Source: an uncultured Pelagibacteraceae bacterium
GTDB lineage: Bacteria > Pseudomonadota > Alphaproteobacteria > Pelagibacterales > Pelagibacteraceae
Length of the DNA stretch: 64,000 bases
Assembly (NCBI GenBank): GCA_902573295.1
Contig: CACGJB010000002.1
Location: 8,433 to 72,432, forward strand
Direction of reading: 5' to 3'
A program made the translations under genes and the position numbers. Below, piece by piece: positions 1-64,000 of this stretch. The notes under the pieces were generated by a model. That model was not told the DNA's origin and made no database searches. It saw only the letters and a program-made list of their open reading frames with translations. How positions within the stretch are numbered: the stretch's first letter is position 1; each line of letters opens with the position of its first letter.

Positions 1-427
1 AATTGTCTATAGAAAAAATTATTATTCTAATTAAGTAAACTAAAATTTTAGACAAAAAATAAGTTTGAATTCCAAATAAAAAAATCCCAACTAAACTTCT
101 AAGTAATCCAAAAAATTTAGCACCATTAAACCCTAGTGAAGATCTTAATAATACTACAAATGGTAAACCAAATTTTTGAGAAGGTTTTCCTATAATATTT
201 GAAAATAAATAAACAAAAAAAGATCCTAATATGATCCCAAAAAAAACTACAAAAATATTTAAACTATAAATTAAGTATAAAGAGGATATTAATGAAAAAC
301 CAATTACACTCTGTACATTTGCTCCCCAAAAACAAAATAGATCTTTCCAATTCCAAGTTTTATAATTTGGATTAACTGTGACTAAGTCCCAATTAGAAAG
401 AGAGTATTTTACTTTAGGTTGATTCAC
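1..427 (-). CDS. NCS1 family nucleobase:cation symporter (5' part, runs off the window start)
   Basis: Read manually from GTG at 427: MNQPKVKYSLSNWDLVTVNPNYKTWNWKDLFCFWGANVQ...GKPSQKFGLPFVVLLRSSLGFNGAKF, a typical NCS1 N-terminus. Confidence 0.75.
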   Translation of the reverse strand, partial: MNQPKVKYSLSNWDLVTVNPNYKTWNWKDLFCFWGANVQSVIGFSLISSLYLIYSLNIFVVFFGIILGSFFVYLFSNIIGKPSQKFGLPFVVLLRSSLGFNGAKFFGLLRSLVGIFLFGIQTYFLSKILVYLIRIIIFSIDN

Positions 428-452
428 AAAATTTATTTTAAACTAATAAATT

Positions 453-1787
453 CTACTGTCCATATAAGAGAGTTGGTAACCATAAGGCAATCTTGGGAAA
501 TATGATGATTAAAACTAAGCCTATAATTTGTAGAACCATAAACTGCATCATTCCATAATAAATATCTTTTAAATCCCATTCAGGAACCACGCCTTTTAAG
601 AAATAAGCAGACAAAGCTACAGGTGGAGACAGCCAGGCGGTCTGGAGATTGACAGCAACCAATATTGCAAACCATGTTAAATTAAAGCCCAAAGCTTCAA
701 TTAATGGTAAAATAATTGGTACAATAATCATCACAATTGGAACCCATTCCAATGGCCAACCTAATAAAAATATAGCAACCATTACAATTGCTAAAATAAA
801 ATATTTGTTCATCTCTAAACCTAACAAAAATTCAGTTAACAAGGTTGGAGTACCAAGTCTTGCAAATACAGCACCAAAAAAGTTTGATGCAGCAACTAAA
901 ACCATTATTAAAGCAGTAATCTCTAAAGTTTTAACAAGTGCTTCTTGAAGTTTAGATAGAGTTAATTTTTTATATGCTAATGAAAGCAACAATGCACCCA
1001 TTGCACCACAACCAGCAGCTTCTGTTGGTGTTGCAAATCCAAACAAGATACTTCCCAATGCAGCAAATACTAGAGCTGCCGGAGGAACTAAGCCTAAAAA
1101 GAATTCAATCCAAACTTCTTTCATGCTCGCTGCTCTCATTTCTTCAGGAATTACAGGTCCTAGTTTAGGATTTATCATGCATCTTATTGTTGTGTAGCCA
1201 GCGTATAAACTTGCAAGAAGAATTCCAGGAATTATAGCTGCAGCAAATAGATCAATTACAGGAATTTCCATAATTGGACCCATCACAACAAGCATAATAC
1301 TTGGTGGAATTAAAATTCCTAAGGTTCCACCAGCAGTAATTGTACCAGCTGCAAGTCTTACGTCATAACCAGATCTATTCATTGATTTTGCAGCCATTAT
1401 TCCAAGAATAGTTACTGAGGCACCAACAATACCTGTTGCAGCTGCAAAAATAACTGAAACAAACAAAACAGCATAATATAATGCACCTCTTACTCTAGCC
1501 AACATCATTTGAAATGATGAGAATAATCTTTCCATAAGTCCAGCTTGTTCCATCATAATCCCCATAAAGACAAATAGCGGGACGGCGGCGAGAGTTTGTT
1601 CGGTCATGACCATCGAGAATTGGAGGGTCATTAAATAAAAGACTAATTTTCCAAAACCTAGATAGCCAAATACAAAACCTAAGAAAATTAACGTGAACGA
1701 AATAGGAAATCCAACAAAGATAGCAAATAACATTACTCCAACTAAAATAAAACCTAAGTATGCTGGATTTATAAATTCAGCTATCAT
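453..1787 (-). CDS. dctM: TRAP transporter large permease (DctM)
   Basis: Multi-TM 444 aa, LAAVPLFVFMG and GTLGILIPPS motifs. Confidence 0.95.
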   Translation of the reverse strand: MIAEFINPAYLGFILVGVMLFAIFVGFPISFTLIFLGFVFGYLGFGKLVFYLMTLQFSMVMTEQTLAAVPLFVFMGIMMEQAGLMERLFSSFQMMLARVRGALYYAVLFVSVIFAAATGIVGASVTILGIMAAKSMNRSGYDVRLAAGTITAGGTLGILIPPSIMLVVMGPIMEIPVIDLFAAAIIPGILLASLYAGYTTIRCMINPKLGPVIPEEMRAASMKEVWIEFFLGLVPPAALVFAALGSILFGFATPTEAAGCGAMGALLLSLAYKKLTLSKLQEALVKTLEITALIMVLVAASNFFGAVFARLGTPTLLTEFLLGLEMNKYFILAIVMVAIFLLGWPLEWVPIVMIIVPIILPLIEALGFNLTWFAILVAVNLQTAWLSPPVALSAYFLKGVVPEWDLKDIYYGMMQFMVLQIIGLVLIIIFPKIALWLPTLLYGQ

Positions 1788-2398
1788 TCATCTTCTCCTG
1801 GCCACTTCCCTCTTGTAGCAGCCCAATAACTCTTAAATAATTCTGAAATACCTTGGATTAGTAAAAAAACTATACCAATTAGTAGGCAAGTTTTTATTGG
1901 CCACATATATGGCATCCAAGTAGTATCCATTCCTCTTTCACCTCTTTGAATAGACTCTCCTACATATCCAATAGTCATATAAAGGAACACAATTAAGCCT
2001 GGAAAATAAAATAAAATATATAACCAAAAATCAATTGTGCCTTGATTCTTAGTTTTAAAATTTCTGTACAAAAAATCAGCTCTTATATGAACACCTTTGG
2101 AAAGTGCATAACCAGCACCCAACATAAAAAGTGCACCATATAAAAATCGACTGATGTCATAAGCCCATATTGTTGGGGCATGAAATAATTTTCTAGCAAG
2201 AACTTCGTAAGTCATTGCAAGAATTAACGGCATCAATATCCAACAAACGACATTACCAACCCATTTACTAAATTTATCAATATTTACAATTGAACTTGCC
2301 ATCCATATTGGCATATCACTTGGCATTTTTCCTGAACCACCTCGCCTTTCGGCAATCATTTCATCTGATATATCTAGTTTACCTGGTTCGTCTGCCAT
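1784..2398 (-). CDS. dctQ: TRAP transporter small permease (DctQ)
   Basis: Four TM segments, HIRADF motif, lies between dctP and dctM. Confidence 0.93.
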   Translation of the reverse strand: MADEPGKLDISDEMIAERRGGSGKMPSDMPIWMASSIVNIDKFSKWVGNVVCWILMPLILAMTYEVLARKLFHAPTIWAYDISRFLYGALFMLGAGYALSKGVHIRADFLYRNFKTKNQGTIDFWLYILFYFPGLIVFLYMTIGYVGESIQRGERGMDTTWMPYMWPIKTCLLIGIVFLLIQGISELFKSYWAATRGKWPGEDE

Positions 2399-2408
2399 AA
2401 AATTTTAT

Positions 2409-2444
2409 AAAAAAAATTAGAGCGGACTTAATAGTCCGCTCTAA
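2409..2444 (-). terminator. Stem-loop/terminator between dctP and dctQ
   Basis: Perfect 12-bp inverted repeat TTAGAGCGGACT-taat-AGTCCGCTCTAA followed by a U-run on the minus strand. Confidence 0.85.
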
Positions 2445-2463
2445 CGTAAAGATTATTTAATGA

Positions 2464-3558
2464 TTACTTTAATGTTGCTGCGTGAGCCATTCCTAGCTTC
2501 GCATTAGACATTTGAGCACCACTCCAGAAAGGAACTGCGATATCAGCAAATTCTTTCATAGAGTCCCAAACTTCAGCAAAGAATGCATTTTTAGCTGCGT
2601 TTGTTTCCAAACTTTTCTTAGCAGCTGCCATGTATTCTGTGAAGTAGTCTGAAGGAGTATCTTCTAATTTTACACCATGAACTTCGGTAAGCTCTTTTAA
2701 AGCTTTTCCGTTTTCATAGATTCTGTAACTTAGAGATTTTGCTAGAGATGCATTTGCTGCAACTTCTAGAGATTTCTTCTCATGAGCACTCATAGCTTCA
2801 TATGTTTTTCCAGTAATATAAAAGTCAGCATTTACGACTACTTGGTGTAAACCTTGTAGGTAGTAGTGCTTTAATACTTTTTGGAAACCAAACGTTAAGT
2901 CTGGTTTTGGACAACACCATTCAGCAGCATCAATAGTTCCTGCTTCTAAAGCTGGTAGAATATCTCCACCACCCATAGCAACAGATGCTATACCGATGTC
3001 TTTATAAGTTTGTCCTGGAATTCCTGGAGGAGTTCTGAATTTATATTTTCTAAAGTCAGCCATATCTTTAATTGGTTTTGGAAACCAACCTAAAGCTTCA
3101 GGACCAACTGGTTGAATCATAAATCCTTTAATATCTCTTCCCATTTCTTTCCATAGTCTGTCGTATAGCTCTTTTCCTCCACCATACTGAAACCATGATA
3201 AGAATGCGATGTTGTCAATACCAACACCACCACCTGCTACTGGCGAACCAAATAACATAGCGGCAGGATGATCACCTGACCAATAGTGTGTCCAAGCAAA
3301 TCCACAGTCGATAAGTCCTTTATCAACAGCGTCCAAAGTTTCTTTTACACCAACAACTGCTCCTGCAGGCATAATTTCAAACTTAAGAGATCCACCTGTC
3401 AAAGTTGTAACAGTGTCAGTAAAGTCTTTTAACATTTTAACTTCATCAGCCTTAGTGTTAAGAACTGTCTGACATTTTAGTGTTTTCGCAGCATTAGCAT
3501 TTGAAATAAATCCAAATACCATAGCAACTGCAAATAACATTGAAATGATTTTTTTCAT
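2464..3558 (-). CDS. dctP: TRAP transporter substrate-binding protein (DctP family)
   Basis: Signal peptide, KFRTP and GTIDAAEW motifs, upstream of dctQM. Confidence 0.93.
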   Translation of the reverse strand: MKKIISMLFAVAMVFGFISNANAAKTLKCQTVLNTKADEVKMLKDFTDTVTTLTGGSLKFEIMPAGAVVGVKETLDAVDKGLIDCGFAWTHYWSGDHPAAMLFGSPVAGGGVGIDNIAFLSWFQYGGGKELYDRLWKEMGRDIKGFMIQPVGPEALGWFPKPIKDMADFRKYKFRTPPGIPGQTYKDIGIASVAMGGGDILPALEAGTIDAAEWCCPKPDLTFGFQKVLKHYYLQGLHQVVVNADFYITGKTYEAMSAHEKKSLEVAANASLAKSLSYRIYENGKALKELTEVHGVKLEDTPSDYFTEYMAAAKKSLETNAAKNAFFAEVWDSMKEFADIAVPFWSGAQMSNAKLGMAHAATLK

Positions 3559-3699
3559 TTGTTTCCCTCTCTTTATTTTTAAAAATGAAACTTTGTCAAA
3601 TAATGAAATCTAAAACAAGTGCTAATATTGGATTATTTGGATATTTTTGTGTACAGAAATATAACAAATAAAAAAAATTTAATTTATAAGAGTTCTAAT

Positions 3700-5295
3700 A
3701 TGGATAATTTTGATTTTATAATTCTTGGAGCAGGATCCGCAGGATGTGTGCTTGCTAACAGGTTGTCAGAAAATCCTTCAAACAAAGTGTTATTAATTGA
3801 AGCTGGTGGTAAGGATAATTACCCTTGGATACATATTCCTGTTGGTTATTTCAAAACAATGCACAATCCAAAGACTGATTGGTGCTACAAAACAGAACCT
3901 GATGAAAGTATGAACAACATTTCTATTAGGTATCCTAGAGGAAAAACTTTGGGAGGTAGTTCTGCTATTAACGGTTTACTATATATAAGAGGTCAACACA
4001 GAGATTATGATATTTGGAGACAATTAGGTAATACTGGCTGGGGATGGGATGATGTTTTGCCTTATTTTATCAAAGCAGAAAACCAGGAAAGAGGAAAAGA
4101 TGAGTTCCATGGAGTAGGAGGCCCTTTATCTGTTTCAGATCAAAGAATACATCTGCCTCTTTTAGATGAATTTCAAAATGCCGCTGAGGAATTTGGTATT
4201 CCTAAAACAAAAGATTTTAATACTGGTGATAATCATGGCTGTGGTTATTTCCAAGTAACTGAAAAGGATGGCTTTAGATGTAGTACAGCTGTTGGATATT
4301 TAAACCCAATCAAGAGCAGGAAAAATTTAAAAATTTTAACTCATTCACATGTCAAAAAAATAAATTTTGAAAACAAAACTGCTAAAGAAATTGAGTATTG
4401 GGAAGGAAATAAATTAAAAAAAGTACAAGCAAATAAAGAAATTATAATTTCATCAGGGGCTATTGGCTCTCCTCAAATTTTACAAGTTTCTGGAATAGGA
4501 AATCCTGAAAAATTAAAAAATCTTGGGATTGATATGGTGCAAAATTTAAATGGGGTTGGAGAAAATTTACACGATCATTTAATGCTTAGACCAATTTATA
4601 AAATTAATGGATTAAAATCACTAAATAAAAAAATTAATAGTTTATTTGGAAATTTAATGATTGGCTTAGAATACATTTTTAAAAGAAGTGGCCCAATGAC
4701 TATGGGTGCTAGTCAACTTTGTATGTTTGCTAAAAGCGATCCATCTTTAGAACTACCAGACTTACAATGGCATGTTCAGCCTATGAGTATGGATACTTTG
4801 GGAGCAACAAAAAATCACGATTTTCATGCATTCACCCCTACTGTTTCAAATATCAGACCAACAAGTAGAGGGCATGTTAGCATTGTTGATAAAGACTCAA
4901 GAACTTATGCAAAAATAAAACAAAACTATCTATCAACTGATCACGATAGAATGATTGCAGCTAAAGGACTTAAATTAACCAGAAAAATCATAATGGAATC
5001 TGAAACTTTCAAAAAATATACCCCAGAAGAATACAGACCTGGCATTCATTTAAATGATGACGAGGAGTTAGTTAAAGAAGCTTCTAATTATGCACAAACT
5101 ATTTTTCATCCAGTAGGAACCTGTAAAATGGGTCAAGATGAAATGTCTGTAGTAGATGAAAAACTTAAGGTTAGAGGTGTTAATAATTTAAGAGTTATAG
5201 ATGCATCAATAATGCCAAACATCACGTCAGGAAATACAAATGCACCAACAATAATGATTGCAGAAAAAGGTGCAGATATGATACTAGAGCGATAA
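3700..5295 (+). CDS. GMC oxidoreductase (choline dehydrogenase family, candidate isethionate dehydrogenase IseJ)
   Basis: GAGSAG FAD motif, GKTLGGSSAING, HPVGTC, GNTNAP. ATG at 3700 preferred. IseJ call comes from TRAP/TerC/xsc context. Confidence 0.85.
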   Translation: MDNFDFIILGAGSAGCVLANRLSENPSNKVLLIEAGGKDNYPWIHIPVGYFKTMHNPKTDWCYKTEPDESMNNISIRYPRGKTLGGSSAINGLLYIRGQHRDYDIWRQLGNTGWGWDDVLPYFIKAENQERGKDEFHGVGGPLSVSDQRIHLPLLDEFQNAAEEFGIPKTKDFNTGDNHGCGYFQVTEKDGFRCSTAVGYLNPIKSRKNLKILTHSHVKKINFENKTAKEIEYWEGNKLKKVQANKEIIISSGAIGSPQILQVSGIGNPEKLKNLGIDMVQNLNGVGENLHDHLMLRPIYKINGLKSLNKKINSLFGNLMIGLEYIFKRSGPMTMGASQLCMFAKSDPSLELPDLQWHVQPMSMDTLGATKNHDFHAFTPTVSNIRPTSRGHVSIVDKDSRTYAKIKQNYLSTDHDRMIAAKGLKLTRKIIMESETFKKYTPEEYRPGIHLNDDEELVKEASNYAQTIFHPVGTCKMGQDEMSVVDEKLKVRGVNNLRVIDASIMPNITSGNTNAPTIMIAEKGADMILER

Positions 5296-5888
5296 TGTTT
5301 GGAGAATTTTTTACAGCTGAACAAATAGCAATATTAACTCAAATAATTTTTATTGATTTAGTTTTAGCTGGAGATAATGCCATTATAATTGGAATGGTTG
5401 CATCTAAATTTCCAGTTGAACAAAGAAAAAAAGTTATATTCTGGGGAATTGGTGGTGCTGTAATTTTAAGAATAATACTAACTTTGCTAACAGCTTATCT
5501 ACTGCAAATCACCGGTTTAAGATTAATTGGGGGGCTGTTATTACTTTATATTGTTTACAAACTTTACGTAGATGTAATCAAAGGCTCTGAAACAGAAGAG
5601 AATGTTAAAGTAGACAATTCAAGTTTTTTAAAGGCTATTTGGACAGTTCTACTAGCAGATTTTACAATGAGTTTGGATAATGTTTTGGGTGTTGCCGGTG
5701 CAGCAGGCGATCATTATGGACTACTTGTATTTGGGTTAGTGTTATCAATCATTTTAATGGCAACTGCAGCAACATTAATATCTGGATGGATTAAAAAATA
5801 TAAATGGATTGCTTGGGTTGGTTTACTAGCAATATTAATAGTGGCTGTAGAGTTGATTTACACAGATATTAAAATAATATTCTTTTAA
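5295..5888 (+). CDS. TerC/YjbE family membrane protein
   Basis: IDLVLAGDNA and DFTMSLDNVL motifs. Confidence 0.9.
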   Translation: MFGEFFTAEQIAILTQIIFIDLVLAGDNAIIIGMVASKFPVEQRKKVIFWGIGGAVILRIILTLLTAYLLQITGLRLIGGLLLLYIVYKLYVDVIKGSETEENVKVDNSSFLKAIWTVLLADFTMSLDNVLGVAGAAGDHYGLLVFGLVLSIILMATAATLISGWIKKYKWIAWVGLLAILIVAVELIYTDIKIIFF

Positions 5889-6646
5889 TGTATCTTCAAA
5901 AAATAAATCTAAAAAACAAATACGCTTTAGTTACTGGTGCAGGTAAAGGATTGGGAAGAGCTTGTTCAATTGCACTAGCTGAGGCAGGAGCAACGGTAAT
6001 AGCTCTAAGCAGAACTTCATCAGATTTAAATAAATTAGAAAAGGATATCAAAAAAATTAAAGGTAAAATTATTAAAGTTTCATGTGATGTAATGAACTAT
6101 GAAGATTTAAAACAAAAATTAGATAAAATTAAAATAATTGATGTGTTAGTAAATAATGCTGGAACTAACATTCCAGAACCTTTTGAAAAAATCAAACAAA
6201 AAAGCATGAACTATCTAGTAGATTTAAATCTAAAGGCAGCATTTAATGTGGCACAGCTTGTTGTTAAAAAAATGATCAAAAACAAAAAAAGACCTGGTTC
6301 AATTATAAATATGTCGTCTCAACTTGGTCATGTGGGTATGAGTGGTAGAAACGTATATAATATGACAAAATTTGGAATTGAAGGATTAACAAAGGGAATG
6401 GGTGTTGAGTTAGCTAAAAAAAATATCAGAGTTAATACGGTAGCACCTACTTTCGTTGAAACACCTATGGTTAAAAACTTTTTTAAAAACAAAAAGTTTA
6501 AAAAATTAGCCCTCGGAAATATACCAATGGGAAAAGCGGCTACCGAAAGTGATGTTGCTACAACAGTATGCTTTTTGGCATCATCAGCATCTTCAATGAT
6601 AACTGGAACATCAATAATTATAGATGGTGGATGGACAGCTCAATAA
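5888..6646 (+). CDS. SDR oxidoreductase, HpsO-like (dihydroxypropanesulfonate dehydrogenase-like)
   Basis: TGAGKGLG, NNAG, YxxxK. MSSQLGHVG, PTFVETP and DGGWTA resemble HpsO-type SDRs from recall. Confidence 0.75.
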   Translation: MYLQKINLKNKYALVTGAGKGLGRACSIALAEAGATVIALSRTSSDLNKLEKDIKKIKGKIIKVSCDVMNYEDLKQKLDKIKIIDVLVNNAGTNIPEPFEKIKQKSMNYLVDLNLKAAFNVAQLVVKKMIKNKKRPGSIINMSSQLGHVGMSGRNVYNMTKFGIEGLTKGMGVELAKKNIRVNTVAPTFVETPMVKNFFKNKKFKKLALGNIPMGKAATESDVATTVCFLASSASSMITGTSIIIDGGWTAQ

Positions 6647-7431
6647 TTTATAGACTTTTTGTTATTTTTTTAATTTTTATATCTCCAGTTAAAGCTATTG
6701 AATTCCAAGGTAAATTTCTTCAAGGTCATTTTATATTAGGTAAAACTAACCCTAATGCTAAAATTTTGGTTGGAAAAAAAGAGGTTAAAGTATCAAAAGA
6801 TGGTTTTTTTGTTTTTGGTATAGATCGAGATCAAAAATACGACCTAATATTCACAAAAATTATTAATGGAAAAAAATCAATAACTTCCAAAAAAGTTTTA
6901 AAGAGAAAATATAATATACAAAGAATAGATGGTTTGGCAGAAAGTAAAGTAACCCCACCTGAGTCTGTTTATAAAAGAATTAAAAAAGAAAATAATGCAA
7001 TTGGAGAAGCAAGAGCGATAAATTCTAATCTGCAATTTTTTAAAGAAAAATTTATCATGCCAGTTGAAGGTATAATCAGTGGTGTTTATGGCAGTCAAAG
7101 AATTTTAAATGGCAAACCAAGATGGCCTCACTATGGAATAGACATTGCTGCTAAACAAGGAACGATGATTAAATCTTCTGGTTCTGGTATAGTTACTATG
7201 GCTGAAGATGATTTATATTATACAGGTGGAACAATTATAATGGATCATGGTCATGGGATATCAACAATATATTCTCATTTAGAAAATATATTAGTCTCAG
7301 TTGGTGATCAAATAAATAAAGGAGATATAATAGGTACTGTAGGATCTACAGGAAGATCAACTGGACCACACTTAGATTTTAGAATTAATTGGTTTCAAAC
7401 AAGACTTGATCCAATGTCTATATTAAAATAA
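6631..7431 (+). CDS. M23 family metallopeptidase
   Basis: HYGID, YSHL, STGPHLDF motifs. Confidence 0.92.
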   Translation: MDSSIIYRLFVIFLIFISPVKAIEFQGKFLQGHFILGKTNPNAKILVGKKEVKVSKDGFFVFGIDRDQKYDLIFTKIINGKKSITSKKVLKRKYNIQRIDGLAESKVTPPESVYKRIKKENNAIGEARAINSNLQFFKEKFIMPVEGIISGVYGSQRILNGKPRWPHYGIDIAAKQGTMIKSSGSGIVTMAEDDLYYTGGTIIMDHGHGISTIYSHLENILVSVGDQINKGDIIGTVGSTGRSTGPHLDFRINWFQTRLDPMSILK

Positions 7432-8504
7432 TGATTAACTTTATAAAAAAATCACTATTAGTTTTATTTATAACCTTATTTATATTTCTAACATTAGATT
7501 TTTTTTTTGGCAAAAAATTAAAAAATTTAATTAAAATTACTGATGATGAAAAAATTTATCGTATCAAGAATGAATTTTACCATCATGGTTTTTTAAAAAA
7601 TTATTCAACAGATAAAGCTCGGTGGGGTAATAAATTTTATAAATTTTGCAGTGATCACAATGGTTTTAAGTATGATTGTAAAAAAAACAATGAAACTAAT
7701 TTTAATTATGCTTTTATAGGTGACAGTTTCACAGAAGGGATTGGATTGAGATATGAAGATACTTTTGTAGGGATGTTTGAGAATATTACAAAACAGAAAG
7801 TTGTTAATCTTGGTGTTAGTTCTTATTCTCCTTACTTATACAAAAATAAAGCAATCTATTTGCTAGAAAATAAAATAATAAATTTTAATCATTTAATTGT
7901 AGCAGTAGATTTAAGTGATTTAAATGATGATAGAAGTTTTAATGAAAGTTATGTTTCTGAAAAAAATTTAAGAAACACTGAAAGTTATCACAAATATAAT
8001 TTTTTATCTAATTTTGTAATTAAAATAAAAATAATTTTAAAAAAAAATTTTTTAGTTACGGATTATCTCGCAAGGCAAATTTGGTGGCTTGGTGTAAGGA
8101 ATTTTTTCAATAATTACTCTGAACACTATATCGCCTATAATAACATTAACAGTTCTTGGGGCTATAGAAAAAGAATTGAAGATGAAAAAGATATAAATTT
8201 TATGGTTACAAATATGCTCCAACTTTCTAAATATTTAAAAAGAAATGCTATAGAATTTTCTTTAATCATTTATCCTCATCCTGCAAGCATATTGTATGAT
8301 AACAAATCAAGTCTATATAAAAAAACTTGGGAAAATTTTTGTATTTTACACTGTGATTATTTTATAGATTCATATTCAAATTTTTTTGATCTAAATAAAA
8401 ATAAAGAGAAAATTATAGAAGATTATTATATAAAAGGAGACGTACATTTTAATAAAAATGGAAATTATTTTTTATTTAAAAACTTAATTAATAACTTTGA
8501 ATAA
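7431..8504 (+). CDS. SGNH/GDSL hydrolase-like membrane-anchored protein
   Basis: N-terminal TM, GDSF, NLGVSSY, C-terminal DVH; low GC. Confidence 0.7.
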   Translation: MINFIKKSLLVLFITLFIFLTLDFFFGKKLKNLIKITDDEKIYRIKNEFYHHGFLKNYSTDKARWGNKFYKFCSDHNGFKYDCKKNNETNFNYAFIGDSFTEGIGLRYEDTFVGMFENITKQKVVNLGVSSYSPYLYKNKAIYLLENKIINFNHLIVAVDLSDLNDDRSFNESYVSEKNLRNTESYHKYNFLSNFVIKIKIILKKNFLVTDYLARQIWWLGVRNFFNNYSEHYIAYNNINSSWGYRKRIEDEKDINFMVTNMLQLSKYLKRNAIEFSLIIYPHPASILYDNKSSLYKKTWENFCILHCDYFIDSYSNFFDLNKNKEKIIEDYYIKGDVHFNKNGNYFLFKNLINNFE

Positions 8505-8569
8505 ATTTTTCTTTTGTAAATAATATTATTTTTAAAATTTCTTTTTTAATTATCTAAGATAATATTTAA

Positions 8570-9874
8570 CTAAATTTCTGAATTGGCTCTTAACCGTTCA
8601 TAAATCAATCTAGCTTTGACACCTAAACTTAAAATTGGATCAGGAGGAAGCCAAGTGGGTTTATTTCTTGCTTCAATAACTTCTATCTCCTTTGTATTTT
8701 CATTGCTTGCTTTAATTGCTATTTGCTCTCCAAATAAAGTACCAACTCCAATACCAGAACCATTATAGCAACCTGCAACAAATATATTGTGATCTATTTT
8801 TTCAAAAATTTGAGAACTATTTCTTGTTCTTGAAACAATGCCTGCCCAAGAAGATTGAATAATATCATCAGGTAATTTAGGAAATCTTTTTTTAATTCCA
8901 ATCTTTTGTTTTAATGATCTTTTTGTTAATTCAGATTTAGACATTTGATAAGGATTATAAACTTCTGCAGTGTTTCTGATCAATATTCTTCTATCCTTAG
9001 TCATTCTAATTGTTGCCCCCATTGGTCTAACAGGTAACACGCCCCATTCTTTAGGCTTACCAAGAGATACAAATTCTTCATCTGATAAAGATCTTGTCAT
9101 ACTAGCTGTTAAAGTAATTGGAAAATTATAATTTGATTTTATTCCTAAAGACTTCAGAAATCCGTTTGTAGCAAAAATAATTTTTTTAGTTTTAATTGAA
9201 CCATTTTTAAATTTACAAATGACTGTTTCATTTTTCTTTTCCCAATCTAATAATGAAGAATTTTCATAAAGATTTACGTTATCCGGTAATGTATCGATCA
9301 TAGCTCTAACCAATTTACCCGGATGTAGTAAAATCCCTCCCTTAGTACGAAGAGCAATATTGTAAAAATTGGTACCCAATCTTTTTTTAAGCTCTTTATT
9401 TGATAACAAATTATGTTCGAAACCTAACTTTGATAAGGTGTCTGAAAAATTTTCTAATATTTTTCTATCTTCTTGTTTTGATGATGCAAAATATTTCCCA
9501 CATTCATTCCAATCACAATCTACCTGATATTCTTTAATAAATTTTTTAATAACATCTATTCCTAATTTATAGATGTCTGTTTTTTTTTTATAATTATCTA
9601 ATTCTTTATTGGAGGTAAAACCATCATTAAGCGTTGTATCTACTAAATATCCTGAGTTTCTTGAGCTAGCACCCTCGCCTGCTAGCTGAGCATCAACTAA
9701 AAATATTTTTTGATTTGGAAAAAGTTGACCTAATTTTCTTGCTGCAGATAATCCTGTATAACCTGCTCCAATAACAATCCACTCACATTCTTCATTTTTA
9801 TTTAAAACTTTTATATTTGATCTTTGGTTTAAATCATTAATCCAACTACATCCTTTATCATTAACAATTTGCAT
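8570..9874 (-). CDS. FAD-dependent oxidoreductase (DAO/PuuB-OrdL family)
   Basis: GAGYTG, GASSRNSG, CYNGSG motifs. Confidence 0.85.
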   Translation of the reverse strand: MQIVNDKGCSWINDLNQRSNIKVLNKNEECEWIVIGAGYTGLSAARKLGQLFPNQKIFLVDAQLAGEGASSRNSGYLVDTTLNDGFTSNKELDNYKKKTDIYKLGIDVIKKFIKEYQVDCDWNECGKYFASSKQEDRKILENFSDTLSKLGFEHNLLSNKELKKRLGTNFYNIALRTKGGILLHPGKLVRAMIDTLPDNVNLYENSSLLDWEKKNETVICKFKNGSIKTKKIIFATNGFLKSLGIKSNYNFPITLTASMTRSLSDEEFVSLGKPKEWGVLPVRPMGATIRMTKDRRILIRNTAEVYNPYQMSKSELTKRSLKQKIGIKKRFPKLPDDIIQSSWAGIVSRTRNSSQIFEKIDHNIFVAGCYNGSGIGVGTLFGEQIAIKASNENTKEIEVIEARNKPTWLPPDPILSLGVKARLIYERLRANSEI

Positions 9875-9884
9875 TTTAATGAAT

Positions 9885-11720
9885 TTAATCTAATTCAAAT
9901 TCTTTTGTATAGTTTTTTTTTAATTTAGAGTTCTGTTTTAATTTATCTAAAATGCAGTCTCCAATAACCAAATAATCTAATTCTGTTCCCATGAAGCAAT
10001 TAAAGGCATCTGTTGGTGTATTTACAATCGGCTCACCTCTTACATTAAAAGAAGTATTCACAATAACAGGACAGCCAGTTTTTTCCTTAAATTTAGAAAT
10101 TAGATCATAATAACGATTGTTTGTGTTTTTTGTGACAGTTTGAATTCTAGCAGAATAATCCACATGGGTAACTGCAGGAATTTCTGATCTCTTAATATGT
10201 AATTTATCTATACCAAAAAGTTTTTCTTGTTCATTAGTCATTTCTATTTTTTTATTATGATTTATATTTGCAACTAATAGCATGTAAGGGCTATCAACAT
10301 TCATCTCAAACCATTCTGACAAATCTTCCCTAAGAACTGAAGGTGCAAAAGGTCTAAAGCTTTCTCTATATTTTACTTTAAGATTTAAATTTTTTTGCAT
10401 TTTATCAGATCTAGGGTCTCCTAAAATAGACCTACCTCCTAAAGCTCTTGGGCCAAATTCCATCCTTCCTTGAAACCATCCAATAGCTTTTTCATTTGAT
10501 AAAAATTCAGAAGTTTTATCAATTAATTCATCGTACTTTAAAGTTTCAAAATTAGCACCTGCAGCTTTCAATTCGCTTTCAATTTCTTCTTGATTATATT
10601 CGGTTCCTAAATATGAACCCCTCATATCGTCGTTCAAATTTATTGATCTTTTATTGCCTTGATCAATATGCCATAGTGCTAAAGCTGCTCCTAAAGAACC
10701 GCCTGCATCACCAGCAGCAGGCTGTATCCAAATATTATCAAAAATTTTTTCTTTAAGAATTTTTCCATTTGCAACACAATTTAACGCTACACCTCCGGCT
10801 AAACATAGGTTTTTAATTCCATATTCTTCTCGAATTGATCTTACCAACTTAATCATAATTTCTTCGGTAACTTTTTGAATTGATGATGCAATATCCATAT
10901 GAAATTGAGTTATTGCTTCGTTTTTAGAATTACGAGGTTTTTGACCAAATAAACTATTAAATTTTTCATTTGTCATTGTAAGTCCAGTTGCGTAGTTAAA
11001 ATATTTTTGATCTAGTCTAAAAGTACCATCTTCTTTCAAATCAAATAATTGTTTTACTTTGTCCTCATAAATAGGAGTTCCGTATGGAGCTAAACCCATC
11101 AATTTATATTCACCACTATTTACCTTAAAACCTGTATAATATGTAAAAGCCGAATAAAGTAATCCAAGTGAATGGGGGAAATGAATTTCTTTTTTGATTT
11201 CTAAGGTTTCATTTTTTCCAACAGCAACTGTTGTTGTTGCCCATTCACCTACTCCATCTGCAGTTAAAATAACTGCTTCTTCAAAAGGTGATGGAAAAAA
11301 AGCGCTCGCTGCATGACTTAAATGATGATCTGAAAAAAAAATATTTTCATCAGATTTATAATTTTCATCATGCTGCTTAAGTTTATTAAATAAAAGATTT
11401 TTTTGAAAAAGCTTTTCTTTAATCCATAGAGGCATAGCTTTTGCAAAAGAAACAAAACCTTTAGGCGCAAAGGCTACATAGGTTTCTAATAATCTTTCGA
11501 ATTTTAAAAATGGTTTCTCAAAAAAAACTATTTGATCAACTTCGCTTAATTTTAAATTTGCAAATTTTAATACAAACTCAATTGCATTGTGTGGATAATT
11601 TGGATCATGTTTTTTTCTTGTAAATCTTTCCTCTTGTGCAGCAGCAATAATTTTTCCATCAACTAAAATACATGCCGCACTATCATGGTAGAATGCTGAA
11701 ATACCTAAAATTGAACTCAC
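9885..11720 (-). CDS. O-carbamoyltransferase (NodU/CmcH/SxtI family)
   Basis: HDSAA, QEERFTRKKH, HHLSHAAS, GGVALNCVAN, EFGPRALGGRS, NTSFN. Confidence 0.95.
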   Translation of the reverse strand: MSSILGISAFYHDSAACILVDGKIIAAAQEERFTRKKHDPNYPHNAIEFVLKFANLKLSEVDQIVFFEKPFLKFERLLETYVAFAPKGFVSFAKAMPLWIKEKLFQKNLLFNKLKQHDENYKSDENIFFSDHHLSHAASAFFPSPFEEAVILTADGVGEWATTTVAVGKNETLEIKKEIHFPHSLGLLYSAFTYYTGFKVNSGEYKLMGLAPYGTPIYEDKVKQLFDLKEDGTFRLDQKYFNYATGLTMTNEKFNSLFGQKPRNSKNEAITQFHMDIASSIQKVTEEIMIKLVRSIREEYGIKNLCLAGGVALNCVANGKILKEKIFDNIWIQPAAGDAGGSLGAALALWHIDQGNKRSINLNDDMRGSYLGTEYNQEEIESELKAAGANFETLKYDELIDKTSEFLSNEKAIGWFQGRMEFGPRALGGRSILGDPRSDKMQKNLNLKVKYRESFRPFAPSVLREDLSEWFEMNVDSPYMLLVANINHNKKIEMTNEQEKLFGIDKLHIKRSEIPAVTHVDYSARIQTVTKNTNNRYYDLISKFKEKTGCPVIVNTSFNVRGEPIVNTPTDAFNCFMGTELDYLVIGDCILDKLKQNSKLKKNYTKEFELD

Positions 11721-11721
11721 T

Positions 11722-11871
11722 TTAAAAAATTGTGTATATAAATGGAGCCACTGCTGAACCTTGAGTTAATACAATTAAACCACCAAATAAAACTAAAACA
11801 ATTATAATTGGTAGAAGCCAATATTTTTTTCTTACTTTTAAAAATTCCCAAAATTCTTTTATAAAGCTCAT
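11722..11871 (-). CDS. SxtK/DUF5989-like small membrane protein (49 aa)
   Basis: Read manually: MSFIKEFWEFLKVRKKYWLLPIIIVLVLFGGLIVLTQGSAVAPFIYTIF; lies between the sxtJ-like gene and the carbamoyltransferase. Confidence 0.88.
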   Translation of the reverse strand: MSFIKEFWEFLKVRKKYWLLPIIIVLVLFGGLIVLTQGSAVAPFIYTIF

Positions 11872-11872
11872 A

Positions 11873-12256
11873 TTAAAATTGATTCTTCATTTTACTTTTT
11901 GGGCCATTTATTTCAATCCAATAAGATTTATTATTATTATATTTTAAATTTAATACGTCTTTTCCAAATAATCTCATTATTAAACCTATAGGTGTTACTA
12001 CTAAAAAAAATATTATACCCATGATTATAGGTGATACTATTTTTCCTAATAATATCCCAAACTTAAACCAAAGTTTATTCAAAGGAGTTAAAATTTTAGA
12101 ATTTAATAGACCTAGGACTAAGAAGATTAAAGAAATTATTACTGACCACACCCTTATTTCTTCACTATAGGTTATTGGGTATAAAGCTATAAGCAAAAAA
12201 ACTATAAAAAAAACAATCCCAAAACTTCGATTAGAGCTTATTTTGATATCATCCAT
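11873..12256 (-). CDS. SxtJ family membrane protein
   Basis: SNRSFG, LNKLWFKFGILLG, VVTPIG, C-terminal NQF. Confidence 0.88.
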   Translation of the reverse strand: MDDIKISSNRSFGIVFFIVFLLIALYPITYSEEIRVWSVIISLIFLVLGLLNSKILTPLNKLWFKFGILLGKIVSPIIMGIIFFLVVTPIGLIMRLFGKDVLNLKYNNNKSYWIEINGPKSKMKNQF

Positions 12257-14033
12257 TTAAAGATTTTTGAGGCTTCATATCTTCTTTTTTTATACCTGCA
12301 ACTCTAACAGGTTTTTTCATTGCATCTCTTCTAAATGGTTCCCCAAGCTCTTGGTTAAGAATTACCTCAATAAATGTTGTAATTCCTTTTTTCTGATCCT
12401 CACAAGATTGCTTAATTGCATTTGTGGTTTCTTCCATTGTTCTAACAGTTACACCTTTTAAACCACAAGCATCTGCAACTTTAGCATAACTTAACTCTGG
12501 ATCTAATTCAGTTCCAACAAAATTATCATCAAACCAAAGAGTCGTATTTCTTTTTTCTGCCCCCCATTGATAATTTCTAAAAATCACCATAGAAATAGCT
12601 GGCCATTCTTCTCTAGCACATGAACTCATCTCGTTCATACTGATACCAAAAGCACCATCACCTGCAAAACCAATTACCGGAGTGTCTGGACATCCAATTT
12701 TTGCACCTAATATAGATGGAAAACCATATCCGCATGGACCAAATAAACCAGGTGCCAAATATTTTCTACCTTTTTCAAAAGTAGGATAAGCATTACCAAT
12801 TGCACAGTTATTTCCTATATCACTTGATATAATTACATCATCTGGCATACCTGCTTGAATTGCTCTCCATGCTTGTCTAGGAGACATTCTATCAGCATCT
12901 CTTTTTCTAGCTTCTTCATTCCAAACTGTGCCTTCATCATCATCTTCATGATCTAAACTTGATAACTTCTGTAACCAAGCAGATTTTGTTTGGTGGATAA
13001 TATCTTTTCTTTTTTGCCTATCTGTATCACCTGCAGTTGGGGAAAGTTGAGAAAGTAATTGTTGCGCAACTAATTTTGCATCACCACAAATACCAACTGT
13101 AACTTTTTTTGTAAGACCAATTCTATCTGAATTCATATCTACTTGAATTATACTTGCATCTTTTGGCCAATAGTCCATACCATAACCAGGTAAAGTAGAG
13201 AATGGATTTAATCTTGTACCTAATGCCAAAACAACATCTGCTTGTTTAATTAATTCCATTCCAGCTTTTGAACCATTGTATCCTAACGGACCAGCAGCTA
13301 AAGGGTGGCTTCCAGGAAAACTATCATTATGTTGATAACCCGAACACACTGGTGCATCTAATTTTTCTGCAAGTTTTTTACAATCTTCAATAGCTCCACC
13401 GATTACAACACCGGCGCCAGATAATATGACTGGAAATTTTGCTTTTGATAATAAGTCTGCAGCTTTTTTGATTGCATCTACTCCACCTGCTTGTCTCTCC
13501 AACCTTACAATTGGTGGAAGATCAATATCAATTACTTGTGTCCAATAATCTCTTGGAACATTTATCTGCGCAGGTGCAGACCCTCTAATAGCTTTTTCTA
13601 TAACTCTATTTAGTACTTCAGCCATTCTTGATGGATCTCTTACTTCTTCTTGATAACAAACCATGTCTTTGAATAAATTCATTTGCTCTACTTCCTGAAA
13701 TCCACCTTGCCCCATTGTTTTGTTCGCAGCTTGCGGTGTGACTAATAAAAGAGGAGTGTGATTCCAATAAGCTGTTTTAATTGGTGTAACTAATCCAGTT
13801 ATTCCAGGTCCGTTCTGTGCAATAACCATTGACATTTTACCAGTAGCTCTTGTGTAACCATCAGCAATTAAACCACCGTTTGTTTCATGAGCAACATCCC
13901 AGAAAGTAATACCTGCATCTGGAAAAATATCTGAAATCGGCATAAAGGCTGAACCGATAATTCCGAATGCATGTTCAATACCGTGCATTTGTAAAACTTT
14001 TACAAAAGCTTCTTCTGTTGTCATTTTTGTCAT
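12249..14033 (-). CDS. xsc: Sulfoacetaldehyde acetyltransferase
   Basis: MTTEEAFVKVLQMHGIEHAFGIIGSA N-terminus, ThDP motif GDGAFGISMNE, ELGEPFRRDAM. Confidence 0.95.
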   Translation of the reverse strand: MTKMTTEEAFVKVLQMHGIEHAFGIIGSAFMPISDIFPDAGITFWDVAHETNGGLIADGYTRATGKMSMVIAQNGPGITGLVTPIKTAYWNHTPLLLVTPQAANKTMGQGGFQEVEQMNLFKDMVCYQEEVRDPSRMAEVLNRVIEKAIRGSAPAQINVPRDYWTQVIDIDLPPIVRLERQAGGVDAIKKAADLLSKAKFPVILSGAGVVIGGAIEDCKKLAEKLDAPVCSGYQHNDSFPGSHPLAAGPLGYNGSKAGMELIKQADVVLALGTRLNPFSTLPGYGMDYWPKDASIIQVDMNSDRIGLTKKVTVGICGDAKLVAQQLLSQLSPTAGDTDRQKRKDIIHQTKSAWLQKLSSLDHEDDDEGTVWNEEARKRDADRMSPRQAWRAIQAGMPDDVIISSDIGNNCAIGNAYPTFEKGRKYLAPGLFGPCGYGFPSILGAKIGCPDTPVIGFAGDGAFGISMNEMSSCAREEWPAISMVIFRNYQWGAEKRNTTLWFDDNFVGTELDPELSYAKVADACGLKGVTVRTMEETTNAIKQSCEDQKKGITTFIEVILNQELGEPFRRDAMKKPVRVAGIKKEDMKPQKSLNG

Positions 14034-14144
14034 AAAACTAGAACCTCTCTAAAATGTAATTAATATATTTATAAAATTCGTTTGTTAATTTGAGCGATTA
14101 ATATATAAGATTTTACAAAATTCAAACAAACAAATCGACACGAT

Positions 14145-14429
14145 ATGGCAACAGATATAATCATACATGATAAAAAAGACAATGTGGGAGTAGTTGTTAT
14201 TGAAAAAATCACTCCTAAACAGGACTGTGCATGCTGGATAATGGAAGATGACAGTTCAACAAATATTCAATCCATAGAAGAAATACCTTTAGGTCATAAA
14301 ATTGCAATGGTTGACCTTAAAGAGGGTGATACTATTTTAAAGTATGGCCATGATATTGGTAAAGTAGTTAAATCAATCAAAAAAGGTGAGCATGTACATG
14401 TTCACAATGTTAAAACAAAGAAGTGGTAA
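14145..14429 (+). CDS. suyA: Sulfolactate sulfo-lyase alpha subunit (SAF domain, UxaA N-terminal)
   Basis: [27 protein letters not shown]; paired with suyB. Confidence 0.85.
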
Positions 14430-14433
14430 TATT

Positions 14434-15600
14434 ATGGAAATCCCAAAGAGCTTTTTAGGTTATAAAAGAGAAAACGGCAGGGCCGGAACACGAAATCATG
14501 TAATAATTTTACCTGTAGATGATATTTCAAACGCTTGTGCGGAAGCTGTTGCTAACAATATTAAAGGCACAATCGCTCTCCCTCATTCCTATGGAAGACT
14601 TCAGTTTGGTGCAGATTTAGAGCTTCATTTTAGAACAATGATAGGAACTGGATGTAATCCAAACGTTGCAGCGGTAATTGTCATTGGTATTGAACCGAAA
14701 TGGACAAAAAAAATTGTAGATGGAATTGCTAAAACAGGAAAACCAGTTGAAGGTTTTCATATTGAACGTACAGGAGATATTGGTACGACAATGAAAGCAT
14801 CTAAAAAAGCACAAGAGTTTGTAATGTGGGCTTCTGAAAAACAGAGAGAAGAATGTCCTTTAAGTGATTTATGGATTTCAGTTAAGTGCGGTGAATCTGA
14901 TACTACTTCAGGACTAGCTGCAAACCCAACTGTTGGAAACTTAATGGATAAACTTGAACCATTAGGAGTTCATTTATGTTTTGGAGAAACATCAGAGTTA
15001 ACAGGTGCAGAACAAGTATGCGCAACAAGAGGTGCTACAAAAGAAGCTTCTGAAAAATTTATGAAAACTTGGAGCTCTTATAATGATTTTATTTTAAAAG
15101 AAGCAACAGATGATCTTTCTGAAAGTCAACCAACAGCTGGAAATATAGCTGGAGGACTTACAACAATTGAAGAAAAAGCTTTTGGTAATTTTCAAAAAAT
15201 TGGTAATTGTAAATTTATTGATGTTCTTGAACCAGCTGAAGAACCAACTAAGGGTAAAGGTTTATATTTTATGGACACATCATCTGCTGCTGCAGAATGT
15301 GTAACTCTTCAAGCTGCAGCAGGTTTTAATATTCATTTATTTCCAACCGGACAAGGAAATATCGTAGGAAATCCTATAGAGCCTGTAGTTAAATTAACAG
15401 CTAATCCATTAACTGTAAAAGGTATGGGAGAGCATATTGATTGTGATGTTTCAAAGATTCTTTCAAGAGAAATGAATTTATCTGAAGCTGGAGATGAACT
15501 AATCAAAACGACTTTAAGGGTAGCAAACGGAAGATTGACTTGTGCAGAGGCTTTAGGTCACAAAGAATTTGTGATGACTAAACTCTACAGAAGTGCATAA
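14434..15600 (+). CDS. suyB: Sulfolactate sulfo-lyase beta subunit (UxaA family)
   Basis: [29 protein letters not shown]-terminal LYRSA; sulfonate context. Confidence 0.88.
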
Positions 15601-15606
15601 AAATCC

Positions 15607-16692
15607 GTGGATAATAAGTTTCAGTATATAAAATCAATTTTTCCAGGTGTTGTATTAGCTTTAATATTTTGTTTATTTTCTCAGGGTATTAATAATGTTT
15701 TAGCGATAGAGATTTTTAGTACTGAAAAAAGTCCAATTTCAACAGTATTAATTGCAATACTGCTTGGAATTTTAATGGGAAATGCTTTTACTCCAAGACC
15801 AGGTATGATGATTGGTTTAGATTTTACCCAACAATATATTTTAAAATTAGGAATAATTTTTTTAGGTATTAGATTAAGTTTTGCCGATTTTATAAAATTT
15901 GGCTCTGTCGCGATACCACTTGTGATTTTTTGTATTTTGGGAGTATTAATATTAATAAAACTTCTCATAAAAAAAGTGCCTATATCATCTAAAATGTCTT
16001 ACCTAATTGCTATTGGTACTAGTGTTTGTGGTGCTACTGCAATTGTTGCAACTGCTCCTGTTATAAATGCAAAAAAAACAGAAGTTGCTTATGCAATAGC
16101 TAATATTACATTGTTTGGGGTAATTGCGATGCTAGTTTACCCTTATTTTGCAGAATGGTATTTCGATAATAATGCTTTGGAGGCTGGTTTGTTTTTAGGA
16201 ACTTCAATACATGAAACATCACAAGTCGCTGCTTCAGGATTAATTTATGATCAACAATTTAATAATCCTGAAACTTTAGACGTAGCAACAGTAACAAAAT
16301 TAATTAGGAATACTTTTCTAGTCATACTAATTCCCTTATTTGCTTTCTTGTATAATAGGGGTGAATTTAAGGAACAAAAATACTCAATTTTAAGTATTTT
16401 TCCTTATTTTGTACTCGGTTTCATTGGTATGATAATTGTAAGAAATTTGGGAGATCAATTCTTTTCAATTGAAGATGATAATTTTTATGTTTGGTCAAAA
16501 TTTATTGAATATTTAAAAATTTTAGCAACTGTATTTTTAACAATGGCAATGGCAGCTGTAGGAATTTCAATAAACTTAGGTGAACTTAAATCAATGGGGT
16601 ATAAACCATTTGTAGTTGGTTTGATTGCAGCTGTTACGGTCGGAATTATCAGTTTAATATATATAGAAACTTTAAAAAATTTTTTAATTTAA
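15607..16692 (+). CDS. YeiH/PSE family putative sulfate/sulfite exporter (SuyZ/TauZ-like)
   Basis: GTSVCGATAI, GTSIHETSQV, TKLIRN; follows suyAB. Confidence 0.88.
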   Translation: MDNKFQYIKSIFPGVVLALIFCLFSQGINNVLAIEIFSTEKSPISTVLIAILLGILMGNAFTPRPGMMIGLDFTQQYILKLGIIFLGIRLSFADFIKFGSVAIPLVIFCILGVLILIKLLIKKVPISSKMSYLIAIGTSVCGATAIVATAPVINAKKTEVAYAIANITLFGVIAMLVYPYFAEWYFDNNALEAGLFLGTSIHETSQVAASGLIYDQQFNNPETLDVATVTKLIRNTFLVILIPLFAFLYNRGEFKEQKYSILSIFPYFVLGFIGMIIVRNLGDQFFSIEDDNFYVWSKFIEYLKILATVFLTMAMAAVGISINLGELKSMGYKPFVVGLIAAVTVGIISLIYIETLKNFLI

Positions 16693-17768
16693 GATTTTAC
16701 TAATAATTTTTTTCTTAAATTTGAAATAAAACGTCTAATAAATGCCGCTCCAACACCTAAAATAATCGCAAACATAATTGTAAATAATCCATAAAAGAAA
16801 GGCATCTCTTTAGAAAAATTAATTATAAATTGAGAAAAGAAATTTAAATTTGAACTAGTTGCTTTAGTGTTTCCATTTATAATTTTTTCTGCAAAAAATG
16901 TATCGTATGCTATTGCTATACCTACGATAAGTAATAAAATTGCTAATAAAGCTCTTAATCCAGAACTATCAATTCTTTCACCTAATTTTTGACCAACCTG
17001 TACTCCTATTATTGATCCTACAACTAACATAAGAACTAGCAATAAATCTATAGATCCATAATTGAATGAATGAAGAAAAGTAACAACCACGCTTACAAAA
17101 ATTGTTACAAACAAAGACGTTCCGGGAACTAGTTTGGTGGGCATCTTGATAATATAAATCATTGCAGGAACTAAAATAAACGCACCTCCAATTCCCATAA
17201 TCGCTGCAATAAAACCAACCAATAAACCAATTATAATTGGAGTAAAAATACTCTCATATAATTTAGACTTTGGAAATCTCATTCTTAATGGAAGACCATG
17301 TATCCAATAATGAACATGTAATTTTTTTTTAACTACAATGTTTCTTTTTGCTTTATCTATTTCACCTAAACTTTCAACAAGCATTAAAGTTCCAATTATT
17401 GCTAATATATACATATAAGCAAGAGAGATGACTGTATCAATTTTTCCAATACCTTTAAAATATGTAAAAGTATATATTCCTAATGAAGTTCCAATAACTC
17501 CTCCAATAACAATCATTGAACCCATTTTATAGTCTAAGGTATTTTTTAAATAATGAGTGGTAGATCCTGAAACCGATGTAGCTAAAATATTATTTGCTTC
17601 ATTAGCAACTGCATATGCAGGAGGTATTCCTAAAAAAATTAGAAAAGGTGTCATTAAAAATCCACCCCCAACTCCAAATAAGCCTGATAGAACTCCAACA
17701 ATAGCACTTAATAAAAGTATCTCTACAGGATTAACAAATACTTCGGCTATTGGTAAAAATACTTCCAT
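16689..17768 (-). CDS. TauE/SafE family sulfite exporter
   Basis: GLFGVGGGFLMTP and MGIGGAFILVP repeats. Confidence 0.88.
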   Translation of the reverse strand: MEVFLPIAEVFVNPVEILLLSAIVGVLSGLFGVGGGFLMTPFLIFLGIPPAYAVANEANNILATSVSGSTTHYLKNTLDYKMGSMIVIGGVIGTSLGIYTFTYFKGIGKIDTVISLAYMYILAIIGTLMLVESLGEIDKAKRNIVVKKKLHVHYWIHGLPLRMRFPKSKLYESIFTPIIIGLLVGFIAAIMGIGGAFILVPAMIYIIKMPTKLVPGTSLFVTIFVSVVVTFLHSFNYGSIDLLLVLMLVVGSIIGVQVGQKLGERIDSSGLRALLAILLLIVGIAIAYDTFFAEKIINGNTKATSSNLNFFSQFIINFSKEMPFFYGLFTIMFAIILGVGAAFIRRFISNLRKKLLVKS

Positions 17769-17797
17769 AAAAAACCTTAAAGTTGTTAAAGAACAAC

Positions 17798-17944
17798 TTA
17801 GCTAAAAGTAGTAAACGTTCCAACTAAAATCACTCCCCAGTAAGCTGCTAAGCTTGCTATAATTCCTGCTTTAATAAATATTGTTTTAAAATTTGAGAGT
17901 TTGTTTATAATTTTTACGTTAGAAAGTAACATTGAATTCGTCAT
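17798..17944 (-). CDS. Small hypothetical single-TM protein (48 aa)
   Basis: Read manually: MTNSMLLSNVKIINKLSNFKTIFIKAGIIASLAAYWGVILVGTFTTFS; fills an intergenic gap; TTGACA upstream on the same strand. Confidence 0.55.
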   Translation of the reverse strand: MTNSMLLSNVKIINKLSNFKTIFIKAGIIASLAAYWGVILVGTFTTFS

Positions 17945-18001
17945 TACACCCACAACGAAATTTGTCAAACAATTATTTATTATTAAGCAATTTTTTTTTA
18001 C

Positions 18002-18352
18002 CTAGTAGATGGTGGCCCCAAAAACTTTAACAGTATCGTCCTCAACTCCTAAAACCAATCTTCCAAGGAACTCACCTGGGATCTCTTTATTTGTCTGTTT
18101 AATTAGAACAGTTATATAGTCTCCTCTTCTAAGGCATCCAAACGGTTCGAAAGTTTCTTTAAGATTGGTAATTAGCTTGTTATTAGCCCACTGCTTACCA
18201 AGCTCTACTTCATTGGCACCAAAAAGCATTTGAGTGGAGAAATCTTTAGTGAAACCACCATAATCTTTGAGATTAGATGATTTAACCAAATTATCCCAAA
18301 TAGGTTTGGCTAATTCAAATATCTCATCATCTGTTTTAGATAAAATATCCAT
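18002..18352 (-). CDS. Hypothetical protein downstream of aprA
   Basis: 116-aa ORF, 21 nt after the aprA stop, same strand. Confidence 0.75.
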   Translation of the reverse strand: MDILSKTDDEIFELAKPIWDNLVKSSNLKDYGGFTKDFSTQMLFGANEVELGKQWANNKLITNLKETFEPFGCLRRGDYITVLIKQTNKEIPGEFLGRLVLGVEDDTVKVFGATIY

Positions 18353-18373
18353 AAAATTTATTTGAAAAGTTTA

Positions 18374-20233
18374 TTAAGATGCTTTTTTCTTCTCGTTCTC
18401 ATCCACTATATGGTAGACAGGAACTTTCTCCATACTAAACTTACCAGTCTTAGGATCTCTTCTTGAAACTGTTAAACAATGCCAATTATCATCATCAAGC
18501 TTCATATGATCGCCTCTATAATAATACCCAGGCCATCTAGTTTCTTCTCTAAACATAGTATGTTCTGTTACACACTGAGATGTCAAAGCTCTGTGTTTAA
18601 GCTCCCATGCCCTCATAAGCTGGTGATAATCCTCAGCACCTACATTTTCAAGATCTTCCTCAAGCCAAGCTAACAATTCTAATCCTCTTTTTAGCATATT
18701 AGCATTGGTCATATAATTTGTAGCTATTCCACCTACATATTCATCCATTATTCTTTGTAAACGTTGTAAACCTTGAATAGGTGAGATATAACTTGGAGAT
18801 ACAGTTCCTCCTGTAATCTCATTTTGAGCAACTGTGTAATTTTCTAAAGGTTTATAAACTTTAACTTTAAAATCTTCACATTGTTGGTCTGAAACCTTTA
18901 AGCCCTCAGCTTTTTTGTCTTCAATATATTTTACAGCTGCTTTTGCTGCTAATCTACCCTCTGTAAATGATCCTGACGAAAATTTGTGAGCACTTCCACC
19001 TACAGTATCACCTGCTCCAAATAATCCATCAATTGTTAACATTCTATTATAACCCCAGAAATACTCCGGTGGAGACAAATCTTCTGGTCCACTTACCCAA
19101 GCTCCAGAACAAGTAGCATGGGAACCCATTACGTATGGTTCGGACGTTGTTAATTCAGGATTTGTATATTTCGGATCAATATTTTGAGATGCCCAAACTA
19201 CAGCTTGACCTACTGTCATTCCTAAGAAATTCTCCCAACCAACAGTTTCTAGATGTGGATCTTGAAAAGCTTCAGTAGTAACCATATGTATTGGTCCACC
19301 ACCTGCCATTGTTTCTTGAATAAAAGCATGATTTCTTAAACACGTAGGTGTTGGATGGTGATCTATATATTCACCTACTAATTCTTTAGTCTGGTCGTAC
19401 CATTTCTTTTCGTAGTTTTCACCGTTTGCATTTTGTGTATATGTTTTTAAATGTAAGAAATAGGCTCCAACAGGTCCATATCCATCTTTAAATCTACATA
19501 ACACAATTCTATTTTCCATTTGGGTCATTTTAGCACCAGCTGCGATTGGTAATGCGTATGCTGAACCATTGCTCCAAGGAGCATACCAAGTTCTTCCCAT
19601 ACCTTCTCCAACAGCTCTAGGTTTAAATATGTGTGAAGCTCCTCCTGCTGCAACAATTACAGCCTTTGCTCTAAATACATGGAAATCGCCTGTTCTCATA
19701 TTAAATCCAACAGCTCCACCCACTCTATTCTCTTGAGCCTCATCCATTAAAAGATGAGTAATCATAATTCTATTATAAATTTTGTCTGCAGATTTTTTTG
19801 CTGCTTCTGCAACAATTGGCTTATAACTTTCACCGTGGATCATTATCTGCCACTTACCTTCTCTTAAATATCTTCCAGTCTCCTCATTTTTCATCATAGG
19901 AAGACCCCACTCATCAAACATATGAACAGTTGAGTCTACATGACGAGCCATGTCATATCCTAAATCTTCTCTAACCATTCCCATCAAATCATTTCGTGCG
20001 TATCTGACATGATCTTCAGGTTGATTTTCACCCCACTGCATACCCATGTAACAGTTAATTGCATAAAGACCTTGGGCTACAGCCCCACTTCTATCTATGT
20101 TTGCTTTTTCAACACAAACAATTTTCATATCTCTACCCCAGTGCCTTGCTTCAAAAGTTGCACCAGTGCCGGCCATTCCTCCACCAACAACTAATATATC
20201 ACAGTCTTCATAATGAGTTTTGTGCTTAGCCAT
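18374..20233 (-). CDS. aprA: Adenylylsulfate (APS) reductase alpha subunit
   Basis: RSGAVAQGL, WQIMIHGESYKP, RFKDGYGPVGA, HKFSSGS, REETRWPG. Confidence 0.97.
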   Translation of the reverse strand: MAKHKTHYEDCDILVVGGGMAGTGATFEARHWGRDMKIVCVEKANIDRSGAVAQGLYAINCYMGMQWGENQPEDHVRYARNDLMGMVREDLGYDMARHVDSTVHMFDEWGLPMMKNEETGRYLREGKWQIMIHGESYKPIVAEAAKKSADKIYNRIMITHLLMDEAQENRVGGAVGFNMRTGDFHVFRAKAVIVAAGGASHIFKPRAVGEGMGRTWYAPWSNGSAYALPIAAGAKMTQMENRIVLCRFKDGYGPVGAYFLHLKTYTQNANGENYEKKWYDQTKELVGEYIDHHPTPTCLRNHAFIQETMAGGGPIHMVTTEAFQDPHLETVGWENFLGMTVGQAVVWASQNIDPKYTNPELTTSEPYVMGSHATCSGAWVSGPEDLSPPEYFWGYNRMLTIDGLFGAGDTVGGSAHKFSSGSFTEGRLAAKAAVKYIEDKKAEGLKVSDQQCEDFKVKVYKPLENYTVAQNEITGGTVSPSYISPIQGLQRLQRIMDEYVGGIATNYMTNANMLKRGLELLAWLEEDLENVGAEDYHQLMRAWELKHRALTSQCVTEHTMFREETRWPGYYYRGDHMKLDDDNWHCLTVSRRDPKTGKFSMEKVPVYHIVDENEKKKAS

Positions 20234-20703
20234 TAGTAATAAACTCCTTTTTTAAAAGACTCTTTTGGAACTGCAGGAAGTTCACCATCAATGTTTAGTC
20301 CTTCCGGTTCAGTGTAAAGTCTTTGAGAATTTAATTCACCTTGTTTAATTTTTTCACCATCGGCAAGTTTAGGAATAAATTTTCCCCACGGTTTTGTTGT
20401 TATTGGTGAAACAAAGTCTTTTGTTGTTCCGTTTCTAAATTTTATTTTCCAAGAAATAGTTCCTTTTTCTTCTTCTCTTCTTACTCTAACGCTGTGTCCC
20501 ATTGGAGCAAAGTCTGCATATCCTCTAACATCAATAGCGTGGTTAGGACAAGCTTTTACACATGAATAACATTCCCAACAAAAATTTGGTTCTATATTTT
20601 TTGCACGTCTAATATTTTCATCAATGTGCATTATATCAGATGGACAAATATCTACGCAGTGACCACATCCATCACATCTAGTCATATATACAAAAGTTGA
20701 CAT
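20233..20703 (-). CDS. aprB: APS reductase beta subunit
   Basis: Two 4Fe-4S motifs: CDGCGHCVDICP and CWECYSCVKACP. Confidence 0.97.
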   Translation of the reverse strand: MSTFVYMTRCDGCGHCVDICPSDIMHIDENIRRAKNIEPNFCWECYSCVKACPNHAIDVRGYADFAPMGHSVRVRREEEKGTISWKIKFRNGTTKDFVSPITTKPWGKFIPKLADGEKIKQGELNSQRLYTEPEGLNIDGELPAVPKESFKKGVYY

Positions 20704-20734
20704 AATTTATTTTCTTTCCTTTTTTGTTATCATA

Positions 20735-21529
20735 TTAATAATGTTTTGGCTCTTCTCTTTTTATTCCTAGGCCAAATTGCTCAGGCGCATCAGCTGGAGG
20801 TGGTAAATTATCTCTAGAGCCGTCTGCTTCAGCCAAATTTTTCTGTATTGCTGCTCCAGGCTTATAGAACATATGAGCAAATTTTGACCAATAAACTCCG
20901 CCAAATAAAACTAAATTTGAAACTACAAACAACGCAAAAAATAAAAATGACAAACCTACTTGACCATTAAATTGAGTATAAGACCAAGCTAGTCCAAAAG
21001 TTGAACATGCTAATAGTGCTAGGACAAACAAATCAGCTTTAATAATTCTATACCAAGGGTGTGCTTCGGCAGAAACATCTACTCTTAAAAAAAACCAAAA
21101 CCAAAATCCACCAACACATGTAAGTATTGCACCTACATGCCAAAGCATTGACCATAATGTAGAAGAAGTTTTATCTGCACCTGTATAACAAAACACTAAC
21201 ATTGCCGAAGCAATCCAAAAAATTATAGTTCCATACATGCCAAGAACATGTGCTAATCTTCTTTTTCCAAAACCTAATTCTGATGTTGTTCCAATATCAT
21301 AAACAGTAGTCTTAGCAATAATTTTTGCCTTCTCGGCAGCTCCAACTTCTCTTGTTGCCTGCAATTTTGCTTTTTTTGCATTGTTAAAGAAATAGGTTAA
21401 ATTTTTGTGGTGTATCATCTGAATAATTGTTCCAAAAGCAATTAAAAGAACCATTGCAATTATAAAACCTTGCATAACAACAGTAGGAACTACTTCTGAT
21501 AATAACGAAAATGGATTTGTTTCAAGCAT
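20735..21529 (-). CDS. aprM: APS reductase membrane anchor
   Basis: Multi-TM, WSKFAHMFYKP, directly upstream of aprB. Confidence 0.9.
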   Translation of the reverse strand: MLETNPFSLLSEVVPTVVMQGFIIAMVLLIAFGTIIQMIHHKNLTYFFNNAKKAKLQATREVGAAEKAKIIAKTTVYDIGTTSELGFGKRRLAHVLGMYGTIIFWIASAMLVFCYTGADKTSSTLWSMLWHVGAILTCVGGFWFWFFLRVDVSAEAHPWYRIIKADLFVLALLACSTFGLAWSYTQFNGQVGLSFLFFALFVVSNLVLFGGVYWSKFAHMFYKPGAAIQKNLAEADGSRDNLPPPADAPEQFGLGIKREEPKHY

Positions 21530-21642
21530 TTTACCCTTATCTTAAATTATTTTAAATAATTTTAAAGTTTTCTAATCTAGTTAACTCATCATATCAACAA
21601 AAACTATTGATAAATTTGTCTTTAATAACAATTAAAAAATAT

Positions 21643-22038
21643 TTACTTTCTTTTGTAATGTTGTTTTTTTGGGATCACAGACCTTACTCCTCCTTGTGGA
21701 TTCTCCACATCCCCTTCTCTTCTTGGTATTAAATGAATATGACAATGCATAATTGATTGGCCTGCTGACTTTCCTGCATTTGTACCTATATTAAAGCCTT
21801 TAACACTAAAATCTTGTTTTAAAATTTTTTCTTTAGTTTTTAGAATTAACTCATTACATGCCTGAATTTCTTCTTTGGTAAGATCAAAGTATGTCTCTAC
21901 GTGTCTTTTAGGAACGATAAGACTATGAAATTCTGAGACAGGATAGCTATCTATAGATGAATATGCTAATTCGTTTTCAAACTGTAGCTCTTCTATTCTG
22001 ATTTTGCAAAATATACAGGGGTTGTTTGGATCTTTCAT
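21643..22038 (-). CDS. HIT family nucleotide hydrolase
   Basis: CIFC, AGQSIMHCHIHLIPR histidine triad. Confidence 0.93.
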   Translation of the reverse strand: MKDPNNPCIFCKIRIEELQFENELAYSSIDSYPVSEFHSLIVPKRHVETYFDLTKEEIQACNELILKTKEKILKQDFSVKGFNIGTNAGKSAGQSIMHCHIHLIPRREGDVENPQGGVRSVIPKKQHYKRK

Positions 22039-22040
22039 AT

Positions 22041-22784
22041 TTAAACAAGAGAATTATATATTTTATTTAACTTAGTGTAGCAATTACTCTTTCTTCTCTT
22101 CCATTTAAGATCATTTATTTTTGAAACTGATGTTACTCCTTTACCAGATCCAATAAGAATTATTTCTTCGTAATCATTAATTGATTTAATTGAAATATCT
22201 TTAAAATTAATTTTTATTTTGTTGCTAATAAATTTAAGTGTATTTCCAAAATAACAATTTTTTTTAGGTGAAAAGATCTTTCCTTTTTTAACAAAAACTA
22301 AATTTGAGGTACCAGTTTCTAAAATCATGTCATTTGCAACTAAAGCAATATCAAATTTAGTTGAGTCAACTTTGCTTAATTTTGCTAATATTTTTTTATA
22401 ATATAGATTTTTATAGTTCGGCTCTACTCTTTTGTATTTAAACAATAAAAGATTAAAATTATTTTTTGGTTTTGGTCTTTTTCTAATTGAGACTGATATT
22501 AATCTTTTATTTAAAGCTATACGGAACAAATTATCAAGGCTTTTGTATATGGTATTTTTGTTAATTAAATCTTTAATTATGTTTTTTAAATTTTTTTTTC
22601 TTATTCCGTATTTTTTTGAAGATTTTACTAAGTTCTCTATATGCGGTTTTAAAAGTATTAACTTAGGAGGTTTTCCTACCATGCGCATTGTGGTGAATAC
22701 ACCTCTAGATCCCCAAAGGTCTTTGAAAGCAACTTCCTTTAGATTACTAAGCTGATAAGATTTTTTTAATAAGAGTGTTGCCAT
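22041..22784 (-). CDS. Class IV aminotransferase family (PabC-like)
   Basis: GVFTTMR, ETGTSNL; in an operon with pabAB-like genes. Confidence 0.75.
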   Translation of the reverse strand: MATLLLKKSYQLSNLKEVAFKDLWGSRGVFTTMRMVGKPPKLILLKPHIENLVKSSKKYGIRKKNLKNIIKDLINKNTIYKSLDNLFRIALNKRLISVSIRKRPKPKNNFNLLLFKYKRVEPNYKNLYYKKILAKLSKVDSTKFDIALVANDMILETGTSNLVFVKKGKIFSPKKNCYFGNTLKFISNKIKINFKDISIKSINDYEEIILIGSGKGVTSVSKINDLKWKRRKSNCYTKLNKIYNSLV

Positions 22785-23304
22785 TTTCTGTTAAAAAAGA
22801 TTCTGGATGAAATTGAAATCCATATATTTTATTTTGATTGTCCTCAAATCCCATTGGTATTTTTGTTCTACTACATCTCATAGTTATTTTAATTGAATTC
22901 GATTTAAATGGCTCCATTAATTTTAATGAATGATATCTTCCAACTTTAAACTGTTGATTGTTTTTGAAGATTTGACTTTGATTATTTGTTTTTATTTTGG
23001 ATTGAAAACCATGATAAATTTTTTTTTGCTGTATTATTTTGCCTCCTTCATTATGCAAAATCATTTGATAACCAAGACAAATGCCAATAATTTTTTTCCT
23101 TCCTTTATATTTTTTATAAATTTTTGAAGTAGTTGGATAATCCTTTGGTGACCCAGGTCCTGGAGATAAAACGATCACATTACTTTTATCAAGTAGTTTA
23201 TGATTTAACTCATAATAGTTTGTACAAATTACTTTATCAAATTTTGTAAATTGATGAACAACATTCCAAGTAAAAGAGTCTTGATGATCTATAATATAAA
23301 TCAT
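22747..23304 (-). CDS. pabA: Aminodeoxychorismate/anthranilate synthase component II (glutamine amidotransferase)
   Basis: DSFTWN, SPGPG, GICLG, FHPES. Confidence 0.8.
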   Translation of the reverse strand: MIYIIDHQDSFTWNVVHQFTKFDKVICTNYYELNHKLLDKSNVIVLSPGPGSPKDYPTTSKIYKKYKGRKKIIGICLGYQMILHNEGGKIIQQKKIYHGFQSKIKTNNQSQIFKNNQQFKVGRYHSLKLMEPFKSNSIKITMRCSRTKIPMGFEDNQNKIYGFQFHPESFLTENGNTLIKKILSA

Positions 23305-24515
23305 TTAAATAACTCCAATAAAGATTTTGCTTTAATATAATTCTCATTAAATTCTTTCTTAGGTGAACTATCTAATACTACTCCAGATGCAGCAGAGATC
23401 TCTGATTGATTTTTATAATTTAATATAGATCTAATTATAATATTAAATTTCATATCTTTATTAAATTTAATAAATCCAAAACTTCCTGTAAAAATATTTC
23501 TACTTTCTTTTTCTTGATTATTTAAAAGTTCTAATGTTCTTATTTTAGGACAACCAATTACGGATCCTCCTGGCATCATTGCTTTAATGATATCAATCAA
23601 TTTTGTATTTTTATTTAATATTCCGCCTATTGAAGTCACATAATGAAAAAGATGCTTATATTCTTCAACGTATTTTTTTTTTAATATTTTAACACTTCCT
23701 GGTTTACAAATTTTGGATAAATCATTTCTTTCCATATCAACTATCATGTTGTGCTCTTTGGTTTCTTTCTCGTTATTTTTGAAATATTTTAAAGCTATAT
23801 TTTTATTGGATAATAATTTTTTCTTAAAAGTACCGGCTATTGGTTTTGTTGTAATTTTGTTTTTTTTCTTATCTATTAATGTTTCAGGAGAACAACTTAC
23901 TATAGAGTAATCCTTATCTTTTATCATAAATGACTCTGGGGACGCATTAACACGCATTAATTTCCAAAAAAAATTAACAGGATTAATTAATGATTTATTC
24001 TTATATTTTGTACAAATTTTAATTTGATAAGTTTCTCCTTGTCTTATTTTTTTTGAAAATAATTCAAATATTTTTTTATATTTTTCATAAGAAATGTTAA
24101 TCTTAAAGGGACTTAGTATTTGAGTTTTGCTGAATTGATAATTGAATGTATGTTTTTTTATACTAGATATTACTTTAATATCTTTTCTAATTTTAATTAT
24201 TGTCTCGGGTTTATAAAAAACCCCTTTATAAAAATTAATTCTTTTTTTGTTTTTTAGATTAATACCAATTAAATTACATAAAATTTCATAACCAAAAAAA
24301 CCAAGATATAAATCAGTTTCTTTTTTGTATTTTTTTTTTTCTAATGATTTAAGAAAATTATGTATATTTTTTTTTGTTAAAACAATTTTTTTGGAAAAAT
24401 CAGTGTAAATGTTATACCCATCATCTACTTTATAAATAATTAAAGGTTTATCTGATTGATACAAATCCTCTAAATAAGGGTTAAATTTAAATTTATGCTG
24501 GTTGAGTTCTTTCAA
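23301..24515 (-). CDS. pabB: Chorismate-binding protein (aminodeoxychorismate synthase component I-like)
   Basis: SPE, TKPIAGT, EHNMIVDMERNDL, PGGSVIGCPK. Confidence 0.8.
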   Translation of the reverse strand: MKELNQHKFKFNPYLEDLYQSDKPLIIYKVDDGYNIYTDFSKKIVLTKKNIHNFLKSLEKKKYKKETDLYLGFFGYEILCNLIGINLKNKKRINFYKGVFYKPETIIKIRKDIKVISSIKKHTFNYQFSKTQILSPFKINISYEKYKKIFELFSKKIRQGETYQIKICTKYKNKSLINPVNFFWKLMRVNASPESFMIKDKDYSIVSCSPETLIDKKKNKITTKPIAGTFKKKLLSNKNIALKYFKNNEKETKEHNMIVDMERNDLSKICKPGSVKILKKKYVEEYKHLFHYVTSIGGILNKNTKLIDIIKAMMPGGSVIGCPKIRTLELLNNQEKESRNIFTGSFGFIKFNKDMKFNIIIRSILNYKNQSEISAASGVVLDSSPKKEFNENYIKAKSLLELFK

Positions 24516-25707
24516 TTGCTATCTCTTTTATAGGCAAATGTATCAAACCTGCAAAAATTGATAATGCGATAGATCCGTACCAAGCATAATCAAAATTTCC
24601 ATTCAATTCATAGAATACGCCACTCAAATATGCTCCTAAGAAAGATCCAATTTGATGACTTACAAATACTATTCCATACAGCATACCAACGTATTTAGTT
24701 CCAAATATATGTGCAACGATACCATTTGTGGGTGGTACAGTAGATAGCCATAAAAAACCAAAGGTTATGCCAAAAATTATAGAGTTAATAACACTTGGTG
24801 GAAAAAAAATAAAAATAATTATAGAAACACCTCTTAGCAAATAAATTGAACTTAAAATATATTTTTTACTGTATCTTGTTGCTAAATAACCACTAACAAT
24901 CGTTCCTACCATGTTAAAAAGACCAATTAATGATAGTACAGTTGTAGCACACCAATCTGGTAAACCATTGTCCATCATATAAGTTGGTATATGCGTTGCT
25001 ACTAATGCTATATGCCATCCACAAACAAAAAATCCTAAAGTTAGATAAATAAAACTTTTATTTGAAAGTGCTTCTTTTAAAGCCTCTGTTGCTGTTTGAT
25101 TAGTATTATAATTACTTCCTACTGGTATTTTGGGAGTGCTAACAAATAAAGCAACTAACAAACCTAAGCCTAATAAAAAACAAAAATATAACATCGTAGG
25201 TTCCCAGCCATTCTCGCTTAGGGAATAACTTACAAATATTGGAGAAACAAAATATCCAAAGGAACCTGCACTAGTGACTATTCCTGTGGCCATTGTTCTT
25301 TTTGAGGCAGGATAATGTTTTGCTACCACTGAAACTGGAATGCTAATAGCAGTAGATCCAAGACCTACTCCAATTAAAATTCCTATTGTGTATATGAAAT
25401 TAACACCAGTATTAAATCCCAAATAAAAAAGTAGCACCCCAGCTAAATAAAATAGAAATCCTATAAAGATTGCAATACTACCACCATACTTATCTGTAAT
25501 TACTCCAAATAACGGATTAAAAGCTCCCCATAAAAATAATTGTAATCCCATAGCAAATCCAAATTGTGAAATTGTTATGTCTAAATCTGTTGAAAAATCA
25601 AAATAAAATAATCCAAAGGTTTGTCTTATTCCTAAAGAAATAATAACTACTAAGCAGCATGCAATAAGAGTTATGAATGCAGTTTTGTTTGGAAAAAAAT
25701 TATTCAC
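24493..25707 (-). CDS. MFS transporter
   Basis: About 12 TM, GIRQTFG, GFFVCGWH, WLSTVPPT. Confidence 0.9.
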   Translation of the reverse strand: MNNFFPNKTAFITLIACCLVVIISLGIRQTFGLFYFDFSTDLDITISQFGFAMGLQLFLWGAFNPLFGVITDKYGGSIAIFIGFLFYLAGVLLFYLGFNTGVNFIYTIGILIGVGLGSTAISIPVSVVAKHYPASKRTMATGIVTSAGSFGYFVSPIFVSYSLSENGWEPTMLYFCFLLGLGLLVALFVSTPKIPVGSNYNTNQTATEALKEALSNKSFIYLTLGFFVCGWHIALVATHIPTYMMDNGLPDWCATTVLSLIGLFNMVGTIVSGYLATRYSKKYILSSIYLLRGVSIIIFIFFPPSVINSIIFGITFGFLWLSTVPPTNGIVAHIFGTKYVGMLYGIVFVSHQIGSFLGAYLSGVFYELNGNFDYAWYGSIALSIFAGLIHLPIKEIAIERTQPA

Positions 25708-25711
25708 AATT

Positions 25712-26887
25712 TTATTTTATAAATTTTAAAGCTTTTTTAAGATCATTAATTAGATCGTTGGGATCTTCCAGTCCAATGTGAAGTCTAACTAAGTGTTCAT
25801 CTTTAGCTAAATTTAAAAATTTTCTATTTCCTGTTTCTCTGTATTCTTGATGCAAGGCTAAACTTTCAAAACCTCCCCAACTATATCCGTATCCAAATAA
25901 TTTTAATGAATTAACAAACTTTCTTACAGATTTAATATTTTTGCATTTTATCTTTAAACCCATTAACCCAGATGCTCCTGAGTAATATTTTTTCCACATT
26001 CTAAAATTATAAGAGTTTTTTTTATATGGATAGAGTAGTTTTATATTTTTGAATTTGGATAAAAATTCGGCAACTTTTTTTGCATTTTCTCTATGTTTGT
26101 CTAATCTAACATCTAAAGTCCTCAAACCTCTTGTAATTAAATAAGCATCATCAGGCCCTAATCTTAAACCTGTAATCCTATCAGCAGCTTTTACCCTAGG
26201 GAATACTTTTTTATTAACAGCTAATGAGCCACCCATCACATCCGAATGACCAGAATAATATTTTGTCGCTGATACAATTGACATATCAAAACCTAGTTTG
26301 ATAGGTTTTAAGAAGTAAGGAGTTCCCCAGGTATTGTCTATCGCAGTTAAAATTTTATGTTTTTTTGCAATGGAAAGAATTTTTCCGATATCTTGAAAAT
26401 CAAAAGAGTTGCTACCTGGATTTTCGACAAATATTAACTTTGTTTTTTTTGTTATGCTTTTTTCTAATGTTTTTAAATCATGAGGATTATAAAATGATGT
26501 TTTGATATTAAATTCTTTCAAAAAATTTTCAGTCAATAATCTTGTTGGGCTATAAACAGGATCTGCTGCAATAATTTCGTCACCCGGTCTTGTTACGCTA
26601 AATATCGCTAAAAAAACTGCACCAAAACCGGTTGGTGTAGTAAACACATGATAACTTTCCTCAAGCTTTGTTAAAATTTTTTGTAATATATAAGTTGTTG
26701 ATGTTCCCTGCCTACCGTAATCATAATGTCCACCTGTGGGGTTCTTAATTGCTTTAGCTTGTGTTTTTCTAATATCCTTCATTGATTTAAAGATAATAGT
26801 AGAGGCTCTTACTACAGGCGGATTCACTGACTGATTATGAAAATCTTTAGCTGTATGCTTGAGAAACGTCTTAAAAGAATTGCTCAT
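25712..26887 (-). CDS. metC: Cystathionine beta-lyase
   Basis: VNPPVVRAST, DNTW, SATKYYSGHSD (PLP lysine), SWGGFESL. Confidence 0.9.
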   Translation of the reverse strand: MSNSFKTFLKHTAKDFHNQSVNPPVVRASTIIFKSMKDIRKTQAKAIKNPTGGHYDYGRQGTSTTYILQKILTKLEESYHVFTTPTGFGAVFLAIFSVTRPGDEIIAADPVYSPTRLLTENFLKEFNIKTSFYNPHDLKTLEKSITKKTKLIFVENPGSNSFDFQDIGKILSIAKKHKILTAIDNTWGTPYFLKPIKLGFDMSIVSATKYYSGHSDVMGGSLAVNKKVFPRVKAADRITGLRLGPDDAYLITRGLRTLDVRLDKHRENAKKVAEFLSKFKNIKLLYPYKKNSYNFRMWKKYYSGASGLMGLKIKCKNIKSVRKFVNSLKLFGYGYSWGGFESLALHQEYRETGNRKFLNLAKDEHLVRLHIGLEDPNDLINDLKKALKFIK

Positions 26888-26962
26888 AATTAAATTTGAT
26901 AAGTTGAAAAGACAATGCTATATCCGACCAGTAATTTCAATTAAATTATAAGAAGGAAAAAA

Positions 26963-27046
26963 ATGGGTTATCCAAAAAAACATAGGGGTCGAAGAAAGCA
27001 GGGCTCAAAAAAAAGAAGAGCAAAGAGAAAAAATAAGAAAAAATAA
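26963..27046 (+). CDS. Very small, highly basic protein (27 aa)
   Basis: AGAAGGA RBS, then MGYPKKHRGRRKQGSKKRRAKRKNKKK*. Confidence 0.65.
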   Translation: MGYPKKHRGRRKQGSKKRRAKRKNKKK

Positions 27047-27052
27047 TCTCAA

Positions 27053-27763
27053 ATGGAGCAGATAAATAGAGTAAAATCTATCAGTGTATGGATTTTTATC
27101 ATACCCTTTGTGGCTGTTAATACCTGTTTAATACTCATAACCCAATTTCATGAAATATTTCCAAACCAAGAGGATATAATTCATAATACCTTTCCTTATT
27201 TTGATGGAGGAGCGTCTATTAGCAGAACAGCTAGACCCTATCCGAGTTGGTTAATTTTTAAACCAGCAATGTTTTTAACCTCTTTTCTTCTTATAAAATA
27301 TTGGATTTACAACAAACAAATTATTGAGCGTTTTGATGAAAATCATAAGTATAAAAATAAAGTTATATTTTTTGGTATAGCTTCAGCTATAGCTTTGACA
27401 GTACATTCAATTTTTCTTGGAATAAAATTTGATAATGATCTTTATAAACTTTTTAGAAGAGTTGTAATGCTATCATTTATAATTTTTGAAATTGTTGCAC
27501 AAGCATATTTAGTTGCATTTTTATATTCTTTTAAAAATAAATTGAGCACTTATATCAACAACATTTATCTTAAATTAAAATTAATTTTAGTCTCATCATT
27601 AATTATTGTGGCTATAGTTAGCATACCAATTATAAGCTTACCAGGTAACGAATTTTTAGGTTTTAATTTAAAATTTTTTAAACATGCGCTTGAATGGGAT
27701 TATTTTATTGCTGTAATTTCTTTTTATCTTCTGACTTTTTTAATGTGGAAAAAAACTAATTAA
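27053..27763 (+). CDS. Hypothetical multi-pass membrane protein (Frag1/DRAM-like topology)
   Basis: About 6 [17 protein letters not shown]. Confidence 0.7.
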
Positions 27764-28874
27764 CTATCCAACCTCCTCCAAGAACTTTTTCTCCATATTG
27801 ATCTTTTTTATAAAATACACAGGCTTGACCAGGTGAAATTCCATCTTCTGGATTAAAAAGATTAATCTTTGCTTTATTATTATCAATTAAATCAATTTTT
27901 GCTTTTAAGAGACTCCCGGTAGATCTTACTTTAACAAATATATTTTGTTCTAAATCATCTTTATTAGATAACAAATTAATATCCTTTAAAAAAATTACTT
28001 TTTTTCCAAGTTTTTCTTTAGGACCAACTATTATTTCATTTTTATCTGAATTAATCTTTAACACATAAAGAGCTTCTTTATCTGAAACTTTAATGCCTTT
28101 ACGTTGTCCAATTGTAAAATTAATAATTCCATCATGAACACCTATTACATCACCTTCTAAGTTTTTTATATTTCCTTTCTGAAAAGAGTCTGGTCTGAAT
28201 TTTTGTATTACAGATGCATAATCGCCATTAGGAACAAAACAGATGTCTTGACTATCAGGTTTATCCGCAACGTTTAAGTCAAGATTTTTTGCAATTTCTC
28301 TAGTTTTATCTTTTAACATTCCTCCTAATGGAAATCTTAAATAATCTAGTTGCTCTCTAGTTGTATTAAATAAAAAATAACTTTGATCTCTATTTTCATC
28401 AATAGCTCTATACATATTGGTGGTATTGTTTTCTGTAATACTTTTAACATAGTGCCCAGTAACTAAAGCATCAGCTTTAAGTTCTTTTGAAACTTCAAAT
28501 AAATCTTTAAATTTGACAGTTTGATTGCACTGAACACATGGAATTGGAGTTTCACCTTTCAAATAACTCTCAACAAAATTATCAATAACACCCTGTTTAA
28601 ACTTATCTTGATAATAAAGAATTCTATGGTCAATATTTAATTTATGCGCTACTCGTTTAGCATCCATTATATCTTGACCTGAGCAACATTGCTTTGATGT
28701 GGCAACTTCTTTTCCATCATCATAAAGTTTCAAAGTTATTCCAATAACTTTGTATCCTTCTTTTTTCATAATTCCTGCAACAGTTGATGAGTCTACTCCA
28801 CCCGACATTGCAACAACTACAGTTGTCTCTGAGGGTTTTTTATCTATGCCAATAGAATTTAAATTTTTATTCAT
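27756..28874 (-). CDS. mnmA: tRNA 2-thiouridylase
   Basis: [32 protein letters not shown]. Confidence 0.97.
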
Positions 28875-28915
28875 AAGCTGGTATTTATACTTATTTACAA
28901 TATAAGTTAAATTAA

Positions 28916-29086
28916 ATGATTTTAGATTATGAACCAGGTGACAAAGTCACTAATCCTCAAAAAAAAGAATGGGGAATTGGGCAAGTACAATCTATAATTA
29001 ACGGTAAAGTGACAGTTAATTTTGAAAATGTTGGAAAGAAAGTAATTAATGCAAAAAATGTTGATTTAAAAAAACTGGGAAAATGA
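28916..29086 (+). CDS. DUF3553-like small protein (56 aa)
   Basis: Read manually: [56 protein letters not shown]; ATGA overlap with cysQ. Confidence 0.85.
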
Positions 29087-29853
29087 AGATTGACTTAAAA
29101 GAGATTGTTAGAAGTTTAGTAAAAGATTTTTTAGAGGCTGGAGATTTGGCTATCCAATTAAGAGAAAAGGGTTTGGAAAAAAAAATAAAATCAGACAATA
29201 CACCTGTAAGTAACGGTGATTTAGAAGTAAACAAATTTATATTAAAAAAAATTTCTGAGGTTACTCCTAATTTACCTATCATTTCAGAGGAGACCTCTGA
29301 AAATAAAGATAACCCTGATTTAAAAAATTTCTGGCTTGTTGATCCTATTGATGGAACTTATGATTATATTAATAATCTAGAAGAATTTACTATTAACGCT
29401 GGTTTAATTATCAACAATAAACCTGTTGCAGGATTAATAAATGCTCCTGCAAAAAAAAGAATGTTTTACTCCTATGAAAAAGGTAATGCTTTTGAGCTTA
29501 GCAATGGTAAAGAAATAAACTTAAGCAATGTCCCTGCTAAGAAAACAAAAAATTTAAAATTTATTTCATACTCAACCAAAATAAAACCAGAAATTCAAAA
29601 AATTTATAATGATTTGGGAGTAAAAGAATATACTAGAATGAAAAGTTCTTTGAAATTCTGTGTTGTTGCTGCAGGTGAATATGATGGTTATGTTGCTGAA
29701 CCTAGGGCGTATGAATGGGATATCGCAGCTGGTCATGCAATTTTAGATCACGCTGGTGGGGCTGTAACTGATTTTGAAGGAAATGAAATTTTGTATGGCA
29801 AACAAGGTCTGAAAAATCCAAGTATAATTTTGAAAAATAAAAATATTTTATAA
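29083..29853 (+). CDS. cysQ: 3'(2'),5'-bisphosphate nucleotidase
   Basis: ISEE, DPIDGT, SSLKFC, WDIAAG. Confidence 0.88.
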   Translation: MKIDLKEIVRSLVKDFLEAGDLAIQLREKGLEKKIKSDNTPVSNGDLEVNKFILKKISEVTPNLPIISEETSENKDNPDLKNFWLVDPIDGTYDYINNLEEFTINAGLIINNKPVAGLINAPAKKRMFYSYEKGNAFELSNGKEINLSNVPAKKTKNLKFISYSTKIKPEIQKIYNDLGVKEYTRMKSSLKFCVVAAGEYDGYVAEPRAYEWDIAAGHAILDHAGGAVTDFEGNEILYGKQGLKNPSIILKNKNIL

Positions 29854-29996
29854 TGGATGAACAATTAAGAATAATATTAATAATTATTGTTTCAGTTTCA
29901 ATTTTTGGATTATTGGTGTTTGTTTTTGTAAAAAATTATGTAAGAAATAAAATAAATCAACTTGTTAATGAAGAAAAAGATAAAAAGTTAAAGTAG
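29853..29996 (+). CDS. Small single-TM hypothetical protein (47 aa)
   Basis: TAATG overlap with the cysQ stop; MDEQLRIILIIIVSVSIFGLLVFVFVKNYVRNKINQLVNEEKDKKLK. Confidence 0.6.
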   Translation: MDEQLRIILIIIVSVSIFGLLVFVFVKNYVRNKINQLVNEEKDKKLK

Positions 29997-30551
29997 ATTT
30001 ATTATTTTTAGATATTCGTCTTTTTGTATATCCATTACTTTTTTTGATGTTTCAAAATCAAATCCATTTCTTGCAAGTAAAGATATATCTTTTTTATAAA
30101 ATAAAGTTCTATTGTCCTCTGCTCTGGCTGGGCCAATTCTTTTTTTTTTACATAATTTAATTGCTGAAAAAAAATCTTGATCAGAATTATCTTCCTTAAT
30201 TTTATCTACTGTATCCTTGATAAATGTTTCATTAATCCCTTTTCCAATTAAATAATTTCTAATCTTATTAATTGAATTTCCCCTTTGAATCATGCTTTTA
30301 GCTTTACTTTCAGAATAAAATTGGTCATTTATAAATCTGTTTTTTTCTAGATCAGACAAAACAATATCAATCAGTTTATTTACATCTTTTTTTCTTACAT
30401 CGGACGCTGATAGTTTCATGTATTTTTTTAACAAATAAGTTTTGAGTTGTTGTTTTGAAGGAGCGTACTTTTCAACATAAGCAAAGGCAAAATTGCGCAT
30501 CTCATCAACAGTTACTTGAAGTGTTTTTTTTCTATTTCTTATAGGAATCAT
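29988..30551 (-). CDS. recX: RecX family regulatory protein
   Basis: FINDQFYSE, RGNS, KKRIGP, LARNGF. Confidence 0.8.
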   Translation of the reverse strand: MIPIRNRKKTLQVTVDEMRNFAFAYVEKYAPSKQQLKTYLLKKYMKLSASDVRKKDVNKLIDIVLSDLEKNRFINDQFYSESKAKSMIQRGNSINKIRNYLIGKGINETFIKDTVDKIKEDNSDQDFFSAIKLCKKKRIGPARAEDNRTLFYKKDISLLARNGFDFETSKKVMDIQKDEYLKIINLL

Positions 30552-30577
30552 TGTTAGATTTAATATAATATATCTAA

Positions 30578-31051
30578 ATGATTGAACAAATTTATACTTA
30601 TTTTACAATTGAGACACTTTACATGTGGATCAACCTTGGTGTTCTGCCATTTTGGTTGATCTTAATTATATTTCCCCAATCACATTTAAGTAGAATTTTT
30701 GTAACATCAATTTTTCCTTTTTTCATATTAAGCGGTGTGTATATCTTTATTTTATACAAATCTTACTTAACTGGTTACGACTTTGATGGGAACTTTACCC
30801 TTTATCTAGGTCTAAATGAATTATCTAGATTATTTGAAGATCATTTATACATAATGACGTTTTGGATTCATTTTATATCGATAAACTTATTTATTGGTGG
30901 CTGGATTGTTAAAGATTCTCAAAAGTTCTCAATTAATAAAGTTCTATTAGCTATTCCTTTAATTGTTACTTATTTAATTGGTCCAATAGGTTTATTTTTC
31001 TATTGGATAATCAGAATTTTTTACGCAAAAAGAATTAGTTTATATGAGTAA
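30578..31051 (+). CDS. ABA4-like/DUF4281 membrane protein
   Basis: LPFWLILI, WIHFISINLFIG, GPIGL. Confidence 0.8.
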   Translation: MIEQIYTYFTIETLYMWINLGVLPFWLILIIFPQSHLSRIFVTSIFPFFILSGVYIFILYKSYLTGYDFDGNFTLYLGLNELSRLFEDHLYIMTFWIHFISINLFIGGWIVKDSQKFSINKVLLAIPLIVTYLIGPIGLFFYWIIRIFYAKRISLYE

Positions 31052-31622
31052 TCATATAGATTTTTATTTCGATATAATTAGCCCATATGCATATATTGCT
31101 CACAAAAAAATTCTTAAACATAAAAATATTGTTTTTAATTACAAACCAATTTATTTAGGAGGTCTTCATAAGCTAGCTGGAATTGATTCTCCTGCATTTA
31201 ATGAATATAAATTGAGAAATAATATAAATGATTGCAACCTAGTGTCTGAAAAAAATAATATTGAATTCAAATGGAATTCTAATTTTCCAATTAATTCTTT
31301 AAATATTATGAGAGGTTATATTAGTGTTAACAAGGATAAGCAAAATGATTACTTAAATTGTTTTTTTGATGCTTATTGGAAAGACAATCTTGACTTATCA
31401 AATATTAAAAATATATCTAAATTAATAAGCGAATTAAAAATTGATAGTGAGCAATTTTTTCAAACTATAAAAGAACAATCTGTTAAAGATAAATTGATTA
31501 AATTAACCACTGATGCTTTTCAAAAAGAAGTTTTTGGAACTCCGACTTTTATAGTTAATAATAAAATCTTTTGGGGACAAGATAGACTTGAATATGCTTT
31601 AGAACAATTTAATGCTAATTAA
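31044..31622 (+). CDS. DsbA-family 2-hydroxychromene-2-carboxylate isomerase/GST kappa-like protein
   Basis: FYFDIISPYAY, FGTPTF, FWGQDR. Confidence 0.88.
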   Translation: MSNHIDFYFDIISPYAYIAHKKILKHKNIVFNYKPIYLGGLHKLAGIDSPAFNEYKLRNNINDCNLVSEKNNIEFKWNSNFPINSLNIMRGYISVNKDKQNDYLNCFFDAYWKDNLDLSNIKNISKLISELKIDSEQFFQTIKEQSVKDKLIKLTTDAFQKEVFGTPTFIVNNKIFWGQDRLEYALEQFNAN

Positions 31623-32002
31623 ATTATTTTAAATTTACTGGTAGACATAGATCCAAACCCACCATCAATATGTGATACTTTTTGATATCCCATATCTTTT
31701 AATGATTTTACAGCTAAAGCAGATCTTACTCCTCCTGCACAGAATAAAATAAATTCTTTATTTTGGTCTATTTGTCCATTTTGAAATACAGGGCTATTTG
31801 GATCTAAATAAACTTCTAGCATTCCTCTTGGAATATGACTTGCTCCCTCAACCTTTCCAGTATTTTCTAATTCATTAATTTCTCGTATATCTATTAAATT
31901 ACAATTTTCATTTTTAAACATTTCATGAGCCTCATCTGCTGAAATAGTTTTTATTTGGTTAATGATCTCAGATATTAATGTTTGAAGTGATTTAATAGCC
32001 AT
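31619..32002 (-). CDS. Rhodanese domain protein
   Basis: IDIRE, IPRGMLE, FCAGGVRS. Confidence 0.9.
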   Translation of the reverse strand: MAIKSLQTLISEIINQIKTISADEAHEMFKNENCNLIDIREINELENTGKVEGASHIPRGMLEVYLDPNSPVFQNGQIDQNKEFILFCAGGVRSALAVKSLKDMGYQKVSHIDGGFGSMSTSKFKII

Positions 32003-32059
32003 AGATATTTTAATATAGTAATTTATATTAATTTCCAAATAAAAATAACATTTAAAACA

Positions 32060-33040
32060 GTGAAAAAAATATTAAAAAAAATATTAATCAAGTTAAACAG
32101 GGTTTGTGGATTTGAAATTATTGACCAAAATGAATTTTCTTTTCCATCATTAAAAAATAAAACTTTTAATGATCTTAGTTCACTTAATCAAAAATCTATT
32201 GTTATTCCATTGGGTGAAGTAAAAATAACACGAAAAATAAAATCATTAGGAATCATTGTTAGAACAAATTCTAACATTCATATTTCTGATCAAAATAAAA
32301 AAAGAATATTTAATGAAGATAAATTAGATTATATCTTAAAGTCACTAAAATCACTTGTTATAACAATAAATTCTTTTAATAAAAAATTTCCAAATCTTAA
32401 AATAAACCTGACATTAATAGATCAAAGCAATTCTGAAATTGTCAATCAAAAATTTAATGAAATTTTATCAAAACTAAATTTTAAAACTAAGTTAATACCA
32501 TTTGATAAAAATGAATTTAAAAATGAAATTAATTTAGACTATAATAAAGATGTTTTTGGAAATTTAAGTAGTCTATTGAAATGCTTTAAAGTTGGAAAAG
32601 AAAACAAAGATGATTTGGTATTATTTTTAGAGGACGACTATTTGCATAAAGAAACCATGATTGAAGAAATGGTCATGACTTATGAAAGAATATCTTCGCA
32701 ATTAAAAAAAGAATTAATTATTGTTCCTTCAGATTATCCATACCTATATTTGAAAGAAAGACATACAAATATTTTAGCTGGTAGCCATAGACATTGGCAA
32801 ACATTAGATAAGATTCTCTGTAGCTTCATGACGAGTAATCAAATTTTAAATGATTACTGGGATAACTTTGTATTAACCTGTAAAGATCATAATGATCCAA
32901 TTGAAAAGTATCTTAATGAAATTTGCAAAAAGGAAATATGTATCTCACCAATACCATCATTGTCTATACATATGGCAAATGCTAATTCAATTTTTGGAAT
33001 TTCCCCATTCGTTGATGTAAAAAATGATTGGAAAAAATAA
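32060..33040 (+). CDS. Putative glycosyltransferase (GT-A-like)
   Basis: FLEDDYLH DxD-type motif; next to rfbFG. Confidence 0.6.
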   Translation: MKKILKKILIKLNRVCGFEIIDQNEFSFPSLKNKTFNDLSSLNQKSIVIPLGEVKITRKIKSLGIIVRTNSNIHISDQNKKRIFNEDKLDYILKSLKSLVITINSFNKKFPNLKINLTLIDQSNSEIVNQKFNEILSKLNFKTKLIPFDKNEFKNEINLDYNKDVFGNLSSLLKCFKVGKENKDDLVLFLEDDYLHKETMIEEMVMTYERISSQLKKELIIVPSDYPYLYLKERHTNILAGSHRHWQTLDKILCSFMTSNQILNDYWDNFVLTCKDHNDPIEKYLNEICKKEICISPIPSLSIHMANANSIFGISPFVDVKNDWKK

Positions 33041-33045
33041 TTTTT

Positions 33046-33474
33046 TTATTTAATAAAATGTCCATTTATCTCAATAGATTTTATGGACTCTTTATCAGAA
33101 TGAGGATTGTTAATTAAATTTGCAATAACTGATTTTTTTTTCTTAGTAGTAAATGAAAACCATACTCCTGGTGGCACTATCAAAATATTATCTTTTGACT
33201 TGCTTAGGGTAATTAGTTCTTCGCACTCAAAAGTCTTAGATTTTTTTCTTCCATCAAATAATCTAAAGATTACCTCTCCACAAACAGTGGTAAAAATACA
33301 TTGATTTTTTTTATGAAGGATCCATCCTTTTTTTTTATTATAGTTTATCTCATTAAAGTAAACTTCTCCAAATGTTTTAAAAAAATTATTTTTTTTTGAT
33401 ACAAATTTTATCAGATCACCTTTTGAATTTTTAAAAATACTTTGTTTAATTTTTTTAACGCCAATTATTTTCAT
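33046..33474 (-). CDS. NDP-4-keto-6-deoxyhexose 3,5-epimerase-like cupin (RfbC/WbcA-like)
   Basis: FGEVYF, KGWILH, VPPGVWFSF. Confidence 0.8.
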   Translation of the reverse strand: MKIIGVKKIKQSIFKNSKGDLIKFVSKKNNFFKTFGEVYFNEINYNKKKGWILHKKNQCIFTTVCGEVIFRLFDGRKKSKTFECEELITLSKSKDNILIVPPGVWFSFTTKKKKSVIANLINNPHSDKESIKSIEINGHFIK

Positions 33475-34528
33475 TCATGTATTCTAAAATTTGATTTATT
33501 GTAATTTTAAATGGATCTTTTTTATGTTTAAATACATCTTTGTACCATTCTGTGGTAATTTTTACTCCATTTTTAACTGAATAAGTTGGATGCCAGTCTA
33601 AATATTTTTTAGCTTTTTTAATATCTAACTGCAAATTTTTTTGCTCATAATACTTAACTTTTTTATTATATTTAATCTTTCCGTTTCCCCAAAAAGAAAT
33701 CATATATTCTACTATTTCTTTAACACTTTTTATTGAATTATTTTTTGTTCCAAAATTCCAAGCATCAGAGAATTTATTTGGATTTATAAATTGTTTCTTA
33801 GCTAATATTAAATAACCTCTCAAGGGTTCTAGCACGTGTTGCCAGGGTCTATTAAAATTTGGATTTCTTAAATATATTGACTTGCCCTTTAAAAGAGATC
33901 TGATGCCATCAGGTATTAACCTATTAGCTGACCAATCACCTCCACCTATAACATTTCCTGCTCGAGCACTAGAAATACCGCACTTTCTTTTGTCTTTAAA
34001 AAAACTTTCTCGATATGCTCTAATAATTAATTCAGATGAAGATTTAGATGCACTATAAGGGTCAATACCCCCTAGCACATCGTGTTCTTTATATCTTGTA
34101 AGTTTACCAACGTTTTCATAACATTTGTCTGATGTAATCATTACAACCGATTTAACAAATGCATAGTTTTTTGATGCCTCTAAAATGTTAAGCGTACCTC
34201 CAACATTTACATCAATTGTTTTATGTGGCTTAAGATACGACTCAATAATCAAAGGTTGCGCAGCTAAATGAAAAATAATTGAAGGTTTAGATTTTAGTAT
34301 AAATTTATCTAATCTCTTTTTATCTCTGATATCAAATATTCCTAACTTTATTTTTTTGTTAAGTTTTAATTGATAAAATAAATTTTTATTTTGATTAGGA
34401 CTATAACCTGTTCCATAAACTTTTGCTCCCATATGCAAAAGCCAACAACATAACCATGAACCTTTAAATCCTGTTGCACCTGTAACAAGAATTTTTTTAT
34501 TTTTGTAAAAACTATTCATTTTTTCCAT
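33455..34528 (-). CDS. rfbG: CDP-glucose 4,6-dehydratase
   Basis: TGATGFKGSWL, HLAAQPL, TSDKCY, RAGNVIGGGDW, RPWQHVLEP. Confidence 0.95.
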   Translation of the reverse strand: MEKMNSFYKNKKILVTGATGFKGSWLCCWLLHMGAKVYGTGYSPNQNKNLFYQLKLNKKIKLGIFDIRDKKRLDKFILKSKPSIIFHLAAQPLIIESYLKPHKTIDVNVGGTLNILEASKNYAFVKSVVMITSDKCYENVGKLTRYKEHDVLGGIDPYSASKSSSELIIRAYRESFFKDKRKCGISSARAGNVIGGGDWSANRLIPDGIRSLLKGKSIYLRNPNFNRPWQHVLEPLRGYLILAKKQFINPNKFSDAWNFGTKNNSIKSVKEIVEYMISFWGNGKIKYNKKVKYYEQKNLQLDIKKAKKYLDWHPTYSVKNGVKITTEWYKDVFKHKKDPFKITINQILEYMNENNWR

Positions 34529-35217
34529 ACTGAACCTTGTGAATTTAATATTTTTTCTAAATCTATTTTATCTCTAATTGTATCCATACATTTCCAAAAA
34601 TGTTCATGCTTAAAAGCTTTAAGGTTGTTATCATTGCATAGATTTGTCATTGGCTCTTTTTCAAATAAAGTTTGATCATTATCGATATAATCAAAAACTT
34701 TTGAGTTCAATACAAAATATCCTCCATTGATCCATCCAGCACTAGTTTGTGGTTTTTCCTCGAATTTAGTTACATCATCTCCCTTAATTTCCAATTCGCC
34801 AAATCTTACTGGAGGGTGTACAGCTGTAACTGATGCAATCTTTTTATGTTTTAAATGAAATTGAATTAAACTATCTAAATTAATAGAACATAAACCATCA
34901 CCATAAGTCATAAAAAAATTTTCATTTTTATCAAAGTATGATTTTAATCTTAAAATTCTCCCACCTGTCATTGTATTTTGTCCGGTATCTACAACAGTCA
35001 AGTTCTTAAACTCTTTAGAATTTTTATAATATTCAGTTATCACATCTTTTTTATAACCTGCGGCAACTATAAATTCATCATGTCCATAAGACTGATAAAA
35101 ATTCATTATGTGACTAAGTATAGGCTTGTCTCCAATTTGAACCATTGGTTTAGGAATTTTATCTGTATACTCAGCTAATCTTGTCCCAAATCCACCAGCT
35201 AAAATTACTGTTTTCAT
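34516..35217 (-). CDS. rfbF: Glucose-1-phosphate cytidylyltransferase
   Basis: ILAGGFGTRL, PKPMV, DTG..TMTGGR, TYGDG, WINGG. Confidence 0.9.
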   Translation of the reverse strand: MKTVILAGGFGTRLAEYTDKIPKPMVQIGDKPILSHIMNFYQSYGHDEFIVAAGYKKDVITEYYKNSKEFKNLTVVDTGQNTMTGGRILRLKSYFDKNENFFMTYGDGLCSINLDSLIQFHLKHKKIASVTAVHPPVRFGELEIKGDDVTKFEEKPQTSAGWINGGYFVLNSKVFDYIDNDQTLFEKEPMTNLCNDNNLKAFKHEHFWKCMDTIRDKIDLEKILNSQGSVWKK

Positions 35218-35293
35218 ATTTATTGATTCCAAAATGTGTATATCGTAAAAATAGTTACTTCATAACCAAAATCAACAAAATAGGGTATTTATA

Positions 35294-35764
35294 ATGATTA
35301 AAGAAAAAAATTTAGCTCCAACTTTTAAACTTCCTTCAACAAATAAAAAAGAATTTTCATTAAAAGATTCTTTAGGTAATTATGTTGTTTTATACTTTTA
35401 TCCAAAAGATGACACCCCAGGATGTACAATTGAAACTAATGATTTTAATAAATTATTACCAAAATTTAAAAAATTAAATTGTGAAATATTGGGTATTTCT
35501 AAAGATAATTTAAAAAGTCATGACAAATTCAGAGATAAATACAAAATTAAATTTGATTTATTGGCTGATGAAGAAAAAAAGGTATTAAAAAAATACAAAG
35601 TATGGGCTAAAAAAAAATTCATGGGAAGAGAGTTTATGGGAATAATTAGAACAACTTTTTTGATTGATAAAAAAGGTAAAATACTCAAAGTTTGGGAAAA
35701 CGTTAAAGTAAAAGACCACGCTAAAGAAGTATTAGAAACTTTGCAAAATATTGTGAAAAAATAA
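35294..35764 (+). CDS. bcp: Peroxiredoxin Bcp
   Basis: YFYPKDDTPGCT. Confidence 0.95.
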   Translation: MIKEKNLAPTFKLPSTNKKEFSLKDSLGNYVVLYFYPKDDTPGCTIETNDFNKLLPKFKKLNCEILGISKDNLKSHDKFRDKYKIKFDLLADEEKKVLKKYKVWAKKKFMGREFMGIIRTTFLIDKKGKILKVWENVKVKDHAKEVLETLQNIVKK

Positions 35765-35796
35765 AATTAAAATGCCCCGATTGGGGCATTTTAATT
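35765..35796. terminator. Bidirectional terminator between convergent bcp and amtB
   Basis: 14-bp inverted repeat AATTAAAATGCCCC-gatt-GGGGCATTTTAATT. Confidence 0.88.
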
Positions 35797-35821
35797 ACTT
35801 ACTAGAGAGAGAAATTTATTT

Positions 35822-35868
35822 TAGAGGCCCTTCGATGAGATAACGACATGGAGATCGAAGAGCCTCTA
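35822..35868 (-). other. Extra stem-loop in the amtB 3'UTR (candidate structured RNA)
   Basis: 15-bp stem, fully paired on the minus strand with one G-U; loop CUCCAUGUCGUUAUCUC. Confidence 0.6.
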
Positions 35869-35880
35869 CATTGTATACAA

Positions 35881-37182
35881 TTAGTCTCGTATTGCATATG
35901 CAATCACACCAGTCTCGGTGACATCTGTACCTTTAGTTTCACCTTCTTTACTTAACCTTAGACCAATGGTTGCTTTGATAGCACTAAACACAATGTAAGC
36001 GATTATGAATACAAATATATTTACAGCTAATACACCAATTAATTGTGTGCTAAAATTTGCACCAGAATTTGTAGCTGGAACGATTAATGTTCCCCAAATT
36101 CCTGCAAATAAGTGTGCTGGAATTGCTCCTACTACATCATCAATTTTTAATGAGAATAATAGTTTTGTACCGTACACTACGATTAAACCTCCTACGGCAC
36201 CAATTAATATAGCTGCTAAAGGTGATGGAGCTAATGGTTCAGCTGTAATTGCAACTAATCCACCAATACACCCATTTAACATTTGAATTACATCCGTTTT
36301 ACCAAAATGTAGTCTTGTAATTACTGCGGCACCCATTACTCCGCCAGCACCAGCTAAAAATGTATTAATGAAAATTGTTGATACTGCTATAGCATCATCT
36401 GCAGTTCCCATAGCTAATTGTGAACCACCGTTGAAACCAAACCAACCTAGCCATAAAATAAATACTCCGATTGTAACTAATGGTATAGATGAAGCAGCAA
36501 ACGGTTTAAGTGGAGCTGGAACACCAGACTTTGTAAATCTTCCAAGTCTAGGGCCAATAATCATAGCACCAGCTAAAGCCGCAGCACCGCCAGTTGAGTG
36601 TACCAAAGTCGAACCAGCAAAATCAGAAAAACCTAATTCTGCTAACCAGCCTCCACCCCACTGCCAACCCATTACAATTGGATAAATGATTCCCGAAAGT
36701 ATTGCAGCGAATAAGAAAAACGGCCATAATTTAATTCTTTCTGCCATCGTACCAGATACTATAGAAACTGTAGTTGCGCAGAACACCATTTGAAAATACC
36801 AATCAGAACCATCTGCATAACCTGTGTCTACCGCACTAGCATCAGACCATGGTATAAATTTTCCAATATACCCGCCCTCTGGAATACCATAAGCTAAGTT
36901 ATAACCTACCATCCAGAACATAATTCCAGCAATTGAAAATAAACCTATATTTTTTGCACAGATAACGGATACACTTTTTGATGTAACCATACCTGACTCT
37001 AACATTGCAAATCCAGCAGCCATAAACATTACTAAGAAACCACAAATTAGAAATAACAAGGTATTAAATATAAAACCTACCTCGGCAGAAACAGTGGTTT
37101 CTGCCATGCCCGCACTACTCATGTTTAATAAAAATATCAAACTGATTAATGGTGCACTTAATTTTTTTAATAAAATTGTCAT
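35881..37182 (-). CDS. amtB: Ammonium transporter
   Basis: FQMVFCAT, DFAGSTLVH, WFGFNGGS, DDVVGAIPAH; GGAGG RBS before ATG 37182. Confidence 0.96.
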   Translation of the reverse strand: MTILLKKLSAPLISLIFLLNMSSAGMAETTVSAEVGFIFNTLLFLICGFLVMFMAAGFAMLESGMVTSKSVSVICAKNIGLFSIAGIMFWMVGYNLAYGIPEGGYIGKFIPWSDASAVDTGYADGSDWYFQMVFCATTVSIVSGTMAERIKLWPFFLFAAILSGIIYPIVMGWQWGGGWLAELGFSDFAGSTLVHSTGGAAALAGAMIIGPRLGRFTKSGVPAPLKPFAASSIPLVTIGVFILWLGWFGFNGGSQLAMGTADDAIAVSTIFINTFLAGAGGVMGAAVITRLHFGKTDVIQMLNGCIGGLVAITAEPLAPSPLAAILIGAVGGLIVVYGTKLLFSLKIDDVVGAIPAHLFAGIWGTLIVPATNSGANFSTQLIGVLAVNIFVFIIAYIVFSAIKATIGLRLSKEGETKGTDVTETGVIAYAIRD

Positions 37183-37253
37183 AAGACCTCCCATTTAGAA
37201 AGTCTTTATATTTTTTAATTCATATATAACTAACGTTGATTGGGAAAATTGGG

Positions 37254-37270
37254 TATGCAAAATTTGCATA
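37254..37270. promoter_or_regulatory. Palindromic candidate operator upstream of amtB
   Basis: TATGCAAA-A-TTTGCATA. Confidence 0.45.
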
Positions 37271-37273
37271 TAG

Positions 37274-37313
37274 TAACAGCCCTGAACGTTTTTTGAAAAC
37301 GTTAGGGCTGTTA
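37274..37313 (-). terminator. Stem-loop downstream of the HU gene
   Basis: TAACAGCCCT(G)AACGTTTT / AAAACGTTAGGGCTGTTA; no classical 3' U-run. Confidence 0.65.
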
Positions 37314-37323
37314 AAAAAAAATA

Positions 37324-37599
37324 TTATCTGTTGAATACTTCTTTTAAAGCTTTAGCTGGTAAGAATTTTACCTTTTGAGAAGCAGCAATTTGAATCTGCT
37401 CACCCGTTCTAGGGTTTCTTCCAACTCTTGCTTTTCTCTTAGCTACTTTATACGTACCAAACCCAGCAATTTTTACAGAGTCATCACCTTTTAAAGCGTC
37501 TAAAATAGTGTTGGTAATTGTATCAAAAGTTCGCTCAGCATCAGCTTTGCTCAAATTTAATGAGCCAGAAAGCTTAGCAATTAGTTGTTTTTTATTCAT
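37324..37599 (-). CDS. hup: DNA-binding protein HU
   Basis: MNKKQLI, GFGTY, GRNPRTGE. Confidence 0.95.
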   Translation of the reverse strand: MNKKQLIAKLSGSLNLSKADAERTFDTITNTILDALKGDDSVKIAGFGTYKVAKRKARVGRNPRTGEQIQIAASQKVKFLPAKALKEVFNR

Positions 37600-37755
37600 T
37601 TTAGCTCCGGTTTTGTTGATTAATAATTATACTTGTCATAAACGTTGATAAATCAAGCTTTTTTTTAGTGTTTAGTTTTTTAAAACACACAATATATTGT
37701 AAAAACTTAAATTAACGTTGGATTTATTGACTTTTTAAACATTTTAGAATGTGAA

Positions 37756-38868
37756 TTATCTAAATAAACCTAGGTCTTTTAGATCATTAAATGTGGTGAA
37801 AAACATCAATGATAGCAACAAAAACAATCCGATTCGAAAAAAACCTTCTTGAGTTTTTTGAGACAAAGGTCGGCCTAAAACTTTCTCAAATGCATAAAAC
37901 ATTAAATGTCCTCCATCTAACATTGGTATTGGAAATAGATTAATAAGCCCTAAACTTATTGAAATATAAGCCATCATACTAATAAATGCCAACACACCGA
38001 ACGTAGCAACTTGTCCAGAAATTTTAGCAATTCTAATTGGGCCTCCCAATTGAGAAGTGTCTGCTTTACCTAAAATCATTCCTCCGATGTATTTTAATGA
38101 GGAAACGCTTACAAAATAAACTTCATAACCTGCATGATATAAAGCCTGTGCAGGTCCTAATTTAACATGGTTAACTTTATTATTATAAGCACCAAGCTTA
38201 ATACCAACCATTCTTTTATTAATTTTATTTCCCAATCCATCATCACCCTCAACTACATTCGGCTGAATTTTAAGAATTAACTCATCGTAAGAACGCTTAA
38301 CTTTAAAGTCTATAAAATCACCAGTAGACATGGTGATAAATTTAGAAACTTCCATAATACTTTTAACTTCATTACCGTCTATTTCTAAAATTATATCCTC
38401 AGCTTTTAGCCCTCCTACCATTGCAGGACTATCTTTTTGAACTTCATTTATAACAGCAGGAGTAAAATCTTTGCCTATAAATGTATATATTGAAAAAAAT
38501 ATTACTATTGCTAATAAAAAATTAGCTAGTGGACCGCCAAATACAATTAAAACTCTCTGATATAAAGGTTTTAAAATAAATAATTTTTCCCGCTCTTCTT
38601 CGTTATATTTCTCTAAAATTTCTTGATGATCAGCCTGAGAATAAACATTTCTGTCACCAAAAAATTTAACATATCCACCCAGAGGAATTGCGCATATTTT
38701 CCATCTGGTGCCTGATTTATCATTCCAACCAAATAACTCTTTACCAAAACCAATTGAAAAATCTGTAACACCTACTCCATATTTTCTTGCAAAATAATAG
38801 TGTCCATATTCATGTATAAAAACGACTACTAAGATAAGTATTAAAAATGGGATGATATAAGTAAACAT
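37756..38868 (-). CDS. rseP: RIP metalloprotease RseP
   Basis: HEYGH, PDZ domain, NLFPIPMLDGG. Confidence 0.95.
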   Translation of the reverse strand: MFTYIIPFLILILVVVFIHEYGHYYFARKYGVGVTDFSIGFGKELFGWNDKSGTRWKICAIPLGGYVKFFGDRNVYSQADHQEILEKYNEEEREKLFILKPLYQRVLIVFGGPLANFLLAIVIFFSIYTFIGKDFTPAVINEVQKDSPAMVGGLKAEDIILEIDGNEVKSIMEVSKFITMSTGDFIDFKVKRSYDELILKIQPNVVEGDDGLGNKINKRMVGIKLGAYNNKVNHVKLGPAQALYHAGYEVYFVSVSSLKYIGGMILGKADTSQLGGPIRIAKISGQVATFGVLAFISMMAYISISLGLINLFPIPMLDGGHLMFYAFEKVLGRPLSQKTQEGFFRIGLFLLLSLMFFTTFNDLKDLGLFR

Positions 38869-38979
38869 GGTTAAAATATATTATTATTTACAATTAACTC
38901 AATAAGCTAAAATGCCTTATTATTACTAAATTTTACAATTTAGTTTAAATTTTGATCATTAATACTGTATAATGTAGGT

Positions 38980-39465
38980 ATGCCTTCATTTGATGTCATA
39001 AGTAAAATTAATTATCAAGAATTTGATAATGCTTTAGCTAATTGTGTAAGGGAAATTGGAAATCGATATGATTTCAAAGGACTTCATATTTCAATTGAAC
39101 GAAAAGATAAAACAGTCACTACCAATGCACCTGATGAATTGAAATTAAAGCAAGTAAATGAATTGTTGCAAACCCATTTGGTTAGACGAAAAGTAGATCC
39201 AAGGGTTTTAGAAGTTAAAAGTTCTGAAGGAGCCTCAGGAGGATCAATTAGACAATCAAGTGAATTAAAAGAAGGTATAAGTCAAGAAAATGCAAAAAAA
39301 GTAATTGCTGATATAAAAAAGCTTAAACTCAAAATTCAAATTAAAATTCAAGGCGATGAATTAAGAGTAGATGGCAAAAAGAAAGACGATCTTCAAGAAG
39401 CTATGGCTGCAATCAAAACAATTGATATTGGTCTTCCAATAGACTTTGTAAACTTTAGAGATTAA
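38980..39465 (+). CDS. yajQ: YajQ family nucleotide/c-di-GMP-binding protein
   Basis: MPSFDVIS, RYDFKG, C-terminal NFRD. Confidence 0.95.
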   Translation: MPSFDVISKINYQEFDNALANCVREIGNRYDFKGLHISIERKDKTVTTNAPDELKLKQVNELLQTHLVRRKVDPRVLEVKSSEGASGGSIRQSSELKEGISQENAKKVIADIKKLKLKIQIKIQGDELRVDGKKKDDLQEAMAAIKTIDIGLPIDFVNFRD

Positions 39466-39548
39466 TCCTCTCAAACTATTTATTGTATTTAGTAAAAAAA
39501 GATGTAAGCAGACACTCAATTACTTAAATATATATCTTTCCCAACTTA

Positions 39549-40832
39549 ATGAACTTCTCTGATCTCAATATCGAAAATAAACTAAAAAGATCAATCGAAC
39601 TAGCTGATTTTAAAGTTCCAACACCTATTCAAAGTCAATCAATACCAATTAGCTTGGAAGGAAAAGATGTTTTAGGAACTGCACAAACAGGAACTGGTAA
39701 AACTTTAGCGTTTACTATTCCAATGATTAATAAACTTCTTAAAAACAAACAAGCGATGGCTCTGATTATTTGCCCAACAAGAGAACTTGCAACACAAGTA
39801 ATGGAAACAGTTTTAAAGTTAAATATTAGAGAAATAGGGATTGGAAATGCTCTTTTGATTGGTGGCGAGAGTATGCAAAAACAACTTAGACAATTAAATA
39901 AAAGAGCAAGAATTATAGTTGGAACTCCAGGAAGAATTAATGACCACATAGAACGTAAAAGTTTAAATCTATCAAAAGTTAATTACCTAGTTCTTGATGA
40001 AACTGATCGAATGTTAGATATGGGTTTTACTCCACAAATAGAATTAATTTTAAAATTTGTACCAAAAGAACATCAAACATTATTATTTTCAGCTACTTTA
40101 CCTGAAAATATTTTAAAAATTTCACAAAAATATCTTAATAATCCTGAAAGAGTTTCAGTTGGATCTTTATCAACACCAATTGAAAAAATTAAACAAGAAA
40201 CTTTTCAAATTACGCCTGATAAAAAATATCATGAACTAATAAATCAGTTAGTTGAAAGAAGTGGTTCTATTTTAGTTTTTGTAAAGACTAAACATGGTGC
40301 TGATAAAATAGTTAAGCGATTAAAATATGATGGACATAAAGCTGATGCTATACATGGAAATCTAAGACAAAGTAAAAGAGATCGTGTAATTAGAGGTTTT
40401 AGAAATGGTAACAGTAGAATTTTAGTTGCGACTGATGTTGCAGCACGTGGATTAGATATACCGGTTATTAAACACGTTATAAATTACGATCTTCCTCAAG
40501 TACCTGAAGATTATATTCATCGAATAGGTAGAACTGGTAGAGCAGGAAAAGATGGTTCGGCTTTAACCTTTTTAACTAATAATGACAGAAATATGTGGAG
40601 ATCAATTCAAAAACTAATTGATCCAGATTTTAAAGTTAAAGAAGAAGCAAAACCAAATAACAAAAAAGGGAGAAAATTTAATAAAAAAAATAAATTTAAA
40701 AAGAAATTTTCAGATAAAAAATTTAATAAAAAGAAAAAATTTAAATCCTTTGAGAAGGAAGCTAATAAAAGAAAATTTAAAAATAGAAAAAGACCTAAAA
40801 ATTTTAAATTTAAAAAAAATAAACGTAAGTAA
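39549..40832 (+). CDS. DEAD-box RNA helicase
   Basis: AQTGTGKT, PTRELA, DETD, SAT, HRIGRTGR; basic C-terminal tail. Confidence 0.95.
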   Translation: MNFSDLNIENKLKRSIELADFKVPTPIQSQSIPISLEGKDVLGTAQTGTGKTLAFTIPMINKLLKNKQAMALIICPTRELATQVMETVLKLNIREIGIGNALLIGGESMQKQLRQLNKRARIIVGTPGRINDHIERKSLNLSKVNYLVLDETDRMLDMGFTPQIELILKFVPKEHQTLLFSATLPENILKISQKYLNNPERVSVGSLSTPIEKIKQETFQITPDKKYHELINQLVERSGSILVFVKTKHGADKIVKRLKYDGHKADAIHGNLRQSKRDRVIRGFRNGNSRILVATDVAARGLDIPVIKHVINYDLPQVPEDYIHRIGRTGRAGKDGSALTFLTNNDRNMWRSIQKLIDPDFKVKEEAKPNNKKGRKFNKKNKFKKKFSDKKFNKKKKFKSFEKEANKRKFKNRKRPKNFKFKKNKRK

Positions 40833-40834
40833 TT

Positions 40835-41455
40835 TTATACTTTTTGGATTAAAGAAGCGCTATTATTTGTAGGCTTATTTACATCTTTTGATACTTCATA
40901 AAAAATTAAATTAGGAATTTTACGTTCTTTTAAAAATGTAGAGCCTTGTAATTCTAAATTTAAATAACGATGAATATCAGTTTGATTAAGGATAACAGGT
41001 TGTCTGTGGTGAATTTCATTTATGTTATCTTTTGCACCTTCTGTAATCAAACAAAACTGATCATTTTCAAAGATACCAGCAAAAAAAATAGGATTTGTGT
41101 CCTCACGAGTAAAATAATGTGGTGTTTTTTCTTTCTCTTCCCTTTTCCATTCATAAAAACCATCTGCAACTGCAACACATCGGTTGTTTTTTATTAGTTT
41201 TTTAAATGAAACTTTTTCATCAATGGTCTCAAGTCTTGCATTAATTAACGCTTTAAAATCTTTATCTTTAGCCCAACCAGGGACTAAGCCCCATTGTAGA
41301 TTTTCTAAAGTATTTCCATTTTTATATTTTTTTATTACAGGAAGTTTTTGATAAGGATGAGCATTATAGTTTTCAGTATCTTCAACCTGAATTGCTGATT
41401 TCACTAATTTATTTGTTTTAGTTACAGGATTTTTTACTACGTATCTTCCACACAT
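40835..41455 (-). CDS. SOS response-associated peptidase (SRAP/YedK family)
   Basis: MCGRY, NARLET, FYEW, HHRQP. Confidence 0.93.
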   Translation of the reverse strand: MCGRYVVKNPVTKTNKLVKSAIQVEDTENYNAHPYQKLPVIKKYKNGNTLENLQWGLVPGWAKDKDFKALINARLETIDEKVSFKKLIKNNRCVAVADGFYEWKREEKEKTPHYFTREDTNPIFFAGIFENDQFCLITEGAKDNINEIHHRQPVILNQTDIHRYLNLELQGSTFLKERKIPNLIFYEVSKDVNKPTNNSASLIQKV

Positions 41456-42003
41456 TATATTGTTTGCTGTTTCATTAATTCTTCTATTTGCTTTATCATT
41501 ATTTTTGGTGATCTCATTGCAGGATAAATTTCTTGAGCTTGTTCATAGCTTCTTATTGCTTTTTCATAATTTTTAAGTTGAATATTTACTAAACCTTGTC
41601 CTGCTAAAGCTCCAAAGTGTCTTTGTTCTAAGGCTAGTACTTGATCTATATCATCTTGAGATTTTTGAAATTCTCCTAGCATATAAAGTACAGTTGCTCT
41701 TTTATTCCAAGCTTCAGCCCAATTTTGATCAATATTAATAACTTCAGTAAAAATATCTTTTGCTTTTATATAGTTTTGATCTCTCACAAATTGAGAGCCC
41801 TCTTCTAATCTTGCAGTAAGTTTTTCATCAGTAGGATGTGTGCTCCATAAAGCCCAAATTTCTTGCTCTATTATGAAAGCTACTTTCGATTTATTTGCTT
41901 TTAACTCTTTAAACAACTGGTTCAGTCTAGTATCTCTTTCATTTGATAAAGAGCTAACCTGTGAAAATAAATAAACCAAAATTACTAAGAACAACTTTTT
42001 CAT
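41455..42003 (-). CDS. TPR repeat protein
   Basis: AEAWNKRAT, RHFGALAGQG; signal peptide. Confidence 0.85.
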   Translation of the reverse strand: MKKLFLVILVYLFSQVSSLSNERDTRLNQLFKELKANKSKVAFIIEQEIWALWSTHPTDEKLTARLEEGSQFVRDQNYIKAKDIFTEVINIDQNWAEAWNKRATVLYMLGEFQKSQDDIDQVLALEQRHFGALAGQGLVNIQLKNYEKAIRSYEQAQEIYPAMRSPKIMIKQIEELMKQQTI

Positions 42004-42043
42004 ATTTAAATATTATCAAATATTAGAATTAGAGTCTTTGGTC

Positions 42044-42499
42044 TTAAGTGTCTTTGTTGTTATTTTTACAACTATAAAAAGAAATATCTTTTTCTTTTTT
42101 CTCTTGTTTTATATTGGTTGTGATTTCGTGAATAAGTTCGCCTGTTTTTCTAGTATAGACTGCAGACTCAGAATAATTCCTCTCTTTATCGAATGCTTGA
42201 ATTAAGAATATATCCTTATTCGAAATTTTAACCTCTAAATCAATTTTATTAAAAAATTCTGATAAATTTTTAACATTTAGAACATCTGGTGTTTTAGACT
42301 CGATTATTAACTTATTAATATCTTTTCTTTTAATTTGATCTTTTGTGAAAGATTCAAAGTTATGGTCAGGATTTTTTAAAATTACTTTTTCAAATTTACA
42401 ATTTAAGTTTAAATCAGAATTTAGAGTAATGTTTGTATTTTGAGCTTGAGCAAAACTAAGGCAACATAATAAGCTAAATATTGATAGAAAGATTTTCAT
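42044..42499 (-). CDS. Hypothetical exported protein
   Basis: Signal peptide, 151 aa. Confidence 0.65.
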   Translation of the reverse strand: MKIFLSIFSLLCCLSFAQAQNTNITLNSDLNLNCKFEKVILKNPDHNFESFTKDQIKRKDINKLIIESKTPDVLNVKNLSEFFNKIDLEVKISNKDIFLIQAFDKERNYSESAVYTRKTGELIHEITTNIKQEKKEKDISFYSCKNNNKDT

Positions 42500-43111
42500 T
42501 TAATTAATTATATTAATAATACTTTTTTTTATTGTTTCACTTATTTTAATTGTTCCATCTTTATTGGGATGTATGCCGTCTTGTTGATTCAAACTTGGAT
42601 TAAGTGCCACACCTTCAAGAAGAAATGGGATTAATGTTAAATTATACTTTTTTGATAACTTTGGATAAATACCATCAAACTTTGTTTTATATTTTTCTCC
42701 ATGAGTATCTGGTGCCACCATTCCAGCTAAAATAATTTTAATTTTTTTATTCTGAGCAACTTTAATTATTTGTTCTAAGTTTCTTTCCGTTTCCACTGGT
42801 TGGATTCCTCTGAGCATATCATTAGCACCTAATCCTAAAATAATTAAATCTATTCCTGGTTCGGATAAACTCCAATCAGCTCTATTCAACCCACCTGATG
42901 ACGTGCTACCAGAAACACTTCCATTAATGACTTTAATATTTAACCCAGCTTGCTTAAGATTATTTTCTAAAACTATAGATAAATGATGTTCTTTAGGTAA
43001 TCCATATCCAGCCATCAAACTATCACCAAATAAAACTACCTTTTCTATTGCACTTGCGTTTATGTGCACTAGAAAGATTATCAAAATTTTAATAAATATA
43101 GTTTTATTCAT
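42500..43111 (-). CDS. tesA: Arylesterase/acyl-CoA thioesterase I (SGNH)
   Basis: GDSLMAGYG, GANDMLRG, DGIHPN. Confidence 0.9.
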   Translation of the reverse strand: MNKTIFIKILIIFLVHINASAIEKVVLFGDSLMAGYGLPKEHHLSIVLENNLKQAGLNIKVINGSVSGSTSSGGLNRADWSLSEPGIDLIILGLGANDMLRGIQPVETERNLEQIIKVAQNKKIKIILAGMVAPDTHGEKYKTKFDGIYPKLSKKYNLTLIPFLLEGVALNPSLNQQDGIHPNKDGTIKISETIKKSIINIIN

Positions 43112-43775
43112 GAGTACTCTTCTTAAATTAAAAAAAATAAATCTCAAATACCAAACTGGTAAAGATAGTATCAGTGTTTTAAAGAATATTGATTTAAATA
43201 TTAAGAAAAAAGAAACAGTTTCAGTAGTTGGAGAAAGTGGCTCAGGGAAAACAAGTTTAATAATGTTAATTGGGGGCTTAGAAAAACCAACATCTGGTAA
43301 AATAATTTTTAATGATCAAGAAATAACAGGCCTTAGTGAAGACGAAGTATCTGAGGTAAGAAAGAAAAATATTGGAATAATTTTTCAGTCGTTTTATTTA
43401 ATTCCTAATTACACAGCAGTAGAAAATGTTGCTTTAACGCTTGAACTAAATAATTTTAAAAATCCAGAAAAAGAAGCAAAAATATTATTAGATCGATTTG
43501 GTTTGAAACATCGTTTAAATAATCTACCAAGTCAATTATCTGGTGGTGAACAACAAAGGGTTGCTATTGCTAGAGCAATTGCGATGAAACCTGAATTAAT
43601 CTTAGCAGATGAACCAACAGGAAACTTAGATACTGAAAATTCTATTATGATTGCAAATATTTTGTTTAAGTATGTCAAAGAAGAGGGTTCTTCTTTAATT
43701 ATGGTAACCCATGATCCTAAGCTTGCAGATAAAGCTAAAAAAAAAATAAAAATTAAAGATGGAAAAATTAAATAA
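43110..43775 (+). CDS. ABC transporter ATP-binding protein (YbbA-like)
   Basis: GESGSGKT, LSGGEQQR, DEPTGNLD. Confidence 0.92.
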   Translation: MSTLLKLKKINLKYQTGKDSISVLKNIDLNIKKKETVSVVGESGSGKTSLIMLIGGLEKPTSGKIIFNDQEITGLSEDEVSEVRKKNIGIIFQSFYLIPNYTAVENVALTLELNNFKNPEKEAKILLDRFGLKHRLNNLPSQLSGGEQQRVAIARAIAMKPELILADEPTGNLDTENSIMIANILFKYVKEEGSSLIMVTHDPKLADKAKKKIKIKDGKIK

Positions 43776-46293
43776 TCCTTCAGAATTTAGTTTAATTTTC
43801 AAATACGCTTTAAAAGACTTAAGCAGAAATTATCATAAAATTTCTAGTATCATTGTTACGCTCTTTATAAGTCTTTTTATTTTAAGTGCTATTTTCACAA
43901 TTGAGGATAGTCTTAAAAAAGAACTTAATGATAATGCCAAATCACTTTTAGGTGGAGATTTGGAAATTGATTACAATCGTAATCAGGGGAATTTAGATCT
44001 AGTTAATCAAGTAAAAGAGTTTGCAACTGTTTCTCAAATGATTGAGTTCAGTACTATGCTTTCAACTACCGGCAGAGAAAAAAATAAATCATTATTTACA
44101 AGAATTAAAACTGTGGATGAAAAATATCCTTTATATGGAAATGTTGTTTATGAGCCAATTGGTGCTTATGAAAGAATGCAAAAAGAGCCTAACACTATCC
44201 TGATCAATGAAAGTTTATCAAAAACCCTAAATATTAAAATTAATGAAGTGGTAAAAGTCCAAGATCAAAATTTTACAGTAATTGGAATTATTAAATCAGT
44301 ACCTGATGTAAGTGGATTTGTTGCATTTGGTGATTGGGCTTTAGCAGGAAAACAAACTTTAGAAATTTTAAAGCTTAATGGCATTGGAAGCTTTTTAAAC
44401 TATGAATACAAAGTTAGATTTAATGAAAATGATAAACCAGAGGAAATTGAAAAACAAATTGAAGAAATATTTAAAGACGATCAAAAAGTAAAACTTAGAT
44501 ATCCTGAGAATTCTGCAAGTGGAATAAAAAGAATTATTAATAATTTTTCTCAATTTTTATCTCTTGTATCTATCAGTGCAATGTTGATAGCAGGTATTGG
44601 GATAGCAAATACTTTGCTTTCTTTTATAAATCAAAACAATATGTCGATAGCTGTACGAAAAGCAGTTGGCTTTTATTCAGGCAATATTAAAACACTATAT
44701 TACCTGCAATTGTTTATACTTTTATTTATCATCACTGTTGTTGCTTATGGATCGAGTTTCTTAATTGTACCAATAGCAGATAAATATTTATCTGATGGAT
44801 TGGGATTGAATGTTTATCCAGTATTTTCATTACTTAATTTTTTTAAAATATTTTTAGTAGGATTATTGGTGCTGATAATTTTTTCTATTCCAACAATCAG
44901 TTCTATTGATCAAGTTAAAGCCTCTAATTTATTTAGAAACGTATTCCAAAACCTTCAATTTTTTTATTCTAAGAAATCAGTTGTTCTAAGCTTTGTTTTA
45001 TTATCTATCTTAATTTTGTTATTCACGATTGGATCTGAGCAACCTTCTTATAGCTTGGGTTACTTTGCTGCTTTTTTTGTTTGTTTAATTGTATTTTTCT
45101 TACTTTCAAAATTAATCATTTTTTTCCTAAAAAAATTCAAATCTAGTCCAATAATTTCTTTAAAAGTTTCAATTAAAAATATTACCCAAACAAAAAGTAT
45201 AACTCCTATTACAGTTATGTCTCTTGGTTTAGGGGTTACTTTATTATTAACATTAGCTTTAGTTGGTACAAATTTTCAAAGAGAAATTGCGAAATCAATT
45301 CCTGATATTGCACCTGATTATTTCTTTGTAGGTATTCAAAAAGGTGAAAAAGAGAAATTTGAACAAGGTATTTTAAATATGGATCCAAATGCATCCATTG
45401 AAATAGTGCCAATGGTATCCTCTGGAATTGTTAAAATTAATGGTATCGATCCTAACACTTATATTAAACCAGATAATGATAGTTACTGGGTAATTGGTAG
45501 CGAACGAAGATCTTCTTGGGTGGAAAATATACCTGAAGATAATCCAATTTTAGAGGGTAAATGGTGGGATTTATCAAACCCAAATCAACTTCAAATATCT
45601 CTAGATGCAAAAGTTGCTAGAGATTTTAATATTCAGTTAGGTGATATTTTCACTCTAAATGTTTATGGAAGAGAAATTGAAGGAGAGGTCATTAATTTTA
45701 GAGAAGTAGATTATCGAGATTTGAGCATCAACTTTGCAATGTTATTTAATCCTCAATTTGCAAGAAATATTCCACACGAATATTTGGCTACTGCAAAATT
45801 TGATACAAATAAATTTGATGAAACTGAGATGCTTGAAATCATGCCAAGTTTATCAATGATAAAAATTGCAGATTATTTATCTAAAGTTACAGCTGTTTTG
45901 AATAAAGTATTTATTGCAGTTACTTTAATTTCTGCGGTTACTATTGTTATAGGTTTAATCGTAATTTCAAGCGCAATTATGGTTCAAGGAAAAGTTAAAG
46001 AGTATCAAAATTTAGTCTTTAAAATTTTAGGTTTTTCAAAAAAACAAATCGTTTTTTCATCGCTAATTGAGTTCATCATTATTTTTAAATCTGTAATTTT
46101 AATTGCAATATTTTTTGCAGTGATTGGTTCAAAATTTATTATGGAAAATATTTTTGAGCTAGTGTGGATGTTTGACTTTAAAGTTTTAATTTATTTAGGA
46201 TTTTCAATTGGCTTTGTTACTTTAATTTTAATATTGCTAACAAACTTAAAATATCTAAATCCTAAAGTTTACCCTCTTATAAGAAATCAATAA
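43759..46293 (+). CDS. ABC transporter permease (YbbP/FtsX-like)
   Basis: LLGGDL, YPLYG, duplicated FtsX domains. Confidence 0.88.
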   Translation: MEKLNNPSEFSLIFKYALKDLSRNYHKISSIIVTLFISLFILSAIFTIEDSLKKELNDNAKSLLGGDLEIDYNRNQGNLDLVNQVKEFATVSQMIEFSTMLSTTGREKNKSLFTRIKTVDEKYPLYGNVVYEPIGAYERMQKEPNTILINESLSKTLNIKINEVVKVQDQNFTVIGIIKSVPDVSGFVAFGDWALAGKQTLEILKLNGIGSFLNYEYKVRFNENDKPEEIEKQIEEIFKDDQKVKLRYPENSASGIKRIINNFSQFLSLVSISAMLIAGIGIANTLLSFINQNNMSIAVRKAVGFYSGNIKTLYYLQLFILLFIITVVAYGSSFLIVPIADKYLSDGLGLNVYPVFSLLNFFKIFLVGLLVLIIFSIPTISSIDQVKASNLFRNVFQNLQFFYSKKSVVLSFVLLSILILLFTIGSEQPSYSLGYFAAFFVCLIVFFLLSKLIIFFLKKFKSSPIISLKVSIKNITQTKSITPITVMSLGLGVTLLLTLALVGTNFQREIAKSIPDIAPDYFFVGIQKGEKEKFEQGILNMDPNASIEIVPMVSSGIVKINGIDPNTYIKPDNDSYWVIGSERRSSWVENIPEDNPILEGKWWDLSNPNQLQISLDAKVARDFNIQLGDIFTLNVYGREIEGEVINFREVDYRDLSINFAMLFNPQFARNIPHEYLATAKFDTNKFDETEMLEIMPSLSMIKIADYLSKVTAVLNKVFIAVTLISAVTIVIGLIVISSAIMVQGKVKEYQNLVFKILGFSKKQIVFSSLIEFIIIFKSVILIAIFFAVIGSKFIMENIFELVWMFDFKVLIYLGFSIGFVTLILILLTNLKYLNPKVYPLIRNQ

Positions 46294-46710
46294 TTAGAAT
46301 TTAGTAATTTTACTATCCAAAGAAATTAAATTTAATTCTACTTTCAATTTTGGAAATCTTTTTTTTATTTGTTTTTTAATTTTTGAGAACGACTCTTTAT
46401 GAATTTTTTTTTCATTTACTGGGCTAAATTCCTTTTTTCCATTTGCAATTTTGGCAGCGCCACAATCTTTATGATTAATAACAATTAATTTTTGTATTTT
46501 ATGCAATTGAATAGAAGTTCCTAAATTATCATAAAACGTTTTATGCCATTTTTTGAATTTATTATGTGTTACACCAACAGCTGCACCTGCAATTGTGAAT
46601 GCACTATATTTTCCTGTTAATTTTTTTTTCTTTAAATGATTATGAACTAAATGTTGAAATCTTGGATCCATACAAGATAACACCATCGCTTTAAATTTTG
46701 ATTTCATCAA
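46294..46710 (-). CDS. Beta-carbonic anhydrase-like protein
   Basis: CMDPR and HKDCG zinc ligands. Confidence 0.8.
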   Translation of the reverse strand: MMKSKFKAMVLSCMDPRFQHLVHNHLKKKKLTGKYSAFTIAGAAVGVTHNKFKKWHKTFYDNLGTSIQLHKIQKLIVINHKDCGAAKIANGKKEFSPVNEKKIHKESFSKIKKQIKKRFPKLKVELNLISLDSKITKF

Positions 46711-47273
46711 TTTAATTCAACTTTAAACATAGCCTCGTTTCTTCTGTTCATTGGAAGGGTAAATGGGCTATCATAGGTTGCTCTAATGGGTGGGCTTTTA
46801 ATTGATATATTATTTTTTTGTAACTCTTTTTCTAAAATTTCTTTATGCTTAAGAAAGTTTCCATCTGATGCTCGTCCAGAATATCTCAGCACCGCGTAGT
46901 ATCCTCCTTCAATATTAACTATTTTAACATCTTCTCTGCTTGGATTTGGTACATTTTCTAAGTTAAATTTCGAGGGCAAATAAAATTGCATGCTCATATT
47001 TCCATTTTTCTCAACCTGAGTAACTGGGGTTGTCATTTTAATTTTCTTTTGAGTATCGTTTCTACCTGAAATGTAATTAAATAATTTTCTAAAATTACTA
47101 TCTATTCCAGATGTCATTGTTTCCACTGCTAAACGATCAGAGTATTTTCTAATCTCATATACTTCGTTTTTAGTGATAACTTCATAATTTGCTTCTTCGT
47201 AAGCCACAACTGTAGAATAAGGTAAAATAAATAAAGTACAAAAAACTATAAAATAAAATTTAATAATTTTCAT
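46707..47273 (-). CDS. SOUL family heme-binding protein
   Basis: YEIRKY, FRKLFNYISG, MTTPV, RRNE. Confidence 0.9.
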   Translation of the reverse strand: MKIIKFYFIVFCTLFILPYSTVVAYEEANYEVITKNEVYEIRKYSDRLAVETMTSGIDSNFRKLFNYISGRNDTQKKIKMTTPVTQVEKNGNMSMQFYLPSKFNLENVPNPSREDVKIVNIEGGYYAVLRYSGRASDGNFLKHKEILEKELQKNNISIKSPPIRATYDSPFTLPMNRRNEAMFKVELN

Positions 47274-47275
47274 TG

Positions 47276-47827
47276 TTACATGACTTTATATTCAAAATTT
47301 TGTGTAGTTTCATTAATTTGAATTAATTTAGCACCATTTCTTTCATGAAAATTAGTTGCCATTTCTGTTAGTGGCGAAAGAGTTACTAATCTATTTAAAT
47401 GATTAGATTTTTTGATTTTTTTGAATACTTCTTTCACTATTAATTTGCCTCCACCCTTTTTTTTAGACCATACGGTGTAAGCGATAGCTATTTGACCACC
47501 AGCCTGGTCACGCATAGCAGTTTGAAGAAATGCATCAGTACTAAGTTTTTCTAGTTCCTCAACACTTTTTGGAATTTCATTTGTGTAAGCAAAACACATA
47601 ACAGCATGAATTTCTCCTTTATATTCAACTCCAAAAATTTTTCTTCCGTATCCCGTTCTAAACTTATTATCCAACTCTGGTCTTATAGGATCTTCATCTG
47701 TATTACATTCTTTAAGCTCAACAAGTTTTGCACCTTTAACCCAACCAAAAAAATTGTCGATATTTTTACTTAAGACTTGTCTATTTTTTCTTAACCTAGC
47801 TTTAATTCTTGGATTAAAGTTTTTCAT
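47276..47827 (-). CDS. Hypothetical protein, probable GNAT/malonyl-CoA decarboxylase-like fold
   Basis: AIAYTVWS..KGGG, RLVTLSP, FHERNGA. Confidence 0.55.
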   Translation of the reverse strand: MKNFNPRIKARLRKNRQVLSKNIDNFFGWVKGAKLVELKECNTDEDPIRPELDNKFRTGYGRKIFGVEYKGEIHAVMCFAYTNEIPKSVEELEKLSTDAFLQTAMRDQAGGQIAIAYTVWSKKKGGGKLIVKEVFKKIKKSNHLNRLVTLSPLTEMATNFHERNGAKLIQINETTQNFEYKVM

Positions 47828-47873
47828 GATTTCAATTTAAACATTTATTTAAAATTTAGTATGTGTAAAAAAA

Positions 47874-48620
47874 TCATATTAGATAATCGTATAAAAGCTT
47901 TGTGCTTGTAACAAAAATTAATGCATATATAAAATTATAAAATAATTTTTCTTCAATAATTTTAAGTAATTTATATCCAGTCAATATTCCTAATAACGCA
48001 ACTGGAAATAAGATTGCTGAATGTTTAAAAGATTCTAAATTTGTCATAGACAAATTAATATACAAAGGAAGTTTAATTAAATTTATAAAAGTAAAAAAAA
48101 ATATTCTTGTCCCTACATAGATTTCTTTTTTCATTCTAAGTGGAAGTAAGTATAGACTTACTGGGGTTCCTCCAGCGTGAACACAAAAACTTGTAAAACC
48201 TGCAACTACCGAACATGCTCCACCTTTTAAAAAATTTTTTTCTGATTTTTGTTCCTTATCTTTTTTAAAAAAGAAATAATGACCTGCAAACAAGAAACCC
48301 ATTACTCCAATTATAAATTTTAATAAATCTTCTGAAAAATATGAAAAGGTTAAAGATCCAATTATTATACCGATAGCTGCAAATGGAACCATTAATTTCA
48401 AAGTTCCTAAATCAAATTCTTTTCTATATTTATAAACTGCAATGAAATCTGAAAATATTAAAATTGGTAAAATAATTCCTAAAGCTTGATTTAATGGCAT
48501 CACTATTGTCATTAAGGGAACTGAAATTAAAGTCATGGATCCACCAAGTCCTGATTTTGCAATCCCGTATAAAATTATGGCTGGAACAACTGTAAAAAAA
48601 AATAATAAGTTTATTTCCAT
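47874..48620 (-). CDS. TauE/SafE family exporter
   Basis: GIAKSGLGG, HAGGTP, multi-TM. Confidence 0.85.
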   Translation of the reverse strand: MEINLLFFFTVVPAIILYGIAKSGLGGSMTLISVPLMTIVMPLNQALGIILPILIFSDFIAVYKYRKEFDLGTLKLMVPFAAIGIIIGSLTFSYFSEDLLKFIIGVMGFLFAGHYFFFKKDKEQKSEKNFLKGGACSVVAGFTSFCVHAGGTPVSLYLLPLRMKKEIYVGTRIFFFTFINLIKLPLYINLSMTNLESFKHSAILFPVALLGILTGYKLLKIIEEKLFYNFIYALIFVTSTKLLYDYLI

Positions 48621-48880
48621 TTATTTAATGATTTTAATAATTTCGATCCTAAAGGGCTAATTGGTTCCTGAAGTATTATGTCTTTTCCAGTTTTTTGTTT
48701 TACTAATTGTAATAGTTTAGTTGCCAACCCTTGTTTTCTAAAAATTGGATTAACAAAAATGTACTCTACTTCACCTTTTTCATTAAATCTAACAAAGCCT
48801 ATTGTTGTATTTACATTTTTAAAAGTAAAAACTCCCTCTGTTTCCTCAATTTTAAAATTTGAAACTTCCAGAATGTTCAT
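48611..48880 (-). CDS. Minimal GNAT N-acetyltransferase
   Basis: IFVNPIFRKQGLA acetyl-CoA motif. Confidence 0.8.
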   Translation of the reverse strand: MNILEVSNFKIEETEGVFTFKNVNTTIGFVRFNEKGEVEYIFVNPIFRKQGLATKLLQLVKQKTGKDIILQEPISPLGSKLLKSLNKWK

Positions 48881-48885
48881 AAATT

Positions 48886-49050
48886 CTAGTAATTTAGGAG
48901 TAAAAGAATAACTGCTATTGCAGCAATAATAGAGATAACGACAATATAATTAAGCTTAATATTGAATTTTTTTTCTACTAACTCAGTAATTTTTTCCCAA
49001 AACAATACTATTAAAAAAATAACTATAGCTGGCAGTATATATTTAATCAT
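48886..49050 (-). CDS. Small two-TM hypothetical protein (54 aa)
   Basis: Read manually: MIKYILPAIVIFLIVLFWEKITELVEKKFNIKLNYIVVISIIAAIAVILLLLNY; fills the gap in the operon. Confidence 0.65.
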   Translation of the reverse strand: MIKYILPAIVIFLIVLFWEKITELVEKKFNIKLNYIVVISIIAAIAVILLLLNY

Positions 49051-49052
49051 AA

Positions 49053-50486
49053 TTAAACTTTGTCATCACTGACATAAACAGAAACACCTCTTGTATTTAA
49101 ATCTACATCAAATTTTTTATGTAATGGGGGGAATGCTCTTTGTGAACAATCTAATCTGTCACATGTTCTACAAGAAACTCCAATAGGAATTTCAGTCGAT
49201 TTATCATTTATATTTACGTTTTCAGTATAAACAAAATCTTTTGCGTATTTTGCATCACAACCAAGTCCTATAGATAAAACACTCTTGGCTTGACCAAATC
49301 GTCCGATACCTTTTTCAACAGTTCTTGCAATACAAACGTATTTTTCACCATTATTCATTTTACTTACAGCTGCTTGAATGACTCCTGGTCTAGTAAAAGC
49401 AGAATAAACATTCCATCGAGGACATGCACCACCATATCTTGGAATATCTATTCCAGATAAAGAAAATCTTTTTGAAATATTGCCTGCCATATCAACTCTT
49501 AAAAAATGAAATGGGATTCCTGGAAGTTTTGGATCTTGGAGGCAAGTTACTCTATGAGCAACTTGTTCAAAAGAAGTTGCAAAAGTATTTTGAAGTAACT
49601 CTAAATCATATTTAAGTTTTTTACACTCTGAATGAAATAATTTATAAGGCATTAAAATAGCAGCTCCACAGTAATTTAACAAAGCCACTGTTGTTAATTT
49701 TTTGGACTCTTCAGACGGGAAACTGAATTTGGAAAGGTAGTCATCAATTTCTTTCTTTGCACCCTCTTGAGCTATTTGAGCAGCTGCATGTAATTTTTTT
49801 GTTTCTAACGAACTGTAATCGCTTAGTAATAATTCTTTTTTATTTTTATTATAAATTTTAGAGAAAGGTTTACTTTCATCAGGAATAACATCTTTTACTT
49901 TAATTGAATATTCTGAATATAAATATTCACATAAAGCTATATATCTTGTACGGTTATTTTTTTGAATTTTATCAAATACTTTATTTGCAAACTCTTCTAG
50001 CTTTGGAAAGTAATTTTTATTATCTTGTAAAAAATCTGAAATAACTTCTCCTGGAAAAGAATTTTTTCTATTATCAACAATTTTTCCAGATATTTTTTCT
50101 ATCTTGTTAATTAACTCATGATCTTTTTTTTTTAAGATATCGCCAAGTCTAACAATTGCTTTTCCAATTTTTGGATTGGTACTAACTAAGTCTTTTACTT
50201 CCGGACCTAAAATATCTAAATCTTCAAATAAACTATCATCTAAAATTTCTGAAATTGTATTTTGAAGATTTATATCTGTTTTTGAAGTAAGATCTGATAA
50301 CTGAATATTTAATCTTTCACACAAATTTAATAATAAATCCCCATCAATTTTCCTTTTTCCGCTTTCAATTAAATTTAAATAACTTGGAGAAATGTTTAAA
50401 TCTTCAGCTAACTTGTTAGCTTGAAGACCTTGTTGTCTTCTAAAAGACTTGATTTTTGGCCCTATTTTTAAATCTATTTGACTCAT
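49053..50486 (-). CDS. RamB/ScfR family XRE regulator (short-chain acyl-CoA regulator)
   Basis: N-terminal HTH (ISPSYLNLIE), SFEQVAHR, GGACPRWN, C-terminal CRTCDRLDCSQRAFP; divergent from aceA. Confidence 0.92.
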   Translation of the reverse strand: MSQIDLKIGPKIKSFRRQQGLQANKLAEDLNISPSYLNLIESGKRKIDGDLLLNLCERLNIQLSDLTSKTDINLQNTISEILDDSLFEDLDILGPEVKDLVSTNPKIGKAIVRLGDILKKKDHELINKIEKISGKIVDNRKNSFPGEVISDFLQDNKNYFPKLEEFANKVFDKIQKNNRTRYIALCEYLYSEYSIKVKDVIPDESKPFSKIYNKNKKELLLSDYSSLETKKLHAAAQIAQEGAKKEIDDYLSKFSFPSEESKKLTTVALLNYCGAAILMPYKLFHSECKKLKYDLELLQNTFATSFEQVAHRVTCLQDPKLPGIPFHFLRVDMAGNISKRFSLSGIDIPRYGGACPRWNVYSAFTRPGVIQAAVSKMNNGEKYVCIARTVEKGIGRFGQAKSVLSIGLGCDAKYAKDFVYTENVNINDKSTEIPIGVSCRTCDRLDCSQRAFPPLHKKFDVDLNTRGVSVYVSDDKV

Positions 50487-50494
50487 ATTTACTA

Positions 50495-50585
50495 TTTGTA
50501 AATTTTGTAAATTTTTTTTTACAATAATTTTTATTGATTTACAAGACTTTTTAACGTTTTTTATAGATATTGTAAATTTTGTAAA
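50495..50585. promoter_or_regulatory. Candidate RamB-family operators in the regulator/aceA divergent promoter
   Basis: TTGTAAATTTTGTAAA twice (50496-50511, 50570-50585) plus inverted TTTACAA at 50518 and 50538. Confidence 0.65.
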
Positions 50586-50598
50586 ATATATAATTTAT

Positions 50599-50760
50599 AT
50601 GGATAAAAATTTAAAAAACACTGAAAATGAAGCTCAAATCATAAAAAAAGAAGACTTAGATCATCATAATAGCAGAGGAATATACATGAGAGATGATCAT
50701 TGTGATTGGGGTTCAAGTGGAATGAGTGAGCTAATCAAAGCCTTAGACGATAGCAACTAA
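50599..50760 (+). CDS. Small hypothetical protein upstream of aceA (53 aa)
   Basis: Read manually: MDKNLKNTENEAQIIKKEDLDHHNSRGIYMRDDHCDWGSSGMSELIKALDDSN. Confidence 0.65.
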   Translation: MDKNLKNTENEAQIIKKEDLDHHNSRGIYMRDDHCDWGSSGMSELIKALDDSN

Positions 50761-50811
50761 TTCATTCTTCTTATTCAATTTTCTAAATAAAAATACAAAG
50801 GAAACTAAAAA

Positions 50812-52086
50812 ATGAGTGCAGAAAATATCTCATACGACTTAAAAAGATTTGCTGGAATAAAAAGAGACTACACTGATGAGGAAGTTGAAAGATTAAGGGG
50901 CTCAATTAAAATTGAATATTCTTTATGTAAAAACCAATCTCAAAAACTTTGGAAGTTATTAAATTCTGAACCATATGTAAATACACTTGGATCTCTATCA
51001 GGTAATCAAGCAGTCCAACATGCAAAAGCTGGTTTAAAAGCAATTTATTTAAGTGGATGGCAAGTTGCTGCTGATGCAAATACAGCTGGGGAGATGTATC
51101 CAGATCAATCACTGTATCCTTATGACAGTGCACCAAAATTAGTTGAGTCTATGAATAATTCTTTAATCAGAGCTGATCAAATTCAACATATGGAAATACA
51201 AGACGGTGATATGAAAAAAGAAGGTAGAACAGATTACATGTTGCCTATTATTGCTGATGGTGAAGCTGGATTTGGTGGTCCATTAAATGTGTTTGAGTTA
51301 ACTAAAAAATTTATAAGAGCAGGTGCTGCAGGTGTACACTTTGAAGACCAACTAGCTAGTGAAAAAAAATGTGGTCATATGGGTGGTAAAGTTTTGGTAC
51401 CAACAGGAACAATGGTAAAAAATCTTAAAGCTGCAAGACTAGCTGCTGATATTGCGGAAGTTCCATTAATTATTTTAGCTAGAACAGATGCAAATGCAGC
51501 AAAATTAATTACGAATGATTTTGATCAAAATGATAAACCTTTTTTAACAGGTGAAAGATCTCCTGAAGGTTTTCATTATGTAAAGGATGGTATTGAACAA
51601 GCTATCTCTAGAGGTTTAGCTTATGCTCCTTATGCTGATTTAATTTGGTGTGAGACTGCAACACCTAATTTAGCTGAAGCTAAAAGATTTGCTGATGCAA
51701 TACATGAAAAATTTCCTGGAAAACTTTTAGCTTATAATTGTTCTCCATCATTTAATTGGAAAAAACATTTAAGTGATGATGAGATTGCTTCATTTCAACA
51801 AGAAATTGCTAAAATGGGTTACAAGTTTCAGTTCATTACTCTTGCTGGATTTCATACTCAAAATATTGCTATCTTTGAACTTGCTGAAAAATATAGAAAA
51901 GAAGGTATGGCCGCATACTCTAGAATTCAACAACAAGAATTTGCTCGAGAAAAAGATGGTTATACTAGTGTAAAACACCAACGAGAAGTTGGTACATCTT
52001 ATTTTGATGCAGTATCAAACACAATTAGCAGTGGTCAAAGTTCGACTACTGCAATGGCTGGCTCAACAGAGTCTGAACAGTTTTAA
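50812..52086 (+). CDS. aceA: Isocitrate lyase
   Basis: [35 protein letters not shown]. Confidence 0.98.
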
Positions 52087-52115
52087 AAAAAATAAATCCC
52101 TCTCCATTATTTTTT

Positions 52116-52142
52116 AATAGCCCTTAATTGGGCTATTTTTTA
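52116..52142 (+). terminator. Intrinsic terminator after aceA
   Basis: AATAGCCC-ttaatt-GGGCTATT followed by a T-run. Confidence 0.85.
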
Positions 52143-52177
52143 TTTGTAAATTATAATTGGACTGATAAATCACTCAC

Positions 52178-53317
52178 ATGAGTAACAAAAACTTTGGTTT
52201 TGGAACACAAATCAGAAAATCTCCATATTTTGACTCGACCGTTAAATGGGGGGCAACAGGATTTTCTGTTTATAATCATATGTATATTCCAAGAGACTTT
52301 GGAAGTCCTGAGCAAAATTTTTGGAACCTTATTGAAAAATCAATTTTATGTGATGTAGGTGTTGAACGACAGGTAGAAATAACTGGTCCTGATGCTTATA
52401 AATTTACTCAACTTTTAACCCCAAGAGATTTGTCAAAATTATCAGTAGGGCAATGTAAATATGTATTGGTTGTTAATAATGATGGTGGAATTTTAAACGA
52501 TCCAGTTTTATTAAGATTAGCAGAAAATCATTTTTGGTTATCACTTGCAGACAGTGATGTTTTGTTATGGGCACAAGGAGTTGCTGTTAACTCTGGATTA
52601 AATGTAAAAATATCTGAGCCGGACGTCTCTCCTTTACAATTGCAAGGCCCTACCTCACAAGAAATCATGGCTAAGTTATTTGGTCAGAGTATAAGAGATC
52701 TAAAATATTATTGGCTCAGAGAATATAATCTTGATGGAATTCCACTAATTGTTTCAAGAACAGGTTGGTCAAGTGAACTTGGTTATGAAATATATTTAAG
52801 AGATGGTTCTAAAGGAAATGATTTATATGAAAAAATTATGGCTGCTGGTGAAGAACATGGAATTAAACCAGGTCATACATCGTCTATAAGAAGAATTGAA
52901 GGTGGGATGCTTTCATATCATGCAGATGCTGATATTCATACTAATCCATTTGAATTAGGATTAGATCGTTTAGTTAATCTAGATTCAGAAATTAATTTTG
53001 TAGGAAAAAAAGCATTAAAAAAAATAAAGGAAAATGGAATATCTCGTAAACAAGTTGGTATTGTAATTGACTGTGAACCATTATCAGGACCTAACACAAC
53101 TTTTTGGACAATAAAAAAAGGTGGAAAACAAATTGGCAAAGTAACTTCTGCAGTTTATTCGCCAAGATTAAAAAAGAATATTGCCCTGGCGATGGTCGAG
53201 ATTAATTTTTCACATATTGGAACTAATTTAGAAGTTGTTACGCATGAAGGAAATTTTAATTCAACCGTTGTTGAGAAACCTTTTTATGATCCAAAAAAGA
53301 AAATAGCTAGTAGTTAA
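52178..53317 (+). CDS. GcvT-family aminomethyltransferase, DmdA-like paralog
   Basis: VYNHM, ERQVEITGPD, NDPVLL, SRTGWS, RRIEGG. Confidence 0.85.
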   Translation: MSNKNFGFGTQIRKSPYFDSTVKWGATGFSVYNHMYIPRDFGSPEQNFWNLIEKSILCDVGVERQVEITGPDAYKFTQLLTPRDLSKLSVGQCKYVLVVNNDGGILNDPVLLRLAENHFWLSLADSDVLLWAQGVAVNSGLNVKISEPDVSPLQLQGPTSQEIMAKLFGQSIRDLKYYWLREYNLDGIPLIVSRTGWSSELGYEIYLRDGSKGNDLYEKIMAAGEEHGIKPGHTSSIRRIEGGMLSYHADADIHTNPFELGLDRLVNLDSEINFVGKKALKKIKENGISRKQVGIVIDCEPLSGPNTTFWTIKKGGKQIGKVTSAVYSPRLKKNIALAMVEINFSHIGTNLEVVTHEGNFNSTVVEKPFYDPKKKIASS

Positions 53318-54081
53318 GATTTAATATTATAGCCTTTTTTAAGTAATACTGTAACAACTGTTACACAAGCAACCAAAAATACAACCATAGAAATTATACT
53401 TACCCAAATATTAAAGTCCGATACTCCATAAAAAGCAAATCTAAGACCATTAATTAAATAAACTACTGGATTAAAATAAGTTACTGTCTGCCAAAATTCT
53501 GGTAGCATATCTAATGAGTACAAGCTACCCCCCAAAAATACCATTGGTGTAATAACTAAGGTCGGAATAATAGACATTTGTTCGAAATTAGAACTCATTA
53601 AACCTATTAAGAAACCAAATAATGCAAATGTAAATGCAACCAATACTAATAAAAAAATCATTAATAGTGGATACATGACGTTGACTTCTACAAAGAATGT
53701 TGAGGTAATAAATATTACAACACCTACAATGAGAGTTTTAGTTGCTCCTGCTCCAACAAAAGCTAGAACAATTTCAAAAGTAGAAATTGGTGCTGCTAAA
53801 ATTTCATAAATAGTTCCATTAAACTTAGGAAAAAAAATGCCAAATGATGTGTTACTGATAGATTGAGTTAAAAGAGTAAGCATCAACAAACCTGGAACTA
53901 TGTATGATCCATAACTAATTCCATCAATATTTTCAACGTATCCACCGATAACAGAACCAAATACTATGAAGTATAAGGAGGTAGATAAAACTGGAGAAAA
54001 AAGAGACTGCATCAAAGTTCTTTTGAACCGATCCATCTCATGAAGATAAATTGCACTAAAAGCTTGAAAATTAAACTTCAT
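53314..54081 (-). CDS. ABC-2 transporter permease (YadH-like)
   Basis: LYFIVFG, IVPGL, FLGG, NPVVYLING. Confidence 0.9.
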   Translation of the reverse strand: MKFNFQAFSAIYLHEMDRFKRTLMQSLFSPVLSTSLYFIVFGSVIGGYVENIDGISYGSYIVPGLLMLTLLTQSISNTSFGIFFPKFNGTIYEILAAPISTFEIVLAFVGAGATKTLIVGVVIFITSTFFVEVNVMYPLLMIFLLVLVAFTFALFGFLIGLMSSNFEQMSIIPTLVITPMVFLGGSLYSLDMLPEFWQTVTYFNPVVYLINGLRFAFYGVSDFNIWVSIISMVVFLVACVTVVTVLLKKGYNIKS

Positions 54082-55031
54082 TATTATCCTTTACTAAAGA
54101 AACAAATATTTTTTCCAATGTTGTCTGTTCTGTTTTTAAATCTTGTAATTTTAAATTTGCATCTTTTAAATCTTGAAGCAAGTTGGTTATACCCGTGCTC
54201 TTAGCCATCACATTGTATGTATAGTTTATCGATTTTTTGTCCTTACCAATTTCAAGATTATACTTATTTAAACTTAATGGTATTTCATTTATTTCATTTT
54301 GAAGGTCAACTGTAAGCTTTTTATGACCCATTTTTTTTAATAATTCATTTGTTTCATCAACAACAATTATTTCACCTTGATTAATAACACCTACCCTATC
54401 TGCAATAGCCTCTGCCTCCTCAATATAGTGAGTTGTAAGAATAATTGTTACACCAGTTTTTTCTTAATGACTCAACGACTTTCCACATATCTTGCCGTAG
54501 TTCGACATCAACACCAGCAGTAGGTTCATCTAAAAATAAAATTGTTGGTTCATGTGATAATGCTTTTGCGATTAAAACTCTACGCTTCATTCCTCCTGAT
54601 AATTGATTGAGTCTTAAATCTTTTTTATCCCATAAGCTTAAATCTTTTAAAACTTTTTCAATATATTTTGGATCGGGTTTTTTTCCATATAACCCTCTTG
54701 AATAAGATACGTTATTAAAAACGGTTTCAAATTGTTCCAAAGTTAACTCTTGTGGTACAAGCCCAATCCTTGATCTTGTTTCTCTGTAATCCTTGATAAT
54801 ATCAAAATCATCAACTGTAACCTTTCCTGATGATGGACGGACTATTCCACAAATAATGCTTATAAGTGTTGTTTTGCCAGCACCATTAGGTCCAAGCATT
54901 GCAAAAATTTCACCTTTTTTAATATTAAGGTTGATTTTCTTGAGAGCTTCAAATCCATTATCGTAAACTTTTGATAAATTATCGATATTTATTAGATTAC
55001 TAGACATAAGATCATCCATATATAGAGACAA
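54071..55031 (-). pseudogene. ABC transporter ATP-binding protein (YadG-like) split by a 1-nt frameshift
   Basis: Walker A and LSGG in the 5' ORF. The expected [21 protein letters not shown] continues in another frame after an A6 run at 54457-54462. Confidence 0.85.
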
Positions 55032-55074
55032 TTTATGGTATTACAATAAATTAAAATTTACCTTAATTTATGTA

Positions 55075-55443
55075 ATGAAAAAATTTTTAGTATTTATTTG
55101 TTTTGTATTGGCGTTAAGCACCAAAGCAGTTGGTAAAGAAACAACTTACAGTAAAGAGTCATTTGATAAAGCCCTATCTGATGGAAAAGTTGTAGTTGTA
55201 AGTTCTTGGATTAAATATTGTAGTTCTTGTGCAAGCCAGATGAAAGTTCTTGAAAAAGCAAAAAATGATTTTGATAATATGGAATACTTTGCTTTTGATG
55301 TAACAAATAAAGAAATTGCTCAATTTTTTAACGTTCAATATCAAACAACACTTTTAATTTTTAAAGATAATAAAGAAGTTTACAGAAGTATTGGTGAGAC
55401 TACCAAAGAACTCATTTACGACGCTTTAAAATCCTCTATCTAA
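55075..55443 (+). CDS. Exported thioredoxin family protein
   Basis: Signal peptide, CSSC. Confidence 0.8.
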   Translation: MKKFLVFICFVLALSTKAVGKETTYSKESFDKALSDGKVVVVSSWIKYCSSCASQMKVLEKAKNDFDNMEYFAFDVTNKEIAQFFNVQYQTTLLIFKDNKEVYRSIGETTKELIYDALKSSI

Positions 55444-56875
55444 ATTTAATTTTTAGAATTATTGCGGGTAAAAAAGTTGCAATTAAAAAAGATAAAAATA
55501 ATAAAGATTGACCTATGAAAGGTGAAAACAAGTCTTTAGAAATAAATACTCCCACTAATAAACTTTTGGAAAAATCAGGAAATGGAAACATTAAAAATCC
55601 AGCAACTAAACCAATTATAATTGAAAAATAAGCAGTTTTTTCATCAACTTTATTATAGAAACTATAAAAAACAGTCACTACAAACGCACAACAAAATAAA
55701 TCAGCGAGAAGGAATAAATATAAAATATCAAATCCTTTTGAAGCAACTCCAAAAGCAATTACAGACAAAATTAAAATGAAATATTTAGATATTTTTAAAT
55801 AATCAGTTTTTTTATCTAGGTTAAAAGTCGCTTTGCCATCAACTACAAACAAACTAGAAATAGCATTAACTAAAGTGTCCACAGTTGAAATAGTTAATGC
55901 AAGTCCAAGAATAATGATCAATAAAGATAAAATTTCTGTTTGATCTTTTAATAATAAGCTAAAAAAACCTAAATCAGGTCTAACAGACGTATCAATTGAA
56001 AATGAAACCATTCCAATAAAACCCATTAAAAAAACTATTGGAACAATAATAAAGAATGAAATTATCAAACCACTCTTTAATGTTTGATAATCTTTTGCAG
56101 CATATACTCTTTGCCAATTTCCTTGATGAAATAAATTTGTTGCTGCAACTGCTATAAAGAAAGTTAATCCAGCAGTGTATCCTGGAATATAATTTGAACT
56201 TAATAGTTGAGGATTCTTTTCATTAATTAAAGAAAAAGAAAAATTATTTCCTGAAGATGAACTAATAATTGAAATCAAAATAAACAACAAAACACCAATT
56301 ACAATCATTTGAATATTATCAGTAAATATAGATGCTCTTAATCCACCATAAAGGGTATAACTTAAAGTAGCTACCAAAACTATTAATGCTGTAATCCACA
56401 ATTCTGTCCCGGATATATAATTAATTAACACAGCAACTGCTGTTACTTCTGCACAAAGAAAAATGAACATATAAAAGATTGTCATTAACAAAATTAACTT
56501 AAATAGACTTTTACCAAATTTCTTTCTCATAAACTCAACTAAAGAAGATCCTTTTGGAAACTCATTTCTAATTTTTTTTCCAAAATAAATTAAGAAAATC
56601 ATTGGAAAAGCTGTACCTAATGCATAACCAATAACAGCACCTACTCCGCCCCAAGTAGCAGCTGCAACGGGTCCAAATAAAATCCAAGCTCCTAAAGCTG
56701 ATGCCACAAGACTTGTGGTAAGTGAAAATAACCCGATGTTTCTATTTGCAGTTAAATAATTATTAATACCCTTAAAATTTTTAGAATGAATAATTCCTAA
56801 AAAAGCAAATAATAAACTAATTGCAATTATTAATATTAATGATGTTGATTGGCTTAAAAAATATGTTTTATCCAT
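55436..56875 (-). CDS. thiV: Sodium:solute symporter, ThiV-like thiamine-precursor transporter
   Basis: SSS motifs (GGLRASIFTD, WQRVYAA, STVDT) and a TPP-type riboswitch directly upstream. Confidence 0.75.
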   Translation of the reverse strand: MDKTYFLSQSTSLILIIAISLLFAFLGIIHSKNFKGINNYLTANRNIGLFSLTTSLVASALGAWILFGPVAAATWGGVGAVIGYALGTAFPMIFLIYFGKKIRNEFPKGSSLVEFMRKKFGKSLFKLILLMTIFYMFIFLCAEVTAVAVLINYISGTELWITALIVLVATLSYTLYGGLRASIFTDNIQMIVIGVLLFILISIISSSSGNNFSFSLINEKNPQLLSSNYIPGYTAGLTFFIAVAATNLFHQGNWQRVYAAKDYQTLKSGLIISFFIIVPIVFLMGFIGMVSFSIDTSVRPDLGFFSLLLKDQTEILSLLIIILGLALTISTVDTLVNAISSLFVVDGKATFNLDKKTDYLKISKYFILILSVIAFGVASKGFDILYLFLLADLFCCAFVVTVFYSFYNKVDEKTAYFSIIIGLVAGFLMFPFPDFSKSLLVGVFISKDLFSPFIGQSLLFLSFLIATFLPAIILKIKFR

Positions 56876-56945
56876 TTTATCCCTTTCTGAATTACCGGAC
56901 AGGTTCTTAGGGTATGATCTCAGTCTGTTAAGACACCCCTTTTAA
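56876..56945 (-). promoter_or_regulatory. TPP (THI-box) riboswitch, variant
   Basis: AGGGGUG-UCUUAACAGAC-UGAGA-UCAUACCCUAAGAACCUG-UCCGGUAAUUCAGA-AAGGGA-UAAA-AUG. Confidence 0.85.
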
Positions 56946-57001
56946 TATTCATTATATTATATTAATCGATATAGCTAGTGATTTAAGTTTTGTTTCTTAA
57001 A

Positions 57002-57295
57002 TTATTTTTGATTCTTATGGTTCATTATTTCAATCATGCATTGTGTAGCATAATCTCTCCACTCAGATGAGGTTTTGTTCTTTAAGCTATTTAGATGATT
57101 TCTATTACTTTGAATGTCATCTTTATGCTTTAATTTGTCTGCTCCATTTAAGTTTTTCTCCATTTCAGACAAATTAGTTTCCATTGCTTTTATCCACTCG
57201 TTTCCAAGCTCAACACATTTTTGGTCATCTTTTTCATCACAAATTTGTTTAAAAAAATTAAAGATAACATCATCAGTATTTACTGAGGTATTCAT
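57002..57295 (-). CDS. Hypothetical protein
   Basis: 97-aa helical ORF coupled to the pentapeptide gene. Confidence 0.7.
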   Translation of the reverse strand: MNTSVNTDDVIFNFFKQICDEKDDQKCVELGNEWIKAMETNLSEMEKNLNGADKLKHKDDIQSNRNHLNSLKNKTSSEWRDYATQCMIEIMNHKNQK

Positions 57296-57298
57296 TAA

Positions 57299-57808
57299 TT
57301 ATTGTTTACAGGTACCAATAGATTCTGGACCACAAGTTTGGCCATTGGTCCAAGTAGCTCCAGTTAAATTAGCCCCATCAAAATTAGCATTGGTAATATT
57401 AGAAGATGTAAAATTAGCTTCCATTAAGTTAGAGTTTTGAAAATTTGCCTCGATTAAAGTTGCTCCCATGAAATCAACTCTAGTTAGGTTAGCTCCGGTA
57501 AAGTTAGTTTTTTCAAAATTTGCTCCAATTGAAACAGATTCATAGAGGTTAGCTCTTATAAAAGTGGACTCAGGAAAAGTTCCAAATGATAAATTTGAAG
57601 TCATCATAATACTTTTATCAAAGTTCACTTGAATAAAACTTGCAAAAGAAAGATTTGAATTTGGAAGATAACTTCCTTGTAAATCTTGAGAGTCTGAAAA
57701 TCTACAATTAGAATAATCAACACCTTCTGTTAAAGGATCATCACAAGCAGCATTTGAATTTGATAAAAATAAAAAACTTAATAAAATAATTATGATTATT
57801 TTTCTCAT
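57299..57808 (-). CDS. Exported pentapeptide repeat protein
   Basis: Signal peptide, A(N/D)(L/F)xx repeats, terminal cysteines. Confidence 0.92.
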   Translation of the reverse strand: MRKIIIIILLSFLFLSNSNAACDDPLTEGVDYSNCRFSDSQDLQGSYLPNSNLSFASFIQVNFDKSIMMTSNLSFGTFPESTFIRANLYESVSIGANFEKTNFTGANLTRVDFMGATLIEANFQNSNLMEANFTSSNITNANFDGANLTGATWTNGQTCGPESIGTCKQ

Positions 57809-57905
57809 AATAAAAGTTAACAAATAAAATATGTCAAAACAATGTATGATTTGAGCTAACTAGGAGAGTTTATTTTATGGCTTTTTACCATTTTTAAGCT
57901 TCTCA

Positions 57906-58874
57906 CTAGCTTATTTTAATTTTTGTAAAACATGTATGACGTTTATTTGGTTCAATTAAAGTGCTAGGGAAATTTTTTTTATTTGGAGTATCAGGAAAAT
58001 ATTGTGTTTCTAAACATATGCCCTGGTAAGGAAATAATTTTTTTTTATAATTCAGATTTTGTGCTGAATAAACTTGAACACCAGGCAAATTAGAAAAAAA
58101 ATCTACTTGAATATTGCTATTATTATTTTTTAAAGTTCCAACGAAATTTCTGGTATTTTTCTTAATAATAAATGTGGTGTCAAAACCTTTAAATTTAAGA
58201 TTCAGCTTTTTATTTTTAAAATAATCTAATTTTTTTCCAATGTTTTCAAAATTTAAAAAATCATAAATAGATTTTTTTACACTTTTAAATCTACCTGTTG
58301 GAATTAAATTTTTATTTATTTGAAGATATTTATATGAGTTTAATTTTAAATCATGATTATAAATCATGTTTTTTTTATTTTTTTCTAAATTCCAATAACT
58401 ATGATTGGTTAAATTAACATGAGTACTTTTATTAGATTTATATTCATATTTTATAATCAGAAATTTATCTCTTAATTGATAACTACAATTGACAACTAAA
58501 TTTCCTGGAAAGCCTTGATCTTTATCTCTTGAATATATTTGATATACTATTTTGTCTTTTGTTTGATTTAATTTTTTCCATGGTAGTATTGAGAAACCAA
58601 CTTTACCACCGTGAAGTATATTTTTTCCTTCATTTGCACTTAAAATAAATTTTTTATTACCTATCTTAAATTTTGAATTAGAAATTCTACCCGCATACCT
58701 TCCACAGGTCGATCCAACACTTGGATGTTTGTACCGATAATTTTCTCTTGATCCTAAATTTAAAATTAAATTTATTTTCTTTTTCTTGTGATAGACTTCA
58801 AAAAGACTTGCCCCGTAATTAAGAGTTTGAACTCTTAGATATTTATTTTGAATTGTAGAGTTTTCAATTTTCAC
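57906..58874 (-). CDS. galM: Aldose 1-epimerase
   Basis: GRYAGRI, LHGG, GFPG, NLTNHSYWNL, CLETQ. Confidence 0.92.
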   Translation of the reverse strand: MKIENSTIQNKYLRVQTLNYGASLFEVYHKKKKINLILNLGSRENYRYKHPSVGSTCGRYAGRISNSKFKIGNKKFILSANEGKNILHGGKVGFSILPWKKLNQTKDKIVYQIYSRDKDQGFPGNLVVNCSYQLRDKFLIIKYEYKSNKSTHVNLTNHSYWNLEKNKKNMIYNHDLKLNSYKYLQINKNLIPTGRFKSVKKSIYDFLNFENIGKKLDYFKNKKLNLKFKGFDTTFIIKKNTRNFVGTLKNNNSNIQVDFFSNLPGVQVYSAQNLNYKKKLFPYQGICLETQYFPDTPNKKNFPSTLIEPNKRHTCFTKIKIS

Positions 58875-58879
58875 CTAGA

Positions 58880-59641
58880 TCAAGTTATACCACCGTCAAC
58901 AATAAAGCTTTGTTTTGTGCATCCAGATGATTGATCTGATGCTAAAAACATTACCATTTGAGCAACATCATTGGGTTTTAATTGTCTTTTTAAAGCCTGA
59001 CTGTCTAAAATAAGCTTTTTATACTTAGGGGTTAACCAATGTTTTATTTGTCTCTCAGTAGCTATAGATCCAGGGACTACTGAATTTGTTCTGATATTAT
59101 ATTTTCCATATTCTTGTGCAAAAGATCTGGTTAATCCTACTACTGCAGATTTTGCAGTTTCATAAACTACTTTATCACCCTCACCTAACATCCACGAAAC
59201 AGAACTTAAATTTACAATCGAGCCAGCTTTCATTTTTTTCATCGATTTAACTACAGCTTTAGCTGCAAAAAAATAATGTTTTAAATTAATTGCCATTCTA
59301 TTTTCCCAATATTTTTCATCTACTTGATCTGTTGTATGTCTATCATCATTGGCAGCGTTATTAATTAAAGCATGTATTGGACCTTTTTTTGCAATAATAT
59401 TTTTAATTGTTTTTTCTAATTTGCTAATATCTAACAAATTACATTCAATAAACGTTGGGGCTCTAAATTTATTTTTCTTAATTTTGTTTAAAAGTTTTTT
59501 TGTTTCTTTTAGATCAATATCTACAAAATAAACTTCACTTCCTTGCTCACAAAAATGTTCAACAATTGAAGCACCAATTCCCGAGCCACCTCCAGTTATG
59601 AATACTCTTTTATTTCTTAAATCAGAATATTTAACTTTCAT
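58880..59641 (-). CDS. SDR sugar dehydrogenase (xylose/arabinose/glucose dehydrogenase-like)
   Basis: TGGGSGIG, NNAANDDRH, YETAK; in a sugar ABC operon. Confidence 0.85.
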   Translation of the reverse strand: MKVKYSDLRNKRVFITGGGSGIGASIVEHFCEQGSEVYFVDIDLKETKKLLNKIKKNKFRAPTFIECNLLDISKLEKTIKNIIAKKGPIHALINNAANDDRHTTDQVDEKYWENRMAINLKHYFFAAKAVVKSMKKMKAGSIVNLSSVSWMLGEGDKVVYETAKSAVVGLTRSFAQEYGKYNIRTNSVVPGSIATERQIKHWLTPKYKKLILDSQALKRQLKPNDVAQMVMFLASDQSSGCTKQSFIVDGGIT

Positions 59642-59643
59642 TT

Positions 59644-60738
59644 TTATATTCTTTCTTCAGTTTGAGAATCAAACAATGATGTTTGAGTTAAATCAAAATA
59701 TAATTTTGTTTCTTTTGTTAATTCAATTTTAATTGTTGAAGGAAATTTAGCTAGAATTTCTTGATTAGCATAATCAAATGTCATAATTTGCTCATGGCCG
59801 ATGTACTCACTTAAATCCGCTCTTAAAGTAACTTCAAAATCAGTTTCATTAGATTTTTTGAAGTAAATATGCTCTGGTCTTATACCAAAGAAAACTTCTT
59901 TATTATTTAAATTAGATTTATCTTTGAATTCATATCCTTTTACTGGAATTTCAAAATTAGAACCACTTGCTGTAAAAGATATTTCGCCTGAGCTTTCTTT
60001 CAAACTACCTTTAATTAAATTCATTGATGGTGATCCAATAAAGTCAGCTACAAAAGTGTTGCTTGGTTTGTTGTAAATATTTTCAGGAGTATCATTTTGC
60101 TGAATAACACCATGATTCATAATTGCAATTCTTGTTCCTAAACTCATCGCTTCTGTTTGATCGTGAGTTACGTATACAACTGTTGTTTTTAATTGTTGGT
60201 GAAGTTTTTTAATTTCTCTCCTCATCTCAACTCTTAATTTTGCATCTAAGTTAGACAAAGGTTCATCAAATAAAAATATTCTTGGTTCTCTTACTAATGC
60301 TCTTCCAATAGCAACTCTTTGTCTTTGTCCGCCAGACAATTGAGATGGTTTTCTTTCTAACAATTGATCAACTTGTAAAAATTTAGATACCTTCTCTAGC
60401 TGTTGTTCAATTTTTTCTTTTGAAGTCTTTGCTTGTTTAAGACCAAAAATCATATTCTCTCTTACATTCATTGAAGGATATAAAGCGTATGATTGGAAAA
60501 CCATTGCAATATTTCTATCTTTTGGCTCTACTTTACTGACATTATAATCATCAATAAAAACGTTACCTTCATTAATTGTCTCCAAACCTGCAATAATGTT
60601 TAATAATGTAGATTTTCCACATCCTGAAGGACCTAGTAAAACTAAAAAATTTCCCTCATCTATCTCTAAATTAATTTTTCTTAATACTTCTGTAGATCCA
60701 AAATTTTTTGATAGATCTTCAATTTTTAATGTTTTCAT
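59644..60738 (-). CDS. Sugar ABC transporter ATP-binding protein (MalK family)
   Basis: GPSGCGKS, VFQSYALYP, LSGGQRQR, FIGSP. Confidence 0.95.
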   Translation of the reverse strand: MKTLKIEDLSKNFGSTEVLRKINLEIDEGNFLVLLGPSGCGKSTLLNIIAGLETINEGNVFIDDYNVSKVEPKDRNIAMVFQSYALYPSMNVRENMIFGLKQAKTSKEKIEQQLEKVSKFLQVDQLLERKPSQLSGGQRQRVAIGRALVREPRIFLFDEPLSNLDAKLRVEMRREIKKLHQQLKTTVVYVTHDQTEAMSLGTRIAIMNHGVIQQNDTPENIYNKPSNTFVADFIGSPSMNLIKGSLKESSGEISFTASGSNFEIPVKGYEFKDKSNLNNKEVFFGIRPEHIYFKKSNETDFEVTLRADLSEYIGHEQIMTFDYANQEILAKFPSTIKIELTKETKLYFDLTQTSLFDSQTEERI

Positions 60739-60740
60739 TA

Positions 60741-61646
60741 TTATCCTTTCACTGCTCCTGAAGTTAATCCTCTAATAAAATATTTACCTGCTAAAACATA
60801 CACAATAAGTGTTGGTACTCCTGCTATGATTGCTGACGCCATATCAACATTGTATTCTTTAACACTTGTGCTTGATAAAACCATGTTATTTAAAGCAACT
60901 TGAATTGGTGCTGCCTCACCAAATGAAAAAGTTGATCCAAACAAAAAGTCATTCCAAATTTGAGTAAACTGCCAAATAACTGTTACAACAATTATTGGCG
61001 CTGATATCGGAAGTAAAATTTTGAAAAATATTTTAAAGAAACCTGCTCCATCAATTCTTGCAGCTTTCACTAATTCTGTTGGAACTGACACATAGTAATT
61101 TCTAAAAAACAAAGTGGTAAATGGAATTCCATAAACAGTATGAACTAATACTAATCCAACAATAGAATTTGATATTCCTAATGCACCTAAAGTTCTAGCC
61201 ATTGGAAGTAATATTGCTTGAAAAGGAATAAAACATCCAAATAATAAAAACAAGAAAACCCAACTGTCTCCTTTAAATCTCCATTTAGTTAAAACATATC
61301 CTGTCATTGCTCCAATTAAGGTAGAAAAAAATACTGCTGGTACAACCATCTTAATTGAATTCCAAAAATAAGGTTTTAAAAAAGTATCTCCTGCTCCATA
61401 TCCTCTTCCTCCCCAAGCAACTGCCCAAGAATCAAAATTTAATCCACTCGGCCAAGATAAAAGTGTTCCTTGACGTATCTCTTCCATTGTTTTTAATGAA
61501 GTAACAACCATTACATATAACGGAAAAATAAAATAAGAAGCAAATAGAATTAAAACAAAATACAAAAACCATCTTAAAAACATATTTGTGTATTTCGATT
61601 TTTGCTCAAGCTGTTGGTAAGAAGATGATTTTAAATTATCTTGCAT
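60741..61646 (-). CDS. Sugar ABC transporter permease
   Basis: KAARIDGA EAA loop, WQFTQIWNDF. Confidence 0.93.
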   Translation of the reverse strand: MQDNLKSSSYQQLEQKSKYTNMFLRWFLYFVLILFASYFIFPLYVMVVTSLKTMEEIRQGTLLSWPSGLNFDSWAVAWGGRGYGAGDTFLKPYFWNSIKMVVPAVFFSTLIGAMTGYVLTKWRFKGDSWVFLFLLFGCFIPFQAILLPMARTLGALGISNSIVGLVLVHTVYGIPFTTLFFRNYYVSVPTELVKAARIDGAGFFKIFFKILLPISAPIIVVTVIWQFTQIWNDFLFGSTFSFGEAAPIQVALNNMVLSSTSVKEYNVDMASAIIAGVPTLIVYVLAGKYFIRGLTSGAVKG

Positions 61647-62511
61647 TTTCTCTCCTTAATTCTGAATATAAATACGGAATGATGACTGCAGCTACGGCCA
61701 TAAACATCATCATCGCACTTGCTGCAGATAATCCAACTTGACTTTTGTGAAATGCTGCTTGTGTCATAAATAATGCAGGCATCGTGGTAGAGATGCCTGG
61801 GCCACCTTGGGTTAAGGCAACAATCAAATCATAACTTTTAATTGAGATATGAACTAAAATTACAAAACTTGTAAAAAATACTGGCCTCATCATTGGCAAC
61901 AATATTCTCCAGTAAACTGTGAACAAACCAGCACCGTCAATTTTTGCAGCTTTCACGATTTCATCCTCAACAGATCTTAATCCTGCTAGAAATAAAGCCA
62001 TAACAAATCCTGCCGATTGCCAAACACCTGCTATGACTATGGTGTAAATTGCCATTTCCCTGTTAACCAACCAATCAAAGGTAAAGTTTTCAAAACCCCA
62101 ATCTATAAACATTTTTTGAATACCAAGAGTTGGGTTTAAAATCCATTTCCAAGCTGTACCTGTTACGATAAATGATAAAGCCATTGGGTATAAATAGATT
62201 GTTCTTAATACTCCTTCTGCTCTTATTTTTTGATCTAGAAAGATTGCTAAAATTATTCCAATCACAATACAAAAAATTAAAAATAAAGCTGTGAAAATAA
62301 GTAAATTATCTACTGAAATAAGCCATTTTCGAGATGCCCATAATTTTTCATATTGTCCAAATCCCCACAATTCGTATTTCGGTAAAATTTTAGAATTAGT
62401 AAAAGATATATATAAAGTCCAAAGTACAAAGCCATATACAAACCAACCTATTAACCCAACAGCAGGAGCCATTACAATTTTAGGTAAATTTTTTTCTAAC
62501 CACTTGAACAT
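61636..62511 (-). CDS. Sugar ABC transporter permease
   Basis: LYPMALSFIVTG, KAAKIDGA, TQGGPG. Confidence 0.93.
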   Translation of the reverse strand: MFKWLEKNLPKIVMAPAVGLIGWFVYGFVLWTLYISFTNSKILPKYELWGFGQYEKLWASRKWLISVDNLLIFTALFLIFCIVIGIILAIFLDQKIRAEGVLRTIYLYPMALSFIVTGTAWKWILNPTLGIQKMFIDWGFENFTFDWLVNREMAIYTIVIAGVWQSAGFVMALFLAGLRSVEDEIVKAAKIDGAGLFTVYWRILLPMMRPVFFTSFVILVHISIKSYDLIVALTQGGPGISTTMPALFMTQAAFHKSQVGLSAASAMMMFMAVAAVIIPYLYSELRRENAR

Positions 62512-62541
62512 TGTAAATATTTTTTATTTTAAGATTTAAAA

Positions 62542-62571
62542 AAAAGGCCACTTAATCAAAAGTGGCCTTTT
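62542..62571 (-). terminator. Stem-loop/terminator after the sugar-binding protein gene
   Basis: AAAAGGCCACTT-aatcaa-AAGTGGCCTTTT with a U-run on the minus strand. Confidence 0.85.
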
Positions 62572-62583
62572 AATTTTTATGTA

Positions 62584-63840
62584 CTACATATTAGCTAAAA
62601 CTGAGTCTGCTAAAGCGTTAGCAGCATCTACAGATGACATATCAGAGTTAAAGTGCTCTGTGATAATATCTTGTAGGGCAGCTTTCATAGTATTACCTTG
62701 AGCCATACCGTGAGCAAAGCTTGGTACTAATCCACCGCTTGCACCTGCAGTTTTGATATCTGCATTAGATGTTTTTGCACATTTGTCAAATTCATCCATT
62801 GATACGTCTAAACGAGCCGGGATAGAACCTTTGTATAAGTTGAAAACTTTTTGGAAGTTTTTACCCATCATAAGCTTAGCTAGTAATTTTTGACCAGCTT
62901 GTTTATCTGGATCGCTAGATTTGTAAAAGATAAAACTATCTACGTTATATAAGTATCCATTGTTTGAAGGAGTAGCAGCACAGTAGTAATCTACACCTGG
63001 AACTTTTCCAGCAGCTGTAAATTCACCTTTTGCCCAGTCACCCATAATTTGGAAACCAGCTTTTCCTTCAATAACCATACCAGTAGCAACGTTCCAGTCT
63101 CTTCCCGGGCTACCTTCATCAGTAAAGCCTTTAAGCTTTCTCATTTGGTCAAATACTTTAACTGTTGTTTCGCTTCTTAAACAACTTTCTTTAAGATCTA
63201 CGTAACAGTTTTTGTAATAGTTATTTCCACCAAGACCCATAGCAACTGCTTCAAATACTGTAGCATCTTGCCAAGCTTGACCGCCATGTGCAAATGGAAT
63301 GATACCAGCAGCTTGTAATTTTTCAGCAGCAGCATTTAACTCATCCCAGGTACTTGGAACTGAAATACCGTTAGCATCAAATACAGCTTTGTTTGCCCAC
63401 ATCCAGTCAATTCTGTGAATATTTACTGGAGCAGCACAATAAGGTCCACTGTTATTTTCACACTTGTGAATAGCTGCAATCATTGGATCTAATAAATTGT
63501 CCCAACCTTCTGATTTAGCAACTTCATCTATATTATATGGAGCTACAACACCCTCTTGGTCATACTCTTGAATTGTAGGCCCTTTAATTTGTGATGCTGA
63601 TGGAGGGTCACCAGCAACGATTCTTGCTTTTAGTGCAACGTTAGCAGCGTCTCCACCACCACCTGTTACAGGCATGTCCATCCATTCACCGCCGTTTGCA
63701 GCGAAATCATCTTTTAAAACTTTAAGTGCAGCAGCTTCACCACCAGACGTCCACCAGTGCAACACCTCGATCTTAGGTCCTGCGATTGATGAAGTAGATG
63801 TAAACGCTAATGTGATTAAAGCGATTATTATTTTTTTCAT
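62584..63840 (-). CDS. Sugar (probably glucose) ABC transporter substrate-binding protein
   Basis: EVLHWWTSGGEAAAL, PVNIHR, QIMGDWAKGEF, KGSIPAR (GtsA-like). Confidence 0.92.
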   Translation of the reverse strand: MKKIIIALITLAFTSTSSIAGPKIEVLHWWTSGGEAAALKVLKDDFAANGGEWMDMPVTGGGGDAANVALKARIVAGDPPSASQIKGPTIQEYDQEGVVAPYNIDEVAKSEGWDNLLDPMIAAIHKCENNSGPYCAAPVNIHRIDWMWANKAVFDANGISVPSTWDELNAAAEKLQAAGIIPFAHGGQAWQDATVFEAVAMGLGGNNYYKNCYVDLKESCLRSETTVKVFDQMRKLKGFTDEGSPGRDWNVATGMVIEGKAGFQIMGDWAKGEFTAAGKVPGVDYYCAATPSNNGYLYNVDSFIFYKSSDPDKQAGQKLLAKLMMGKNFQKVFNLYKGSIPARLDVSMDEFDKCAKTSNADIKTAGASGGLVPSFAHGMAQGNTMKAALQDIITEHFNSDMSSVDAANALADSVLANM

Positions 63841-64000
63841 ATCTTCCTCTTTTTAGTTAACTATTTTTTTTAAAAAAAAATAACTATAGGTAGATTGTTG
63901 GATAATTGATAATTAAAAAAAAAAATTCAACTAAAAGTTGATATTTAATTTAAATAAAAAATTATAATTTTTTCTTTTTTTTTAAAATTATACAATTTCT

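What the first reader, a model, noticed from the sequence alone, without database searches (positions are those of the whole stretch)
56873..56945. TPP riboswitch variant with intact pyrimidine arm but remodelled pyrophosphate arm, controlling a ThiV-like transporter
Seen: the pyrimidine-sensing half is canonical (GGGGUG, short P3 GUCU/AGAC, CUGAGA, AUACCC, GAACCUG). The other half reads CCU-GU-CCGG-UAAU-UCAG-AA-AGGGA instead of CCU-GAU-CnGG-nUAAUn-CCnG-CGn-AGGGA. J4/5 lacks its A, J5/4 CG is replaced by AA, and P5 is weak. The RBS (AAGGGA) lies in P4, 4 nt before AUG, which indicates translational control. Known: J4/5 and J5/4 nucleotides coordinate Mg2+-pyrophosphate in TPP riboswitches, and SAR11 needs the pyrimidine precursor HMP. 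Inference: altered ligand specificity (thiamine, TMP or HMP-type compounds), giving a precursor-sensing switch. A riboswitch before SAR11 thiV has been reported, so the novelty lies in the ligand question.
Basis: partly seen in the sequence, partly recalled or inferred. Interest (0 to 1): 0.8.

Follow-up and report, generated by a model that had tools for sequence, protein, structure and literature searches.

The report
SAR11 thiamine riboswitch lacking pyrophosphate pocket
The vitamin B1 riboswitch in front of the B1-precursor importer gene of SAR11, a dominant group of ocean bacteria, has lost the bases that normally grip the vitamin's pyrophosphate yet is almost perfectly conserved, so it likely still switches the gene off but probably cannot tell the vitamin's phosphorylated forms apart.

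Summary
Observation confirmed; ligand untested. A TPP-family aptamer (RF00059, 44.5 bits, below the 54.3 cut-off) lies before a thiV-type symporter in a SAR11 genome. The pyrimidine half is intact and covaries. The pyrophosphate arm has 6/6 nt instead of 8/8: the A61/C77 layer is gone, leaving a G·A junction and a C·A mismatch. This is not decay: 168 of 201 genus genomes match the 26-nt arm, 147 of 150 listed matches exactly. New here: P1 is not conserved, and the family holds four arm types before thiV. Best reading: a minimal translational OFF switch that is phosphate-blind and low-affinity, and in vivo reads the TPP/TMP pool, since these cells have no route to free thiamine. An HMP-type sensor is possible but weakly supported: canonical arms also precede thiV elsewhere, and short arms precede other transporters. 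Prior art: the SAR11 riboswitch is known, its ligand is stated in print as unconfirmed, and McCown 2017 mentions phosphate-blind P4-P5 variants (details unpublished). This scan noted similar variants on other DNA (six notes). New variant of a known kind.

The parts
56863..56950 (-). TPP-family aptamer, full RF00059 match
   Evidence: 44.5 bits, E 7.5e-7, model 1-105, below gathering score 54.3
56909..56940 (-). Pyrimidine-sensor half: P2 (56937-56940 with 56909-56912), short P3 (56931-56934 with 56923-56926), J3/2 UGAGA (56918-56922)
   Evidence: UGAGA invariant in 74 of 74; 3 of 4 P3 pairs and 1 P2 pair show changes on both sides
56882..56903 (-). Shortened P4-P5 arm: P4 CCU/AGG, G·A junction (56900/56885), U-A and C-G pairs, C·A mismatch (56897/56888), G-C, G·U, loop UAAU (56891-56894)
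   Evidence: mean column variability 0.004 against 0.35-0.46 in the flanks; one compensatory pair (U-A to A-U in 3 genus g9 sequences)
56880..56884 (-). AGGGA, inferred Shine-Dalgarno sequence, forming the 3' strand of P4
   Evidence: sequence; 2-5 nt before the start codon in 75 of 75 distinct type A cores; ribosome binding not tested
55436..56875 (-). thiV-type sodium:solute symporter, 479 aa (P0001), likely HMP importer
   Evidence: orthologues at 80-97% identity in named Pelagibacterales records; HMP transport assigned to SAR11 ThiV in PMC11452348

Best explanation
This is a conserved, streamlined TPP-family riboswitch whose pyrophosphate pocket has collapsed, and it likely works as a low-affinity, phosphate-blind translational OFF switch that would shut down the thiV importer when the cell's TPP plus TMP pool is high. 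Shown: intact pyrimidine sensor, intact UAAU docking loop, arm one layer shorter, no conserved P1, AGGGA inside P4 2-5 nt from the start codon. Inferred: (1) the free arm is marginally stable, so the ribosome site is mostly open; (2) the ligand's aminopyrimidine binds J3/2 and the thiazole-bearing body helps the UAAU loop dock on P3; (3) docking stabilises P4 and hides AGGGA; (4) without the Mg-pyrophosphate contacts TPP, TMP and thiamine bind about equally, at roughly micromolar level; (5) because these cells build TMP and then TPP from imported HMP and have no route to free thiamine, TPP and TMP are the ligands met in vivo.
For: Anatomy. Conservation: 168 of 201 genus genomes match within 3 mismatches; of the 150 matches listed 147 are exact and 3 have one change, each turning a mismatch or wobble into a Watson-Crick pair (one of the 3, G202, is unpublished). 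Predicted arm energy -2.3 kcal/mol against -5.1 to -7.4 for canonical arms; mean P4 probability 0.33 (75 cores) against 0.82 (13 canonical), AGG unpaired 0.48 against 0.07. Pocket residues G60, A61, C63, C77, G78 and the A61U effect (0.74 to 2200 nM); TMP and thiamine bind about 1.4 and 3 orders weaker than TPP to the canonical aptamer (10.1101/2025.01.21.634073, passages). P4-P5 variants that do not discriminate thiamine, TMP and TPP are reported in PMC5473149 (passages). Pathway: complete genus genomes G013 and G068 have thiD, thiE, thiG, thiL, and no thiC, pyrophosphokinase or thiB over cut-off; G000 has thiD and thiE. HMP uptake in HTCC7211 is constitutive and attenuates within an hour of HMP (PMC11452348).
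Against: No binding or reporter data exist here. The McCown variants are not shown as sequences in what I could read, so this form may not be one that was assayed. Ligands that do not engage the pyrophosphate-sensing stem switch the canonical RNA poorly (PMC9171761), so a pocket-less arm might switch weakly. P1, the usual regulatory helix, is not conserved, although it is also weak in canonical SAR11 arms (2.62 of 5 pairs). The near-invariant C·A mismatch and G·purine junction suggest specific contacts that a purely blind arm would not need. Folding energies ignore tertiary contacts and Mg. Near-invariance is not unique to this arm: the canonical arm in family f2 takes only two forms in the loci read.
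Confidence: 0.5

Rival explanations
1. Precursor sensor: the aptamer would read HMP, HMP-P or HMP-PP through the intact pyrimidine pocket, with the invariant C·A mismatch near the loop as a relocated metal/phosphate site suited to a shorter ligand, giving direct feedback on the imported substrate.
For: All short-armed SAR11 types (A, A', B, C) whose downstream gene was read precede thiV, while the thiB-linked family f2 keeps the canonical arm. Every conserved ligand contact left is on the pyrimidine side. The C·A mismatch persists in 149 of 150 listed matches although C-to-U would restore a pair (the exception is unpublished G202).
Against: Canonical arms precede thiV-like genes in g6 and in 4 distant proteobacterial loci. 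Short G·A-junction arms precede TonB-dependent receptors. The SAR11 association reflects few evolutionary events. Small ligands that fill only the pyrimidine site bind at mM to uM level (PMC9171761).
Confidence: 0.15
2. Still TPP-selective: G60 and a purine at the G78 position are kept, and the rebuilt arm would bind Mg-pyrophosphate in a new way.
For: G50 of the alignment is invariant and faces A or G. 13 of 42 alphaproteobacterial arms outside family f1 lack A61 (counted by eye), so the pocket tolerates change; A61G improved switching in one engineered system.
Against: All 42 of those arms keep C77-G78, which this one lacks. A61U costs about 3000-fold in TPP affinity, and A61G also lowers it.
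Confidence: 0.15
3. TMP-preferring sensor: removing one stacked layer would move the G·purine junction about one phosphate length toward the pyrimidine pocket, fitting thiamine monophosphate, the first full-length product of imported HMP.
For: Arm is 6/6 against 8/8 nt; the layer order G60/G78, A61/C77, C63/G76 follows from the passages. Type B genome G162 has thiE but no thiL hit over cut-off.
Against: Geometric argument only, no structure modelled. G151 also lacks thiL yet has a canonical arm. Type A genomes have thiL.
Confidence: 0.12
4. Ligand-insensitive leader: the fold would be kept as a constitutive translational damper or RNA-stability element.
For: No P1; HMP uptake is described as constitutive; predicted TPP aptamers in diatoms did not regulate (cited in PMC11452348).
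Against: UGAGA, the two As of J2/4 and UAAU, which serve ligand binding and docking, are invariant in 74 of 74 while flanks and loops vary freely.
Confidence: 0.08

Closest known systems
Canonical TPP riboswitch (Rfam RF00059; E. coli thiM, PDB 2GDI)
   Same: P2, P3, J3/2 UGAGA, J2/4, P4 CCU/AGG, UAAU loop, position before a thiamine-pathway transporter.
   Different: J4/5 and J5/4 collapsed to one G·A mismatch, arm one layer shorter, C·A mismatch in P5, P1 not conserved, score below the gathering cut-off.
P4-P5 TPP riboswitch variants of Roth, McCown and Breaker (mentioned in McCown et al. 2017, PMC5473149, as in preparation)
   Same: Changes in the pyrophosphate-binding core with the pyrimidine half kept; reported there to bind thiamine, TMP and TPP alike.
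   Different: Their sequences and hosts are not given in the passages read, so identity with this form is unknown. The A61-less alphaproteobacterial arms seen here keep C77-G78; this one does not. Here the gene is an HMP importer in cells without thiamine uptake.
SAR11 thiV TPP riboswitch (Meyer 2009 PMC2704228; McRose 2014 PMC4260697; Brennan 2024 PMC11452348)
   Same: Same locus type: riboswitch before the ThiV/SSSP symporter in Pelagibacterales.
   Different: The passages read treat it as an ordinary TPP riboswitch, note only that SAR11 RNAs are short, and do not mention the missing pocket; Brennan 2024 states that its ligand specificity is unconfirmed.
HMP-PP (thiS motif) riboswitch (Atilho 2019, PMC6478431)
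   Same: Precedent for RNA sensing of the pyrimidine precursor.
   Different: Unrelated fold, terminator-embedded; no terminator-like site here.

Membership tests
TPP riboswitch RF00059 | Score at or above the gathering cut-off (54.3 bits) | tested here: not met
   44.5 bits, E 7.5e-7, full-length; 12 of 151 order genomes pass, none from genus g1; most canonical-armed f2 matches also fall just short
TPP riboswitch RF00059 | Pyrimidine sensor: P2, P3 and J3/2 UGAGA | tested here: met
TPP riboswitch RF00059 | P4 and the L5 UAAU docking loop | tested here: met
   invariant in 74 of 74 aligned sequences
TPP riboswitch RF00059 | Pyrophosphate pocket: J4/5 G60-A61 and J5/4 C77-G78 | tested here: not met
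   G kept; A61 and C77 equivalents absent, G78 position A (G once)
TPP riboswitch RF00059 | P1 helix closing the three-way junction | tested here: not met
   pairing no better than shuffled partners
TPP riboswitch RF00059 | Located upstream of a thiamine-pathway gene | tested here: met
   thiV-type symporter 4 nt downstream; thiV identity inferred from family, orthology and context, not from alignment to SAR11_0811
TPP riboswitch RF00059 | Selective binding of TPP over TMP and thiamine | not testable with these tools
   needs binding assays
P4-P5 phosphate-blind TPP variants (McCown 2017) | Changes in the P4-P5 pyrophosphate core with intact pyrimidine half | tested here: met
P4-P5 phosphate-blind TPP variants (McCown 2017) | Similar affinity for thiamine, TMP and TPP | not testable with these tools
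   needs binding assays
P4-P5 phosphate-blind TPP variants (McCown 2017) | Match to the authors' variant consensus | not testable with these tools
   cited as in preparation; the paper's supplementary panels were too large to read
HMP-PP (thiS) riboswitch | Aptamer embedded in an intrinsic terminator | tested here: not met
   0 terminator-like sites in 56800-57100; the Rfam scan of 55500-58000 gave TPP and three weak unrelated hits

The most novel reading that the evidence does not exclude
The dominant SAR11 lineage has rewired a TPP riboswitch into a P1-less sensor of the pyrimidine precursor (HMP, HMP-P or HMP-PP), using a relocated site at the invariant C·A mismatch, and so regulates import of its essential B1 precursor by the precursor itself.
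Probability: 0.15. Interest if true: 0.85.

Novelty: new variant of a known kind. Interest (0 to 1): 0.5.

Why it matters
The only thiamine-class riboswitch found in these cells sits on the importer for a nutrient that SAR11 must scavenge at picomolar levels, and its ligand is an open question in print (PMC11452348). The finding shows that it cannot be assumed to be an ordinary TPP sensor. The family offers a natural series before the same gene (canonical, C77-G78 kept, fully collapsed, bulged), so the steps of losing phosphate discrimination can be assayed with 70-nt RNAs. If it senses HMP-type compounds it would be a true ligand switch in one of the commonest riboswitch classes. Practically, cut-off based annotation misses it throughout the genus.

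Tried and rejected
Decay: rejected. A second, canonical TPP riboswitch in the same genome: none found in the 75%-complete assembly; 1 of 134 order genomes with a match had a second, weak one. Arm type tied to thiV in general: rejected. Arm type tied to thiL loss: rejected, G162 (type B) and G151 (canonical) both lack a thiL hit over cut-off. Type A tied to lack of tenA: holds in genus g1 (12 of 77 have tenA, all 12 type C) but fails in g9 (3 of 3 have tenA with the A' arm). A register-shift ON state (CUG pairing with CAG): not among the low-energy folds of the window's arm; the competing fold also hides the ribosome site. Stable global fold: z -0.34, uninformative for a ligand-dependent RNA. 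Promoter or transcription start: no site above chance; -10-like hexamers scatter at -25 to -20 in A/T-rich DNA. Viral contigs: 3 pattern matches, none riboswitch-like. RNA runs: contigs from 4 of the 23 listed runs cover the aptamer with a depth peak, but contigs cannot show strand, start or level and conserved sequence pools many strains, so this is not used as evidence. ThiV tree: only the quick tree finished, 38 rows (L164 dropped, no ORF picked), deep forks weak, so the number of origins is not claimed. Look-ups of this scan's notes by sequence and by place found nothing.

Full report
Observation. Infernal matches 56863-56950 to all 105 positions of RF00059 at 44.5 bits (E 7.5e-7; cut-off 54.3) and deletes the model's J4/5 AU and J5/4 CG. 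It is the only RF00059 match in the genome, which is 75% complete. The AUG of a 479-aa sodium:solute symporter follows 4 nt after AGGGA. The 80 best relatives in the genome collection are Pelagibacterales records at 80-97% identity, so the window is SAR11 and the gene is thiV by family, orthology and context.

Conservation. I took 70 of the 72 genomes with a protein match (G045 and the weak G089 hit were not fetched). Of these 70 loci, 64 carry the identical 3' half (62 by pattern, 2 read by eye), 5 carry another type and 1 is cut by a contig end; ThiV identity among the carriers falls to 59%. All 80 loci carry it. In a direct pattern search, 168 of 201 genus genomes match the 26-nt arm within 3 mismatches; 150 matches are listed, 147 exact, and 18 are not shown. 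The three changes each create a Watson-Crick pair in the proposed register: two at the G·U pair and one at the C·A mismatch, the last in unpublished genome G202, on which that claim rests. In an alignment of 74 of the 75 distinct type A/A' cores (L197 left out), mean column variability is 0.004 in the arm, 0 in UGAGA, 0.41 in L3 and 0.35-0.46 in the flanks. Pair counts: 96.8% paired, 5 pairs with changes on both sides, 0 of 500 shuffles reach the covariation score, slid registers are far lower. Four of the five covarying pairs are in P2 and P3. In the arm 6 of 7 pairs never vary and so say nothing, and one shows U-A to A-U in the three g9 sequences, probably one event. Kin are not independent.

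Anatomy. Between CCU, the UAAU loop and AGG the strands are 6 and 6 nt, against 8 and 8 in canonical arms. The fold is P4, a G·A mismatch, U-A, C-G, a C·A mismatch, G-C, G·U and the loop. In E. coli thiM, A61 coordinates Mg, stacks between G60 and C63 and bonds C77; C77 and G78 contact the beta-phosphate (10.1101/2025.01.21.634073, passages; PMC3764141, passages). The variant has lost the A61/C77 layer. Two residue mappings are possible (delete J4/5 and J5/4, as Infernal does, or delete A61 and the bases flanking the loop); both shorten the arm by one layer and I cannot choose between them. A61U alone raises the TPP Kd from 0.74 to 2200 nM, and TMP and thiamine bind the wild type about 1.4 and 3 orders weaker than TPP. 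P1 is not conserved: 2.01 of 5 pairs against 2.02 for shuffled partners, with no convincing alternative register. It is also weak in the 13 canonical SAR11 cores (2.62 against 2.17). The arm folds at -2.3 kcal/mol against -5.1 to -7.4 for canonical arms, with mean P4 probability 0.33 against 0.82. AGGGA lies 2-5 nt before the start codon in all 75 cores and no terminator-like site is found. This fits a minimal switch in which ligand stabilises P4 over the ribosome site; that step is inferred.

Distribution of arm types. RF00059 matched 134 of 151 order genomes, 12 over the cut-off, none of these in genus g1 (tally includes unpublished G202). Family f2 has canonical arms in all 25 loci read, before a thiB-type gene where the ORF was read; G092 has thiB and a pyrophosphokinase but no thiE. 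In family f1, thiV is preceded by canonical arms in g6 (3 loci; a fourth precedes an SDR), type A in most of g1, A' in g9, type B (7/6) in g7, and type C (6/8, keeps CG) in g8 and a g1 subgroup. Among 401 class genomes the 6-nt 3' strand pattern matched only G000 and G153, none of the 397 outside f1. The 8-nt pattern gave 42 matches in 41 of those 397: all keep CG and 13 lack A61, counted by eye. These strict patterns catch only part of all TPP riboswitches. Seven of 400 phylum genomes have a distant thiV homologue (33-36%); 4 of the 7 loci carry a riboswitch, all canonical. A metagenome scan built to exclude type A gave 115 loci, 32 passing a loose filter. By eye, 13 are type B (SAR11-like, before thiV-like ORFs where read), 11 are 7/6 arms with a G·A junction, 1 is another TPP-like form and 7 look like chance. 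Three of the 11 were scanned against Pfam and precede TonB-dependent receptors; their lineage was not determined. Collapse of the pocket therefore recurs and is not specific to HMP importers.

Physiology. Complete g1 genomes G013 and G068 have thiD, thiE, thiG and thiL and no thiC, pyrophosphokinase or thiB over cut-off. G000 has thiD and thiE; thiG and thiL were not found in the partial assembly. The route is HMP in, HMP-PP, TMP, TPP, so free thiamine is an unlikely signal. HMP uptake in HTCC7211 is HMP-specific, constitutive and attenuates within an hour; the authors say the ligand specificity of this riboswitch needs confirming (PMC11452348, passages). A micromolar threshold could suit very small cells, where one molecule is tens of nM or more (cell size recalled, not from a call), but canonical arms in related small cells show that this is not required.

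Prior art. Meyer 2009 (PMC2704228, passages) and McRose 2014 (PMC4260697, passages; supplement unreadable) list the SAR11 riboswitch as a TPP riboswitch; Carini 2014 was not held and is known to me only through citing papers. McCown 2017 (PMC5473149, passages) reports a large set of variants mutated in the pyrophosphate core that bind thiamine, TMP and TPP alike, citing a manuscript in preparation; its supplementary panels could not be read and may show such variants. Searches found no paper describing these variants in detail or the SAR11 arm; passages of PMC10043782, PMC6429828 and PMC6478431 did not mention it. Subscription journals and theses are not covered. Six notes of this scan describe pocket-less variants in other lineages; they are unchecked AI notes, not evidence.

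Verdict. Real, strongly conserved and structurally more reduced than the common A61-less forms. Most likely a phosphate-blind TPP/TMP-pool sensor (0.5); HMP-type sensor 0.15, still TPP-selective 0.15, TMP-preferring 0.12, ligand-insensitive 0.08. It works like a TPP riboswitch and descends from one, but fails the pocket, P1 and score tests of the canonical family. New variant of a known kind, interest 0.5.

Noticed in passing
G181:C1:786242-788465 and 11 other genus g1 genomes: An alternative cassette: type C riboswitch (keeps J5/4 CG), a divergent thiV (about 52% identical to P0001 in the five checked) and tenA about 1.5 kb downstream of the riboswitch. All 12 tenA-positive g1 genomes of 77 have the type C arm. 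It may suit AmMP salvage.
   Followed up: partly
G162 (g7) and G151 (g6): thiD, thiE, thiG present but no thiL or pyrophosphokinase hit over cut-off, like the unexplained thiL loss published for SAR11 IIIa (PMC10030771, passages).
   Followed up: partly
L155 (G152:C1:842151-842241): Canonical TPP riboswitch before a short-chain dehydrogenase (PRK08642 family); may be the oarX type named in the abstract start of PMC11223231 (listing only).
   Followed up: no
L238, L247, L275, L284, L321 and others: Short-armed TPP variants with a G·A junction before TonB-dependent receptors in metagenome contigs, with a longer leader (63-72 nt to the start codon).
   Followed up: partly
G751:C6:75819-75880 and G751:C7:223926-223972: One alphaproteobacterial genome holds both an A61-less and a canonical TPP riboswitch, a useful pair for ligand comparison.
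   Followed up: no
window 57002-57295 (-): 97-aa ORF just upstream of the leader with no Pfam or NCBIfam match; upstream of it a pentapeptide-repeat gene (57299-57823, -); a thioredoxin-like gene (55075-55443, +) overlaps the thiV stop.
   Followed up: no
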